This document shows positions 1-47,370 of a stretch of 47,370 nucleotides of DNA, piece after piece. The position numbers and the translations under genes are program-made. Under the pieces are notes generated by a model. That model was not told where the DNA came from. It did no database searches and was given only the letters and a program-made list of their open reading frames with translations. This DNA comes from a virus (taxonomy: Duplodnaviria > Caudoviricetes), in IMG/VR virus record IMGVR_UViG_3300025645_000009, positions 1 through 47,370 of that record. One strand, given 5' to 3'. Numbering within the stretch: the first letter of the stretch is position 1; every line of letters starts with the position of its first letter.

Positions 1-92
1 CACCATCAGAGGCGTCACCTACCCGTCGCAGAAAGCAGCAGCCGAAGCGTTGGGCGTGTCCATCCACAGCATCGCCAGAGCTGTCCAGAGGG
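1..92 (+). repeat. 92-bp terminal overlap identical to 47279-47370 (circular assembly junction)
   Basis: caccatcagaggcgtc...ctgtccagaggg occurs at both ends; joining the ends restores one continuous ORF. Confidence 0.95.
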
Positions 93-388
93 GTCAGCCC
101 GATCGAGCAGGGCTGTTGGCCAAGCGCAGCAAGCCGGTGACGATCAGAGGCACAACCTATCCGTCGCAAACCGCCGCTGCTGAAGCCTTGGGAGTGTCGA
201 TAAACTGCATCTCCAACGCGGCCAGAACCGGCAACCTCGACGCAGCAGGAACCAACCCCAGAAAGCGACAGCCCGTCACTATTCGCGGGATTGACTACCC
301 CTCACAGACAGCCGCCGCCGAGGCTCTAGGCGTCACGCAAGAAGCGATCTCATACGCCTACCGAATGGATCGGCTCCACCTGCTTTGA
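1..388 (+). CDS. 3' part (repeats 5-7) of the 315-aa tandem NUMOD1/IENR1-like HTH-repeat protein starting at 46719
   Basis: In frame across the junction (560+388=948 nt); repeated PVTIRGxxYPSQxAAAEALGV motif. Confidence 0.88.
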   Translation, partial: TIRGVTYPSQKAAAEALGVSIHSIARAVQRGQPDRAGLLAKRSKPVTIRGTTYPSQTAAAEALGVSINCISNAARTGNLDAAGTNPRKRQPVTIRGIDYPSQTAAAEALGVTQEAISYAYRMDRLHLL

Positions 389-433
389 AATTCAACGCGG
401 GATCACACCACCATTTAACACATTGGAAACAAA

Positions 434-733
434 ATGAAAATCAACCACACAGCCGACCCTAACTCCCACTTGGGATATTGGTGCGAGATAATAGCCGAGA
501 TGGAGATAGGTCAGTGCATCGATGTTGATGTGCGCGACCTCAGAGACATCCAATCGTTTGAACACAACAACGCCGATTTTACGCCGCCAGACCGAATTCT
601 GGGGAACATCATTGGGTCCGCCTACACCCACTCATTCCATATGCACCCAGACGGACGGAAAGTGACGTTTGTGCGCCATGAGGATACTGGCAAGCGCAGA
701 TATAACGCCCCAGACCGCCAGCCCACCGCCTGA
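434..733 (+). CDS. Hypothetical protein (99 aa) ending just before att unit 1
   Basis: ATG ORF co-directional with the early operon, weak GGA upstream. Confidence 0.7.
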   Translation: MKINHTADPNSHLGYWCEIIAEMEIGQCIDVDVRDLRDIQSFEHNNADFTPPDRILGNIIGSAYTHSFHMHPDGRKVTFVRHEDTGKRRYNAPDRQPTA

Positions 734-738
734 TCCAA

Positions 739-979
739 GTGTTCCCAGAAGTATCACATGCCTCGCAAGTCATTGAATTTGCGAGGCTTACATCCAATCC
801 ATCATCGGTGCAACCGAGAGTAGGTGTTGATATGAGTTACAACTTGACATTGAAATCGCTGTTGAAAGGTGATGCGGACGTTGCGGTATGCCCCGCTACA
901 TAGTGCGGAAATCGCAGCAAATACAGGGTCAATCACGGCACTGTATCACATCAGGTATCACAGGAATGGCTTGTGATAC
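739..979. other. attP-like unit 1 (dusA-type): GTATCAC at 751, 21-bp core 791-811, arm-type sites 943/955 and inverted 973
   Basis: Core reverse complement gcaccgatgatggattggatg encodes APMMDWM, matching the DusA N-terminal motif APMMDW; 751-811 is 58/61 identical to 1378-1438. Confidence 0.75.
788..850 (-). other. dusA 5' replacement fragment 1 (MSSCNSYQHLLSVAPMMDWM*)
   Basis: Manual translation; LSVAPMMDW resembles the start of tRNA-dihydrouridine synthase DusA. Confidence 0.7.
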
Positions 980-1018
980 CGCAGGACAGCAGAGTCCAAT
1001 AACCCAAAGGAACCGAAT

Positions 1019-1345
1019 ATGCCTATCAAGCAGCCGATGAATACAGGAATCAAAGAAGGTAAAGTGGTGATAGACTTCGCCGAAGCAGACGCACTTTGGA
1101 ACGGCATGTCCATGGAGCAGCAACACGAGGCCATGTGCATCATGTTCGAGCCTATCATGAATAAAGCGACTGCGATGCAGCGCGCCCTTAAACCATTTAG
1201 TGAAATGGCAGGCGAACTTTTTGCTCAGAATTACGACGCAGGAGATGTCGTGCTGACGTGCAGGGCGCCAGATGGCAAAGCCGTAAAGCTGGACTTCGGT
1301 GATTTTCTAGTCGTGCGCGATGCACTCGACCAACCCTTAACCTAA
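1019..1345 (+). CDS. Hypothetical protein (108 aa), sole cargo between the two att cores
   Basis: AAGGA RBS before ATG; stop lies 20 bp before the arm sites of att unit 2. Confidence 0.75.
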   Translation: MPIKQPMNTGIKEGKVVIDFAEADALWNGMSMEQQHEAMCIMFEPIMNKATAMQRALKPFSEMAGELFAQNYDAGDVVLTCRAPDGKAVKLDFGDFLVVRDALDQPLT

Positions 1346-1365
1346 TCCAACTAACCGCGATCCCA

Positions 1366-1609
1366 GTATCACAAGCGGTATCACACGCCTCGCAAGTCAT
1401 TGAATTTGCGGGGCTTGCATCCAATCCATCATCGGTGCGATAGAAAATCTCTGTTGCGCATAAGTCATTGCATTTCCAGCGTTTTCATGTGGTCCCGTGT
1501 TGCGGCTTGTTGCGACTATCGCCACGCATGTTGATAAACCCTCAATAACATTGACTTTTCCTCTGGCCCGAGTATCACAAAAAGTATCACCAACGGAGCA
1601 ATGTGATAC
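1366..1609. other. attP-like unit 2 (dusA-type): arm-type sites 1366/1378, core 1418-1438, arm-type sites 1572/1584 and inverted 1603
   Basis: GTATCAC pairs with 12-bp period on both sides of the core; IHF-like aagtcattg motifs near 1394 and 1462; directly upstream of the integrase. Confidence 0.85.
1397..1468 (-). other. dusA 5' replacement fragment 2 (MTYAQQRFSIAPMMDWMQAPQIQ*)
   Basis: Manual translation; RFSIAPMMDW matches the DusA N-terminus. Confidence 0.8.
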
Positions 1610-1612
1610 TCA

Positions 1613-2656
1613 ATGGGAACGATCGTGGCGCGCCAACGCAACAACGGCGCGAAATCGTATATGGCGCGGATCATACTGAAGCGCGATAACAAAATCATCC
1701 ATCGCGAGAGCAAGACGTTCACCGAGCACAAGGCCGCGGTCAGGTGGATGAAACAGCGCGAGGTCGATCTGGCCAAGCCTGGCGCCCTGCTGTCACCGAC
1801 ATCGACCCTCACCCTTGCCGACGCTATCGATCGCTATGTGCGCGAGGTAACGCACGACATAGGCAAGACCAAGGCGCAGGTGCTGCGGTCGATCGGGCGC
1901 ATGAAGATAGCCAAGATCCAGTGCGATCAGATCGGGTCAGCCGAGATCGTTGATATGTGCCGCACGCTGTCCAAGACTATGGCGCCGCAGACTGTCGGGA
2001 ATTATCTCAGCCACCTGTCAGCCGTGTTTGCCATTGCTAATCCTGCTTGGGGCATACCTCTGGACGCGACGGCCATGAAGGCAGCTCAGACAGTGCTGAA
2101 GCGCCTTGGCCTCACCAGCAAGAGCCTAAGCCGCGACAGACGCCCCTCGCTGGCAGAGATCAGGCTCATCGTGGATTGGTTCAGGAGCAGATCGGAGCGC
2201 GTGCCGCATTGCGTGCCTATGGCCGAGATCGTGATGTTTGCGATATTTTCGACGAGGCGTCAGGAGGAGATCACGCGCATCAGGTGGGATGACCTCGACG
2301 GCGATAGGATCTTGGTAAGGGATATGAAACACCCCGGCCAGAAGATCGGAAATCACCAGTGGGTTGATTTGCCCGCAGAGGCGCGAGCGATAATCGACCG
2401 GATGCCTCGCAAGGATGCCCGAATATTCCCCTACAGCACGGACGCGATCAGCGCGGCGTTCACGCGGGTTTGCCATATGCTTGGGATCGAGGATCTGCGG
2501 TTTCACGACCTGCGGCATGAGGGCGTCAGCCGTTTGTTTGAAATGGGGCTCAACATTCCGCACGTTGCCGCCGTGTCTGGTCATCGGAGCTGGCAAAGTT
2601 TGAAGCGTTACACCCACATGCGGCAGAGCGGCGACAAATGGGCGGGATGGAGTTGA
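1613..2656 (+). CDS. int: Tyrosine integrase, probably of the dusA-associated integrase family
   Basis: Catalytic R (STRRQEEI), HDLRH, SGH...KRY; adjacent to dusA-like att core. Confidence 0.95.
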   Translation: MGTIVARQRNNGAKSYMARIILKRDNKIIHRESKTFTEHKAAVRWMKQREVDLAKPGALLSPTSTLTLADAIDRYVREVTHDIGKTKAQVLRSIGRMKIAKIQCDQIGSAEIVDMCRTLSKTMAPQTVGNYLSHLSAVFAIANPAWGIPLDATAMKAAQTVLKRLGLTSKSLSRDRRPSLAEIRLIVDWFRSRSERVPHCVPMAEIVMFAIFSTRRQEEITRIRWDDLDGDRILVRDMKHPGQKIGNHQWVDLPAEARAIIDRMPRKDARIFPYSTDAISAAFTRVCHMLGIEDLRFHDLRHEGVSRLFEMGLNIPHVAAVSGHRSWQSLKRYTHMRQSGDKWAGWS

Positions 2657-2663
2657 TAAATAT

Positions 2664-2716
2664 TTTCCGTTTTCCGTAAAATAGTGTTTGCATTGTCTTT
2701 CCGTATTCCGTAAAGT
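2664..2716 (+). promoter_or_regulatory. Sigma70-like promoter (TTGCAT 2688, 17 bp, TAAAGT 2711) overlapped by two 17-bp direct repeats
   Basis: tttccgttttccgtaaa (2664-2680) and tttccgtattccgtaaa (2698-2714). Confidence 0.6.
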
Positions 2717-2758
2717 CTAAGTATGGAAACGGCGAAAGCCACAGATAGGAAAACGAAA

Positions 2759-2941
2759 ATGAAAACCTTCACCGCAGCAACCATCCGCAACACCATCAAA
2801 GCCGCTATCAAATCGGGCATGTCGCAAGCTGATGCCGAAAGCCACGCAGAGTTTTGCCTTGAGCAAGCCGAAAGCCAGCTTGGCGATGACAAGTGCAAAG
2901 CCGCCCGCGCCGAACTTAAAGAGATCATGGCTGCACAATGA
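2759..2941 (+). CDS. Small helical hypothetical protein (60 aa; 72 aa if started at 2723)
   Basis: AGGA RBS before ATG 2759; ATGA overlap with the next gene. Confidence 0.7.
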   Translation: MKTFTAATIRNTIKAAIKSGMSQADAESHAEFCLEQAESQLGDDKCKAARAELKEIMAAQ

Positions 2942-3135
2942 CACCAGCAGAATTTAAAGAGGCCCGCGTAAAGCTGGGCCTCTCACCAGTCGCCTGCGCC
3001 GCCCGCTTGGGCTACACTACGCAAAGCCGCATCAGCGAAATCGAGCATGGTGATCGTGTGCCGAAGCAGGCCGCGATCATCATGCAGCTTCTGCTGATTT
3101 TGCCGCGCAAGAAGTGGCCTGAAGCCCCAGAATAG
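2938..3135 (+). CDS. XRE-family HTH protein
   Basis: MTPAEFKEARVKLGLS...AARLG...ISEIEHG pattern. Confidence 0.85.
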   Translation: MTPAEFKEARVKLGLSPVACAARLGYTTQSRISEIEHGDRVPKQAAIIMQLLLILPRKKWPEAPE

Positions 3136-3152
3136 TCATGGCTGGATGGATA

Positions 3153-3196
3153 TAAAAACCCGCCAAGGTGCGCATCGTTGAGAGGCGTGGCGGGTT
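3153..3196 (-). terminator. Probable intrinsic terminator
   Basis: AACCCGCCA/TGGCGGGTT stem (3157-3165/3188-3196) ending in a T run on the minus strand; the loop is long (22 nt). Confidence 0.5.
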
Positions 3197-3219
3197 GGCC
3201 CGTGATCAAATCGGGCAGT

Positions 3220-3299
3220 TGGTTTGAGCGCGGCGTCAGGATTTTCGCCTATACCACGCGCCTTTCAGCAACGCCAAGCCATAATGGCCGCCGCGCTCA
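3220..3299 (-). ncRNA. Candidate structured small RNA (cloverleaf-like, 3' ACCA)
   Basis: Perfect 11-bp closing stem (3289-3299/3225-3235), three internal hairpins, upstream TTGACA-17-GATATT promoter. Confidence 0.5.
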
Positions 3300-3334
3300 G
3301 TTGTGAATATCACATCACCAAGGCCAAATGTCAA
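3300..3334 (-). promoter_or_regulatory. Promoter TTGACA(3334-3329)-17-GATATT(3311-3306) with operator-like site 3300-3316
   Basis: Consensus -35; gttgtgaatatcacatc matches the 17-bp operator with one change. Confidence 0.6.
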
Positions 3335-4119
3335 CCGTGGACAGCGGCCTCATGATAAGCATCAGCGCGATCTTTGTTAATGCGCGAGCGTGAAATGATC
3401 GCGATGACAGCCAGCACGGCCAGCGCTCCAACGACGATAAATACGATCCGATTAATGTCGCCATCAGTAACGAAACCAGCAGCAGCATTGGCCACGCTAC
3501 CGCCCGCAGTCGTGGTCGCGGCCTTGTCTTGCGTCTTGGCCTTGCCCAGCGCCAGATCAGACAGATCGGCCAGCCGGTCACTGGTAGCCTCGCTTGACAC
3601 GCCGCCCGCCAGTATAGCCATCTTGACGCCCTTGGCCTCGATGTCAGCAATACGCCGCGACCATCCTTTGCCGAATGTCGTGAATGTCTTGAGCCCCTTC
3701 ACGAACCCGAGCCGTTTGGCGCAGAGCTTTTGCACGGTATACATGGGATGAATTTTCGGCATGGCTGCGAGGGTTTGGTCGCCAATGACGCCATCTTGTT
3801 TGACGCCCAGAACCGCCTGAAAATATTTAGCCGCCCGCGACGGCCCAGAGTTGATCGCGAAATCATTCACGGCCAGATCGATTCCGGTCAGCAGATCATC
3901 GCCGCGAACCGTATTCCAATAGCCGACGCGATAGATTTTCTGAAGCATGTCATCGGAGATGTTGCGCAGATCCGCCTTGGTTGCGCCTGGCTTGTATTTA
4001 CGAAACGTCGCCAGCGTGATGCCCTTCATGGTCGCGCCGCCTGGATCTTTGGGGTGATCGGCCCAGCCGCCCTCATGTTCCAGCGAGATTTTCAGGCACG
4101 CCGCGTAATTGCTCTTCAT
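3331..4119 (-). CDS. Glycoside hydrolase family 108 endolysin with peptidoglycan-binding region and C-terminal membrane segment
   Basis: HEGGWADHPKDPGGATMKGIT motif; DGVIG..T; FGKGWSRR; hydrophobic C-terminus. Confidence 0.92.
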   Translation of the reverse strand: MKSNYAACLKISLEHEGGWADHPKDPGGATMKGITLATFRKYKPGATKADLRNISDDMLQKIYRVGYWNTVRGDDLLTGIDLAVNDFAINSGPSRAAKYFQAVLGVKQDGVIGDQTLAAMPKIHPMYTVQKLCAKRLGFVKGLKTFTTFGKGWSRRIADIEAKGVKMAILAGGVSSEATSDRLADLSDLALGKAKTQDKAATTTAGGSVANAAAGFVTDGDINRIVFIVVGALAVLAVIAIISRSRINKDRADAYHEAAVHG

Positions 4120-4335
4120 TCCGTTTCCCTTCCAGTGTTACGCGGCAACTATGTGCCGCAATAGTTGTCGCCAAGGACTAGCCCGAGGCACTCCCGACCA
4201 TCCAAGAACGGTGAGGATGGTTTCAAACATGGTGACGATCGACCGAGCAGACCGGCGCGGGGGCCAAAGGGCTCCATCAGTGACCCCGCGAAATCGCCGC
4301 AAATCCGAACTTGGCCAGCTTCGGCGGGTCTTTTT

Positions 4336-6024
4336 TCACCACCCGCCATAATTTTCACCCTGCCCAGATCCGTCATCGGTGCGATCGAGGGCCAGCCGCA
4401 CGTCATCTTGCAGGCTCATCTCATCAGATCCCGCGAAGCCGCTGCGCAGGTAATAGATCCGCCGCGTCTTGCCGCGCCACGACATGGTGCGTTCCAGCTT
4501 GGCCCAGCCAAGGCTGTCGAGGACCTTCGAGAGGACCGTTGTGCTGACCGATCGGCCCGAGACTTCCTTGAGCCTGTTGCTCAGGCAGTCGGTCGCGAAT
4601 ACCGTTTGCCCGATGCCGAACCCGCCCAGCTCGATCGCCTCTTCAACGTCACCGAAGATTGGCGCCCGCGTCAGCTCGATCATTTGCCGCTTGGCGTCAG
4701 TCATCTCGGGCGGATCGAACCGGCTGAAGCGCGAGAGATCCACATTGAGCAGCCAGCCGCGCAGCTCTGCGGCACCAGCGTCAATCGCACTGTGCAGCGT
4801 TTCCCAATAGTCCGCGCCCAGCTCTGCCTTCATCGCGGCCCGAGACTTGAACCGCGTTTCCCATGCCGCCCAGCGACGATCGTTATCATCGACCGGCAGC
4901 GCGTTCTGATGGTTCGAGAAGCCCGCGTAATTAGTTACGTTGGCGATCTCGCGCGCAGGACGGCCCTTGCCAACATACGAGATCACGTCGTTGGTGATGT
5001 ATGGTTTGATCTTGTCCATCATTTGCCCAGCGTCCCGCCCCTCGACGTGTATTTCCTCGAATATCCGCACCGCCGCGCCCTCTGCCCAATCGGTGAAATC
5101 CGAGTTGAGGCTGTCGCGCTGAACCGGTCGCACGTTCACCGCGCCCATGGAGGCTTGCAGCACCTTGCCGATCGTCGTCTTGCCGTCGCCAGGCACGCCG
5201 ATGATGATCGGGGCCCAGAGGATTTTGCGGCCCGGGTGCTGGACGTTATGCGCGATCCACTCGATGATTTTTTCCGCGCCGTCAGGGAGGATGTTGTGAA
5301 TGTGATCTCGCACCACGCGCCACGCCGAGCCCGCTTCCCAGTCATCAGAGGCAGCAGGCACCGAGGCGGGAAGATATGAGTTGAGATAGCAGATGCCCGA
5401 CGACCAGACCTGAAGCGCATCCACGTCAGGCCGATAGAGCGTTGACGAGCAGATAAACCCGTCGAGATATTCGACCAGCGTTTTCGTGGCTGGGAATTTG
5501 TTGACCTTTTGCTCGCCCTTGGCGTTCTCTGTTTGCACCAGCGGAGTGATCGGCCCATGCGCCAGATCGAACGCACCTCGCCCCATCAGGTCGCCAGTTT
5601 CGGCATGACAGAATTTGTCATCCTTGGTGAGAAACACCCACTTGCGCAGCGTCTCGATCTCGCCACCCCAGACCTCGACCCCATCAGGCCGCGGCGCCAT
5701 CTCTGGCATGTCGCGCTTGAGGCTTTCGCGTGACACCTCGATCAGCTCGCCGCTTTCGTCATACGCACCGAAGTCATCGCGCAAATCATATGCCTCATCT
5801 GGCGCGAAAGGCCGTTCATCCTCTGACAGTGACTGCGGCTCAGGTTGCGGCTCAGGCTCAGGCACCGGCTCGCGCTCAGGCGGTGGCTCAGGGGGCGTCC
5901 ACGGGCGAACAGTTGCGCGCATGAACTCCACGATGTCAGATGATGACCAGCCGTCATCTATGGCGTCAGCGCAATCCCAGCCCTTCGGCACGTGGCCGCC
6001 TTGTTTCCAGTCGTCGAATGTCAC
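4336..6024 (-). CDS. Primase-associated SF3-type helicase (DUF5906/D5-like); its N-terminus resembles the tail of a TOPRIM domain
   Basis: Walker A GVPGDGKT, Walker B IFEE, SN, DRRW; N-terminal PKGWDCADA; GTGA overlap with the primase gene. Confidence 0.85.
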   Translation of the reverse strand: MTFDDWKQGGHVPKGWDCADAIDDGWSSSDIVEFMRATVRPWTPPEPPPEREPVPEPEPQPEPQSLSEDERPFAPDEAYDLRDDFGAYDESGELIEVSRESLKRDMPEMAPRPDGVEVWGGEIETLRKWVFLTKDDKFCHAETGDLMGRGAFDLAHGPITPLVQTENAKGEQKVNKFPATKTLVEYLDGFICSSTLYRPDVDALQVWSSGICYLNSYLPASVPAASDDWEAGSAWRVVRDHIHNILPDGAEKIIEWIAHNVQHPGRKILWAPIIIGVPGDGKTTIGKVLQASMGAVNVRPVQRDSLNSDFTDWAEGAAVRIFEEIHVEGRDAGQMMDKIKPYITNDVISYVGKGRPAREIANVTNYAGFSNHQNALPVDDNDRRWAAWETRFKSRAAMKAELGADYWETLHSAIDAGAAELRGWLLNVDLSRFSRFDPPEMTDAKRQMIELTRAPIFGDVEEAIELGGFGIGQTVFATDCLSNRLKEVSGRSVSTTVLSKVLDSLGWAKLERTMSWRGKTRRIYYLRSGFAGSDEMSLQDDVRLALDRTDDGSGQGENYGGW

Positions 6025-6902
6025 CGCGAGCCACCGATCACATCCATGACGCGGGGTGATGCCTGCAAGCCATGCAGGATCGCGGCGATGTTCTCAGCGG
6101 TATCGACGCCAGACGGGTCAGCATCAGGCCAGATGACCACGGAGCGGCCAGCGAGAGGCGTCCAGTCGGTGTGATTGATGCCATAGGTTCCGCCAGGCCA
6201 CGACATGACGAGGCGGTCAGGCATGGCGCTGGCGAGCGCATCACGGCACTTCTCACCCTCGACGAGGATGACTTGCCGATCAGGCCGCAGCGTGTCTAGG
6301 CCATAGAGCGGGCGAGGCTTGGGGAAAGGGTATCGGCACCATGCTTCACGCCCATCAGGGAGCTGGCACCACATGACCATTGGAGTTTCTTTTGTGCCGT
6401 TGAACTCATTGCGCAGGACATAGCCGATCAGCGACCCGTCAGCAGCGCGATAGGGGAAAACCATGACCGGCTTGCACCCGCCCCATTCCCGATCAGAGCC
6501 TGCGCGCTTGGGATTGTAGAGGTCGATGCGCTTGCCCGCTTGGATCTCGCCCCGTGGTGGCAATGGATTGATGCCAGCATATGGGTCAACATAATCGACA
6601 CGCTTGGGCTTGACGTTTGGGCGGCTTGTATCGCCGCCGAGGATCTTGAGCGCGCCGCGAGTATCGACGCCCTTGATTGCCTTGGTCAGGTCGATCACGT
6701 CGCCCCGTTCACCGCAGCCAAAGCACTGAAATCTTTCGACCCCATCACTGCCCGTCCAGATCGTAAAACTTGGCGTTGTCTCTTCATGCAGGGGGCAACA
6801 CGCGACCCATTCCTGCCCGTCCTGTTTCAGATTAACGCCGAAGCCAAAGGCCAGATCGACCATAGAAGTTTCAGCGCGGACCCGCTCAATATCGTGAGCC
6901 AT
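6021..6902 (-). CDS. DnaG-like primase (CHC2 zinc finger + TOPRIM)
   Basis: CPLHEETTPSF...CFGC; VEGEK; WPDAD; GAGGGG RBS before ATG 6902. Confidence 0.9.
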   Translation of the reverse strand: MAHDIERVRAETSMVDLAFGFGVNLKQDGQEWVACCPLHEETTPSFTIWTGSDGVERFQCFGCGERGDVIDLTKAIKGVDTRGALKILGGDTSRPNVKPKRVDYVDPYAGINPLPPRGEIQAGKRIDLYNPKRAGSDREWGGCKPVMVFPYRAADGSLIGYVLRNEFNGTKETPMVMWCQLPDGREAWCRYPFPKPRPLYGLDTLRPDRQVILVEGEKCRDALASAMPDRLVMSWPGGTYGINHTDWTPLAGRSVVIWPDADPSGVDTAENIAAILHGLQASPRVMDVIGGSR

Positions 6903-6922
6903 CTTAATTCCCCTCAAGCAAT

Positions 6923-6939
6923 GTTGTGAATACCACAAC
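6923..6939. promoter_or_regulatory. 17-bp operator gttgtgaataccacaac upstream of the primase gene
   Basis: Palindromic GTTGTG-N5-CACAAC; same motif as in the cI/cro region. Confidence 0.7.
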
Positions 6940-6985
6940 ATAACCGCCCTATTTCTTCAAGGATCAAATTAGCCGATCTAGGAAA

Positions 6986-7405
6986 TTATTCCTTTGACCT
7001 AGATTTAGTAGTCAGCAATGCTTCGAGGTCATCATATGTCCTCACCTCGCCCGCAATGCCGCCGAACCGTTGCACGATCTGCAACCACTGGGCTTGCTCA
7101 GGTGACAGCCGGTCAGTCGTCTTGACTTCAGCTTGCGTATAGACCGCGAGAGTTGAGCCGACCATCTCAGGCGTGATGACAACAGGCACCCAGCCGCCGA
7201 GATCTGACATGCCCTTATGTCCCGCGTGGAACGGTCGCCCGTTCGAGATGATGACATCGCCCGCCTTGACGTTGACCGAGCCGTTGACCGATATCCGCCT
7301 CGCCTTGCCAATCCACGCCATGCCGACATTCTGCCTGAAAAGCCGCGCCCCCATTTCAGAGGCGCGGATCATGAACTCTTTCCCGAGGGCTGTTGCGTCA
7401 GCCAT
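6986..7405 (-). CDS. VRR-NUC (PD-(D/E)XK) nuclease
   Basis: LFRQNVG, GMSDLGG, EVKT, LSPEQ..W motifs. Confidence 0.85.
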   Translation of the reverse strand: MADATALGKEFMIRASEMGARLFRQNVGMAWIGKARRISVNGSVNVKAGDVIISNGRPFHAGHKGMSDLGGWVPVVITPEMVGSTLAVYTQAEVKTTDRLSPEQAQWLQIVQRFGGIAGEVRTYDDLEALLTTKSRSKE

Positions 7406-7826
7406 TAGATGAAGCCTCATGATCCCAATGCGTCATCGCCTCTTCTGCCATGTCTCGCGCCCCTGCATGTGACCAATCATAGGCGGGGTCTAGCCATTCA
7501 TCGCCAAGCGCCTCTAACTCAATCCTCGCCATTTCCACAGCGTCCTCAAACACCATCGGTTCGCGGCACCTATAGATAAAACGCTTCGCCATAGTGCGCA
7601 GGAAGTCCGCAAGGGTCAGGCCGTGCTGCGACTTGCGAATTTCGGCCTGCCACACAATTTGCTGCAAAAATTCCGACCCTCGCACGGCATCCCTGACCAT
7701 CCCATATCGCGTAGGCCGTGTGTCCAGCTTGGCAAAGCATTGCCCGCAGACCCATGCCATTAGCGGCTCCACTCTCGCCCCGTGCAGGTGTTTGCACGGG
7801 GCAATCCGTTCAGGTGCATCGCTCAT
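7398..7826 (-). CDS. Hypothetical protein (Cys/His-containing N-terminus)
   Basis: Fits the operon, overlapping both neighbours. Confidence 0.6.
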   Translation of the reverse strand: MSDAPERIAPCKHLHGARVEPLMAWVCGQCFAKLDTRPTRYGMVRDAVRGSEFLQQIVWQAEIRKSQHGLTLADFLRTMAKRFIYRCREPMVFEDAVEMARIELEALGDEWLDPAYDWSHAGARDMAEEAMTHWDHEASSNG

Positions 7827-8062
7827 TTGCAGTCCTCCGCTGGCGGGGCTGGCAGCGGCATCCAGTGGGTGGGTTCGAACCATTCCCCTCGCCCGTGCAG
7901 CCAGTCATCGCGTTCCTGCCCCATGAAGTCCGTCACGCGCCCGAAAGCTACATTGACGAGCCGCAGTCGCTGCTTGGCGTAGTCCTCATGGTTGATTCCC
8001 CACAGATCAACCTCAGTCCCATCTTTCGGCGCGGTCTCAATCGGTTGCCATTCGCTCATCAT
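7823..8062 (-). CDS. DUF551-like phage protein
   Basis: WQPIETAPKDGT...PTHWMPLPAPP signature. Confidence 0.85.
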   Translation of the reverse strand: MMSEWQPIETAPKDGTEVDLWGINHEDYAKQRLRLVNVAFGRVTDFMGQERDDWLHGRGEWFEPTHWMPLPAPPAEDCK

Positions 8063-8072
8063 TCACCTCCAA

Positions 8073-8528
8073 TCAAAAATCAATCTCATCATCCATATCG
8101 CGACGACCGCCGCCGCTATCCTGCCCGCCCGAGCTGTTGCCCTGCGAGCCTCGATCATCGCCGCCGCCCGAGCTGTCGCCCTTGCCGCCGAGCAATGTCA
8201 GCGACCCGTTGAACTGCCGCAGCACGATCTCGGTCGTGTAACGATCTGCGCCCGATTGATCCTGCCACTTGCGTGTTTCAAGCTGGCCCTCGATGTAAAC
8301 CGTCGAGCCTTTGCGCAGATACTGCTCTGCGGTCTTGCCAAGCGCCTCGTTGAAAATCGCGACTGAGTGCCATTCAGTGCGCTCCTTGCGTTCGCCGCTT
8401 TGCTTGTCTTTCCACGTCTCCGATGTCGCGAGACTCAGGTTGACCACTTTGCCGCCATTCGGGAGACTGCGCACTTCGGGATCTCGCCCGAGGTTGCCGA
8501 TAATGATCACCTTGTTAACGCCAGCCAT
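8073..8528 (-). CDS. ssb: Single-stranded DNA-binding protein
   Basis: [28 protein letters not shown], acidic tail DDEIDF. Confidence 0.97.
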
Positions 8529-8531
8529 TTT

Positions 8532-8879
8532 CTATCCTTCGATTTTCAGGCGATACCCTTGGCGATACCCCACATTGTCAATTCCAATCCCTGAGCCTTC
8601 CAAGCGTTTGCGCAGTCGGGACAGGCTTACTTTCAGGGCGCTATACATTTGCGTTGGTGAAGGCCCGCCGTCTGGGTCATCCGCATACATTGCATCGAAT
8701 ATCCGATCAGTCTGGACGGGATGCCCTTTGCCCTTCCACACGGCCCGCAGGATGCAGGCTTGGTGCGGGGGGATGTCGTAGTGGTCGATCACGATCTCGA
8801 CCGTAGGAACCGCCACCGGCTGCGCGCAGCATGGGCAGGGGATAGCGTTGTTGATCTCGACCGTCTGCCTCTTGCTCAT
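8532..8879 (-). CDS. OmpR-type winged-helix DNA-binding protein with N-terminal CxxC
   Basis: LKVSLSRLRKRL...IDNVGYRQGYRL. Confidence 0.8.
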   Translation of the reverse strand: MSKRQTVEINNAIPCPCCAQPVAVPTVEIVIDHYDIPPHQACILRAVWKGKGHPVQTDRIFDAMYADDPDGGPSPTQMYSALKVSLSRLRKRLEGSGIGIDNVGYRQGYRLKIEG

Positions 8880-10285
8880 CGGCCTATGCTCCTTTGCTGT
8901 TTTTGCTGGCGAGCCGTCCAGATATGGCCCGCCCACTTCTCCGGTGATTTGTAACCGCGTGCCGTGGCCAGGTTGACCAGATCGGCCAGCGACGAGGCGC
9001 GACCTTGCTCGACGTTTTTGGCCCGCCGCAGTGCTGCGAGATCCACCTCTTCGAGATCACCATCGACCTCATTGACCTCGCGCCCGCCTTCCGCGATCGG
9101 CTTGACGGGGTATTTATGGCCGCAGTCAGGGCAGATCGGCGCGGGATGGTGCGCGGCGCTGCACTCTGGGCATACCGTCATCTCGACATCGCGCTTGTCT
9201 TTTTTCTTGCCGTCCAGCGACCATTCCCGTTCATCGTCTGGGAACCCGAGGCGCACAAGGTTGCCGACCAGATCGAGCAGGATCGCGGGATAGTCTTTTT
9301 TCCGCAGCGCCCGCCCGAGCTGTTGCAGGTGGCGCGCAAGCGATTGCGTTGGAGTGAGCTGCATGACGCACTCGATCGTCACATCACGATCAACCTGCGC
9401 CGCAAGATCGAAGCCCTCGCAGAACAGCGAGCAGTTGAAGATCACCAGCAACTTGCCATCAGCGAAATCGAGGAAGGCTTGCTTGCGCACGTCCTGCGGG
9501 GTCTCGCCATCCAAAGCGATCGAGGGGATGCCGAGGCGGCAGAACTCTTCCGAGTATTCCTTGGCGCGATCGACTGACCGGCAGAACGCGATTGTGCGCA
9601 GACCGTCAGCCCGAGCTCGCCAGTGTTTGGCCGCGTCACGAATGACCGCCCGCCCTTGCTCAAGCTCTTCGATGTCGCCCTTGACGAACTCTCCACCGCG
9701 CACCCGAGCGCCAGAGTAATCGATCAGCCCTTTTGGACAGAAGGCCCTATATGTCGAGAGGTGTTTGTTCTCGATCATCCAGCCCGTCGTTGGCCCCTCG
9801 ACCATTGTATCCCACACGTCACCGAGGGGCTTGCCGTCGAGGCGTTCTGGCGTGCCTGTCAGCCCGATCAGCCGAGCGCCGCTTTCCTTGTAATGCTTGG
9901 CCACCTTGGCCCACCCAGCCGCCGCAGAGAGGTGAGCCTCATCCACGAAAATGAAGTCAGCTTTGATGCGACCGAGGCGGTTTGCGAGCGTGGCGATCGA
10001 GGCGACATAGACGCGGTGCAGGGGGTTATAGTGCAAGCCCGAGGCGATATAGCTGAAGGGGATGCCGAAGGCCGAGAATGTCTTGGCCGTTTGCGTCAGC
10101 AGATCCACGCGATGCACACAGAAGATCACCCGCTTGCCAGCGTTGAACAGCGACTGGATCAGCGCCGCCGCCAGCACGGTCTTGCCAGCGCCAGTTGGCA
10201 GCACGCAGAGGACAGCCGTTGACCCGCGCAGAGCCACGCGCAGCTTGACCCGAGCCTCTTCCTGATAGTTGCGCAGGCTGATCAT
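8876..10285 (-). CDS. SF2 (DEAH) helicase with C-terminal zinc ribbon
   Basis: LRNYQ, PTGAGKT, DEAH, TGTP, EGFD, QQLGRALR, two CxxC. Confidence 0.93.
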   Translation of the reverse strand: MISLRNYQEEARVKLRVALRGSTAVLCVLPTGAGKTVLAAALIQSLFNAGKRVIFCVHRVDLLTQTAKTFSAFGIPFSYIASGLHYNPLHRVYVASIATLANRLGRIKADFIFVDEAHLSAAAGWAKVAKHYKESGARLIGLTGTPERLDGKPLGDVWDTMVEGPTTGWMIENKHLSTYRAFCPKGLIDYSGARVRGGEFVKGDIEELEQGRAVIRDAAKHWRARADGLRTIAFCRSVDRAKEYSEEFCRLGIPSIALDGETPQDVRKQAFLDFADGKLLVIFNCSLFCEGFDLAAQVDRDVTIECVMQLTPTQSLARHLQQLGRALRKKDYPAILLDLVGNLVRLGFPDDEREWSLDGKKKDKRDVEMTVCPECSAAHHPAPICPDCGHKYPVKPIAEGGREVNEVDGDLEEVDLAALRRAKNVEQGRASSLADLVNLATARGYKSPEKWAGHIWTARQQKQQRSIGR

Positions 10286-10497
10286 TTACGCCCCGCAATA
10301 GCTTTGCGGATTGCAGGCTCGTGCATGGCCATCAGGTTAAGCCGCCGCTGAAGGTTCAGCAGTTCGGAAACCGTGGCGCTATCGACTTTCATCCATGTAT
10401 CTTTTGCCGTCGTGCCGTCGCGCATGGTTGTGCGGGATACGATCAGCCCGAGCAGATCGGCTTGCTGGGATAGGCTCATAGGCCCCTCAGCACTCAT
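10282..10497 (-). CDS. Hypothetical protein
   Basis: ATGA overlaps with both neighbours. Confidence 0.7.
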   Translation of the reverse strand: MSAEGPMSLSQQADLLGLIVSRTTMRDGTTAKDTWMKVDSATVSELLNLQRRLNLMAMHEPAIRKAIAGRK

Positions 10498-10718
10498 TTG
10501 ATGTCAGGCGTTAAATCCGCCGCGTCAATTTTCACACCGCGCTCTTTAGCCAGCCGAATGATGTCGGCTTGATCATTGCCGCTGATCAGGCCGCGCTCAT
10601 CACGAACCGCCAGCGAGATCTTGGAGCGATGCCGACCGAGACCGCGGGCGAGCGCGTTCTGCGAAAGCTCGAACTTGGCAAAGACTTTCTGCCAGGGGGT
10701 CATCTTGGGGTTTTCCAA
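10494..10718 (-). CDS. Cro-like HTH regulator
   Basis: SQNALARGLGRHRSKIS HTH; divergent from the repressor gene. Confidence 0.8.
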   Translation of the reverse strand: MENPKMTPWQKVFAKFELSQNALARGLGRHRSKISLAVRDERGLISGNDQADIIRLAKERGVKIDAADLTPDIK

Positions 10719-10735
10719 TTTTCAATCCTATTAGT

Positions 10736-10827
10736 GCTGCGATTTTCACAACAATACGTTGAGCCTTTCACAACGTCAACAGGCAATCCACCCCGCGCCA
10801 CTTGCCTGACGTTGTGAGATATGCAAC
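10736..10827. promoter_or_regulatory. Lysis/lysogeny switch: three 17-bp operators (10736, 10758, 10811) and leftward promoter TTGACG-17-TATTGT
   Basis: gctgcgattttcacaac, gttgagcctttcacaac, gttgtgagatatgcaac between divergent HTH genes. Confidence 0.8.
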
Positions 10828-10851
10828 ATCGCCAAATCCACGGAGGCAGAC

Positions 10852-11478
10852 ATGACCGACACCACGATCGACAAGAAATGGTTCCTCACGCGCCTTGAGG
10901 ACCAGAACTTGTCCCTACGGGGGCTCGCGAAACAGATCGACATGGACCCATCAGCACTCAGCAGAACTCTGTCAGGTCAGCGTAAAATGCAGCTAGAAGA
11001 AGCCAAGGAAATCGCCCGCTTTCTACACGCCCCAGTTACAGAGGTGATGCGCCATGCTGGCGTGTCTGTCGATCTGGACGGATTGCCCACGCGAATATTG
11101 CTCGCAGCCTCGATCGACAAGGCGGGTCATGTGCATGGCCTGGCCGACCCCGCCCGCTTGCCGCAAGCCGTGATCGACAAGGCTCAGGCCGCGATCAGCC
11201 GCGCAGGCAACGCCCGTGTCATTGCCGCGCAGATCAGATCCAGCGAGGGGCCACTGTCATTCTGGGATGATGCCGTCGCGCTATTCGCCGCCACCGATCG
11301 CGTTGAGCCTGACGCCATAGGCTCGCTTGCGATATGCCGAACGATGGACGGCAGGCAGGCGATCGTCAAAGTCCTGCGCGCTCGCAAGACGGGAGAGGCC
11401 ACAGTGCAGTGCGTTGGTGGTGGCACGATCGAGGTCATGCTCCAGACCGCCGCGCCGGTGATCGCGATTATTCCCTGA
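10852..11478 (+). CDS. CI-like repressor (N-terminal HTH, divergent S24-like C-terminal domain)
   Basis: LSLRGLAKQIDMDPSALSRTLSGQRKM; GGAGG RBS. Confidence 0.88.
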   Translation: MTDTTIDKKWFLTRLEDQNLSLRGLAKQIDMDPSALSRTLSGQRKMQLEEAKEIARFLHAPVTEVMRHAGVSVDLDGLPTRILLAASIDKAGHVHGLADPARLPQAVIDKAQAAISRAGNARVIAAQIRSSEGPLSFWDDAVALFAATDRVEPDAIGSLAICRTMDGRQAIVKVLRARKTGEATVQCVGGGTIEVMLQTAAPVIAIIP

Positions 11479-11495
11479 AATTCTGAAATTCAGTA

Positions 11496-11539
11496 TTGAC
11501 GCCGTTTCCTGTTGCGCATAACGTTGTGAAATAGACAAC
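11496..11539 (+). promoter_or_regulatory. Promoter TTGACG-17-TAACGT with overlapping operator 11523-11539
   Basis: gttgtgaaatagacaac overlaps the -10 element upstream of the recombination genes. Confidence 0.75.
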
Positions 11540-11563
11540 ACGAACCGCAACGGGAAACACAAC

Positions 11564-12430
11564 ATGACCGAGACCACCGCATCAGCGAACACGAACATTC
11601 GGCCAGGCATTTACAAGGGGATGAGCAACGAGGCTTACCACTCAGGCCCTGGCATTTCCAAATCTGGCCTTTGGACGATCCACACCAAGACGCCCGCTCA
11701 CTACAAATATGCAGTGCGCAAAGAGACAAACGCCTTTGACTTTGGCGAAGCAGCGCACCTTGCAATCCTTGAGCCAGACGCATTTGAGACCAAGGTCTAT
11801 CGCGGACCAGACGATCGGCGCGGCAACAAGTGGAAAGACGCGCAGGAGTTTTGCGAGCTTGAGGGCAAGCTGATCTTGACCTCTGGCGATTACGACAAGG
11901 TGCTGGGTATCCGCGACGCCGTTCATGCCGACGCATGGATCAACTCGATCATCACCGGCGGCAAGCCTGTCATCGAGGCATCGGCTTACTGGGAAGATGC
12001 AGAGACTGGCGTTCTGTGCCGTTGCCGTCCAGACCTTTACCGCGCCGATCTGAAAGTCATCCTCGACGTTAAATCGACCGTGAGCGCAGGCGCCGACGAC
12101 TTCGCAAAGTCGGTGATCAACTATGGCTATCACACGCAGGAAGCATTTTACACGGATGGTTGGCGCGCTGTTGGCCAGCAGGTCGATGCATTTGTATTCC
12201 TCGCTTGGGAAAAGGACTTCACCAGCGCCAAGGCTGTCTATGAGTTGCCGCCCGCGATCGTCGATGAAGGCCGCGAGATCGCCCGCCTTGCCCTCAGCAC
12301 CTATGCCGCGAGCCAGTCGTCGCAGGAATGGCCAGCCTATCCCGATGGCGTGCAGGAATTGGCGTTCCCAAAATGGGCATACAAGCACACGCCAGCGCCG
12401 ACCGTGTTGGACGGCGAGGCGGCAGCTTGA
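11564..12430 (+). CDS. RecE/exonuclease VIII-like PD-(D/E)XK nuclease (DUF3799-like)
   Basis: YH...ISKSGL, CRCRPD, DVKST, YGYHTQEAFY. Confidence 0.9.
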   Translation: MTETTASANTNIRPGIYKGMSNEAYHSGPGISKSGLWTIHTKTPAHYKYAVRKETNAFDFGEAAHLAILEPDAFETKVYRGPDDRRGNKWKDAQEFCELEGKLILTSGDYDKVLGIRDAVHADAWINSIITGGKPVIEASAYWEDAETGVLCRCRPDLYRADLKVILDVKSTVSAGADDFAKSVINYGYHTQEAFYTDGWRAVGQQVDAFVFLAWEKDFTSAKAVYELPPAIVDEGREIARLALSTYAASQSSQEWPAYPDGVQELAFPKWAYKHTPAPTVLDGEAAA

Positions 12431-12597
12431 GCGAGATCCGCCTCGAAGCACAAAGATTTTGGAACGCGGCGATCTTTATCCGCCGCGCCCCAGACAGGGA
12501 TCAGTCGATCGCGGTCAAGATTATTGAGCGCACCGCCCGATCGAAACACAAACCATTGCGTGAGCGCGCAATCCAAATCCTGAAGGAAGTCCAATGA
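12427..12597 (+). CDS. Small hypothetical protein (56 aa, TTG start)
   Basis: Fills the gap with 4-nt overlaps at both ends. Confidence 0.5.
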   Translation: MSEIRLEAQRFWNAAIFIRRAPDRDQSIAVKIIERTARSKHKPLRERAIQILKEVQ

Positions 12598-13523
12598 GCG
12601 AGAACCTACCCACCACCGAGCGCAAGCCGATGACGTTGCGCGACCGGCTGTCGAGCATGACGCCAGAATTTTCCAAGGCCCTGCCCGCGCATATCCCGCC
12701 AGAGAAATTCGTTCGCACCGTTCAGACCGCCGTGCAGATGAACCCCGATATTTCCGAGGCGTGCAAGACCCGCACGGGCGTTCAGTCCCTGATGGCCGCT
12801 TGCACCAAGGCCGCGACAGATGGCCTGATCTTGGACGGTCGCGAGGCAGCACTTGTGACGTTCAACTCGAAAGTCACCGAGAAAGGCCAGCCCGACCGCT
12901 GGGAAAAACAGATCCAATATATCCCGATGGTCGCTGGACTGATGAAGAAGGCGCGCAACTCTGGCCAGATCGCCAGCATCGCGGCGCACCTTGTCTATGA
13001 AAAGGACGACTTCAGCTATGTCCTTGGCGACGAGGAAAAGATCGTTCACCAGCCCAAGTTTGGCGATCGTGGCCGTGCTGTTGCGGTTTACGCAATCGTC
13101 AAACTCAAGGATGGTTCAGTGCAGCGCGAAGTCATGGACCGCTCGCAGGTGATCGCGATCGGCGCGCAAGGCCGCAACGGGTTTCAGTATGACCCAGAGA
13201 AGGGCAAGAATTTTGGCGAGTGGTGGCGCAAGACCGTCATCCGCCGCATCTCGAAATACCTGCCCAGCAGCTCAGACCGTGACGAGTTCTTGCAGGCAGT
13301 GGCGCGGATTGACGACGACTATGATTTTGACGCCACGGACGGCGGTGAGATCGAGCCAGCGCAAGAGCCGAAGAAGCGCCGCGGTGCAGGTGCAGCAGCG
13401 TTGAAGGACGTGACCCCGACCCAGAAGCAGGAAGAGCATCGCGAAGAGCCGCCGCATGACCCGCAGACTGGCGAGATCATTGACGGCGACGTGACCGACA
13501 AGCAGCCAGGGGATGACATCTGA
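12594..13523 (+). CDS. recT: RecT-family single-strand annealing protein
   Basis: KALPAHI, EAALVTF, VYEKDDF, RKTVIRRISKYLP; paired with the exonuclease. Confidence 0.92.
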   Translation: MSENLPTTERKPMTLRDRLSSMTPEFSKALPAHIPPEKFVRTVQTAVQMNPDISEACKTRTGVQSLMAACTKAATDGLILDGREAALVTFNSKVTEKGQPDRWEKQIQYIPMVAGLMKKARNSGQIASIAAHLVYEKDDFSYVLGDEEKIVHQPKFGDRGRAVAVYAIVKLKDGSVQREVMDRSQVIAIGAQGRNGFQYDPEKGKNFGEWWRKTVIRRISKYLPSSSDRDEFLQAVARIDDDYDFDATDGGEIEPAQEPKKRRGAGAAALKDVTPTQKQEEHREEPPHDPQTGEIIDGDVTDKQPGDDI

Positions 13524-13717
13524 TGGCTGTCCCGAGCTTCAGCCGCATCGAGATCAGGCACGACACGCTGACCGATGTATTCCGCGCCGCCAACCACCTA
13601 CAAGGGCTGTCGAGCCAGCTACTCCACCTGCACGCGACCATTGCAGACAAAGACCTGTTGCGGCTTGCGGTTCACTCCGCAATTCGCGAGACATCCACAA
13701 AACTGAGAGGGAATTAA
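13523..13717 (+). CDS. Hypothetical protein
   Basis: TGATG coupling to recT. Confidence 0.6.
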   Translation: MAVPSFSRIEIRHDTLTDVFRAANHLQGLSSQLLHLHATIADKDLLRLAVHSAIRETSTKLRGN

Positions 13718-13719
13718 TC

Positions 13720-14064
13720 ATGGCTAAAAATCAAACCGGCATTGCGATCACGATCAAGGCGTTTCTGCCCATCGGCAAGACCGTGCCAGAGCAGCTTGCG
13801 GCGCTGACGATGGTGCAGACCGCGCATGAGACGGGCGACTATGCCGAGGTCTTGAAGGCCGCGAAGGTTGACGAGGTGAAGTCCGAGCAGAAAACCCGCC
13901 GCGTCGAGGAAGAGGTCAAGCCAGAGCCAGAGCCGGAAGCAGATCCAGACTTCGATGACCTTGATGAAACAATCTCTGATGTCTGGATTGGCGACGATGC
14001 CGACGACGGGATTGACAACGAGTTTGGCGACGACGACATCATCCCGAGCCAAGCAGCGGAATAA
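13720..14064 (+). CDS. Hypothetical protein with very acidic C-terminal tail
   Basis: GAGAGGG RBS; D/E-rich last ~50 aa. Confidence 0.75.
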   Translation: MAKNQTGIAITIKAFLPIGKTVPEQLAALTMVQTAHETGDYAEVLKAAKVDEVKSEQKTRRVEEEVKPEPEPEADPDFDDLDETISDVWIGDDADDGIDNEFGDDDIIPSQAAE

Positions 14065-14090
14065 GAGAGGGGGCAGCAATGCCCCTTTAC
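14065..14090. terminator. Hairpin between convergent operons
   Basis: aggggca-gca-atgcccct-like stem-loop. Confidence 0.5.
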
Positions 14091-14449
14091 CGTTTCAGTC
14101 GATCGACACCGATCACCCCGAAGATCGACACGACCACCAGCCCCGCCCATTCATCCAGAGGCGCAGGCAGCGCAGCGATCGACCACTCTGCGGGATAGGC
14201 GCACCGAGCGCACCAGATCAGCGAATAGAGCAGCACGCCGCCCCACCATATGGCCAGAGGCACGGCGAACATGAGCATCAGCGCAAACCCGCCAGAGCGC
14301 ATCCAGTCAGACCGCTGGCGATACGCCTCATTGATGATCGAGGCTTTGATGGCTTCGCGATCAGTGCCAGCGTCGATCCTCTTGTCAACCGTGTCCAGCA
14401 CCCGATCGAGGACGCTACCGGTCAGCCAGCCGAGCAGCGCCTTGATCAT
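14087..14449 (-). CDS. Putative holin-like membrane protein (GTA 3TM-holin-like)
   Basis: Hydrophobic helices; end of the late operon. Confidence 0.6.
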   Translation of the reverse strand: MIKALLGWLTGSVLDRVLDTVDKRIDAGTDREAIKASIINEAYRQRSDWMRSGGFALMLMFAVPLAIWWGGVLLYSLIWCARCAYPAEWSIAALPAPLDEWAGLVVVSIFGVIGVDRLKR

Positions 14450-14667
14450 GTCGCCCACGCGAACCGCTTGGCCAGACGCCACCAGATGAAGGCACCGAGG
14501 CCGAGGACAGCGCCGATCGCTTGGCCTGCAATGTCAGAAATCAGGTTGATCATGGCGGGATCTTTGGTGAACATATCGACGATCGGAATAGGGATGCCGC
14601 GAGACACCATCCACGTCGAAAGGCAATACATCGCAATGCGAATAAGGGGCATGAGGTCAGAGGTCAT
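14446..14667 (-). CDS. Putative 2-TM holin
   Basis: Two hydrophobic segments, basic C-terminus, AGGAG RBS. Confidence 0.6.
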   Translation of the reverse strand: MTSDLMPLIRIAMYCLSTWMVSRGIPIPIVDMFTKDPAMINLISDIAGQAIGAVLGLGAFIWWRLAKRFAWAT

Positions 14668-14713
14668 AGCAAGCTCCTGTTGAAGCCTCACAATATGCCT
14701 CGGATGGTTGCCG

Positions 14714-15046
14714 TTATTGCCTGCGCGCCGACAGAGCGATCAGTTGATGTTCTACCGTCCGAGCCACGCCAAGGATGTCGCGAGCATTGCGGTCGATGTT
14801 ACCGATTGATGCGCTCGCCCCCTCGATACGCCGCAGCCCTTCCTCGATCGCCTTGCATTGCCGATCCATTGAAGCGGTGTTGTCATCGATGGACTTCTTG
14901 AGGACCGCGAGCTGCGACGGCCCCTCGCCCTCTTTGGTTTCCTTACGGCCCCGCACGATTGCCACGCCGCCGATTGCAGCGATCAGGGTCGAGATGGCGC
15001 CGATCATCAGGCCGAATTGTTCAGCAAAGCTAGCGTCAGGTTGCAT
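14714..15046 (-). CDS. Single-TM protein with helical soluble tail (lysis-region protein)
   Basis: GGAGG RBS; N-terminal hydrophobic helix. Confidence 0.6.
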   Translation of the reverse strand: MQPDASFAEQFGLMIGAISTLIAAIGGVAIVRGRKETKEGEGPSQLAVLKKSIDDNTASMDRQCKAIEEGLRRIEGASASIGNIDRNARDILGVARTVEHQLIALSARRQ

Positions 15047-15449
15047 TGCGAACCTCCAATGCGTGGACGCAATCTTTGACCGCGTAAAATATGCAAATGA
15101 GAGCAGCCGAACACATCGCGCCGCCATATGTAAAAGTTGCCGATGAGGGCCAATATTCAGTTAAAAATCCGACAGCGAGAAAGGCATAGCACATTGAGTT
15201 GATCACCAGCATCAGCACGCGGGCGAAGGGCGTCCACCACCGACTACCATTGACGTAGAGCGAGGTCAGGTGAGCAAGTCCGGTTGTAGCGAAGAGCGAG
15301 CCCCATTGAGGTTCAGATAGCCAATAGAGAAGCCGCGCATAGGCTGGCGTTGACATGCTCGCCCAGGGCAGCAGCATCCAGAGCCCGAGGCCAAGAGTTG
15401 ACCCCGCGAACCACCATTCCATTCGCCGCCGTTCAAATGGTGTGTGCAT
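15036..15449 (-). CDS. Four-TM membrane protein
   Basis: Four hydrophobic stretches. Confidence 0.65.
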   Translation of the reverse strand: MHTPFERRRMEWWFAGSTLGLGLWMLLPWASMSTPAYARLLYWLSEPQWGSLFATTGLAHLTSLYVNGSRWWTPFARVLMLVINSMCYAFLAVGFLTEYWPSSATFTYGGAMCSAALICIFYAVKDCVHALEVRNAT

Positions 15450-15529
15450 AGTCTGATTTCTGCATGATGACGCCCTGATTTTCTAGGACGCTACACAACA
15501 GAAGGTTGCGAGGCTCTTATAGCCGCAGC

Positions 15530-16297
15530 CTAAAACAGCGCCGCACGACGCAGCAGCGTGATTGTGCCCGCGTCGATGTTGCCGCTTTCCCAGCGGAACC
15601 GAGCGCGAAGGATTTTCTGCGCTGGCGAGACCGTCACCGCGTCAATTCCAACTGTATCACCCGTGCGCGCAAATGACCGCCTGACAATATGATTTGCGGT
15701 CACACGCCGAGGCCAGATCCATTCGATCATGCCAGAGCCGATTTGAGATGCGGTGGCGATGTTGTCCCCAAGGTCATCATCGGTCAGATAGCTCGCGCTT
15801 GTTTCCAGATAATTGCCGACCATGAACTCGCCAGGCGTTGCACCCGTGCTAGACACGCCCTCGATCAGCGCCATGTATTGCCAGCCGTCCACGAAGTCGG
15901 GCGTGATCACCGAGGCGACAGTCCCGTTGACCGAATAGTTGTAAATGATGCCTGTCGCCCCATCGCCAGCCGCCGCCATGTCATAGGGATGCCACGCATA
16001 TTTGAACGCCCCGCCGCTGGGATCTGACCAAGCACCATCAGCGCGCAGGTAATTCACCACCCCGCCGCCCGATGCAGGCGCGAGACCCTTGGCGCCAGTC
16101 GTGAAGGTGTTGAGGATGCCGGTTGCCTGCGCCGCCGTGAGATCTTCAGGCGATCCGTCACCAGCCGTCACGCGCCCCTTGAGGCGAGCCGTTGGCATAT
16201 CGGCAAGGCTGTCGTTGGCGATGTCAGAGACCGCGCCGCCCATGCCCGCGAGCGTTGATGTCAGGCCGTCCACCATAGTCATCGGTATGCGCTTCAT
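15530..16297 (-). CDS. Secondary tail fibre/receptor-binding-like protein
   Basis: KGRVTAGDGSPEDLT...GLAPASGGG..YLRADGAW fibre-type motif; AGGAGG RBS. Confidence 0.6.
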   Translation of the reverse strand: MKRIPMTMVDGLTSTLAGMGGAVSDIANDSLADMPTARLKGRVTAGDGSPEDLTAAQATGILNTFTTGAKGLAPASGGGVVNYLRADGAWSDPSGGAFKYAWHPYDMAAAGDGATGIIYNYSVNGTVASVITPDFVDGWQYMALIEGVSSTGATPGEFMVGNYLETSASYLTDDDLGDNIATASQIGSGMIEWIWPRRVTANHIVRRSFARTGDTVGIDAVTVSPAQKILRARFRWESGNIDAGTITLLRRAALF

Positions 16298-16366
16298 GGT
16301 TTTCCCTCCTAGAAAAACAAAGGCCACGCTAGTCTAAAGCGTGGCCCATGAAGGTTTCATGATAAA

Positions 16367-16810
16367 CTAGGCCTTGATCTTTGCCGCCGCGATGAATAGT
16401 GCAGTTTTTTCATCTTGCGAAATGTCCATGAGGTAACAAAACAGCTCTATATTTTCGCTGTTAAATTCCCAATCTGCTGCGCTGTCGATCACAACGCGCT
16501 CACTCCAAGTCGCGTAATTATCGCGGTAATCAAGAACCGCATTCCAACGAGCCTCACCTAGCGCCAAGATGCCCTGCATTTTACTGATGTAATCGGGGAC
16601 AATATCTACTGGGGGGCTGTAAACGTAGGAGGCAATGCCCGCATCTTCGCGCATCTGATCCAATAGCTCGCTATTGTTTATCGTCGCATCGGTATCTGCT
16701 GGGTCTAACGTGTATGGTATCCACCCATAAACAGGATGTTTAATCTCGCAGTCTACCCGAGATGATCCGTCTGTGGCGTTATCAATGTATTTTGCGTTGC
16801 GGTATTCCAT
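16367..16810 (-). CDS. Tail fibre assembly chaperone-like protein
   Basis: DCEIKHPVYGWIPYT motif; directly after the fibre gene. Confidence 0.7.
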   Translation of the reverse strand: MEYRNAKYIDNATDGSSRVDCEIKHPVYGWIPYTLDPADTDATINNSELLDQMREDAGIASYVYSPPVDIVPDYISKMQGILALGEARWNAVLDYRDNYATWSERVVIDSAADWEFNSENIELFCYLMDISQDEKTALFIAAAKIKA

Positions 16811-18310
16811 TTATGCGATCCTTAACCAGACTGATGCGGAGACGGTGGTGTAGGCACCGGAAGGGGCATTCCCCATGCACTTCCACGTACCAGCCAGTGC
16901 GCTGCTGGATGCGGTTGCGGCAACGTTGATGTATTTGAGACTGGACCCTGAAACGTAATCGCCGGGGCCACGGTTGCTGCCGTAGTTGTGAGCCAACAGT
17001 GCGTATGTTCCGACTTCGCCTACGCCAAGTGATGCCGTGGCAGTCGCCACATCGGGCAGTTCGGTTCGATAGGCAATCTGCCCGAAGTCCGTGGAGTCCA
17101 CTTGCAGCCGTAGGCGCGCACCGTCCCACCCAAGGTAGACTTTATTTGTAAGCTGCCCCGCCCCGCCGCCCTGTTGAACGGGCGTAAAATTTACCAGAGC
17201 CCCCGACCCCAAGCCGAGCGTCGTCCGCGCCGCCGCCGCCGTGGTGTCGTCGATAAGTGACGCGCCAAAGGTAGAGACGACTGTAGTGGCACCGCTACTC
17301 AAGCCTAGATTAGATCGCGCCGCCGCCTTATCGGGAATATCAGACAGGTTAGCTGATTTGGCAGCGCCGCCTAATGTGGCGAGGGCAGTAGCTTTATTCA
17401 CAACTTCAGAAAGGTTGTTGCTGCCTTGCATTGCCGAACCTATCATAGCCGCCGATGCAGCAGCAGCCGCCGCACTAGCCGCAGCTTGGTCGCGTAAAAC
17501 ACCAACAGCCTCGACCGACACCGCCGATACCACCAGCATCTCGACAGAGATCCCAGCGCCTGGCGCCGAGGCAAGCGTCAGCGTCGTCCCTGAAACCGTA
17601 TAATTTACATTAGGGACTTGTCGCACGCCGCCGACCCACACCAAGACATTGTTGGCAGAGATTGGCGCGGCTGGCATGGTGAACACGGTTTGAGCGGCAA
17701 CGGCAGTCACTTGGCTATCGAGCAGAGACATTACAGAGCCATCAGCCGAGATAATCGCGGCGATGTTCTCAGCTACGATTGCAATCTCATCGACAGCAGG
17801 CGCAACCGCATTAACGCTGCCTATGCTGCCAGCAATGATGTCGATATTATCAGCACTATCGGAGGCTCTAAGAATTGCCGAAGTGAGGACATCAAGATCA
17901 ACGCCCGTGTAAGATGCAGGGACTTTGACAGATCGGTCGATTTGTTCCTGAAGCTGTTGGTCGCGCATGGCCGCGAGGTCAAAAGATCGCTCGATCGTTT
18001 CCGCGTAATATGCGCCCTGATTTTCGAGGTCGGTCTCTTGCGTGAATGGAACCGAGCGCAGGATCGTCACAGACTCGCCCGTTGCGGGCGCGACGGCAAG
18101 CGTGACAGAACCGCCAGCATCATCACCGACGCCCGCCACGGTATAATCAGAACTCAGGGCCAGAGTGGTTTCAGCACCGGCCACAGAGGTCAGGATCACG
18201 TCGAGGTGGCTGGACGAGACAACGCGGAAATCGAAGGAAAACGTAACCGTTGACCCGTTGCCGTTGTATGGCCCAGCGTGGTTTGTCTCGCTCGAAACGG
18301 TCATATTCAT
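16811..18310 (-). CDS. Tail fibre protein (T7 gp17-like N-terminal anchor)
   Basis: YNGNGSTVTFSFDF N-terminus; NLSD...ARSNLGL repeats; PVQQGGGAGQLTNKVYLGW. Confidence 0.85.
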   Translation of the reverse strand: MNMTVSSETNHAGPYNGNGSTVTFSFDFRVVSSSHLDVILTSVAGAETTLALSSDYTVAGVGDDAGGSVTLAVAPATGESVTILRSVPFTQETDLENQGAYYAETIERSFDLAAMRDQQLQEQIDRSVKVPASYTGVDLDVLTSAILRASDSADNIDIIAGSIGSVNAVAPAVDEIAIVAENIAAIISADGSVMSLLDSQVTAVAAQTVFTMPAAPISANNVLVWVGGVRQVPNVNYTVSGTTLTLASAPGAGISVEMLVVSAVSVEAVGVLRDQAAASAAAAAASAAMIGSAMQGSNNLSEVVNKATALATLGGAAKSANLSDIPDKAAARSNLGLSSGATTVVSTFGASLIDDTTAAAARTTLGLGSGALVNFTPVQQGGGAGQLTNKVYLGWDGARLRLQVDSTDFGQIAYRTELPDVATATASLGVGEVGTYALLAHNYGSNRGPGDYVSGSSLKYINVAATASSSALAGTWKCMGNAPSGAYTTVSASVWLRIA

Positions 18311-18363
18311 CGCCCTCTAAGGTGTTTGCGAGGAATATGACCGCCGAAGGTTGCGCGCCTCTC

Positions 18364-21300
18364 TTACCTCTGCTTGCCCATGACGTATTCAATGGGCGAG
18401 ACTTCCTCGCCTTCCATTGCCCGCCATGCCGCGTCGAGCGATCGGTTTGCCTGCGCCGAGGGGAGCCGGAACAGCATCCCGCCGAGGTTGATCGCGCCCT
18501 TGACCAGCGACTTATCGACTTCACCCTGCAAGGCTTGCTGGAACGGCTTGATCATCGTGCCGATCAGACTGTCATAAGTGCCGCCGTCAAACCCACTTGC
18601 AGCACTGGCCGCGTCACGGATGAACGGCAGGCCCGCAGTGATAGTCTGGACGCCGCCGAGCAGGGTATTCGAGATCAGGCTTTCGTCATCATCATCGCCG
18701 CCGTCATCGCCAAGCGCCAGAGCCGTCGCGCCGCCAATCATCGACAGCGCCACAGTCTCGCCCAGCACGATCAGGAACATGTCGAACGCATAATCCATCG
18801 CCTCAGTCGCCGTGATCGGCTTGGAGTTGAGCCGGTTAGTGCGGTCAATGATCAGGTTCGTCTTGGCGAAGAAATATGAGCCGAGCGTCGTCAGCAGCAT
18901 CACATGCGCCGATTGACGGCTGCGCATCCCGAGAGACCCGCGCTCATAGCCAGAGCGATCGGACCAGATGCCCGACGACTGTGCGCGGTGCAGAGCGTTG
19001 TCAGCGAAGGCAATCGCCTTGGTCTCATTGCCGTCGAACTTTTCAAGGCCCAGCCGATAGCCAGCCACCCACGTCGGGACATCGACCGTGTAGAGCTGGG
19101 TATAGACCATGCCCGCCGTTCCATAGCGCACGACGTATTGATCGAACAGATCCGCCGCCTTGCTTGTTGAAGGCGAGACAATGCTACCCTCTGCCTGCGC
19201 ATCCATCAGGTCTTTCTGGAATGTCTCGCGCCGTTCCCACAGCACGCGGGACTTGGCCATCGCTTCAGCCGAAACCTCTTGCGGGTGTTTGAGGTAATCC
19301 GCCACAGCCACGGCGAGGTTTTTCTTGCCAACGACGACAGCCGATTGAACAATCCCGAGGGGCTGCATCAGAGCGGTCTTGACGCTCCAAGCCAGTTTCG
19401 AGAACGCAAACCCGTTGCGAACTTTCTGCATGGCCGAGGCGACACGGCTGTCAGCCCCAAGCTGGCCCGAGGCAGCATCGAGCAGCCACAGCCGCAGGAA
19501 GTTATATTCTGCATCCATGCCAGCCTTGAGCATCGCGCTCTTGACCTCTGCGCTTGTCAGCAGGCGGAACGAGTTGATCACCGCCTCGCTATGCGTCAGA
19601 TCGTGGATGACCTCTGCAACGTGCATCCCCCACGCGCCAGGCTCTAGGGTGAGCGACTGATCTACGTTGGCACCACGGGCTTGCAGGTGGCCGTCCTTGG
19701 TCGAGGCGCTTACGAACCCGCCTTTCATCATGCGCTGCAAGACTTCTTCATCAGTGCCGGTCAGATCCGATCTCCCGCCGCCGAGCCGCCCGTCATACTT
19801 GATCGGGAAATACCCGCCGCGATACTGCCCATGAGGCGTGTTGACTGGCGTGGCCTCGACCCAAGTGGGCTCAGTGCCTTTGACCCGCCGCTCGCGCTCT
19901 GCCATCAGCGGGCGATAGGTGTCGTTGTAATCCCAAATCGCCTGCACATAATCCCAGTCGCGCTTGTCGAGCAGGGTCTTGACGACCTCGACCTGCGGCT
20001 CAGTCAGGTGCATAGCGGCCTTGGGGTTTGTCAGTCGCGCAAGGTTGCCAGCGTTGCCCATGTTGCGCGCCATGCTGATAAGATGCCACTTTGAGAACGA
20101 CGCCCCGAGCGCGGGGATATGGCGCTTGATGCCCATGTCGCGTTGCTCTTCTGCCGAATAGACCGACATGATCGCCTCGATGTCACGCGCAGCCTTTGCC
20201 CGCATCTCGCGCTCGCCATACGCGGCTTCATCGATCTCAGTCTTGATCGCGTCGTAAACCGTGCCGTAATCCTCTGTGTTGTCGAGGCGGCGCAGGATGG
20301 TCGAGGCGTGATAGATGCCAGCGATATAATCGTGACCGAGATCCTTGAGCGTTTTCATCCAGCCATTCGCCGGCGCATCCCAAGAGATCGGTTTCTCAGT
20401 CGTGTTGGTCTTGATCGTATCGACGATTTTGTCGCGGGTTTCTTCAAAGTCGCGCTTGCGTTGACCCGAGATCAGATCATTCCACCGCTTGGCGGTATGT
20501 TCCAAGTTTTTCAGGCTATCGATCACGCCCCGCAGCTCTTCCATTGGCAGGGTTTTGTAAGGCGTGCGCGCCGCATTGCTGCGAACCTTCTCAGGGATCG
20601 AGAGCTCATTCTCGCGACCCGCCGCAGTCATCGCGTCGATATAGGCTTGCAGGGCCCCTCGCCGCGCTTCAGCAGGGCCGGACATGCGCCGGAAGTCATA
20701 GCGCCCTTGGAGGTCATCGATCGCGGCGAGATAGTCGATCTGCGCATTTTCGCGCCGACCAGCCCCAGCGATCCTTTCGCGGTTGCTGGGCTTGTTGAGC
20801 CTGCCGATATAGGTCTCAGCTTTTGAGACCTCTTCTGCGGCCTTGCGGCTTTCCATATAGAGCGCATGGTTGAGCAGTTGGACACGCTTGGCCTTGTATA
20901 GTCGAGCGATCATGTCTGCCTGCGCAGCACTTGGCTTAGGCGCGCCGTCAGCACCCGTTTTCATATATGCAGCGCGATTGATCCAATACCGCTCGCTTGA
21001 TAGCTTGGCGGCGAGCTGATAAGCCTCATTCCCAGCCTTGCGCTCTGCGGCCAGGAAACGATTGGAGTTGACCGCATCCCGCGCCTTCATGCGTGTAATC
21101 GTGTCACGCGCTACCGACCGAGCCTCTTTAGCAGTCAGCCCCACGCCTTCACCGGTGATCTTGCGAACGGCTTCCAATTCACGCGCCAGCCACTGGCCCT
21201 TTTTGTCAGTGTGAACCGCATCCAGCGCCACCGCTTCAGCAGTGCCATCGCGAAGCACATCACCGTGCAGCTCATACATCCGTCGATCGGTTTCAGCATC

Positions 21301-24300
21301 GATCGTGGCCTTGCGATTTGGAGCCGCCTCGATCGCCTTGACCATCTGATCGCCAGACCCGAATCCGAACCAGCCAGCAACGTCATCAGGATCAACTCCG
21401 CCCTCGACCGAATAGACGTGCTTGCGGCCATCCGTCAGGGTTTTCAGCACGCCCGCGCCGTAACGCTGCACCAGCACATCCTTGGACAGCTTGAGCTTAG
21501 GCATGTTCTCAGGCTCATCGTCACCGATCCACCGCCCGTTACCCATCCATTCATAGGCCCGATATACCGGCTGCGCATTGATCTCGCGCTCGACGCCTTC
21601 ACGAACCGCGGCCTTTTCCTTTTTGAACCACTCATCACGCTCGCGCTTGATCGGCGCCATAGCTTCGGCCAGCATCCGAGCCTGGCTGTCCGCATCGGCT
21701 TCACCGCGCAGCTTGATAAACGCCGCATATTCTTCAGCGGTCAGGCCCATCTCTTCAGCGGTTGCGAACACCGGCCCCATGTCGCCCGTGTCAGCCTTGG
21801 CCGCAGCGATCTCGTTGTCGCTCGCGAGCATCCGATCGAACACTTGGCGGATGCCGTCAGAAACCTTGACGTTGGTTCCGGTGAGCCGCTTATAGATCGA
21901 GATCAGCCACGACCTGAATTTGTCAAACGCCCCGCGCAGCTCGACGCTTGGCGCTTTGCCTTCCATGAGATAGGTTTCAAACGCCCGCGCCCATTGCTCT
22001 TGCATCCCGACATCGACCGCAGCATCTTTCAGCACGTCGCCTGTCGAGCCTGTATCGATCGCCCGCTTAACGTCATCGGCGGTTATCCCAGTGTCAGGCA
22101 TAGCCCGCAGGCCGTCAGCCGCCACAGCAGCCGCGTTGTCGCGCCACCAGCCCTTGATCGCCTGATACTCAGCGACCGAATTCGCCTCGCCCTTGGATGC
22201 GAGATCTTGCATGACGGTCAGGAAGAAGTGACCGCTTTCGTGCAGCATGGTCGAGAGGTTGGCCGTTTCAAACAGGCTGATGATTGCCTTGCCCGACCCG
22301 TCGATCGAGATCTGGCCACGCGGCGAGGTTTCGTTGCGTTGGAAAAGGCGATTGCCAGATTGGCCGTAGGGGCGCGCCCCAGATAATTCACTAGAAATGC
22401 GATCCCAAACTTTCTCTTGCAGCTTTTGGGATGCTTTCGTGCGATGTGATGCCGGGGGGGATTTAGGAAATCTCATTCTCCATTGATAAACAATCTCCTC
22501 AGCAATCCCCTGCCTTCTATACTTCTTATCAACGACCAACGTGTCCCCAAGATTGTATGAAGCGACAACCTTATCACCATCAAGGACCGCCGCGCCGTTT
22601 TCGTGATATTTCGCAGTCAGGCCCTTTCCTGCGCCAAACGGAACCGCATCCATAGACTCAACAGATTTTAGCACCTTCGGGGTCAATGAAGCTGCGTTTG
22701 AGTTTGGCGTTATCTTCGCGGATCCCAAAAACTCACTACGAGAAACCCCTTCAAATGGATGCCCATCTTGATACAAGATCCGAGGATCATTGCCGTCGAA
22801 CGTCCCGCGGTTGTGGACCGACTTGATCTGTGTGGGGTCAAGCGCAAACCACGACATCTCACTAGTGTCGTTTGGCTCATATACTTGCGCCCCATCATAT
22901 CCTCTTTCCATCATCCGAGCGGATACTTCTGGATTATCAAGCCAAGACCACTCTATAAGCCCGCCTTGAAAGATAACATCGATCAGGGCATCATTACCCA
23001 CACCTTCAGATGTCGAGACCCCGCCATCGACATCTATAGACCATCCGCCATCAGGCTCTCCGTCTGGCCCTATGCTCCTAGAAACAACTGGATCAAATAT
23101 GTATAAAATATCATCTATAGCGTTAGACATTCCTTCGGTTGCTTCAGCGTCTGAACCCCTTGGGTCAGCAAGTGGCTTCTTAATAGAAACATAATATTCA
23201 CCGACAGAACTGCCATATGATCTAGCATCGTCTGAGCTAGGGCTGAGGAAAATACCGCTCGATACAGTATCTTTTTCTGAAAAAAGAACCATGCGCTTCC
23301 CGCGCCTGCCAGTCTCAAAAGCAAATTCATCAGATCCTTGATCAGCAAAATCAGACCCATGATAAACTACCAGCGGCTCGCCATTCTCATCGACGACCTT
23401 GCTGTCGCCAAACCACGCCTTGAACGCCGCGCTGTCGGTGTTTACGACACCATCCTGCCCATACATCCGAGCATCTTCATCGCGCGCCGCTTCAATGCCT
23501 GCGCGGATCGTGGCGTCGTCATCATCGAGGCTCAGGCCGATCTGCGCCAAATACCGCTCAATCTCGTCGAGGTGGCTCTCATCGACCGGTCCAGTGTCAT
23601 GATCTGAAAACTGTGTTTCCCCGCGCACTTCAGCGCCGATCGCATCCCACAAGGCCCGCGTCAGGTCAGGGGCTTCATCGCCGCGCTCCATAGCAGCCTT
23701 GTATTCGATCACCGCAGGATGGTCAGCCATGAACCCCGCTTCAATTGCAGCGAGCGCCACGTTGTCAGGCCCATACGAACCACCGTCGCCCGAGCCAAAC
23801 ATCGCGCCCTGGCCTTCAGCGGCAGTCTCGCGCTTCAGCTTCAGCGCCTTCTTTCCGCGCCCGCGCTTGATCGTTGCCGCATCCATAGCGTCCAGCTCGC
23901 CGCCACGGTCATTGATGCCACCGCGATCAGCGATGAACTCCAAGAGGCTTTGGCGCTTGTCACCAGCAGGGGCGCGACGGTTGCGCGCTTCGGCCAGCGT
24001 GCGGGTCAGCTCATCGACATTCTTGGGCGCCAGGGCTTCAGGCAGAGCGCCACGGACTTGCGGCAATGGGTATCTGGTCAGGAACTCATCAGTTGTCAGC
24101 CCAGACCGTTCGGCCATGACGCGGTAAAACGCGGGATAGATCATCGCCTCAGAGGTTGCCACGTCAGTCGATCGACCGGCCACGCGCAGGCGAGACACCA
24201 TCTCATCATAGATTTTTTCTTCAGCGCCGCGCCACTTCTCATCCTCTTGGCGCATGGCTTCGGCGGTTTCCCACGCTTCGGCCATCGCGTCAGACGCCTT

Positions 24301-25974
24301 TTCATTGAACGCCTGCGCTTCGGCAGCGGTCATCTCATTGGGGTCAAACCGCATGTTTTGCATGAGGAACCCATCGACATCAGATCCAGCCAGCGAGGCG
24401 GCATAGGTCGAGGTCGGGATCTTCAGATCAGTGCCATTGTTGACAGCATCGCGCAGGTCATCAGCCGACACACCCTCAAGCGCGCCCGCGATCTCATAAG
24501 GGTCAAGCCCCTGCTCTTGGAAATACGTCGCGAACTGATCGGCGGGAATATAGACGTTTTCGACCGGCCCATCAGCCGTTGCACGTTCAACGAATTGGCG
24601 GAATTTCTCAGGCATACGCTCGCGCAGTTTCGAGCTTTGCGCCTGACCAGACAGCGCCTCGAATACAGCAACGCGATCCTTGGCGGCAGTGGCCTTTTCC
24701 TTTGATGCAGACATGCGCGCACCAGCAGCCGCCGCCGAGCTCGCAGCCTTACCGCCCGCGTGCATCCCGCCACCGGCACCAGCGCCCGCAAAGAACGACT
24801 GCGCCAGACGATCGATCACTTCCTCGCCCGTGTATTCGCCGCCAGCGATCGAGGTTGTCCCCATCATGATCGCCTCTTGCAGCGTCTCAGTCGTGCCTTC
24901 TGCAATGGCGGCAGACATAACGCCAGCCGCAGCCTTGGTCATGCCGTTGGTGACAAGCACCTCAGCCAGCGTTCCGGCCGCAGCACGTTCTGCCACCTCT
25001 GTCACGCCAAGCCCGCCGAACACCTTGCCCATACCGATGACATCGAGCGCCGCGACCGCAGTGCCAGCGCCAAACGCCAGAGCCACGCGATTGGCAGGCT
25101 CCATGTCTGGCAGCTTTCCGGCCAGCTCATTGTTGACCTCACCCGTGGACAGCACCAGATTGACGAAAGGCCCGAACCCGCCGCTTGCCATAGTCGCGGC
25201 CATTTGTGGCGCCGACATCGCAATGTTTTCAGTGATGAACGACAGCGCCGAGCCGAGACCCTTCACGTCCTTGAACGACATTGGCTCGAAGCCCTGCTTT
25301 GACAGATCCTCAAGCATGGCCTTGCCAGCGTCATAGATCACGCCGAGATCTTGCTTGGCGAGCGCAGCCCCGCGTTGCTCTGGCGTCATGTCTGGACCGC
25401 CGACCATTTGGCGCTCTACACCATCAGCCTCAGAGGCTCGACCGCGCAGGTAATTCGCCAGCCGCCCGAGCAGGTTTGGATCACCATCGCCATTGGTCAG
25501 CACAGTGTCATCGAAAACGTCACCGGCAGCATCGAGGCCACGGCCAAGCGCGCTTGTCTCTAGCACCGCGCCAGTGTCACGCATGACTTCACGACCTTGC
25601 GTCACAGCCGTAGCGTTGCCCATGTCGAACGACTTGCCCATGCGCTCGAACCACGACAGACCATTTAGGTCATCGCGTGCCAGCACAGCATTATCTGGAT
25701 TGCGCAGCCACTCAGTCAGCCGAGGCGCAGTCGTCAGGATTGTTTCGGCGCGCTTCTTCTCGATCTCAGCTTGGAAAATATTGCGGTATTCAGGAACCAT
25801 CGCCGCAGGTGGCTGGGGGTTTCCAGTCACCTTGGCGAAGTCACTCGCAAGCGTCATGTCGCGGGCTACCTCATCAGGGTTTGCATCGGTCGAGCCGATC
25901 ACGACTTGCGCCGCGCCGACCGATGCCTTGGCCTGATTTGCTTTCCACGCTTCATAGTCTGCGAGTGTCGTCAT
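18364..25974 (-). CDS. Giant internal virion (ejection) polyvalent protein, 2536 aa
   Basis: T7 gp16-like position; ART-PolyVal-like segment (FKAWFGDSKVVDENGEPLVVYHG), GNAT-like segment (YRRQGIA), zincin-like HESGH. Confidence 0.85.
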   Translation of the reverse strand: MTTLADYEAWKANQAKASVGAAQVVIGSTDANPDEVARDMTLASDFAKVTGNPQPPAAMVPEYRNIFQAEIEKKRAETILTTAPRLTEWLRNPDNAVLARDDLNGLSWFERMGKSFDMGNATAVTQGREVMRDTGAVLETSALGRGLDAAGDVFDDTVLTNGDGDPNLLGRLANYLRGRASEADGVERQMVGGPDMTPEQRGAALAKQDLGVIYDAGKAMLEDLSKQGFEPMSFKDVKGLGSALSFITENIAMSAPQMAATMASGGFGPFVNLVLSTGEVNNELAGKLPDMEPANRVALAFGAGTAVAALDVIGMGKVFGGLGVTEVAERAAAGTLAEVLVTNGMTKAAAGVMSAAIAEGTTETLQEAIMMGTTSIAGGEYTGEEVIDRLAQSFFAGAGAGGGMHAGGKAASSAAAAGARMSASKEKATAAKDRVAVFEALSGQAQSSKLRERMPEKFRQFVERATADGPVENVYIPADQFATYFQEQGLDPYEIAGALEGVSADDLRDAVNNGTDLKIPTSTYAASLAGSDVDGFLMQNMRFDPNEMTAAEAQAFNEKASDAMAEAWETAEAMRQEDEKWRGAEEKIYDEMVSRLRVAGRSTDVATSEAMIYPAFYRVMAERSGLTTDEFLTRYPLPQVRGALPEALAPKNVDELTRTLAEARNRRAPAGDKRQSLLEFIADRGGINDRGGELDAMDAATIKRGRGKKALKLKRETAAEGQGAMFGSGDGGSYGPDNVALAAIEAGFMADHPAVIEYKAAMERGDEAPDLTRALWDAIGAEVRGETQFSDHDTGPVDESHLDEIERYLAQIGLSLDDDDATIRAGIEAARDEDARMYGQDGVVNTDSAAFKAWFGDSKVVDENGEPLVVYHGSDFADQGSDEFAFETGRRGKRMVLFSEKDTVSSGIFLSPSSDDARSYGSSVGEYYVSIKKPLADPRGSDAEATEGMSNAIDDILYIFDPVVSRSIGPDGEPDGGWSIDVDGGVSTSEGVGNDALIDVIFQGGLIEWSWLDNPEVSARMMERGYDGAQVYEPNDTSEMSWFALDPTQIKSVHNRGTFDGNDPRILYQDGHPFEGVSRSEFLGSAKITPNSNAASLTPKVLKSVESMDAVPFGAGKGLTAKYHENGAAVLDGDKVVASYNLGDTLVVDKKYRRQGIAEEIVYQWRMRFPKSPPASHRTKASQKLQEKVWDRISSELSGARPYGQSGNRLFQRNETSPRGQISIDGSGKAIISLFETANLSTMLHESGHFFLTVMQDLASKGEANSVAEYQAIKGWWRDNAAAVAADGLRAMPDTGITADDVKRAIDTGSTGDVLKDAAVDVGMQEQWARAFETYLMEGKAPSVELRGAFDKFRSWLISIYKRLTGTNVKVSDGIRQVFDRMLASDNEIAAAKADTGDMGPVFATAEEMGLTAEEYAAFIKLRGEADADSQARMLAEAMAPIKRERDEWFKKEKAAVREGVEREINAQPVYRAYEWMGNGRWIGDDEPENMPKLKLSKDVLVQRYGAGVLKTLTDGRKHVYSVEGGVDPDDVAGWFGFGSGDQMVKAIEAAPNRKATIDAETDRRMYELHGDVLRDGTAEAVALDAVHTDKKGQWLARELEAVRKITGEGVGLTAKEARSVARDTITRMKARDAVNSNRFLAAERKAGNEAYQLAAKLSSERYWINRAAYMKTGADGAPKPSAAQADMIARLYKAKRVQLLNHALYMESRKAAEEVSKAETYIGRLNKPSNRERIAGAGRRENAQIDYLAAIDDLQGRYDFRRMSGPAEARRGALQAYIDAMTAAGRENELSIPEKVRSNAARTPYKTLPMEELRGVIDSLKNLEHTAKRWNDLISGQRKRDFEETRDKIVDTIKTNTTEKPISWDAPANGWMKTLKDLGHDYIAGIYHASTILRRLDNTEDYGTVYDAIKTEIDEAAYGEREMRAKAARDIEAIMSVYSAEEQRDMGIKRHIPALGASFSKWHLISMARNMGNAGNLARLTNPKAAMHLTEPQVEVVKTLLDKRDWDYVQAIWDYNDTYRPLMAERERRVKGTEPTWVEATPVNTPHGQYRGGYFPIKYDGRLGGGRSDLTGTDEEVLQRMMKGGFVSASTKDGHLQARGANVDQSLTLEPGAWGMHVAEVIHDLTHSEAVINSFRLLTSAEVKSAMLKAGMDAEYNFLRLWLLDAASGQLGADSRVASAMQKVRNGFAFSKLAWSVKTALMQPLGIVQSAVVVGKKNLAVAVADYLKHPQEVSAEAMAKSRVLWERRETFQKDLMDAQAEGSIVSPSTSKAADLFDQYVVRYGTAGMVYTQLYTVDVPTWVAGYRLGLEKFDGNETKAIAFADNALHRAQSSGIWSDRSGYERGSLGMRSRQSAHVMLLTTLGSYFFAKTNLIIDRTNRLNSKPITATEAMDYAFDMFLIVLGETVALSMIGGATALALGDDGGDDDDESLISNTLLGGVQTITAGLPFIRDAASAASGFDGGTYDSLIGTMIKPFQQALQGEVDKSLVKGAINLGGMLFRLPSAQANRSLDAAWRAMEGEEVSPIEYVMGKQR

Positions 25975-25995
25975 TTTTAAGCCCCTCGATTTGCG

Positions 25996-28161
25996 CTATC
26001 GAGAGAGAACGACCTCTTCGTAGCGCGAGATAATTTCTTCCTTGGACGGCTTGCGGCCTAGCTCCACTTCGAGATCTGTCGAGATACCGCGGCGCAGGTC
26101 GATCGGGATGTCCTCGTAACTGACTACGACATCAATAGTTGCGCTATCCACACGCGAACCAGCCTCGAACAGGAATTTTCCTTCTTCGGTATTCTCGCCC
26201 CAGAGCTTGCCTGGCGTCTTGAGAACGATCGGCAGCAAGAGCTTGTTGGTCATCGACTGGATATCAAGCTGGGTTGGTGCCTTGCCGTTCTCTTCCTGAA
26301 ACGCCCGCATCTCATCGGCTAGAGCATTGTTGAACGACGCGACCCGCTTGCTTGCCTCAAGCCGGTCCTTATCCTTGAGCCCTGTCGTCGTGATGCCGAC
26401 CGCTTCGAGTTGCGTTGATGCCTGCGAGAACGCGCTTGTGAGCGTCAGACTTTCCTCGCGTGCCTTGCGCTCATCCGTCAGCGCCGAGGCTTTCATGTTC
26501 GAGACCTTTTCAAAGTCCGATTTGCTCAGGCTGTTTTTGTATTCGAGCAGGTTGGTTTCCGCGAAGGCCTTGGGGTCTTGCGCATACATCATTTGCATAT
26601 CGTAAAGCAGCGTTTGATCGGTCTCAGGTTCCTGTCCGCTCGACTTCTTTTCCCAATAGGTCATGAGGCTCGACATGCCTTCCATGCCGATCTGCGTGCT
26701 AACCTCTGGCGGCAGATCAAACGGGCTCAGGTTTTGCGTCTCGATCATGTTGAACGCTTGCGCCGTCACAGCCTCGCGCTGTTGCTTCTCTGCCTTGTCC
26801 CGAGCGTCAAGCTGCGCATAGATCGACTTGCGCGTCATCTCGCGCTCTGTTGGGTCACTGATGCCAGACAGATAGCCCTCGACCGTGCTTAGGGATGCAG
26901 GCGCCGCACCATCGCCGCCACCCTTGCGATTAGCCCAAGCCGTGAAGTCAGACACGTTCATCCCGCGCAGGAAGCTGTTTGCCTCGATCACGCCAGTCGG
27001 CAGGATGTCAGTCAGCATTGCATCAGGGGATGCCCGCAGCACGTTCACAGCGCCACCGGCACCGAGGAAGTGAGCCGCGTATAGACTGCCATTCGTGACC
27101 GCCACGCCACGCGCCGCCAATGTCTTGCCATTGGCTTCGGTGAAGGCACGGATTGCGACCTCTTGCTGAAGCGGGTCAGTGCGACCGAACTCAGTCAGGC
27201 CAAGAGACGGGTTTGAAAGCCGAAGTTGGTTCCAGGTGCCAGTTGTGAACTGATAGCGACCGGTCGCGGATGACTTGGGGTTTTTGGCCGCATCATCGCC
27301 GCCGCTTTCCGCCGATCGGATTGCAGCGTAATAATCCCCACCAGACGACGCCGAGCCGCCGCTGAAAAACCCGTTGGTGTTTTGCTTGACCTTTTCCTGC
27401 ACCAGCGGAACCTTGAGCGTTTCCTCGAATTTGAACTGATGCGGCCCCGTGAATTGGTCCTTGTGATCGTTGAAATATTTCTCAGCCGCGATCGGGTCAT
27501 CGCTCATCATCCGCATCCCTGTATTCATGCGGACGGTCGAGATGTATTCGGCTTCGCGGTTTTTCAGCGTGTCAGCATCCCAGCCGAGCATTGCGCCTTG
27601 CTCGCGGATCTCTGCCTGCCCCGCCGCGATATTGAAATCGACAGCCTTGGGATCTTTGTATGCCGCGACCGCATCCTCTGCGAAGGTATCGAGACGCGCC
27701 TCAGTCGCATCCTTGAACCATTGCTTGCGCGCCCCAGCCGAGTGCGTGATCGTGTTTTGCTGGATGCGCTGTAGGCGAGCGCCAGATGCGTCGTCATACT
27801 TCTGCGCAGCCATGCCTGTCAGGCCAGCACCGAACTCTTTTCGCTTGGCCGCCGCATCCTCTTCAAACTTGACACGCGACTTTACTGCGTTCTCGCCCTC
27901 AAGCGTCATATAGCCGCCATCGCCATACATGGCGTTGCGTTCCCATTCAGCATACTTGTTGTCGCGGCCCTTGACCTCATTGATCGCGTCAAGCTCTGCC
28001 AGTTGCGAGCTGGCCTCAGCAGCCTGCCCGATGCCCTGCGCAAGCCCTTGAAGGCCGCGCCCATTGGCAGCGCCGAACGCGTCAGCCGTGGCCCGAACCT
28101 GCACGCCCTGCTGATAGGAAGGCCGAAGGTTGACGTTTGAAACGTATGTCGGAACTCTCAT
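25996..28161 (-). CDS. Internal virion protein with lytic transglycosylase domain
   Basis: AESGG...SSATGRYQF..GTW...YAAHFLGAGGA. Confidence 0.85.
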   Translation of the reverse strand: MRVPTYVSNVNLRPSYQQGVQVRATADAFGAANGRGLQGLAQGIGQAAEASSQLAELDAINEVKGRDNKYAEWERNAMYGDGGYMTLEGENAVKSRVKFEEDAAAKRKEFGAGLTGMAAQKYDDASGARLQRIQQNTITHSAGARKQWFKDATEARLDTFAEDAVAAYKDPKAVDFNIAAGQAEIREQGAMLGWDADTLKNREAEYISTVRMNTGMRMMSDDPIAAEKYFNDHKDQFTGPHQFKFEETLKVPLVQEKVKQNTNGFFSGGSASSGGDYYAAIRSAESGGDDAAKNPKSSATGRYQFTTGTWNQLRLSNPSLGLTEFGRTDPLQQEVAIRAFTEANGKTLAARGVAVTNGSLYAAHFLGAGGAVNVLRASPDAMLTDILPTGVIEANSFLRGMNVSDFTAWANRKGGGDGAAPASLSTVEGYLSGISDPTEREMTRKSIYAQLDARDKAEKQQREAVTAQAFNMIETQNLSPFDLPPEVSTQIGMEGMSSLMTYWEKKSSGQEPETDQTLLYDMQMMYAQDPKAFAETNLLEYKNSLSKSDFEKVSNMKASALTDERKAREESLTLTSAFSQASTQLEAVGITTTGLKDKDRLEASKRVASFNNALADEMRAFQEENGKAPTQLDIQSMTNKLLLPIVLKTPGKLWGENTEEGKFLFEAGSRVDSATIDVVVSYEDIPIDLRRGISTDLEVELGRKPSKEEIISRYEEVVLSR

Positions 28162-28671
28162 TTACCAAATCCCCGCAGTCTTACCTTGAGCATACGACTT
28201 CGCGCCGCCGCCCAGCACCGTGCCAGCCGCAGCGAGATATCCGCCCGACAGCGCGCTCTTGGACGCCGACGAACTCATCGCAGCCTCTGCCCGATAGTTG
28301 TTCGCGTTCTGGCGAATGTCCCGCTCTTCGCGGTTCGTATTGGTGCGGATCGTCAGCGCGTCAAGCTCGCCCATCTTGGCCGTATCAACCATGAGATCGA
28401 GCGGTGAGCCAAACGACAGATCAACACCATTCGCCGCCATGTTGGCCCGTTGCTGGCCCATGAGCTGCGATGTCTCAGCGCGCTTCTTTTGCTCTTCGAG
28501 TTGCCCGCGCTCAAGTGCATCCTTGGCCGCACGATCGGCCAGCGTGGCATTCATGGTGGCGACCTTGGAGTTATACGACGCCGCCGCGCTATCCGCCTTT
28601 GCCGCTTGGATCTGCCCCACACCGCCCATAACGGTCGAGCCGATCATCAGTGCAGTGGTTATGTCGCACAT
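28162..28671 (-). CDS. Internal virion protein (T7 gp14-like)
   Basis: MCD N-terminus, Ala-rich helical, AANGVDLSFGSP; synteny. Confidence 0.75.
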   Translation of the reverse strand: MCDITTALMIGSTVMGGVGQIQAAKADSAAASYNSKVATMNATLADRAAKDALERGQLEEQKKRAETSQLMGQQRANMAANGVDLSFGSPLDLMVDTAKMGELDALTIRTNTNREERDIRQNANNYRAEAAMSSSASKSALSGGYLAAAGTVLGGGAKSYAQGKTAGIW

Positions 28672-28672
28672 C

Positions 28673-29146
28673 CTAAGACCTCATTTCAAACAGGCGGAAC
28701 TCATGGCCGTTGATGTCGATCGGGTCGAGGATTGAAAACCCCAGCCACCGCAGCCACCTGACCGACGCACGATTGCGCATGTCCACAAAATTTCTAAGCA
28801 CTGGATACCGCGCCGACAGTTGATTTCTCCAACTCACAGAGCGCCGCAGAAATGCCACATAATTCTCATCGACCGCAGACGTGCCGAGCAGCCACGGAGC
28901 GCCCACGCCTGCAAGCACGTTGAGGTCAGCCACGCCGAACATGACTTCAGGCCGACCATCCACAAGGCCCGTCATCCGCATGGACGATCGCCGGTATGAG
29001 ATCGACAGCGCCGAGGCTGGACACTTGCCAGACGCCGCAAAGACCTCATCGCGATCAGCCTGGCGCATACGGCCCGCGATCTCTCGCACATGCCACGCCC
29101 GCGCAGGCACTACGCTTATGACCCGATCAGCGCCCAATGGTGACAT
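28673..29146 (-). CDS. GNAT-fold virion assembly protein (T7 gp13-like)
   Basis: MRQADRDE, PWLLGT, NFVD.RN..S.RWLRWLGF; start codon uncertain. Confidence 0.75.
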   Translation of the reverse strand: MSPLGADRVISVVPARAWHVREIAGRMRQADRDEVFAASGKCPASALSISYRRSSMRMTGLVDGRPEVMFGVADLNVLAGVGAPWLLGTSAVDENYVAFLRRSVSWRNQLSARYPVLRNFVDMRNRASVRWLRWLGFSILDPIDINGHEFRLFEMRS

Positions 29147-31532
29147 CGGGCATAATTGCGAGGATCGTCATCGGCAGCGGATCGAATTGCTTGACGACCA
29201 TGTTGCCGCCAGTGTTCCAGTCCCAAGCTGGCGTGATGCGGATGTCGCCCGTGTAAAGCTGGATCGCCTCATTCCAAGCCTCGATCGACCGCTGGCGATA
29301 CTCGACCAAATGCTCGCTGTCCCGATCGCCATCATAGGGCCCGACGAAGATCCCGCGTGTCCGCTCGACCCGCAGCGTGACCTCAGAAACGCTCTTCATG
29401 CGCCCCTGCACCGAGCCTAGGCCATTGACCGAGCCGAGATCCAGATCGAGGGTTTGCATCATCGCAGTGATCGGCAGGCCAATATGAACTTTTGTTGCAG
29501 CGTTTGGCAGTGTCACAGAGCCGCCAGAGACCGTCAGGCCGCGCACGACATTGCCATCAGCCAGCGCCACGACTTGCTCACCCTCAAGATGCCCGAGGCC
29601 CGAGAGCGTCGTCACCGCAGCGCCGGAATAGGTCAGGCCGCTATCGACAAAGAAAGCATCCTCAATCGCATCGAAGTCGCGAGGGTCAAGCCGCTCGATA
29701 TATCGCTTGGTTGCGCCGTTGATCACCCGCTTAACGACAAAATAAGGGATGTCGTTTTCGCCTTCAGTGATGACCGAGACGCTTTCAAACACGGCGCCCG
29801 AGCTGTCGTGATCTGTCCACGCCCAAACGTCATGCTCTTTCATGTAGCAGAGAGAGAGCAACTGGCCATTGTCCAGCACCACCCAGATCAGCGAGCTTGG
29901 AGCCTGCGAATAGGCCCAGCTCATGATCTTGCGGCCCTCGAAATAGTGGCGAGCCATGATCGTTATATCGCGCCCGTCATAGCCGTCATTGGCGAACTGA
30001 TATTCAAAGTCACGCACCACACCGCCGCGGGCTTGAGCGAATACGACCGTGCGACCGATCGTCAATGGCTGCACCTTGGACGCGCCGCGATAGCCTTGGT
30101 TTTCGATAGCAATGGCGCTTGGGCTGATCGCGTCGGACGTAGAGCCGCCCGAGATCGACCACTCGGACGACGACGACAGAGCGAGCAATCCCTTGGCCGA
30201 GATCAGCGATCGGATCTCGTTTATTTCTTTTGACTTGATCCTGAACGTAACAGCATCGCTCGCCTTCGCGGGGCTTGCATAGCCGAAATTCTCATAACTG
30301 GCCGACTGCGAAAGCCAGATTGCTTGAGGATCATTGGCCGTTGACGCGAAGGCCAGCCGTTGCTCGACAAAGGTGGCGCAGCGTGGATAGTTGCCAGCAC
30401 TGGAAAAGGGGTTGCGCCCAGTCTGTGGACCGTCAGACGTATCAGCCGCAATGTTGTCGTCGATAAAGCTAAGATCAGAAGTCTTACCGATGTAGCCAAA
30501 AACACCATTATACTCCTTATAAACAAGGTAATAGTCAGCACCAGAAACCGCCGCCCAAGAGATCGTGTTATAGTTGCCGGTATAGGTCAGATCGTTTGTC
30601 GTCGAAACTTCGGCAGATGGAAGCCCCTCTTCCCCCGTCGAGGCAGAGACCGCCGAGATCACATAGGTTTGGATATCGCCAAACCCGAGGCCACCGACAA
30701 CACCAGTCGGGGTTGCAGGTGGAGACGTGCCAGACGGAGCCGCAGGGATAGCCTCGCCACTGCCCGCGACATCGCCAGCGGGAAACTCCACAAGCGGCGC
30801 AAACACCTGCGCGACAAGCCCTGTCGATGCGTCGGTGCGATAGACCTTGTATGACGTGGCGCCAGCGACAGCGTTCCAATAGACGCGGATATAGCGGCCA
30901 TCCAGAACGCTGTATTGATAGATCACACTGACCGCGGCACTGGCAGCACTTTCGCCGCCAGCCGAAGAGATAGCCGTGACCTTGAACGTGCGCGTGCCAT
31001 ACGAGCCGTTTGAATACTTGTATGAGGCTTGAGCGCCCGTAGCAGTTGGCGAGGCAGTCGTTGGCGTAAACGTCACCGCCGTCAGCGTCCAGTTGGTCTC
31101 AGAGAACCGGCTCAGTTTCCGCACGGGATAGCTGATATGGCAGATATACATCACATCCGCCTCTTGGATGTAGACGAGATCCCCCACGTCAGCCGCAGCG
31201 TATGGAGTGGCAATCTCATAGATCGCGCCGCCACCCGTCAGGATCTGCCCGCCGTCTTTCCAAACCCGCATATAGCCGCCGCCAAATTCGAGCGTGTAGG
31301 ATTGCGTGGACGAGAACTGAAACGGGATCGTGCGCGTCCTGGTCGAGCTTGTCTTGACCTCACCACAGAACTCTAGGCCAGCCCGATTGCTCGCCCCGCC
31401 GTGCGCGTGGATGAAGATGTTCGTGCCAGCCTTTAGGCCGGATCCATACTTGGCAAGATCGACCCGAGCCCAGAGCGCAGGAGATAGAACGCCCGAGGTA
31501 AATGAGCCTTGGAATAGACGGAGATCTGCCAT
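29127..31532 (-). CDS. Tail tubular protein B (nozzle)
   Basis: SFTSGVLSP..WARVDL..Y; YP....F.EQRL.FA; PLPMTILA; synteny. Confidence 0.88.
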   Translation of the reverse strand: MADLRLFQGSFTSGVLSPALWARVDLAKYGSGLKAGTNIFIHAHGGASNRAGLEFCGEVKTSSTRTRTIPFQFSSTQSYTLEFGGGYMRVWKDGGQILTGGGAIYEIATPYAAADVGDLVYIQEADVMYICHISYPVRKLSRFSETNWTLTAVTFTPTTASPTATGAQASYKYSNGSYGTRTFKVTAISSAGGESAASAAVSVIYQYSVLDGRYIRVYWNAVAGATSYKVYRTDASTGLVAQVFAPLVEFPAGDVAGSGEAIPAAPSGTSPPATPTGVVGGLGFGDIQTYVISAVSASTGEEGLPSAEVSTTNDLTYTGNYNTISWAAVSGADYYLVYKEYNGVFGYIGKTSDLSFIDDNIAADTSDGPQTGRNPFSSAGNYPRCATFVEQRLAFASTANDPQAIWLSQSASYENFGYASPAKASDAVTFRIKSKEINEIRSLISAKGLLALSSSSEWSISGGSTSDAISPSAIAIENQGYRGASKVQPLTIGRTVVFAQARGGVVRDFEYQFANDGYDGRDITIMARHYFEGRKIMSWAYSQAPSSLIWVVLDNGQLLSLCYMKEHDVWAWTDHDSSGAVFESVSVITEGENDIPYFVVKRVINGATKRYIERLDPRDFDAIEDAFFVDSGLTYSGAAVTTLSGLGHLEGEQVVALADGNVVRGLTVSGGSVTLPNAATKVHIGLPITAMMQTLDLDLGSVNGLGSVQGRMKSVSEVTLRVERTRGIFVGPYDGDRDSEHLVEYRQRSIEAWNEAIQLYTGDIRITPAWDWNTGGNMVVKQFDPLPMTILAIMPDVTIGR

Positions 31533-32134
31533 TATGCCCGAGCCCCTTTGTATTCGCTTTCGTGGTCCGAGCTTTCGCGGGCGTCATTCGCATCAGCATC
31601 CTGCGCTTGCGTCGTCACCATTTGCGCGAGCTGATAGGCGTCGGCCCGCATCTTTGGATCACGGGTCAGGGGCATGGCCAAGCGAACCGCTAGATGCCAC
31701 GACAGAGCGTCGATGAAGAGCGGCGAGAACCGTGCAGGATCGACAGCGCGCTTGGTGTAATCGATGATCGCAGGCGAGAGGTCGCAATAGACCATGCCGC
31801 CGTCAACGTCGAATGGTGTGCTGATCTCATCCTGTCGCGTGATGATCTGGCCCTCAGTGCTACCGTAGTCAGGCCGCACCAGCCGCACTTTGAGGCAGTC
31901 GTTCGGCAGTTTGTAGGCATAGGCCCAGCGAGTTTTCACGTCCTGCGCCAGCTCTGCCATCGACATCAGGCCGCGAGCGAACCGCCACGGATAGGCTTGC
32001 AGTAGCGTGTCCCGCGTCAGCTCATAGAATTGACGGCAGGCCCGAGCCTCAGCGCCGGTCTCATCGAGCGAATTGATGTTGTCCTTGCCGACGTTGGACA
32101 GAGCGAGATTGCAGATCGCGATGACAGAGGACAT
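31532..32134 (-). CDS. Tail tubular protein A (adaptor)
   Basis: ICNLAL..G, WRFA, YKLPNDCL. Confidence 0.88.
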   Translation of the reverse strand: MSSVIAICNLALSNVGKDNINSLDETGAEARACRQFYELTRDTLLQAYPWRFARGLMSMAELAQDVKTRWAYAYKLPNDCLKVRLVRPDYGSTEGQIITRQDEISTPFDVDGGMVYCDLSPAIIDYTKRAVDPARFSPLFIDALSWHLAVRLAMPLTRDPKMRADAYQLAQMVTTQAQDADANDARESSDHESEYKGARA

Positions 32135-32203
32135 GTGATTTCCAGTTTATATTTGGCGAGCCGCCTCACATTAGCGCGCAGTTGGTTGCTGCGGTCGATT
32201 GCC

Positions 32204-32236
32204 GCCCCCGCGCTAACAGGGGCGGGCGGGGGTTTT
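32204..32236. terminator. GC-rich hairpin downstream of the 889-aa gene
   Basis: cccccgc...gcggggg stem; the T run is on the plus strand, so direction is uncertain. Confidence 0.35.
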
Positions 32237-34904
32237 AGCTAGTGGGCGGATATGCCAGCAAAATGATGGTTCCTCGCCCTGCCGTATAGTTAGCGTTGCA
32301 TGTGAGCGCAGATACTCCCTGCATTGCGCTACCCCATAGGTTTGTCTGCGTCCCGCCAAAATAATTTCTGGATGGGATATATGTCAGACCAGACACCCAA
32401 CCTGCACCACTTGCGCCCACTGAAACCATAGACTGACCGATAACGAGCGACCCCGCAACGGCTGGCGTGATGCTCAGAGGGATGCCGCCGCTCGATGGGT
32501 TGCCCCATGTTGACGCGACTACGGGCGAACCTGCGCCGATATTGCCAATCGTTAGCGCCTCGATGCCGATGTTATCGGAAACGCCGTAGGAGCTTGTGAC
32601 AACAATGTTGCCTGTCGCGCCTGACGGGAAATTCGCCTCGGTCAACTCGAACATCGCATTCCACTCATAGGCGTTTGTCCCTGATGTGGTTTTTTGCTCC
32701 GCCAGTTTGGTCATAGCAACGCCACCCCATGTTGCGGAGAGGCTTGTTGTGATTAGGGACGCATTGAACGTCGAAACGTTCACCAGCACGCGACGGTTGG
32801 ACCCCGCCGCCGCAGTAAACGCCATTGTGATGGATGCCGCCGATGTGGTGCTGCCCGTTGTCAGCGAAGCATCTAAGACAAGGGGGGTTGTTATCGGAGG
32901 TGGCGCAACATATGCGGCCATCGGTAGCGTGCGGAATACCCCTGTGGTATCGGTCGCGCCCGCTGCACCCGTATCAAGCGGCGAACCCACTGCGGGCGAT
33001 AGGCCGAGAATGGTATGTGGATAGGTGTTATACGCCTGCAAATATGTCGGCTGATTTGCCAGCAACATAGTCACGTTGTCTGCGATCGTCATGCCAGTGC
33101 TTGCGCCCGAACCAACGTCCATAACACGGCAGGCGTTGTTACGGATTTCGACATTCGTGCAGTTGGCATAGGCAATGTCTGCCGTATCACCATACGGGGA
33201 GGTGACAATCGTATTCTGGTTGATTTTGCCGGATAGCGCAGAGCCTACCGTGATGCCGATAGCCTGACCACCCGCAATCACGTTGCCAGAAATATCAACC
33301 TCTGCCCATGAATGCGGCGTGCCTTTGACTGCGTTGTTGTCCTGCGCCAAGATGCCTTGGACGTGCTGTTCGTCCATCAGCGCATTGAACGTGTAGCCAG
33401 AGGTGCGATATATGAGGTTTTTACGCGCCCGAACAACACGGTTGGCCGTCGCTGCGGAATCGTTGATCGGCTGGAATGCGTCCCCGTGGATGCCGTCAGA
33501 ATAATTCGGGTCTTCAACCTTCTGCTCCGTCCCTAGCGTGATCGAGCCTGTTGCACCCGTATATGTTTCCCCTGCCACGGGCTTGGCAAAGTTATTGTAA
33601 AGCCCCTTAACGTAAGTTGACCCGTCAGACGCGGCGACATACAAAACCTTCTGCGCCGTTCCAGAAAGGCCGTTTGACAGGGTTTCGCCCACCGTGATCG
33701 TGCCAGTTGTCGCGGTCAGGAACCACGATTTGCCGTAGTCACCTTGGAAATATGTGAATGTGTTGTTGTCAACGGTCCAATCTGTATTCAGACCCGTGAA
33801 CCCGTCCTCATACATATGCGTGATGACGTTGCCCGTCGCGGTAATGGTGCTGTGGTTAAAAGCGCCCGCTTCTCTCGCATGAGTGAAAGTGTTATTTGTC
33901 AATGTGAGGCTGGAGCCAGTTGCACGAATGCACCCGCGCCGTTGTTTTTTAGTGCCAGTTGCGCAGTTATTATCCCACACGCATCCGCGAAACTCGATGC
34001 CCGTGCTGCTGTTCACGACAGTTGTGTAGGCCGGATCACCACCAACGTAATCGGTCCCGCCCGAATTGTCGAATGAGGTTTTAAGGCCAGAGAACAGGAT
34101 ATTTGCCGACGATGAATTGACCGTCAGGCCCGCGAAAACTGGATAGTTTCCCGTGACCTCTGCGGCGATGGTGACTGTGCTGGCAGGTGCAAATCCCGAC
34201 AGCGTTTTTGCGGTATAGTTGCCAGCACGAACGGCGATAGTTTTGCCCGATAGCGTGGCCGCACCGAGCGCAAACGTGCTGGTCCATGTAGCATCTGAGG
34301 TGATGAGGTAATCATATGCAATTGGGGCCGCGTTGGACGTAGGGGTCCGAACCTTCGCAACAGACCGCGCGCCCGCCCCTATCGCATTGACCGCCCACAA
34401 CTCCACACTCGCAGCCGTTGATGCCAGCACCGTAATCAGGCGCTCACCCGTGCCAACACCGGACAGGGTTTGCGCCGAACCGCCGCCCACACTGTATTGC
34501 AGCGCCGTGATAGCCGACCCGCCGTCGTAGGGCAGCGCCGTGATGTTCAGCGACAGCTTGTCACCGCCCGCGCTTGGGCTATCGGCGAGCGTCCACTGCC
34601 CCGCCGTCATTGCGGATGGTGCAGTCAGAACAGGTTCGACAGCCCCCACGATGAAAACGGGAATAACCTCGAAGCCGTTGAACATATTCCGGTCGTCATC
34701 GATGAACACAACACCGCCGACACGCTGATCGTTGTAGATCGTCGCGCCAGACGACAGCACGGACACGCCAAGTGTGCGCTTGCTATCGAGGAACCCGAGA
34801 GCCGTCACACGCACGCCGATGACCGGCAAGCCATTGTGGATTTTCTTTGATGGATCGACGGCGACAACGCCAAGGACGGGGTGCGAATTGTGGAGGGTTG
34901 CCAT
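32235..34904 (-). CDS. 889-aa putative virion spike/depolymerase (FN3-like domain + right-handed beta-helix)
   Basis: YDGGSAIT...AVNAIGAG FN3 pattern; Asn-rich beta-helix-like repeats; IHGDAFQ. Confidence 0.7.
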   Translation of the reverse strand: MATLHNSHPVLGVVAVDPSKKIHNGLPVIGVRVTALGFLDSKRTLGVSVLSSGATIYNDQRVGGVVFIDDDRNMFNGFEVIPVFIVGAVEPVLTAPSAMTAGQWTLADSPSAGGDKLSLNITALPYDGGSAITALQYSVGGGSAQTLSGVGTGERLITVLASTAASVELWAVNAIGAGARSVAKVRTPTSNAAPIAYDYLITSDATWTSTFALGAATLSGKTIAVRAGNYTAKTLSGFAPASTVTIAAEVTGNYPVFAGLTVNSSSANILFSGLKTSFDNSGGTDYVGGDPAYTTVVNSSTGIEFRGCVWDNNCATGTKKQRRGCIRATGSSLTLTNNTFTHAREAGAFNHSTITATGNVITHMYEDGFTGLNTDWTVDNNTFTYFQGDYGKSWFLTATTGTITVGETLSNGLSGTAQKVLYVAASDGSTYVKGLYNNFAKPVAGETYTGATGSITLGTEQKVEDPNYSDGIHGDAFQPINDSAATANRVVRARKNLIYRTSGYTFNALMDEQHVQGILAQDNNAVKGTPHSWAEVDISGNVIAGGQAIGITVGSALSGKINQNTIVTSPYGDTADIAYANCTNVEIRNNACRVMDVGSGASTGMTIADNVTMLLANQPTYLQAYNTYPHTILGLSPAVGSPLDTGAAGATDTTGVFRTLPMAAYVAPPPITTPLVLDASLTTGSTTSAASITMAFTAAAGSNRRVLVNVSTFNASLITTSLSATWGGVAMTKLAEQKTTSGTNAYEWNAMFELTEANFPSGATGNIVVTSSYGVSDNIGIEALTIGNIGAGSPVVASTWGNPSSGGIPLSITPAVAGSLVIGQSMVSVGASGAGWVSGLTYIPSRNYFGGTQTNLWGSAMQGVSALTCNANYTAGRGTIILLAYPPTS

Positions 34905-34972
34905 GCGTCATCCATTCAAACGAAGGCGCGAGCCCTCTTGTGAAGAGGGGCGACCTAAGCCGCCCCTTGTTT

Positions 34973-35281
34973 TCAGATTTCAGTGCCTGGTGCGATCCAG
35001 TCAGGCGCGGGGGACAGCGAGGCTTTGGCCTCAGACGCCACCGCTTCAGGTTCAGGCGCATCAGCGAAAGGATCTGCTTTTGGAGCAGGCTCAGGCTTGG
35101 CCTTTGCAGCAGCCTTCTTAGGTGCTGCGATTGGAGCCTCTACGCCGTCAGCCGCAGCCACCCAGCGCGGGCGACGCTTGGCGTCATTCCAGAGGTCGAG
35201 CGGAATGGCGAACTCATCGCCAGGCTCGCGCACGATCCCGCCAAAATAGCCACGCTCTTCAGCGACGACTACCTTAACCAT
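34973..35281 (-). CDS. Hypothetical head-region protein with Ala/Pro/Lys-rich tail
   Basis: RGYFGG.VREPGDEF; synteny. Confidence 0.7.
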   Translation of the reverse strand: MVKVVVAEERGYFGGIVREPGDEFAIPLDLWNDAKRRPRWVAAADGVEAPIAAPKKAAAKAKPEPAPKADPFADAPEPEAVASEAKASLSPAPDWIAPGTEI

Positions 35282-35684
35282 TCGACGGCACCGCGGCCAC
35301 AATGCCAGCCGTGATCTTGCCCGTGGTCGGAGCAGTGCCGGTGACAGTGTATTTCAGGCGCATGAAGTTCATGTTGATGCCCTTTGGAATGTTGTCCCAA
35401 GGGATCATAAACCCAGCGACCAATTCAGCGAGCAGGAACGTGCCAAGGGTCACGGTCTTGTCTGGCGTGAAGGTCTCGGTCGTGTCGAGCTCGATGTCGA
35501 TCTTGAGAGAGGTCAAGTTGTTGAAGGTTTCAACAACCTGCACCAGCAGCGGGATCTTGACGCCCTTGCCGATGTCGCGAACAACGCCGGTCGCGATCGG
35601 GTTGAGCGAGATGACGTTGGTGGATGCAGCGGTCGCGGTGACGGCCTGCGCATCCGAAAAGAGGTTCGTGTTGTCGAAGATCAT
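35274..35684 (-). CDS. Capsid cement protein (BPP-1 Bbp16-like)
   Basis: MIFD...FSDAQAVTATAASTNVI...RLKYTVTGT...GKITAGIV; follows the capsid gene. Confidence 0.85.
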   Translation of the reverse strand: MIFDNTNLFSDAQAVTATAASTNVISLNPIATGVVRDIGKGVKIPLLVQVVETFNNLTSLKIDIELDTTETFTPDKTVTLGTFLLAELVAGFMIPWDNIPKGINMNFMRLKYTVTGTAPTTGKITAGIVAAVPSNG

Positions 35685-35757
35685 TGGTCGATCCTTTCCG
35701 TTTGGCCTTCCGGCCCTTGAGGGAAGCGGCCAGCCCCGTCAGGAGCTGGCGAGCCGG

Positions 35758-36792
35758 TTAGACGTAGGCAGGAACCAGCGCCTCGGTGTTGAGCAGGGCG
35801 TCGGTTTCGCGGATTGGCAAGCCACGATAGGTCATGACTTCCTTGCCCTCGATCGTTGCCTGCGACACGTGAGTTGTGTTGCTGCGGGCAGTGGTCATCG
35901 AGCGATCGGACGACTGCGCATCGAGGATCTCGATCATGTCGCGGTTCATGTAGATCGCAATGCGCGACGAGGTTGCGTCGCGGCGACGGCTTTCCAAGCG
36001 GTAATAAGCCTGGCGAAGCAGCGCCCAGAGATCCACACTGCCAGCCATCGCGTCAGACACGTCGATGTTGGCGATACGAGCGTTATAGCGATGGTCTTTC
36101 ACCGCGACGCCCATGTGCCAATTGAACAGCGTTTCCTTGGCGTAGTAAGGGTTGCCCGCGTCATCCAAGACACGTTGCTCGCCCTTGTCCTCGATCGTCA
36201 CGCCCGCATTCATGCCCTTTGGATAGAGCAGCGAAGTCGCGTGATCGCCCCAAGTGACGAACCAGATCGAGGTGTTGTCCGAGCCAGTGCCGCCGCCGTG
36301 GATCACGTTAGCAGCCGAGTTTTTCGGAGCCGCCGACTTTGGGCCAGAGTAATACGAGGTATAGCGCGCCGACAGTCCCTTGAACTTGTCAGGAGTGGTC
36401 GCGGTATCGTGGTAAAAAATACCGGTCGCCATCTCTTGGTTCATCGCCTCGAGGTAAGGCGCGCTGTCAACCAAGCGAGCCTTGGCAGGATCTGGCGCCA
36501 GAGCGAGCAAACGCTTGTCGATTGCCGAGCGAGCTTCGAGGAAGCCAGTCGTATCATCGACCTGCTGCATGGTGGACTTCGACTGCGGCGTGCCTTTGTA
36601 GAGGCGACCCCATGCGACCGAAGGCAGGCCGGTGCGGATCATGTGGCGGTGCGATGCGCCCATGTTGCACTCGACAGCCATAGCGTCGTCGAGGATTGGA
36701 TTTTGTGCTGCGAGGATCTCGATCACTTTGCCTTCAGCAGACATTTTGTGAGCGTCGATCAGCGAGGGGAAGGATTGACCAATAGTAGCCAT
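35758..36792 (-). CDS. Major capsid protein (BPP-1-like)
   Basis: IRTGLPSVAW, FKGLSARY, TSIWFVTWG, RIANID, GLPIRETDALLNTEA. Confidence 0.92.
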   Translation of the reverse strand: MATIGQSFPSLIDAHKMSAEGKVIEILAAQNPILDDAMAVECNMGASHRHMIRTGLPSVAWGRLYKGTPQSKSTMQQVDDTTGFLEARSAIDKRLLALAPDPAKARLVDSAPYLEAMNQEMATGIFYHDTATTPDKFKGLSARYTSYYSGPKSAAPKNSAANVIHGGGTGSDNTSIWFVTWGDHATSLLYPKGMNAGVTIEDKGEQRVLDDAGNPYYAKETLFNWHMGVAVKDHRYNARIANIDVSDAMAGSVDLWALLRQAYYRLESRRRDATSSRIAIYMNRDMIEILDAQSSDRSMTTARSNTTHVSQATIEGKEVMTYRGLPIRETDALLNTEALVPAYV

Positions 36793-36795
36793 GTT

Positions 36796-37569
36796 TTAAC
36801 CTTTCGGTGCATCGTTCGGAAACAAGGAATGCGCGACATCGACAGGTTTACCCGAGCCAGCAGCCGCGCCAGATGCAGGGTCATCTTCCGAGATCATGGC
36901 CCCCACTTTTGACATGAAACGAATAAGCTCTGGATGGTTGCCGCCACCACTCGCATTGAGATATTCTTTCAACGCGGGCGTTCCGAGTGTTTCAACGGCG
37001 CGGCGAGATGCAGAAACTGTGCTGTCCCACTTGCCCCCGCCGATCTCTTTATCGGCCTTCGCATCGCCCACCCATTTCTCGATCGTTTGACCCCAGCCCT
37101 CTTGCTGCGCTGCGGCCCGCTTGGAGATGATGTCAGCGTATTTATCGGACAGCTTTTGCGCTTGGCCGTTGGTAAGGCCCAGCTCTTTGAATTCGCCACC
37201 GAGCGCGTCGAGCATTTCCGCATCGACCTCGAAGCCTTCAGGCATGGCCAGATCATACTTGCCATCCTCTGGCACCACGTCAGCCTTGGCAGGATCGGCA
37301 GGCTTGGCCTTGTCATGCTCTGCCTTGGCCGCAGCGTTTTCGGCTTCGGACTTGGCGGGGTCAGCCTCGAATTCTTTCCAGTCGCCCACAGCAGGTGCAG
37401 GAGCTGGCGGAGCGTCAGGCTGCGCACCACCCTCTGGGGCTTTGTTATCATTGGGGAAAAGCACGCTTTCATCGCTTGCAGGAGCTGGGGCAGCACCACC
37501 CTCGACAGGGGCAGCGCCAGCCTCATCAGCAGGAGCGCGCAGGATCTCAGGCATCCAAGGGCGGTTCAT
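36796..37569 (-). CDS. Capsid scaffolding protein
   Basis: Acidic Pro/Ala-rich N-terminus, GGNHPELIRF..KVG..ISED; precedes the capsid gene. Confidence 0.8.
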   Translation of the reverse strand: MNRPWMPEILRAPADEAGAAPVEGGAAPAPASDESVLFPNDNKAPEGGAQPDAPPAPAPAVGDWKEFEADPAKSEAENAAAKAEHDKAKPADPAKADVVPEDGKYDLAMPEGFEVDAEMLDALGGEFKELGLTNGQAQKLSDKYADIISKRAAAQQEGWGQTIEKWVGDAKADKEIGGGKWDSTVSASRRAVETLGTPALKEYLNASGGGNHPELIRFMSKVGAMISEDDPASGAAAGSGKPVDVAHSLFPNDAPKG

Positions 37570-37772
37570 GCCGACACCTCTTTAGCGAGAATGGCACGGA
37601 CGGCAGCATCCTTGGCCTCAAGCAGCTTGCGCAGCGCTACCGTCCGCTCTGGATTGCGCGAGATCGTATCCACGATGGTCTGCGCCAGATCGCCAAAGGG
37701 CTTGCTGACCGCTTGTAGGTGCGGAGGCAAATGCGAATAAGCAAAAAATTGCATGATATGTTCAGTCGGCAT
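37566..37772 (-). CDS. Small helical-hairpin protein, possibly Acb2/Tad1-like
   Basis: FAYSHLPPHLQ...ERTVALRKLLEAKDAAVRA; resemblance judged by eye. Confidence 0.6.
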   Translation of the reverse strand: MPTEHIMQFFAYSHLPPHLQAVSKPFGDLAQTIVDTISRNPERTVALRKLLEAKDAAVRAILAKEVSA

Positions 37773-38082
37773 TTTCATCATCCTCATACTGGGTTTCGCT
37801 TGGAGCCGCCGCAGCCAGCGCCATAGCCTTCATGTCAGCCACTTCGAGCAGCAGCGTCGGATAAGCGCGAGGGTCAACGTCGCCCATGCGCTCAATGATT
37901 TTCCGCCCGATCGACTGTTGGCCGAGGACGTAATTGGTCGCGTTGTTGTCGCCAGCAAAGGCGTCCCGATAGATCGCCGCTTGCTCAAGCACCCAGAACA
38001 GCACGCGCTTGCCCGAGGGGCTTTTCAGAACCTCTTGCAGCGCCGTGTTCAGATCAGCCTGATCTCGATCCATGCCGGTCAT
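37762..38082 (-). CDS. Bbp19-like head protein
   Basis: SPSGKRVLFWVLE....Y...F......NY..GQQSIG; between portal and scaffold. Confidence 0.75.
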   Translation of the reverse strand: MTGMDRDQADLNTALQEVLKSPSGKRVLFWVLEQAAIYRDAFAGDNNATNYVLGQQSIGRKIIERMGDVDPRAYPTLLLEVADMKAMALAAAAPSETQYEDDENAD

Positions 38083-38417
38083 CCCGCGAACCTGAAGATC
38101 ACCAGCCCGCACGACGACAGGAACCCGATCGTCATCAGTGCGATCGCCAGCCAATACATAGAGGCAGTGCGTGGCGCGACGGTCTCGCTCAGAGCAGAGA
38201 GGCAATAGATGTAAAGGAACACTGCGCCCGAGATCGTCACCAGCAGCGACAGCACCGCACGCGAGGCGAGGTCAGCATCACCGGCCACGACAAACGCGAG
38301 GCAGAGGCCGATCGGAAACGCCAAACTCAGGAAGATCAGCATCCAGCCGATCACCTCGATATTTCGGATCGCGTTCTCATAGATCAGTTGGTTAAGGCCG
38401 TCGTTTTGTTCGGTCAT
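38079..38417 (-). CDS. Three-TM membrane protein within the head operon
   Basis: Hydrophobic helices; ATGA overlaps at both ends. Confidence 0.7.
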   Translation of the reverse strand: MTEQNDGLNQLIYENAIRNIEVIGWMLIFLSLAFPIGLCLAFVVAGDADLASRAVLSLLVTISGAVFLYIYCLSALSETVAPRTASMYWLAIALMTIGFLSSCGLVIFRFAG

Positions 38418-40105
38418 CCAGAGATCCCCAATTTTTGCAGCAGCCCAGCGCCGCCCGCACGATCGTCAGCCCCAGAGAGCAGCGTTGCAGCCTCAGCCCC
38501 AGCCTTGGCAGCGGGCGCCATGGTCGCGGCCATCTCAGCGTTTTGCGCCGCCTGTTGTTGCTTGGCGCGATCGGCCCGAACCTTCTTGACCTCATCATCA
38601 GGCACGATGATCGATGGAGGCACGCCGAGATAATCGAAATACACATCGACAACCTGATCAGCGTCGATCTTGTCCAGCACGTCAGGCTTGACGCCCGCGA
38701 GGTTGCCAACGAACGACATCCCGCGCTCGATCGAGCCTGTCGATACGGCCTTCTGTGCCTGCGCCAATACCGAGATATATTCGATCTTGATCGTGCCCTC
38801 TTGCAGCTCAGGCGGTGGCGGTGGCAGCTCGCCACGACGGGCTAGGATCGCATAGGCGCGGTCGATGCACGGCTCAAGCTGATCGTTATAGATGTTCTCA
38901 AGCACTGGCCCGAGGGCGAGCAACTTCTCTTCCTTGCGCTCTGCAATCTCGAAACTGTTGCGCGGCTGAATGCCTTCCATGTTCGCGAGCATCAGGAACA
39001 GGTCAGCGTAAAACGATCGGTTGATCCGGTCCTGTGTTTCGCGGATGTCGGCTTGCAGCTCGCTCAGGCGCAGGTTGACTTCCATCGCCGCCCGATAGCC
39101 CTTGCCAGTCGGATCATCGACATAGGTGACAGAGCCAGGCAGCAGCGAGGCGGGATTGTTGCGCATGGAGCTAGGCCCAGTCATCGGAGGCCGCACCATC
39201 TTATCGATGCCTTCGAGCTTCCGCTTTTGCTCAAGCTGAAGCATTTTGATATCGCCAAGCGCGATCTGGCCAGGCGACAGCGAATAGTGATCATCGCCGC
39301 TCAGTTGCCACGCGGGCGCAATGATCGGGTTTTCGTCAAAGCCGCTTTCCTCTAGCAGCGTGCTTTCGTTGCCTTCCAACTCCCAATAATTCGAGAGGAA
39401 AGCTTTGTTCTTTTTGTTGATCTTTTCGGGCGATCTGGACATGCGAGGCTCGACCGCGTGGCCGATGTCAAACATGGTGTCATAAGTGCCGCCATCATAG
39501 AGCGTCTTGATGCGTTGGCTGACCTTGGCGTAGGTGAACCGTTCGACGATGCGAGCAACAGACCATCGGAACGTGCGATAGAGTGTCGTTGCGCGACCCT
39601 TGTGATCGCGAGCAATCCAGAACCGACCGTGCAGCAGCGGGATCATCCGCAGCACGCTTTCATTATCCTCGACCATCAGCGCGCAGGATTGGCCGAACTG
39701 GCCGAGATCCCCGTAGCCGATGTGAAACGAGCTATAGACGTTGGAGGCGTTGAACACTTGGCGCATCCGATCCTCGACCGCGGATAGATATTCCTTGACC
39801 GCCGAGTTGTCTTTCATTGCCTTGTCGGCAGGTGCTAGACGGAACCACGGGCGAGCTGGCGAGGTGACGCCAGAGTGCATCCCAGAGGCCAGCGTCAGAT
39901 GCGCAAACGTGCCAGTGCTGTCGAGGATGGACTTGCGCTCGATCGGCCCCTCATTGCCAGACAGCAGCCGCAGCCGTGTAGGCTCGATGTATTCCGCAAG
40001 GGATGACCACAAGCCTTCCCACGGCTGGCGAACCTGCTTCAGCTCTTCAAACCGGCGCCGGTGATATGCCACCTGTGTTTCATTGCGAGCCGAACCAACG
40101 TTCAT
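38414..40105 (-). CDS. Portal (head-tail connector)
   Basis: LASGMHSGVTSPARPWFRL, EIAERKEEKL..LGPVLE, IEYISVLAQAQK. Confidence 0.93.
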   Translation of the reverse strand: MNVGSARNETQVAYHRRRFEELKQVRQPWEGLWSSLAEYIEPTRLRLLSGNEGPIERKSILDSTGTFAHLTLASGMHSGVTSPARPWFRLAPADKAMKDNSAVKEYLSAVEDRMRQVFNASNVYSSFHIGYGDLGQFGQSCALMVEDNESVLRMIPLLHGRFWIARDHKGRATTLYRTFRWSVARIVERFTYAKVSQRIKTLYDGGTYDTMFDIGHAVEPRMSRSPEKINKKNKAFLSNYWELEGNESTLLEESGFDENPIIAPAWQLSGDDHYSLSPGQIALGDIKMLQLEQKRKLEGIDKMVRPPMTGPSSMRNNPASLLPGSVTYVDDPTGKGYRAAMEVNLRLSELQADIRETQDRINRSFYADLFLMLANMEGIQPRNSFEIAERKEEKLLALGPVLENIYNDQLEPCIDRAYAILARRGELPPPPPELQEGTIKIEYISVLAQAQKAVSTGSIERGMSFVGNLAGVKPDVLDKIDADQVVDVYFDYLGVPPSIIVPDDEVKKVRADRAKQQQAAQNAEMAATMAPAAKAGAEAATLLSGADDRAGGAGLLQKLGISG

Positions 40106-40309
40106 TTACTCACCCAACAGCGTTTTCTTGGCCGTCGATGCCGAGGACGTGACGCCAGAGCCCGAGGTCAGGACAGTGCCAGCAGCAGAGCGAGCCTGAT
40201 CTGACGCCCGCGTGCCTTGCGCAGTCACCGCGTCTTTCGTGGGCGTCGAGGCGACCGAACGCTCTGGGGCGATCACAGGATCAGCGACTTTCGGGGTGGA
40301 CATACACAT
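40106..40309 (-). CDS. Small virion-associated protein, paralogue B (T7 gp7.3-like position)
   Basis: MC start, TVLTSGSG...KKTLLGE end. Confidence 0.8.
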   Translation of the reverse strand: MCMSTPKVADPVIAPERSVASTPTKDAVTAQGTRASDQARSAAGTVLTSGSGVTSSASTAKKTLLGE

Positions 40310-40348
40310 GTTGGATCACCAGACGTTTATGATTGAATAGCCGTTGCC

Positions 40349-40389
40349 ATCCACTTGTGCAGTCGAATGGTTTCCGCCGCCAACAGTGC
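40349..40389. repeat. 41-bp exact copy of sequence near the terL 3' end (40645-40685)
   Basis: atccacttgtgcagtcgaatggtttccgccgccaacagtgc at both sites. Confidence 0.95.
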
Positions 40390-40393
40390 GGCT

Positions 40394-40603
40394 TTACTCA
40401 CCCAACAGCGTTTTCTTTCCAGTTGCAGCAGTAGACGAAAGACCAGAGCCAGAAGTCAGGACCGTCGCAGCGGACGATCTCAAGCCAGTGTTGCTATTCC
40501 CGCGAGCTGCGGTGGCAGATGATAGTTTTGGCTGAGATTGAGATGCAGACCCGTAAGCCTTGGCTTGAACCTCTGAAACAGCAGCTTTCATTACTGAACA
40601 CAT
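40394..40603 (-). CDS. Small virion-associated protein, paralogue A
   Basis: Same TVLTSGSG...KKTLLGE end; 40393-40417 identical to 40105-40129. Confidence 0.75.
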   Translation of the reverse strand: MCSVMKAAVSEVQAKAYGSASQSQPKLSSATAARGNSNTGLRSSAATVLTSGSGLSSTAATGKKTLLGE

Positions 40604-40626
40604 CGATTTAATCCAAAACTTTAGGG

Positions 40627-42123
40627 CTACGAGAGCGGGTCATAATCCACTTGTGCAGTCGAATGGTTTCCGCCGCCAACAGTGCCGATCGGAATTGTGC
40701 GCTTGGCCACCGGCTCAGAGAACGTCAGAGCCAGCGCGTCCCCCTTGTTTGGCGACGGCAGGCCACGGGTTTTCATGTCTTCCTTGCTTTCGAGCTGGAT
40801 CTTGCCATCGAGGCGCGCAACGGTCTCGGGCCCCACGATGTCCTGATAAAGCCCCTCATCGGCAGGATCGATCGCGCCGCCCGCCTTGAGCCATTGCTTG
40901 GTCATGCCCCAGATCTCAGCGCGCTTGTTGAGATAGCCAGGGTCGATCGGTTTGCCCGAGAACCAGATCAGGCGCCACGATCGGCCCATGACATCGCCAG
41001 CGGATTTGATACCCGTGCCATAGCCCGCGTCGATGAACACCGCATCGGCCTGATGCTCGACCTCAAGCCTCGCGATCAGGTTGGCGACTTGGATGTCATT
41101 GTCGTTGCGCGGCAGGGTGGCGAGCGACTTCGAGTAGAGCCCTTGGCGCAGGAATATCTCAAGGCTGTCATCGCCCGACCACGCGGGGTCAACGCCGATG
41201 ATCACGGGCGCGAATTTGTATTGCTCTGGACGCAGGTGACGATCGCGTGCTGCGTCTGCATCGACGGCGCTGATGAACTGCATGGCTGATTGGCTCGGGA
41301 ATTGGCCGCGAACGCGGACTTTGACGTAATCGCTATCCTCGCCGTGGTCATCGACCATTTGCTGCAAGAATTGCTTGTTAGTGCCTGGCACTGTGCGGCT
41401 GTCGATCTGGAACGTTTTCCACCGGTGACGATAGCGCCGGAAGCACTCACGGAAGCGGCCAGAGTTGCGGGTAGGGTTGCCGTAGACGATGAAGATGATC
41501 ACCGTATTTTCATCGGTCAGCGCGCCCTCTGCGACTTCCCAGACCTTATCTGCGATCTTGGACGCCTCATCGAATTCGAGGATGATGATGCGGCCCTCAT
41601 TGTGCAGGCCAGCAAAGGCTTCGGTGTTATGCTCGGACCACGGGATGAAATCCTGTCGCCAGCTATCGGAGCGCGTCTTGTCGCGGGACTTGATCGAGGT
41701 GGCTTGCACGTCGAACCAGTGCGATGTGAGCGCCATGCGGAACCACTTGCCGATCTCTGGCGCGGTCTTGGTCGAGAGCTGGCCGAGGGTGTTAGCTGTG
41801 GTGACGATCTTGGCGTCATCCCAGCAGCTCATCGCCCAGTTCGACAGCATCCCCATCGATGCCGACTTGCCGATGCCGTGACCTGACGAGACGGCGATCC
41901 GCAGTGGCTGATAGCGCGTGGCTGGATCCGCGAGATGGTCGCGGATGGTGCTGAAGATGTCTGTCTGCCATTGGCGCGGCCCCTCATGCTTGGCCAGCTC
42001 GCCTTGCCCCCAGTCCCATGCCAGCATTGACCATCGCACTGGATCAAACCGGCACGACGCGGCCAGGTCGATGATCTGGTCATCGAGATCTGGCCCGCCA
42101 TTGTGCTTTCGATCACTCGACAC
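40627..42123 (-). CDS. terL: Terminase large subunit
   Basis: SGHGIGKS Walker A, FDEAS Walker B, GNPTRNSG, GVDPA, SPNKGDAL. Confidence 0.95.
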   Translation of the reverse strand: MSSDRKHNGGPDLDDQIIDLAASCRFDPVRWSMLAWDWGQGELAKHEGPRQWQTDIFSTIRDHLADPATRYQPLRIAVSSGHGIGKSASMGMLSNWAMSCWDDAKIVTTANTLGQLSTKTAPEIGKWFRMALTSHWFDVQATSIKSRDKTRSDSWRQDFIPWSEHNTEAFAGLHNEGRIIILEFDEASKIADKVWEVAEGALTDENTVIIFIVYGNPTRNSGRFRECFRRYRHRWKTFQIDSRTVPGTNKQFLQQMVDDHGEDSDYVKVRVRGQFPSQSAMQFISAVDADAARDRHLRPEQYKFAPVIIGVDPAWSGDDSLEIFLRQGLYSKSLATLPRNDNDIQVANLIARLEVEHQADAVFIDAGYGTGIKSAGDVMGRSWRLIWFSGKPIDPGYLNKRAEIWGMTKQWLKAGGAIDPADEGLYQDIVGPETVARLDGKIQLESKEDMKTRGLPSPNKGDALALTFSEPVAKRTIPIGTVGGGNHSTAQVDYDPLS

Positions 42124-42667
42124 GCTTGCTAGCCCGCGCCAGTCGATCGGCCAGAGCGTCGAGCCCCTTGTGCTGCACGGTGTCTTGGAACGCGTTGACG
42201 TTGATGTGCTTGCCGATCAGCTCCAGACGCCGGATGCGATCGCTGATCTTGACGCCAACAACCTCGCCCATCTTGACGCCATCCACCGATGTCTCGCTTG
42301 TCGTGATGCCTGCAACGAGGCCCTGACGCCAGATCTTGGGCCACTCATGGACGGGCTTGAGATTGCCATCAGCCGCGTAGATATCCGCGACATCAGCCTG
42401 CGCTTCTTCGGCCAGTCTGGACAGCAGCCAGTCGGCATTGATCTTGAGCCGTTCCGACCTGTCGATCGTCAATTCCGTGAGAGCTTGCTTGACATTTGGA
42501 TTAGCTAGGAGCTCGCAGCCTGCAACACTGAGATCCTTGGCCTTAGACCCAGCTCTTCCTGCGGCTTGGGTTGAGTTCTGATCAAGCATGTATTCTTCGA
42601 CAAATCGGGCTTGTAGCTTTGTGAGTTTGCCAGCCATTTCACCCTCTAATTTTTGGTGCTGTGTCAT
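42113..42667 (-). CDS. terS: Terminase small subunit
   Basis: LT..QARFVEEY..D.N.TQAA.RAG; LELIGKH. Confidence 0.92.
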   Translation of the reverse strand: MTQHQKLEGEMAGKLTKLQARFVEEYMLDQNSTQAAGRAGSKAKDLSVAGCELLANPNVKQALTELTIDRSERLKINADWLLSRLAEEAQADVADIYAADGNLKPVHEWPKIWRQGLVAGITTSETSVDGVKMGEVVGVKISDRIRRLELIGKHINVNAFQDTVQHKGLDALADRLARASKRVE

Positions 42668-42688
42668 GGCTATATCTGGACGGTTGCC

Positions 42689-43032
42689 GTTGTGAAATCC
42701 CCAATTCTGACTAACGCACTAACAACACTAACGCACTAACATCACAGGGTTTCAGTTGCCTACGGGAAAAAATATTTGCATATACCCTTCTTTTTTTTCT
42801 CCTAGCTCCTACTCTCTTTTTGCTGTGTTAGTAGTAGACTAAAGTAATAAGTATAAGAAAATAAAGGGAAATATCAAATTACAAATGCCACACATCAAAA
42901 AACACAAATGGGGCGTTTGTGCGTGTTAGTTTTGGATTTTTGCCTAAATTTTGGGCAGTTTAAGAAAAACTCGAAACGCATTCCAATAACGGCATATATT
43001 AGTTTTTAAAAACTAACGTTAGTGCGTTAGTT
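42689..43032. other. AT-rich non-coding region with iteron-like repeats (candidate origin or packaging-control region)
   Basis: actaacgcactaaca at 42710 and 42727, inverted copy 43018-43031, palindrome 42999-43016, operator-like site 42689-42705. Confidence 0.55.
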
Positions 43033-43033
43033 A

Positions 43034-43077
43034 TTGACGGGTGATTTTGGGTGCTGTAGTGTTGTGATAAGAGCAAC
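43034..43077 (+). promoter_or_regulatory. Promoter TTGACG-17-TAGTGT with operator 43061-43077
   Basis: gttgtgataagagcaac overlaps the -10 element. Confidence 0.75.
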
Positions 43078-43101
43078 AGACACCACATCAGGAGCATAAA
43101 A

Positions 43102-43425
43102 ATGAACCCCTTCAAAGCCGCCGCGATCATCGTGTTTATGGCGGCACCAGCCGCAGCGACATCCCTCACCGAGACCTGCGGAAACATGGGCCGTTGGGCC
43201 GAGGCCGTGATGACTGCCCGCCAGGACGGTCATGAGATGAGTGACGTGATCAGGATCACGACCAAGAACGTCCAGCCGATCATTCAGGTGATGTTCACCA
43301 AGATCATCATCGAGGCTTACAAAGTGCCGGTATCCACCGACAGCGCCAAACGTGAAGCCGCAATCAACTACTTCAGCGACGCCACCGTGCGCGCCTGTTT
43401 CGTATCGTTTGGAGACATGATGTGA
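43102..43425 (+). CDS. Exported protein with signal peptide
   Basis: AGGAG RBS; MNPFKAAAIIVFMAAPAAA signal-like N-terminus; two Cys. Confidence 0.75.
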   Translation: MNPFKAAAIIVFMAAPAAATSLTETCGNMGRWAEAVMTARQDGHEMSDVIRITTKNVQPIIQVMFTKIIIEAYKVPVSTDSAKREAAINYFSDATVRACFVSFGDMM

Positions 43426-43838
43426 CAGAGACCCGCATCCCCAAACTCGTTCAGGGGCAGCGATACCCGTTTGATGACGTGACCGACGGCGACACGTGGA
43501 TCGTCGGCACAGTGCAGCAGAGCGAGAGCGTGCAGAACGCCTTTGCTGGCTATGCGAGCCGGAACAAGCTCAACCTGCGCGCCGTGCGTGAGACCATGCC
43601 TGACAGCACTGTGCGGGTCAGTTTCATCGCCAAGGACAAGGCCCCGCGCCCTGATCGTGCCCGATCGATGGAGGCCCGCGCCCGCATATTAGAGCGCCAG
43701 GTTCGCGAGCTGATCGAGGCATTGAACGCAATGGGCGCCGCGTTTGCCGTGAAGGCAAGCACCGATGCGGAGAAGCAGGCCGTTTCGCTGGCACGCAACA
43801 CCATGACAACCATTACCGCCGAGAGGGGCAAGCCATGA
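43422..43838 (+). CDS. Hypothetical protein
   Basis: GTGA coupling; RYPFDD...GD motif plus helical tail. Confidence 0.7.
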   Translation: MTETRIPKLVQGQRYPFDDVTDGDTWIVGTVQQSESVQNAFAGYASRNKLNLRAVRETMPDSTVRVSFIAKDKAPRPDRARSMEARARILERQVRELIEALNAMGAAFAVKASTDAEKQAVSLARNTMTTITAERGKP

Positions 43839-44230
43839 CGCAAGATGACCTGAAGATGAACGCCATGACGCAAGAGATCATGAACCTGATCAATGACGCG
43901 ATTTTCTACGATGACGGGTATAAGCGGAACCGCGACAATCCGATGCAAAACACGCATGCAGCCGTTGAAGCTGGATTTTCCGCATCCATGCGAAACGCCT
44001 GCTGCGATCTCCTGCGAGGCCTTGGCGTTGACGTGCCGAAACCGATCCACGATCAGCCAGATGCACTCAGCGACGCTCTGGCCGTGCTGGCAGCTCGATA
44101 CGCCCGCGCCCTGATGACGCCAGCCGAGATCGATGCAGAGCTGGCGCAGATCGCCGCCGATCGTGAGCGCAACCATGCACGGAATATGACGCCAGAGAGC
44201 GAGGGCTTGGCCGAGGGGAAACGGACATGA
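43835..44230 (+). CDS. Hypothetical protein
   Basis: ATGA overlaps with both neighbours. Confidence 0.7.
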   Translation: MTQDDLKMNAMTQEIMNLINDAIFYDDGYKRNRDNPMQNTHAAVEAGFSASMRNACCDLLRGLGVDVPKPIHDQPDALSDALAVLAARYARALMTPAEIDAELAQIAADRERNHARNMTPESEGLAEGKRT

Positions 44231-44712
44231 GCGCGATCAAACTGCACGTCGGCTATGTCGGAAAAACCCGCGAAGGCAAGCGGGTGGAGATTGTTCCAAG
44301 CAGAGTGATGACCACAAGCTACAAGGGCAGTAATGGGTTTTATTATCGAGATGACGGGGCGTGTCTACACGTAGGCCCACAAGAGATCATCGGCCCATGG
44401 GTAGACGCACCCGCAGCCCCCGCGCCCGACTACAACAACGGCGAATGGTGGGGCTGGAATGGCGGCGAATGTCCCGTGCATCCTGAGACAATGGTTATCG
44501 GCATTGATGAATGCGGAGCAAGGTGGACAAGCCGTGCAAACTGTAACGACTGGCCGTCATTCCACGGTGCTTTCCGCGTCGTCACCCCATACGTCGAGCC
44601 GCCGAAGCCGCCGAAGCCGCGGGAGTGTTGGATGGCGGAACGTGACGGCAAGATGATCGAGGTTCATTGCCACGTATCAGATGCAATCCACTTCCGCGAG
44701 GTGCTGAAATGA
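44227..44712 (+). CDS. Hypothetical phage protein
   Basis: ATGA coupling; WNGGECPVHPET segment. Confidence 0.7.
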   Translation: MSAIKLHVGYVGKTREGKRVEIVPSRVMTTSYKGSNGFYYRDDGACLHVGPQEIIGPWVDAPAAPAPDYNNGEWWGWNGGECPVHPETMVIGIDECGARWTSRANCNDWPSFHGAFRVVTPYVEPPKPPKPRECWMAERDGKMIEVHCHVSDAIHFREVLK

Positions 44713-44779
44713 CCCTCGCAATCATCGCAACCCTCGCGTTTGTCGTGGTCTGGGCGCTCTGCTGCGGAGGACGTGACGA

Positions 44780-45070
44780 ATGACCGAGATCACAACCCGC
44801 AGAGCTATTGAAATTTGCATGTCTCGCCTGCGCATGTGGGACGGAGTGAGACGCTTCATGGCTGACGCTTTATCCGCCGAGATCGCACGTGACAGCGGCC
44901 CCGACGAGGATGACATCGACGCTCTGCGTGCCGCTTTGGAAACTATAATTTCGCAATGCAGCGGACTAGATAATACCGCAACTAAGACCGTTCTTCTGAC
45001 GCGGCTCGAAAATATCAAGGGACGTGCAAGACGCGCAATACCAAAGAGTCCACGCTATGATCTGGGATGA
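44780..45070 (+). CDS. Hypothetical protein
   Basis: GGAGG upstream; operon context. Confidence 0.65.
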   Translation: MTEITTRRAIEICMSRLRMWDGVRRFMADALSAEIARDSGPDEDDIDALRAALETIISQCSGLDNTATKTVLLTRLENIKGRARRAIPKSPRYDLG

Positions 45071-45218
45071 CCTCGCAGCAATCGCCGTAGGCATGGTGAT
45101 CGGCGGATGGCCCCGCATTTGGACCGCGATTTACGACTGGCAAACCCGCGACCGCCGCACGCCCGAACAGCGCGCCGAGGACCAGCGGCGTCTGATGATC
45201 CAACCGGAGGATGATTGA
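45057..45218 (+). CDS. Small hypothetical protein with hydrophobic N-terminus
   Basis: MIWDDLAAIAVGMVIGGW; overlaps both neighbours. Confidence 0.5.
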   Translation: MIWDDLAAIAVGMVIGGWPRIWTAIYDWQTRDRRTPEQRAEDQRRLMIQPEDD

Positions 45219-45963
45219 TATGGAAAACGCAACTATTGCCGCATGGTTTTCAAATGGTGCGCCGTCCGCCTGTGCCGCAAAACTGGCGATTGAAAAATAT
45301 GGGGCTAATTCCGTGCGGGTCGTAAACAACCCCATCGCGGAGGAGGATAGTGACAACCTGAGATTTGCGGGTGACGTTGCAGCGTGGCTTGGCGTTGCAA
45401 TCGAAACATCAGCAAACCCGAAATATCCGACTGCCAGCGCTGTCGATGTATGGGACAAGCGCAAGGCCATGTCATTCCCGAGAGGCGCGCCATGCACGAC
45501 GCATCTTAAAAAGCACGCGCGCCAGCATTGGGAAAAACAAAACCCCGTAGATTGGCACGTGTTCGGTTTCACGCTTGAAGAACGGGAACGGCACAATCGC
45601 TTTACCCTAACAGAGCGGGAGAACGTGCTGCCCCTGCTGATAGATGCCAGGATGAACCGTGATGATTGTTTTGATATGGTCCGCAGCGCCGGCATATCCC
45701 TGCCTCGCGCCTATTCTTGGGGGCTGCCAAATGCCAATTGCCTTGGCTGCGTGAAGGCGACCAGTCCGACATATTGGAACCTAATTCGCATGGTTTCGCC
45801 AGAAGTGTTTGCGGATCGCGCAGAGCAATCGCGCAGGCTGGGGGCGAAGCTGGTGCGAGTTCAAAACAAGCGAATATTCCTTGACGAACTCGACGCCCGC
45901 GCAAAGGGCCGCGCGATTAAATCTATGCCCGATTGTGGCCTTTTCTGCGAAGAAAACCCATGA
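45211..45963 (+). CDS. PP-loop / PAPS-reductase-like protein with Cys motifs
   Basis: WFSNGAPS, PCT..LKK, GFT.EE..R, NANCLGCVK, CGLFC. Confidence 0.75.
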   Translation: MIDMENATIAAWFSNGAPSACAAKLAIEKYGANSVRVVNNPIAEEDSDNLRFAGDVAAWLGVAIETSANPKYPTASAVDVWDKRKAMSFPRGAPCTTHLKKHARQHWEKQNPVDWHVFGFTLEERERHNRFTLTERENVLPLLIDARMNRDDCFDMVRSAGISLPRAYSWGLPNANCLGCVKATSPTYWNLIRMVSPEVFADRAEQSRRLGAKLVRVQNKRIFLDELDARAKGRAIKSMPDCGLFCEENP

Positions 45964-46094
45964 CCGCCGCGATAATATCCGCCGCCGTTGCGCCCGTTGT
46001 GTGGGCTGCTGTGCGGCTGGCCCTGAACGTAATCCATGATCGGAGAATGAGATGAAACCCGCCGCGCAATTCATCCAAGCGTTTACAGAAACCA

Positions 46095-46139
46095 TTGACA
46101 GCGTTGCTTTCTCGCGTGTAGTGTTGTGATTATCGCAAC
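46095..46139 (+). promoter_or_regulatory. Promoter TTGACA-18-TAGTGT with operator 46123-46139
   Basis: gttgtgattatcgcaac overlaps the -10 element. Confidence 0.75.
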
Positions 46140-46156
46140 AGATTAGGACTTGACCC

Positions 46157-46291
46157 ATGACGAACAAATCAAAGAACAGCGGCAATATCCGCGCCGCGCT
46201 TGCAGATCTCGCAGTTTGCGTTTGCCTCTTCGCAGTGCCAGTGACGCTTTATTACATCGCTCTTGGCGCTGATGCGCTGGGGGTGAAGTGA
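46157..46291 (+). CDS. 44-aa single-TM protein (not in the ORF track)
   Basis: AGGA RBS; MTNKSKNSGNIRAALADLAVCVCLFAVPVTLYYIALGADALGVK. Confidence 0.6.
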   Translation: MTNKSKNSGNIRAALADLAVCVCLFAVPVTLYYIALGADALGVK

Positions 46292-46716
46292 TGACGATGA
46301 TGACCGCCTATCACACCGTCACCACGCCGACCGTCATGCCGCCTAAGAAGCCTATCACTGCGCCACTTCGCAAGGCCGCGCTTCAGGAGCTCATGGGTAT
46401 GGGTCACACGCCAGCTCAGGCAATGGCGATCCTTGAGCGCAAAGACGGCCACCGCAAGGCCATGCCGCCCCTGGTGCAGAGCAACGAGCCCGTTCCGAAT
46501 AACAAGCGCCACACCCGCATTGTGGGAAAATACAATCCCGAGATCATGCAGGTTATGAGCGCGAAATTGGTCACTGCGAGCGACGTTGCTGGCGAGATCG
46601 GAACCGAGAGGCCGCAGGTTTTTGCCGACATGATGGCTATGGCGACCGATGGCCTTCTCGATCGCAAGCGCAGCGGCTCCAACGTCGCTTATCAGTTTCG
46701 CAAATCGGGGGCTTGA
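46288..46716 (+). CDS. Protein with C-terminal winged-helix-like domain
   Basis: TASDVAGEIG....V...M..MATDGLLDR. Confidence 0.65.
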   Translation: MMTMMTAYHTVTTPTVMPPKKPITAPLRKAALQELMGMGHTPAQAMAILERKDGHRKAMPPLVQSNEPVPNNKRHTRIVGKYNPEIMQVMSAKLVTASDVAGEIGTERPQVFADMMAMATDGLLDRKRSGSNVAYQFRKSGA

Positions 46717-46718
46717 TC

Positions 46719-47370
46719 ATGCCGACATCATGCCCCGTTGAGATCAGAGGCGTTTATTATCCGACAGTTACAGCCGCAGCGAAGGCTCTGGGAGTGACGA
46801 CAGGGGCAATTTCCAGCGCGCTCGATCGTGGCACTATTGACAATGTTGGGCTGGGCAAATCCGCCGCCAAGCCGATTGAGGTTGATGGGGTCACATACCC
46901 ATCTATCATCGCCGCGGCTCGAGCTCTGGGGATGACGCGAGATGCGCTGCGATGGAGTATCTCGCAGAAATGCAATAGTGATAGGCCCATTCGCAAGAAC
47001 CAGCCGGTGACGATCAGAGGCGTTGAATATCCGAATTTTGCCGCCGCCGCCGAAGCCTTGGAAGTTACCGAGCATTCGATCACTTGGGGCATCAGGTTTG
47101 GCAGGATCGACCGGATCGGGATGAGGCGCGAGAAACCCGTCACCATTCGCGGCACAACCTACCCCTCGCAAACCGCAGCCGCCGAAGCCCTTGGCGTGTC
47201 AAAAGGCACGGTCTCGATCTCTATCCAACGCGGGAAGGCCGACGGCATTGGCAGCGGAGGCACCGCTGCAAAACCCATCACCATCAGAGGCGTCACCTAC
47301 CCGTCGCAGAAAGCAGCAGCCGAAGCGTTGGGCGTGTCCATCCACAGCATCGCCAGAGCTGTCCAGAGGG
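46719..47370 (+). CDS. 5' part of the 315-aa seven-repeat HTH protein (continues to 388)
   Basis: ATG 46719 after GGGGG; no stop before the contig end; manual translation. Confidence 0.88.
   Translation, partial: MPTSCPVEIRGVYYPTVTAAAKALGVTTGAISSALDRGTIDNVGLGKSAAKPIEVDGVTYPSIIAAARALGMTRDALRWSISQKCNSDRPIRKNQPVTIRGVEYPNFAAAAEALEVTEHSITWGIRFGRIDRIGMRREKPVTIRGTTYPSQTAAAEALGVSKGTVSISIQRGKADGIGSGGTAAKPITIRGVTYPSQKAAAEALGVSIHSIARAVQR

What the first reader, a model, noticed from the sequence alone, without database searches (positions are those of the whole stretch)
3153..3334. Operator-overlapped cloverleaf-like small RNA candidate ending in ACCA
Seen on the minus strand: TTGACA-17-GATATT places the expected start near 3299, the first base of TGAGCGCGGCG, which pairs perfectly with CGCCGCGCTCA followed by AACCA. 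Inside are three hairpins: GCCA-TTA-TGGC; GCGTT-GCTGAAA-GGCGC (7-nt loop, two G-U pairs); TAGG-CGAAAAT-CCTG (7-nt loop). A further hairpin (3198-3216) and a terminator follow, and an operator-like site covers the -10. It is not a canonical tRNA (11-bp stem, no GTTC). Known: P1 C4 and P4 CI are RNase P-processed phage regulatory RNAs. Inference: a tRNA mimic/decoy or antisense regulator.
Basis: partly seen in the sequence, partly recalled or inferred. Interest (0 to 1): 0.7.

Follow-up and report, generated by a model that had tools for sequence, protein, structure and literature searches.

The report
Phage RNA carrying orphan AbiF antitoxin
A temperate phage holds a predicted short non-coding RNA gene, likely switched off by the phage's own repressor, that ends in a near-exact copy of the RNA which silences the bacterial anti-phage toxin AbiF; no AbiF gene was found in the phage, so the RNA likely works as a decoy that disarms this host defence.

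Summary
The 'terminator' (3158-3194) is an Rfam abiF RNA (54.6 bits, cut-off 37), the antitoxin motif of the AbiF type III toxin-antitoxin defence, 35/37 identical to one in front of a chromosomal Abi_2 gene. The complete phage has no Abi_2, nor do 21 of 22 near-complete viral records with the motif. The operator is real: one of nine 17-bp sites shared with the cro/cI region, so expression is likely early-lytic. The 'cloverleaf' is not a conserved cloverleaf: it is one domain of a phage RNA family with no Rfam match, with a fixed closing stem and an interior that differs between members and even in a ~95% identical relative. Some interiors hold true T-arms; this one does not, and ACCA is not conserved. 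Best reading: a modular decoy RNA whose abiF module neutralises host AbiF (0.6). No transcript or binding was shown. C4/CI-type antisense is not supported. No look-alike DNA in earlier scan notes; one note rejected an 'abiF-type decoy' for another element. The 2025 Cell paper on AbiF could not be read and may anticipate part of this.

The parts
3329..3334 (-). -35 hexamer TTGACA (overlaps the endolysin stop codon)
3306..3311 (-). -10 hexamer GATATT with TG extension; start predicted near 3299-3301
   Evidence: L165 has a promoter at nearly the same distance from the same stem
3300..3316 (.). 17-bp palindromic operator (consensus GTTGTGA-N3-TCACAAC) over the -10 and start; likely bound by the phage repressor
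   Evidence: matrix trained only on the three cro/cI-region sites ranks it 6th in the genome; 4 sites in 200 shuffled genomes reach its score
3225..3299 (-). Module 1: closing stem of a phage RNA family with no Rfam match (arms 3299-3289 and 3235-3225)
   Evidence: no Rfam match on relatives except abiF
3236..3288 (-). Variable interior ('cargo') of module 1; weakly folded, no homologue found, replaced in a close relative
3217..3224 (-). A/C-rich linker that contains ACCA; not a conserved CCA end
   Evidence: CCA 1-2 bases after the stem in 6 of 34 units
3198..3216 (-). Module 2: 5-bp hairpin with a TGATCA-containing loop, recurring in other phages with changed but paired stems
3158..3194 (-). 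Module 3: abiF RNA motif (Rfam RF03085), orphan; its stem and the T run also form a likely terminator
   Evidence: 54.6 bits, gathering 37; 35 of 37 identical to L295
3154..3158 (-). T run; predicted 3' end of an RNA of about 145 nt
3331..4119 (-). Upstream endolysin (glycosyl hydrolase 108)
2723..3135 (+). Convergent accessory pair: small orphan protein (60-72 aa) and XRE-type HTH gene; missing in one contig of a close relative
10736..10827 (.). Three operators of the same family between the divergent cro-like (10494-10703, -) and cI-like (10852-11478, +) genes
   Evidence: the cro-like HTH match is weak, E 0.02

Best explanation
The locus is predicted to make a roughly 145-nt non-coding RNA, likely repressed in the lysogen and made early in lytic growth, whose last module is a toxin-less copy of the AbiF antitoxin RNA that would bind and silence the host's AbiF anti-phage RNase. 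Shown: promoter consensus, operator family, abiF match, absence of Abi_2, modular build, interchange of the 5' interior. Inferred: transcription, repressor binding, timing, binding to AbiF, protection of the phage. The 5' domain is a fixed closing stem that likely stabilises and presents an exchangeable RNA cargo; in some phages the cargo is tRNA-like, so further decoy roles are plausible but untested.
For: abiF match over the curated cut-off. 35 of 37 bases identical to the motif in front of a chromosomal Abi_2 gene in the class Alphaproteobacteria sample (L295). No Abi_2 in the complete phage. Abi_2 in 5 of 77 virus records that carry the motif, 1 of 22 among IMG/VR records at least 90% complete, 0 of 5 GenBank phages. 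In T7-like Aeromonas phage PZL-Ah8 the orphan motif lies between two structural genes behind a sequence that looks like a phage-polymerase promoter (recognised by eye), a place with no room for a lost gene. A base pair left free by my search pattern is kept in 49 of 58 orphan motifs with four pair types besides C-G, against 32.6 +/- 2.8 in shuffles. Abi_2 occurs in 30 of 401 genomes of the likely host class. abiF-motif RNA neutralises AbiF in trans by binding (bioRxiv 10.1101/2025.04.15.648962). The operator family also sits at promoters of the replication and recombination operons. Same order of three modules in L158, L174 and L180.
Against: No transcript, binding or escape data; the host is not identified (integrase closest to Sinorhizobium and Phaeobacter replicons, 57% and 52%; capsid closest to Vibrio phages, 55%). 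My pattern fixed the abiF loop, so loop conservation among orphans is built in, and related phages inflate all counts (four of the 22 complete records look like one gut-phage group). Host abiF leaders vary widely: only 4 of the 16 strongest Abi_2 loci gave an abiF match at E up to 0.5, so this copy could match only some AbiF proteins. In C. difficile the antitoxin has two motifs; here there is one. Prophage abiF genes are reported downstream of lysis modules, which is where this motif sits. Most family units have no abiF within 400 bases (3 of 34), so the carrier domain has a role apart from it. Only Pfam Abi_2 was searched over whole genomes; a divergent cognate toxin could be missed.
Confidence: 0.6

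Rival explanations
1. The abiF motif is a left-over of a lost abiF cargo gene, kept only as the terminator of the small RNA and of the lysis transcript.
For: The motif is itself a terminator-like stem with a T run (at least 5 T in the next 10 bases in 37 of 58 orphans). Prophage abiF genes occur downstream of lysis modules. The adjacent two-gene block is an accessory slot that is absent from one relative contig.
Against: Intact orphans far outnumber gene-linked copies (5 of 77 records have Abi_2), occur in T7-like and other cultured phages, often directly behind tRNA genes, and keep a covarying inner pair.
Confidence: 0.17
2. The main product is the 5' domain, released as a tRNA-like decoy for tRNA-cutting defences or tRNA-binding proteins; abiF is secondary.
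For: Canonical T-arms in 3 of 33 interiors against 0.06 expected. The close relative's loose ends contain T-arm hairpins that match the cargo of L245 at 25 of 30 bases with two compensatory pair swaps (compared by eye). A tRNA-Asn-like fold sits inside a rearranged unit in L237 (relaxed threshold). The window's last inner hairpin has a 7-nt loop next to the closing stem.
Against: The window's interior has no canonical T loop, folds worse than shuffles, has no homologue, ARAGORN and Rfam tRNA are negative, and CCA is not conserved.
Confidence: 0.13
3. The abiF copy serves something other than defence evasion: it recruits host AbiF to trim the RNA, or controls an undetected phage HEPN-type protein.
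For: AbiF processes its own RNA (review PMC12737573, passages); orphans often sit at the end of tRNA or ncRNA clusters. About half of the phage's proteins tested have no Pfam match.
Against: No HEPN, reverse transcriptase or Nop family among the window proteins scanned; AbiF is present in under a tenth of likely hosts, a poor basis for a needed processing step.
Confidence: 0.07
4. A P1 C4 / P4 CI-type processed antisense RNA that regulates phage genes.
For: Multi-branched fold with a long closing stem in a temperate phage; a 14-nt match of the interior and a 13-nt match of the hairpin elsewhere in the genome (9 and 5 of 200 shuffles).
Against: No C4 or CI family match. The 14-nt match is in sense orientation to the gene there; five segments were tested, so these values are unremarkable. 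The promoter carries a repressor-type operator, whereas C4 and CI act in lysogens (recalled). The interior is not conserved in the closest relative.
Confidence: 0.03

Closest known systems
abiF RNA motif (Rfam RF03085); AbiFr and RCd22 antitoxins of the AbiF type III toxin-antitoxin system (bioRxiv 10.1101/2025.04.15.648962; reviews PMC12737573, PMC13064643)
   Same: Module 3 scores 54.6 bits on the family model, has the A/C-rich lead-in and T tail seen at host loci, and is 35 of 37 identical to a gene-linked copy.
   Different: No abiF gene follows or is found in the genome; single motif; fused behind two other RNA modules; promoter under a phage operator.
pseudo-ToxI of phage PhiTE (PMC3475682, abstract read)
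   Same: Phage-encoded non-coding copy of a type III antitoxin RNA that suppresses abortive infection by mimicry.
   Different: Different toxin family (ToxN, not a HEPN RNase); pseudo-ToxI works after repeat expansion in escape mutants; here one near-exact motif recurs in many unrelated wild phages, and function is untested.
sk1 cos-site hairpin that inhibits AbiF (as summarised in review PMC13064643)
   Same: A phage non-coding element counters AbiF.
   Different: The review says that hairpin does not resemble the AbiF RNA; this element is the motif itself.
abiF sRNA noted in cyanophage S-CREM1 and three Rfam phage genomes (PMC9964418, passages)
   Same: abiF motif in a phage genome, in a cluster of non-coding RNAs.
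   Different: In the passages read no antitoxin-mimic role is proposed and toxin absence is not tested.
Phage tRNAs and tRNA-like RNAs; P1 C4 / P4 CI RNAs (recalled)
   Same: Closed multi-branch fold; T-arm hairpins in some relatives; family units lie mostly just upstream of terminase genes.
   Different: 9-11-bp fixed closing stem with freely exchanged interior, no conserved CCA, anticodon or D arm, no antisense targets found.

Membership tests
abiF RNA motif (RF03085) | Score above the Rfam gathering cut-off over the full model | tested here: met
   54.6 bits against 37, positions 1-37 of 37
AbiF type III toxin-antitoxin system | Abi_2/HEPN toxin gene downstream of the RNA | tested here: not met
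   No PF07751 match in the complete genome; so not an AbiF system, only its RNA part
AbiF type III toxin-antitoxin system | RNA binds AbiF and neutralises it | not testable with these tools
   The complex predictor takes no RNA partner; needs an experiment
Phage RNA antitoxin mimics (pseudo-ToxI kind) | Antitoxin-like RNA in a phage without the toxin | tested here: met
Phage RNA antitoxin mimics (pseudo-ToxI kind) | Expressed during infection | tested here: inconclusive
   Promoter and operator fit early-lytic expression; no RNA holder listed
Phage RNA antitoxin mimics (pseudo-ToxI kind) | Lets the phage escape the defence | not testable with these tools
   Needs plating tests
tRNA | 7-bp acceptor stem, D, anticodon and T arms, detected by ARAGORN or RF00005 | tested here: not met
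tRNA mimic | Canonical T loop stacked on an acceptor-like stem | tested here: not met
   Absent in the window; present in 3 of 33 interiors
tRNA mimic | Conserved 3' CCA | tested here: not met
   6 of 34 units
P1 C4 / P4 CI antisense RNA | Match to the Rfam C4-type models | tested here: not met
   No such match at E up to 10
P1 C4 / P4 CI antisense RNA | Loops complementary to target sites in the same phage | tested here: not met
   Longest matches 13-14 nt, near shuffle level
P1 C4 / P4 CI antisense RNA | RNase P processing | not testable with these tools
   Needs RACE or an in vitro assay

The most novel reading that the evidence does not exclude
Phages run an RNA-only counter-defence platform: fixed carrier stems into which decoy modules (tRNA T-arm mimics, antitoxin copies, unknown cargos) are swapped by recombination, with orphan abiF RNAs as a widespread anti-AbiF weapon from T7-like phages to temperate and gut phages. 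Each cargo type would then point to a host defence that it blocks.
Probability: 0.3. Interest if true: 0.9.

Novelty: new variant of a known kind. Interest (0 to 1): 0.72.

Why it matters
AbiF is the proposed ancestor of Cas13 and was only recently shown to be held in check by an RNA. If orphan copies of that RNA in phages are decoys, a catalogued Rfam motif becomes a ready list of RNA anti-defence genes, testable with a two-plasmid rescue assay, and RNA antitoxin mimicry goes from the PhiTE case to a common strategy. The carrier family adds a set of several dozen unrelated RNA cargos in one fixed frame, a natural library of candidate decoys.

Tried and rejected
No RNA holder listed for the stretch; the four runs laid are contigs of one study, probably DNA, and say nothing on expression. 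A chromosomal partner gene for the carrier stem: genome-wide scan gave 30 hits, 0 of 30 with the 3' arm within 200 bases, one a CRISPR spacer; two-arm pattern in 4 of 401 Rhodobacteraceae-family genomes, with the reversed control ringing at least once, not followed. A host source for the interior: only short matches at E 2e-4 or worse in 401 genomes. GenBank phages: no carrier unit found with L160 as query. Idea that the operator palindrome is a collapsed upstream stem: dropped once the operator family appeared. Leader pairing with the 5' arm as a switch: minor in most of 9 units folded, not pursued. Kissing-loop dimerisation through the palindromic hairpin loop: not supported or excluded; a variant loop in L019 breaks the 6-base palindrome. 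Resemblance of part of the interior to a type I-C CRISPR repeat, TIGR arrays, bridge RNA, retron and DRT RNAs (all recalled): no reverse transcriptase or Nop family among the proteins scanned, not pursued further. L149 and L153 lack the upstream stem and were left out of the family counts. One search counted both orientations of a self-complementary pattern; its pooled numbers are replaced. The 60-aa neighbour has 3 close homologues and no family.

Full report
Setting. The window is a whole virus record of 47,370 bases with direct terminal repeats, rated complete. It encodes an integrase, a cI-like repressor, RecT, a primase, a T7-like tail and a GH108 endolysin: a temperate podovirus-type phage. 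The host is not identified; the integrase is closest to Sinorhizobium and Phaeobacter replicons, so an alphaproteobacterium is likely. The element lies on the minus strand between the endolysin stop and a convergent two-gene accessory block.

Observation. Every feature named is present. The outer stem, the middle hairpin and the last stem are well determined in the folding ensemble (pair probabilities 0.8-1.0); the three inner hairpins are not (about 0.6, 0.09, 0.5), and the interior folds worse than its shuffles (z +1.2). ARAGORN finds nothing.

The abiF module. abiF-motif RNAs are the antitoxins of AbiF, a HEPN RNase anti-phage toxin; they bind the toxin and neutralise it in cis and in trans (bioRxiv 10.1101/2025.04.15.648962: abstract, one results section, first part of the discussion and passages read; reviews PMC12737573 and PMC13064643, passages). 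This phage has no Abi_2 match. Of 33 downstream ORFs scanned (37 were listed; 4 left out), 5 are Abi_2. I then gave 79 handles for whole-record search: 76 IMG/VR loci and 3 GenBank phages, leaving out 15 near-identical gut-phage contexts and one fragment identical to the window; 2 were not held. Abi_2 was found in 5 of 77, and in 1 of 22 IMG/VR records at least 90% complete; 0 of 5 GenBank phages have it. The positives agree, which shows the search can see the gene. Orphans occur in T7-like phages of Aeromonas and Rhizobium, a Salicola phage and a Pseudanabaena phage, several directly beside tRNA genes; a plasmid control has the motif in front of an Abi gene. A pair that my pattern left free is kept in 49 of 58 orphan motifs against 32.6 +/- 2.8 in shuffles, not corrected for kinship. 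Abi_2 is present in 30 of 401 genomes of the class of the Marinosulfonomonas genome G004 (Alphaproteobacteria, my knowledge); RF03085 in 2 of 151 of its family, one gene-linked. The gene-linked motif of L295 is 35 of 37 identical to the window's. Against: only 4 of the 16 strongest host Abi_2 loci gave any abiF match, so many host systems use other leaders.

The operator. The palindrome over the -10 is part of a 17-bp site. Three like sites lie between the divergent cro-like and cI-like genes. A matrix built from those three alone ranks 3300-3316 sixth in the genome; 4 sites in 200 shuffled genomes reach that score; the other top sites (46123, 6923, 11523, 1509, 43061) lie in intergenic positions, three of them right behind clear sigma-70-like promoters. 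By the lambdoid model (established knowledge) the promoter would be off in the lysogen and on early in lytic growth. Binding is inferred. Read-through from the endolysin gene may add late expression.

The 5' domain. Scans with the stem arms found relatives. The full family unit is a short CCGCTYT leader, a stem A with a variable interior, then directly the stem TGAGCGCGG...CCGCGCTCA with a second variable interior. A scan that fixed only the leader and first arm gave 18 hits, 17 distinct; by eye 15 carry both stems in this order and 2 are rearranged hybrids; several are closely related phages. In stem A, nine of eleven pairs hold in 31 of 31 distinct arm sets with one to six pair types each, and one position is a constant mismatch; units were picked for pairing, so this is biased upward. 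In the metagenome scan 11 of 43 distinct candidates passed that filter and the rest were treated as chance. Stem B was fixed by most patterns, so its covariation is barely tested; G-U variants occur. Among 34 units, 33 distinct second interiors (window included) fall into 27 clusters and 33 first interiors into 26; the window's has no homologue; mean folding z is -0.06 and -0.48. Canonical T-arms occur in 3 of 33 second interiors against 0.06 expected. Units lie mostly just upstream of terminase genes, often in tandem. Rfam gives no family match on 20 of these loci at cut-off and on 8 at E up to 2, apart from abiF and one weak tRNA-Sec hit. The window, like L165, has the second stem only, directly behind a promoter. 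Contigs of a relative about 95% identical keep both flanks but differ inside: loose ends at 3293 and 3234 and a joint 3216-3291 (low depth, one study, probably DNA). One loose end matches the double-T-arm cargo of L245 at 25 of 30 bases with two compensatory swaps in the T stem (by eye). The interior is therefore exchangeable cargo, and at least one cargo type is a conserved tRNA-like structure. A CRISPR spacer in the Marinosulfonomonas genome matches 21 bases of the stem junction, which ties the family to a Rhodobacteraceae host.

The middle hairpin. A 5-bp hairpin with TGATCA in its loop precedes abiF in L130-L133 and the window, with different but paired stems, and also occurs without abiF and inside carrier interiors. 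Of 84 abiF contexts, 33 have a hairpin in the 45 bases upstream and 7 have GATC in its loop. The order carrier stem, hairpin, abiF recurs in L158, L174 and L180; only 3 of 34 full units have abiF within 400 bases. Its function is unknown; a protein-binding decoy or a dimerisation loop are guesses.

Mechanism. Most likely (0.6): on infection or induction the repressor leaves the operator, host polymerase makes the 145-nt RNA, and its abiF module loads onto any AbiF toxin freed from its own antitoxin, keeping the RNase shut so that the infection is not aborted; the carrier stem protects the 5' end and displays a second, swappable decoy. Only the anatomy and the distribution are shown. Rivals: vestige kept as terminator (0.17), tRNA-like decoy as main role (0.13), other use of the motif (0.07), C4/CI-type antisense (0.03).

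What is known. It works like pseudo-ToxI of PhiTE (PMC3475682, abstract read) but against another toxin family. Module 3 is a member of RF03085; the locus is not an AbiF system, not a tRNA and not a C4/CI RNA by the tests above. Eight literature searches (listings and abstract starts) showed no paper proposing orphan phage abiF RNAs as mimics. PMC9964418 notes abiF in a cyanophage and three phage genomes (passages); PMC13064643 reports an sk1 hairpin that inhibits AbiF without resembling the RNA. bioRxiv 10.64898/2026.06.01.729453 does not mention abiF. The 2025 Cell paper on AbiF is not held, so I know it only through these reviews. PMC5737381 has no abiF in its main text and its supplement could not be read. 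In PMC10690425 (passages), three of six held supplements were searched for the carrier motifs and one for six contig ids, without hits; two zip files and three further files could not be searched and may hold the family. Novelty is claimed within these limits. Earlier scan notes show no look-alike DNA; word searches gave one note that rejects an abiF-type decoy for another element and one on a viral RNA-cassette island; neither was tested here or changed my reading.

Verdict. A real, regulated, modular phage RNA locus; the orphan AbiF antitoxin is the best-supported function, the swappable carrier family the strangest part. New variant of a known kind; interest 0.72.

Noticed in passing
window 46123, 43061, 11523, 10736-10827, 6923, 3300, 1509: Nine 17-bp operators of one family outline the likely repressor regulon of this phage; a tenth weaker site at 36980 lies in the scaffold gene.
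   Followed up: partly
window 2653-3135: Small orphan gene plus HTH gene behind a promoter with repeated TTACGGAA sites, an arrangement like anti-CRISPR/aca pairs (recalled); absent from one relative contig; the same HTH family lies beside the carrier unit in L181 and after a small acidic gene in L128.
   Followed up: partly
L204:2490-2520: A spacer in a 72-repeat CRISPR array of a Marinosulfonomonas genome matches the conserved junction of the carrier family.
   Followed up: partly
L002:1960-2045: In T7-like phage PZL-Ah8 an orphan abiF motif sits between portal and scaffold genes right behind a putative phage-polymerase promoter; kin in PT2, T7-Ah and PZL-Ah152.
   Followed up: partly
L033, L050, L122, L005: Orphan abiF motifs lie within a few bases of tRNA genes, which suggests release by tRNA processing.
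   Followed up: no
L008, L010, L011, L028, L044 and kin: A large gut-phage group carries the orphan motif behind a GAAGAAGC-containing stretch that resembles a second, degenerate abiF copy, recalling the two-motif RCd22.
   Followed up: no
L019, L054, L097 (upstream of abiF): Another recurring closed RNA element with a variable interior (arms beginning ACGCATG) in abiF-bearing phage RNA islands.
   Followed up: no
L237:600-820; L238:800-880: Rearranged carrier units: one encloses a tRNA-Asn-like fold in a long stem, one joins the first arm of stem A to the last arm of stem B.
   Followed up: partly
window 18364-25974: The 2,536-aa virion protein carries LPD22 and a polyvalent-protein ADP-ribosyltransferase domain.
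   Followed up: no
L291-L306: Most alphaproteobacterial Abi_2 genes have a promoter-hairpin-T leader that Rfam abiF does not recognise: further antitoxin RNA families, whose phage orphans could be sought the same way.
   Followed up: no
one search hits, cluster of large Mycobacterium phages: Weak 23-26-base matches to the abiF motif in about 30 related mycobacteriophages; may be chance.
   Followed up: no
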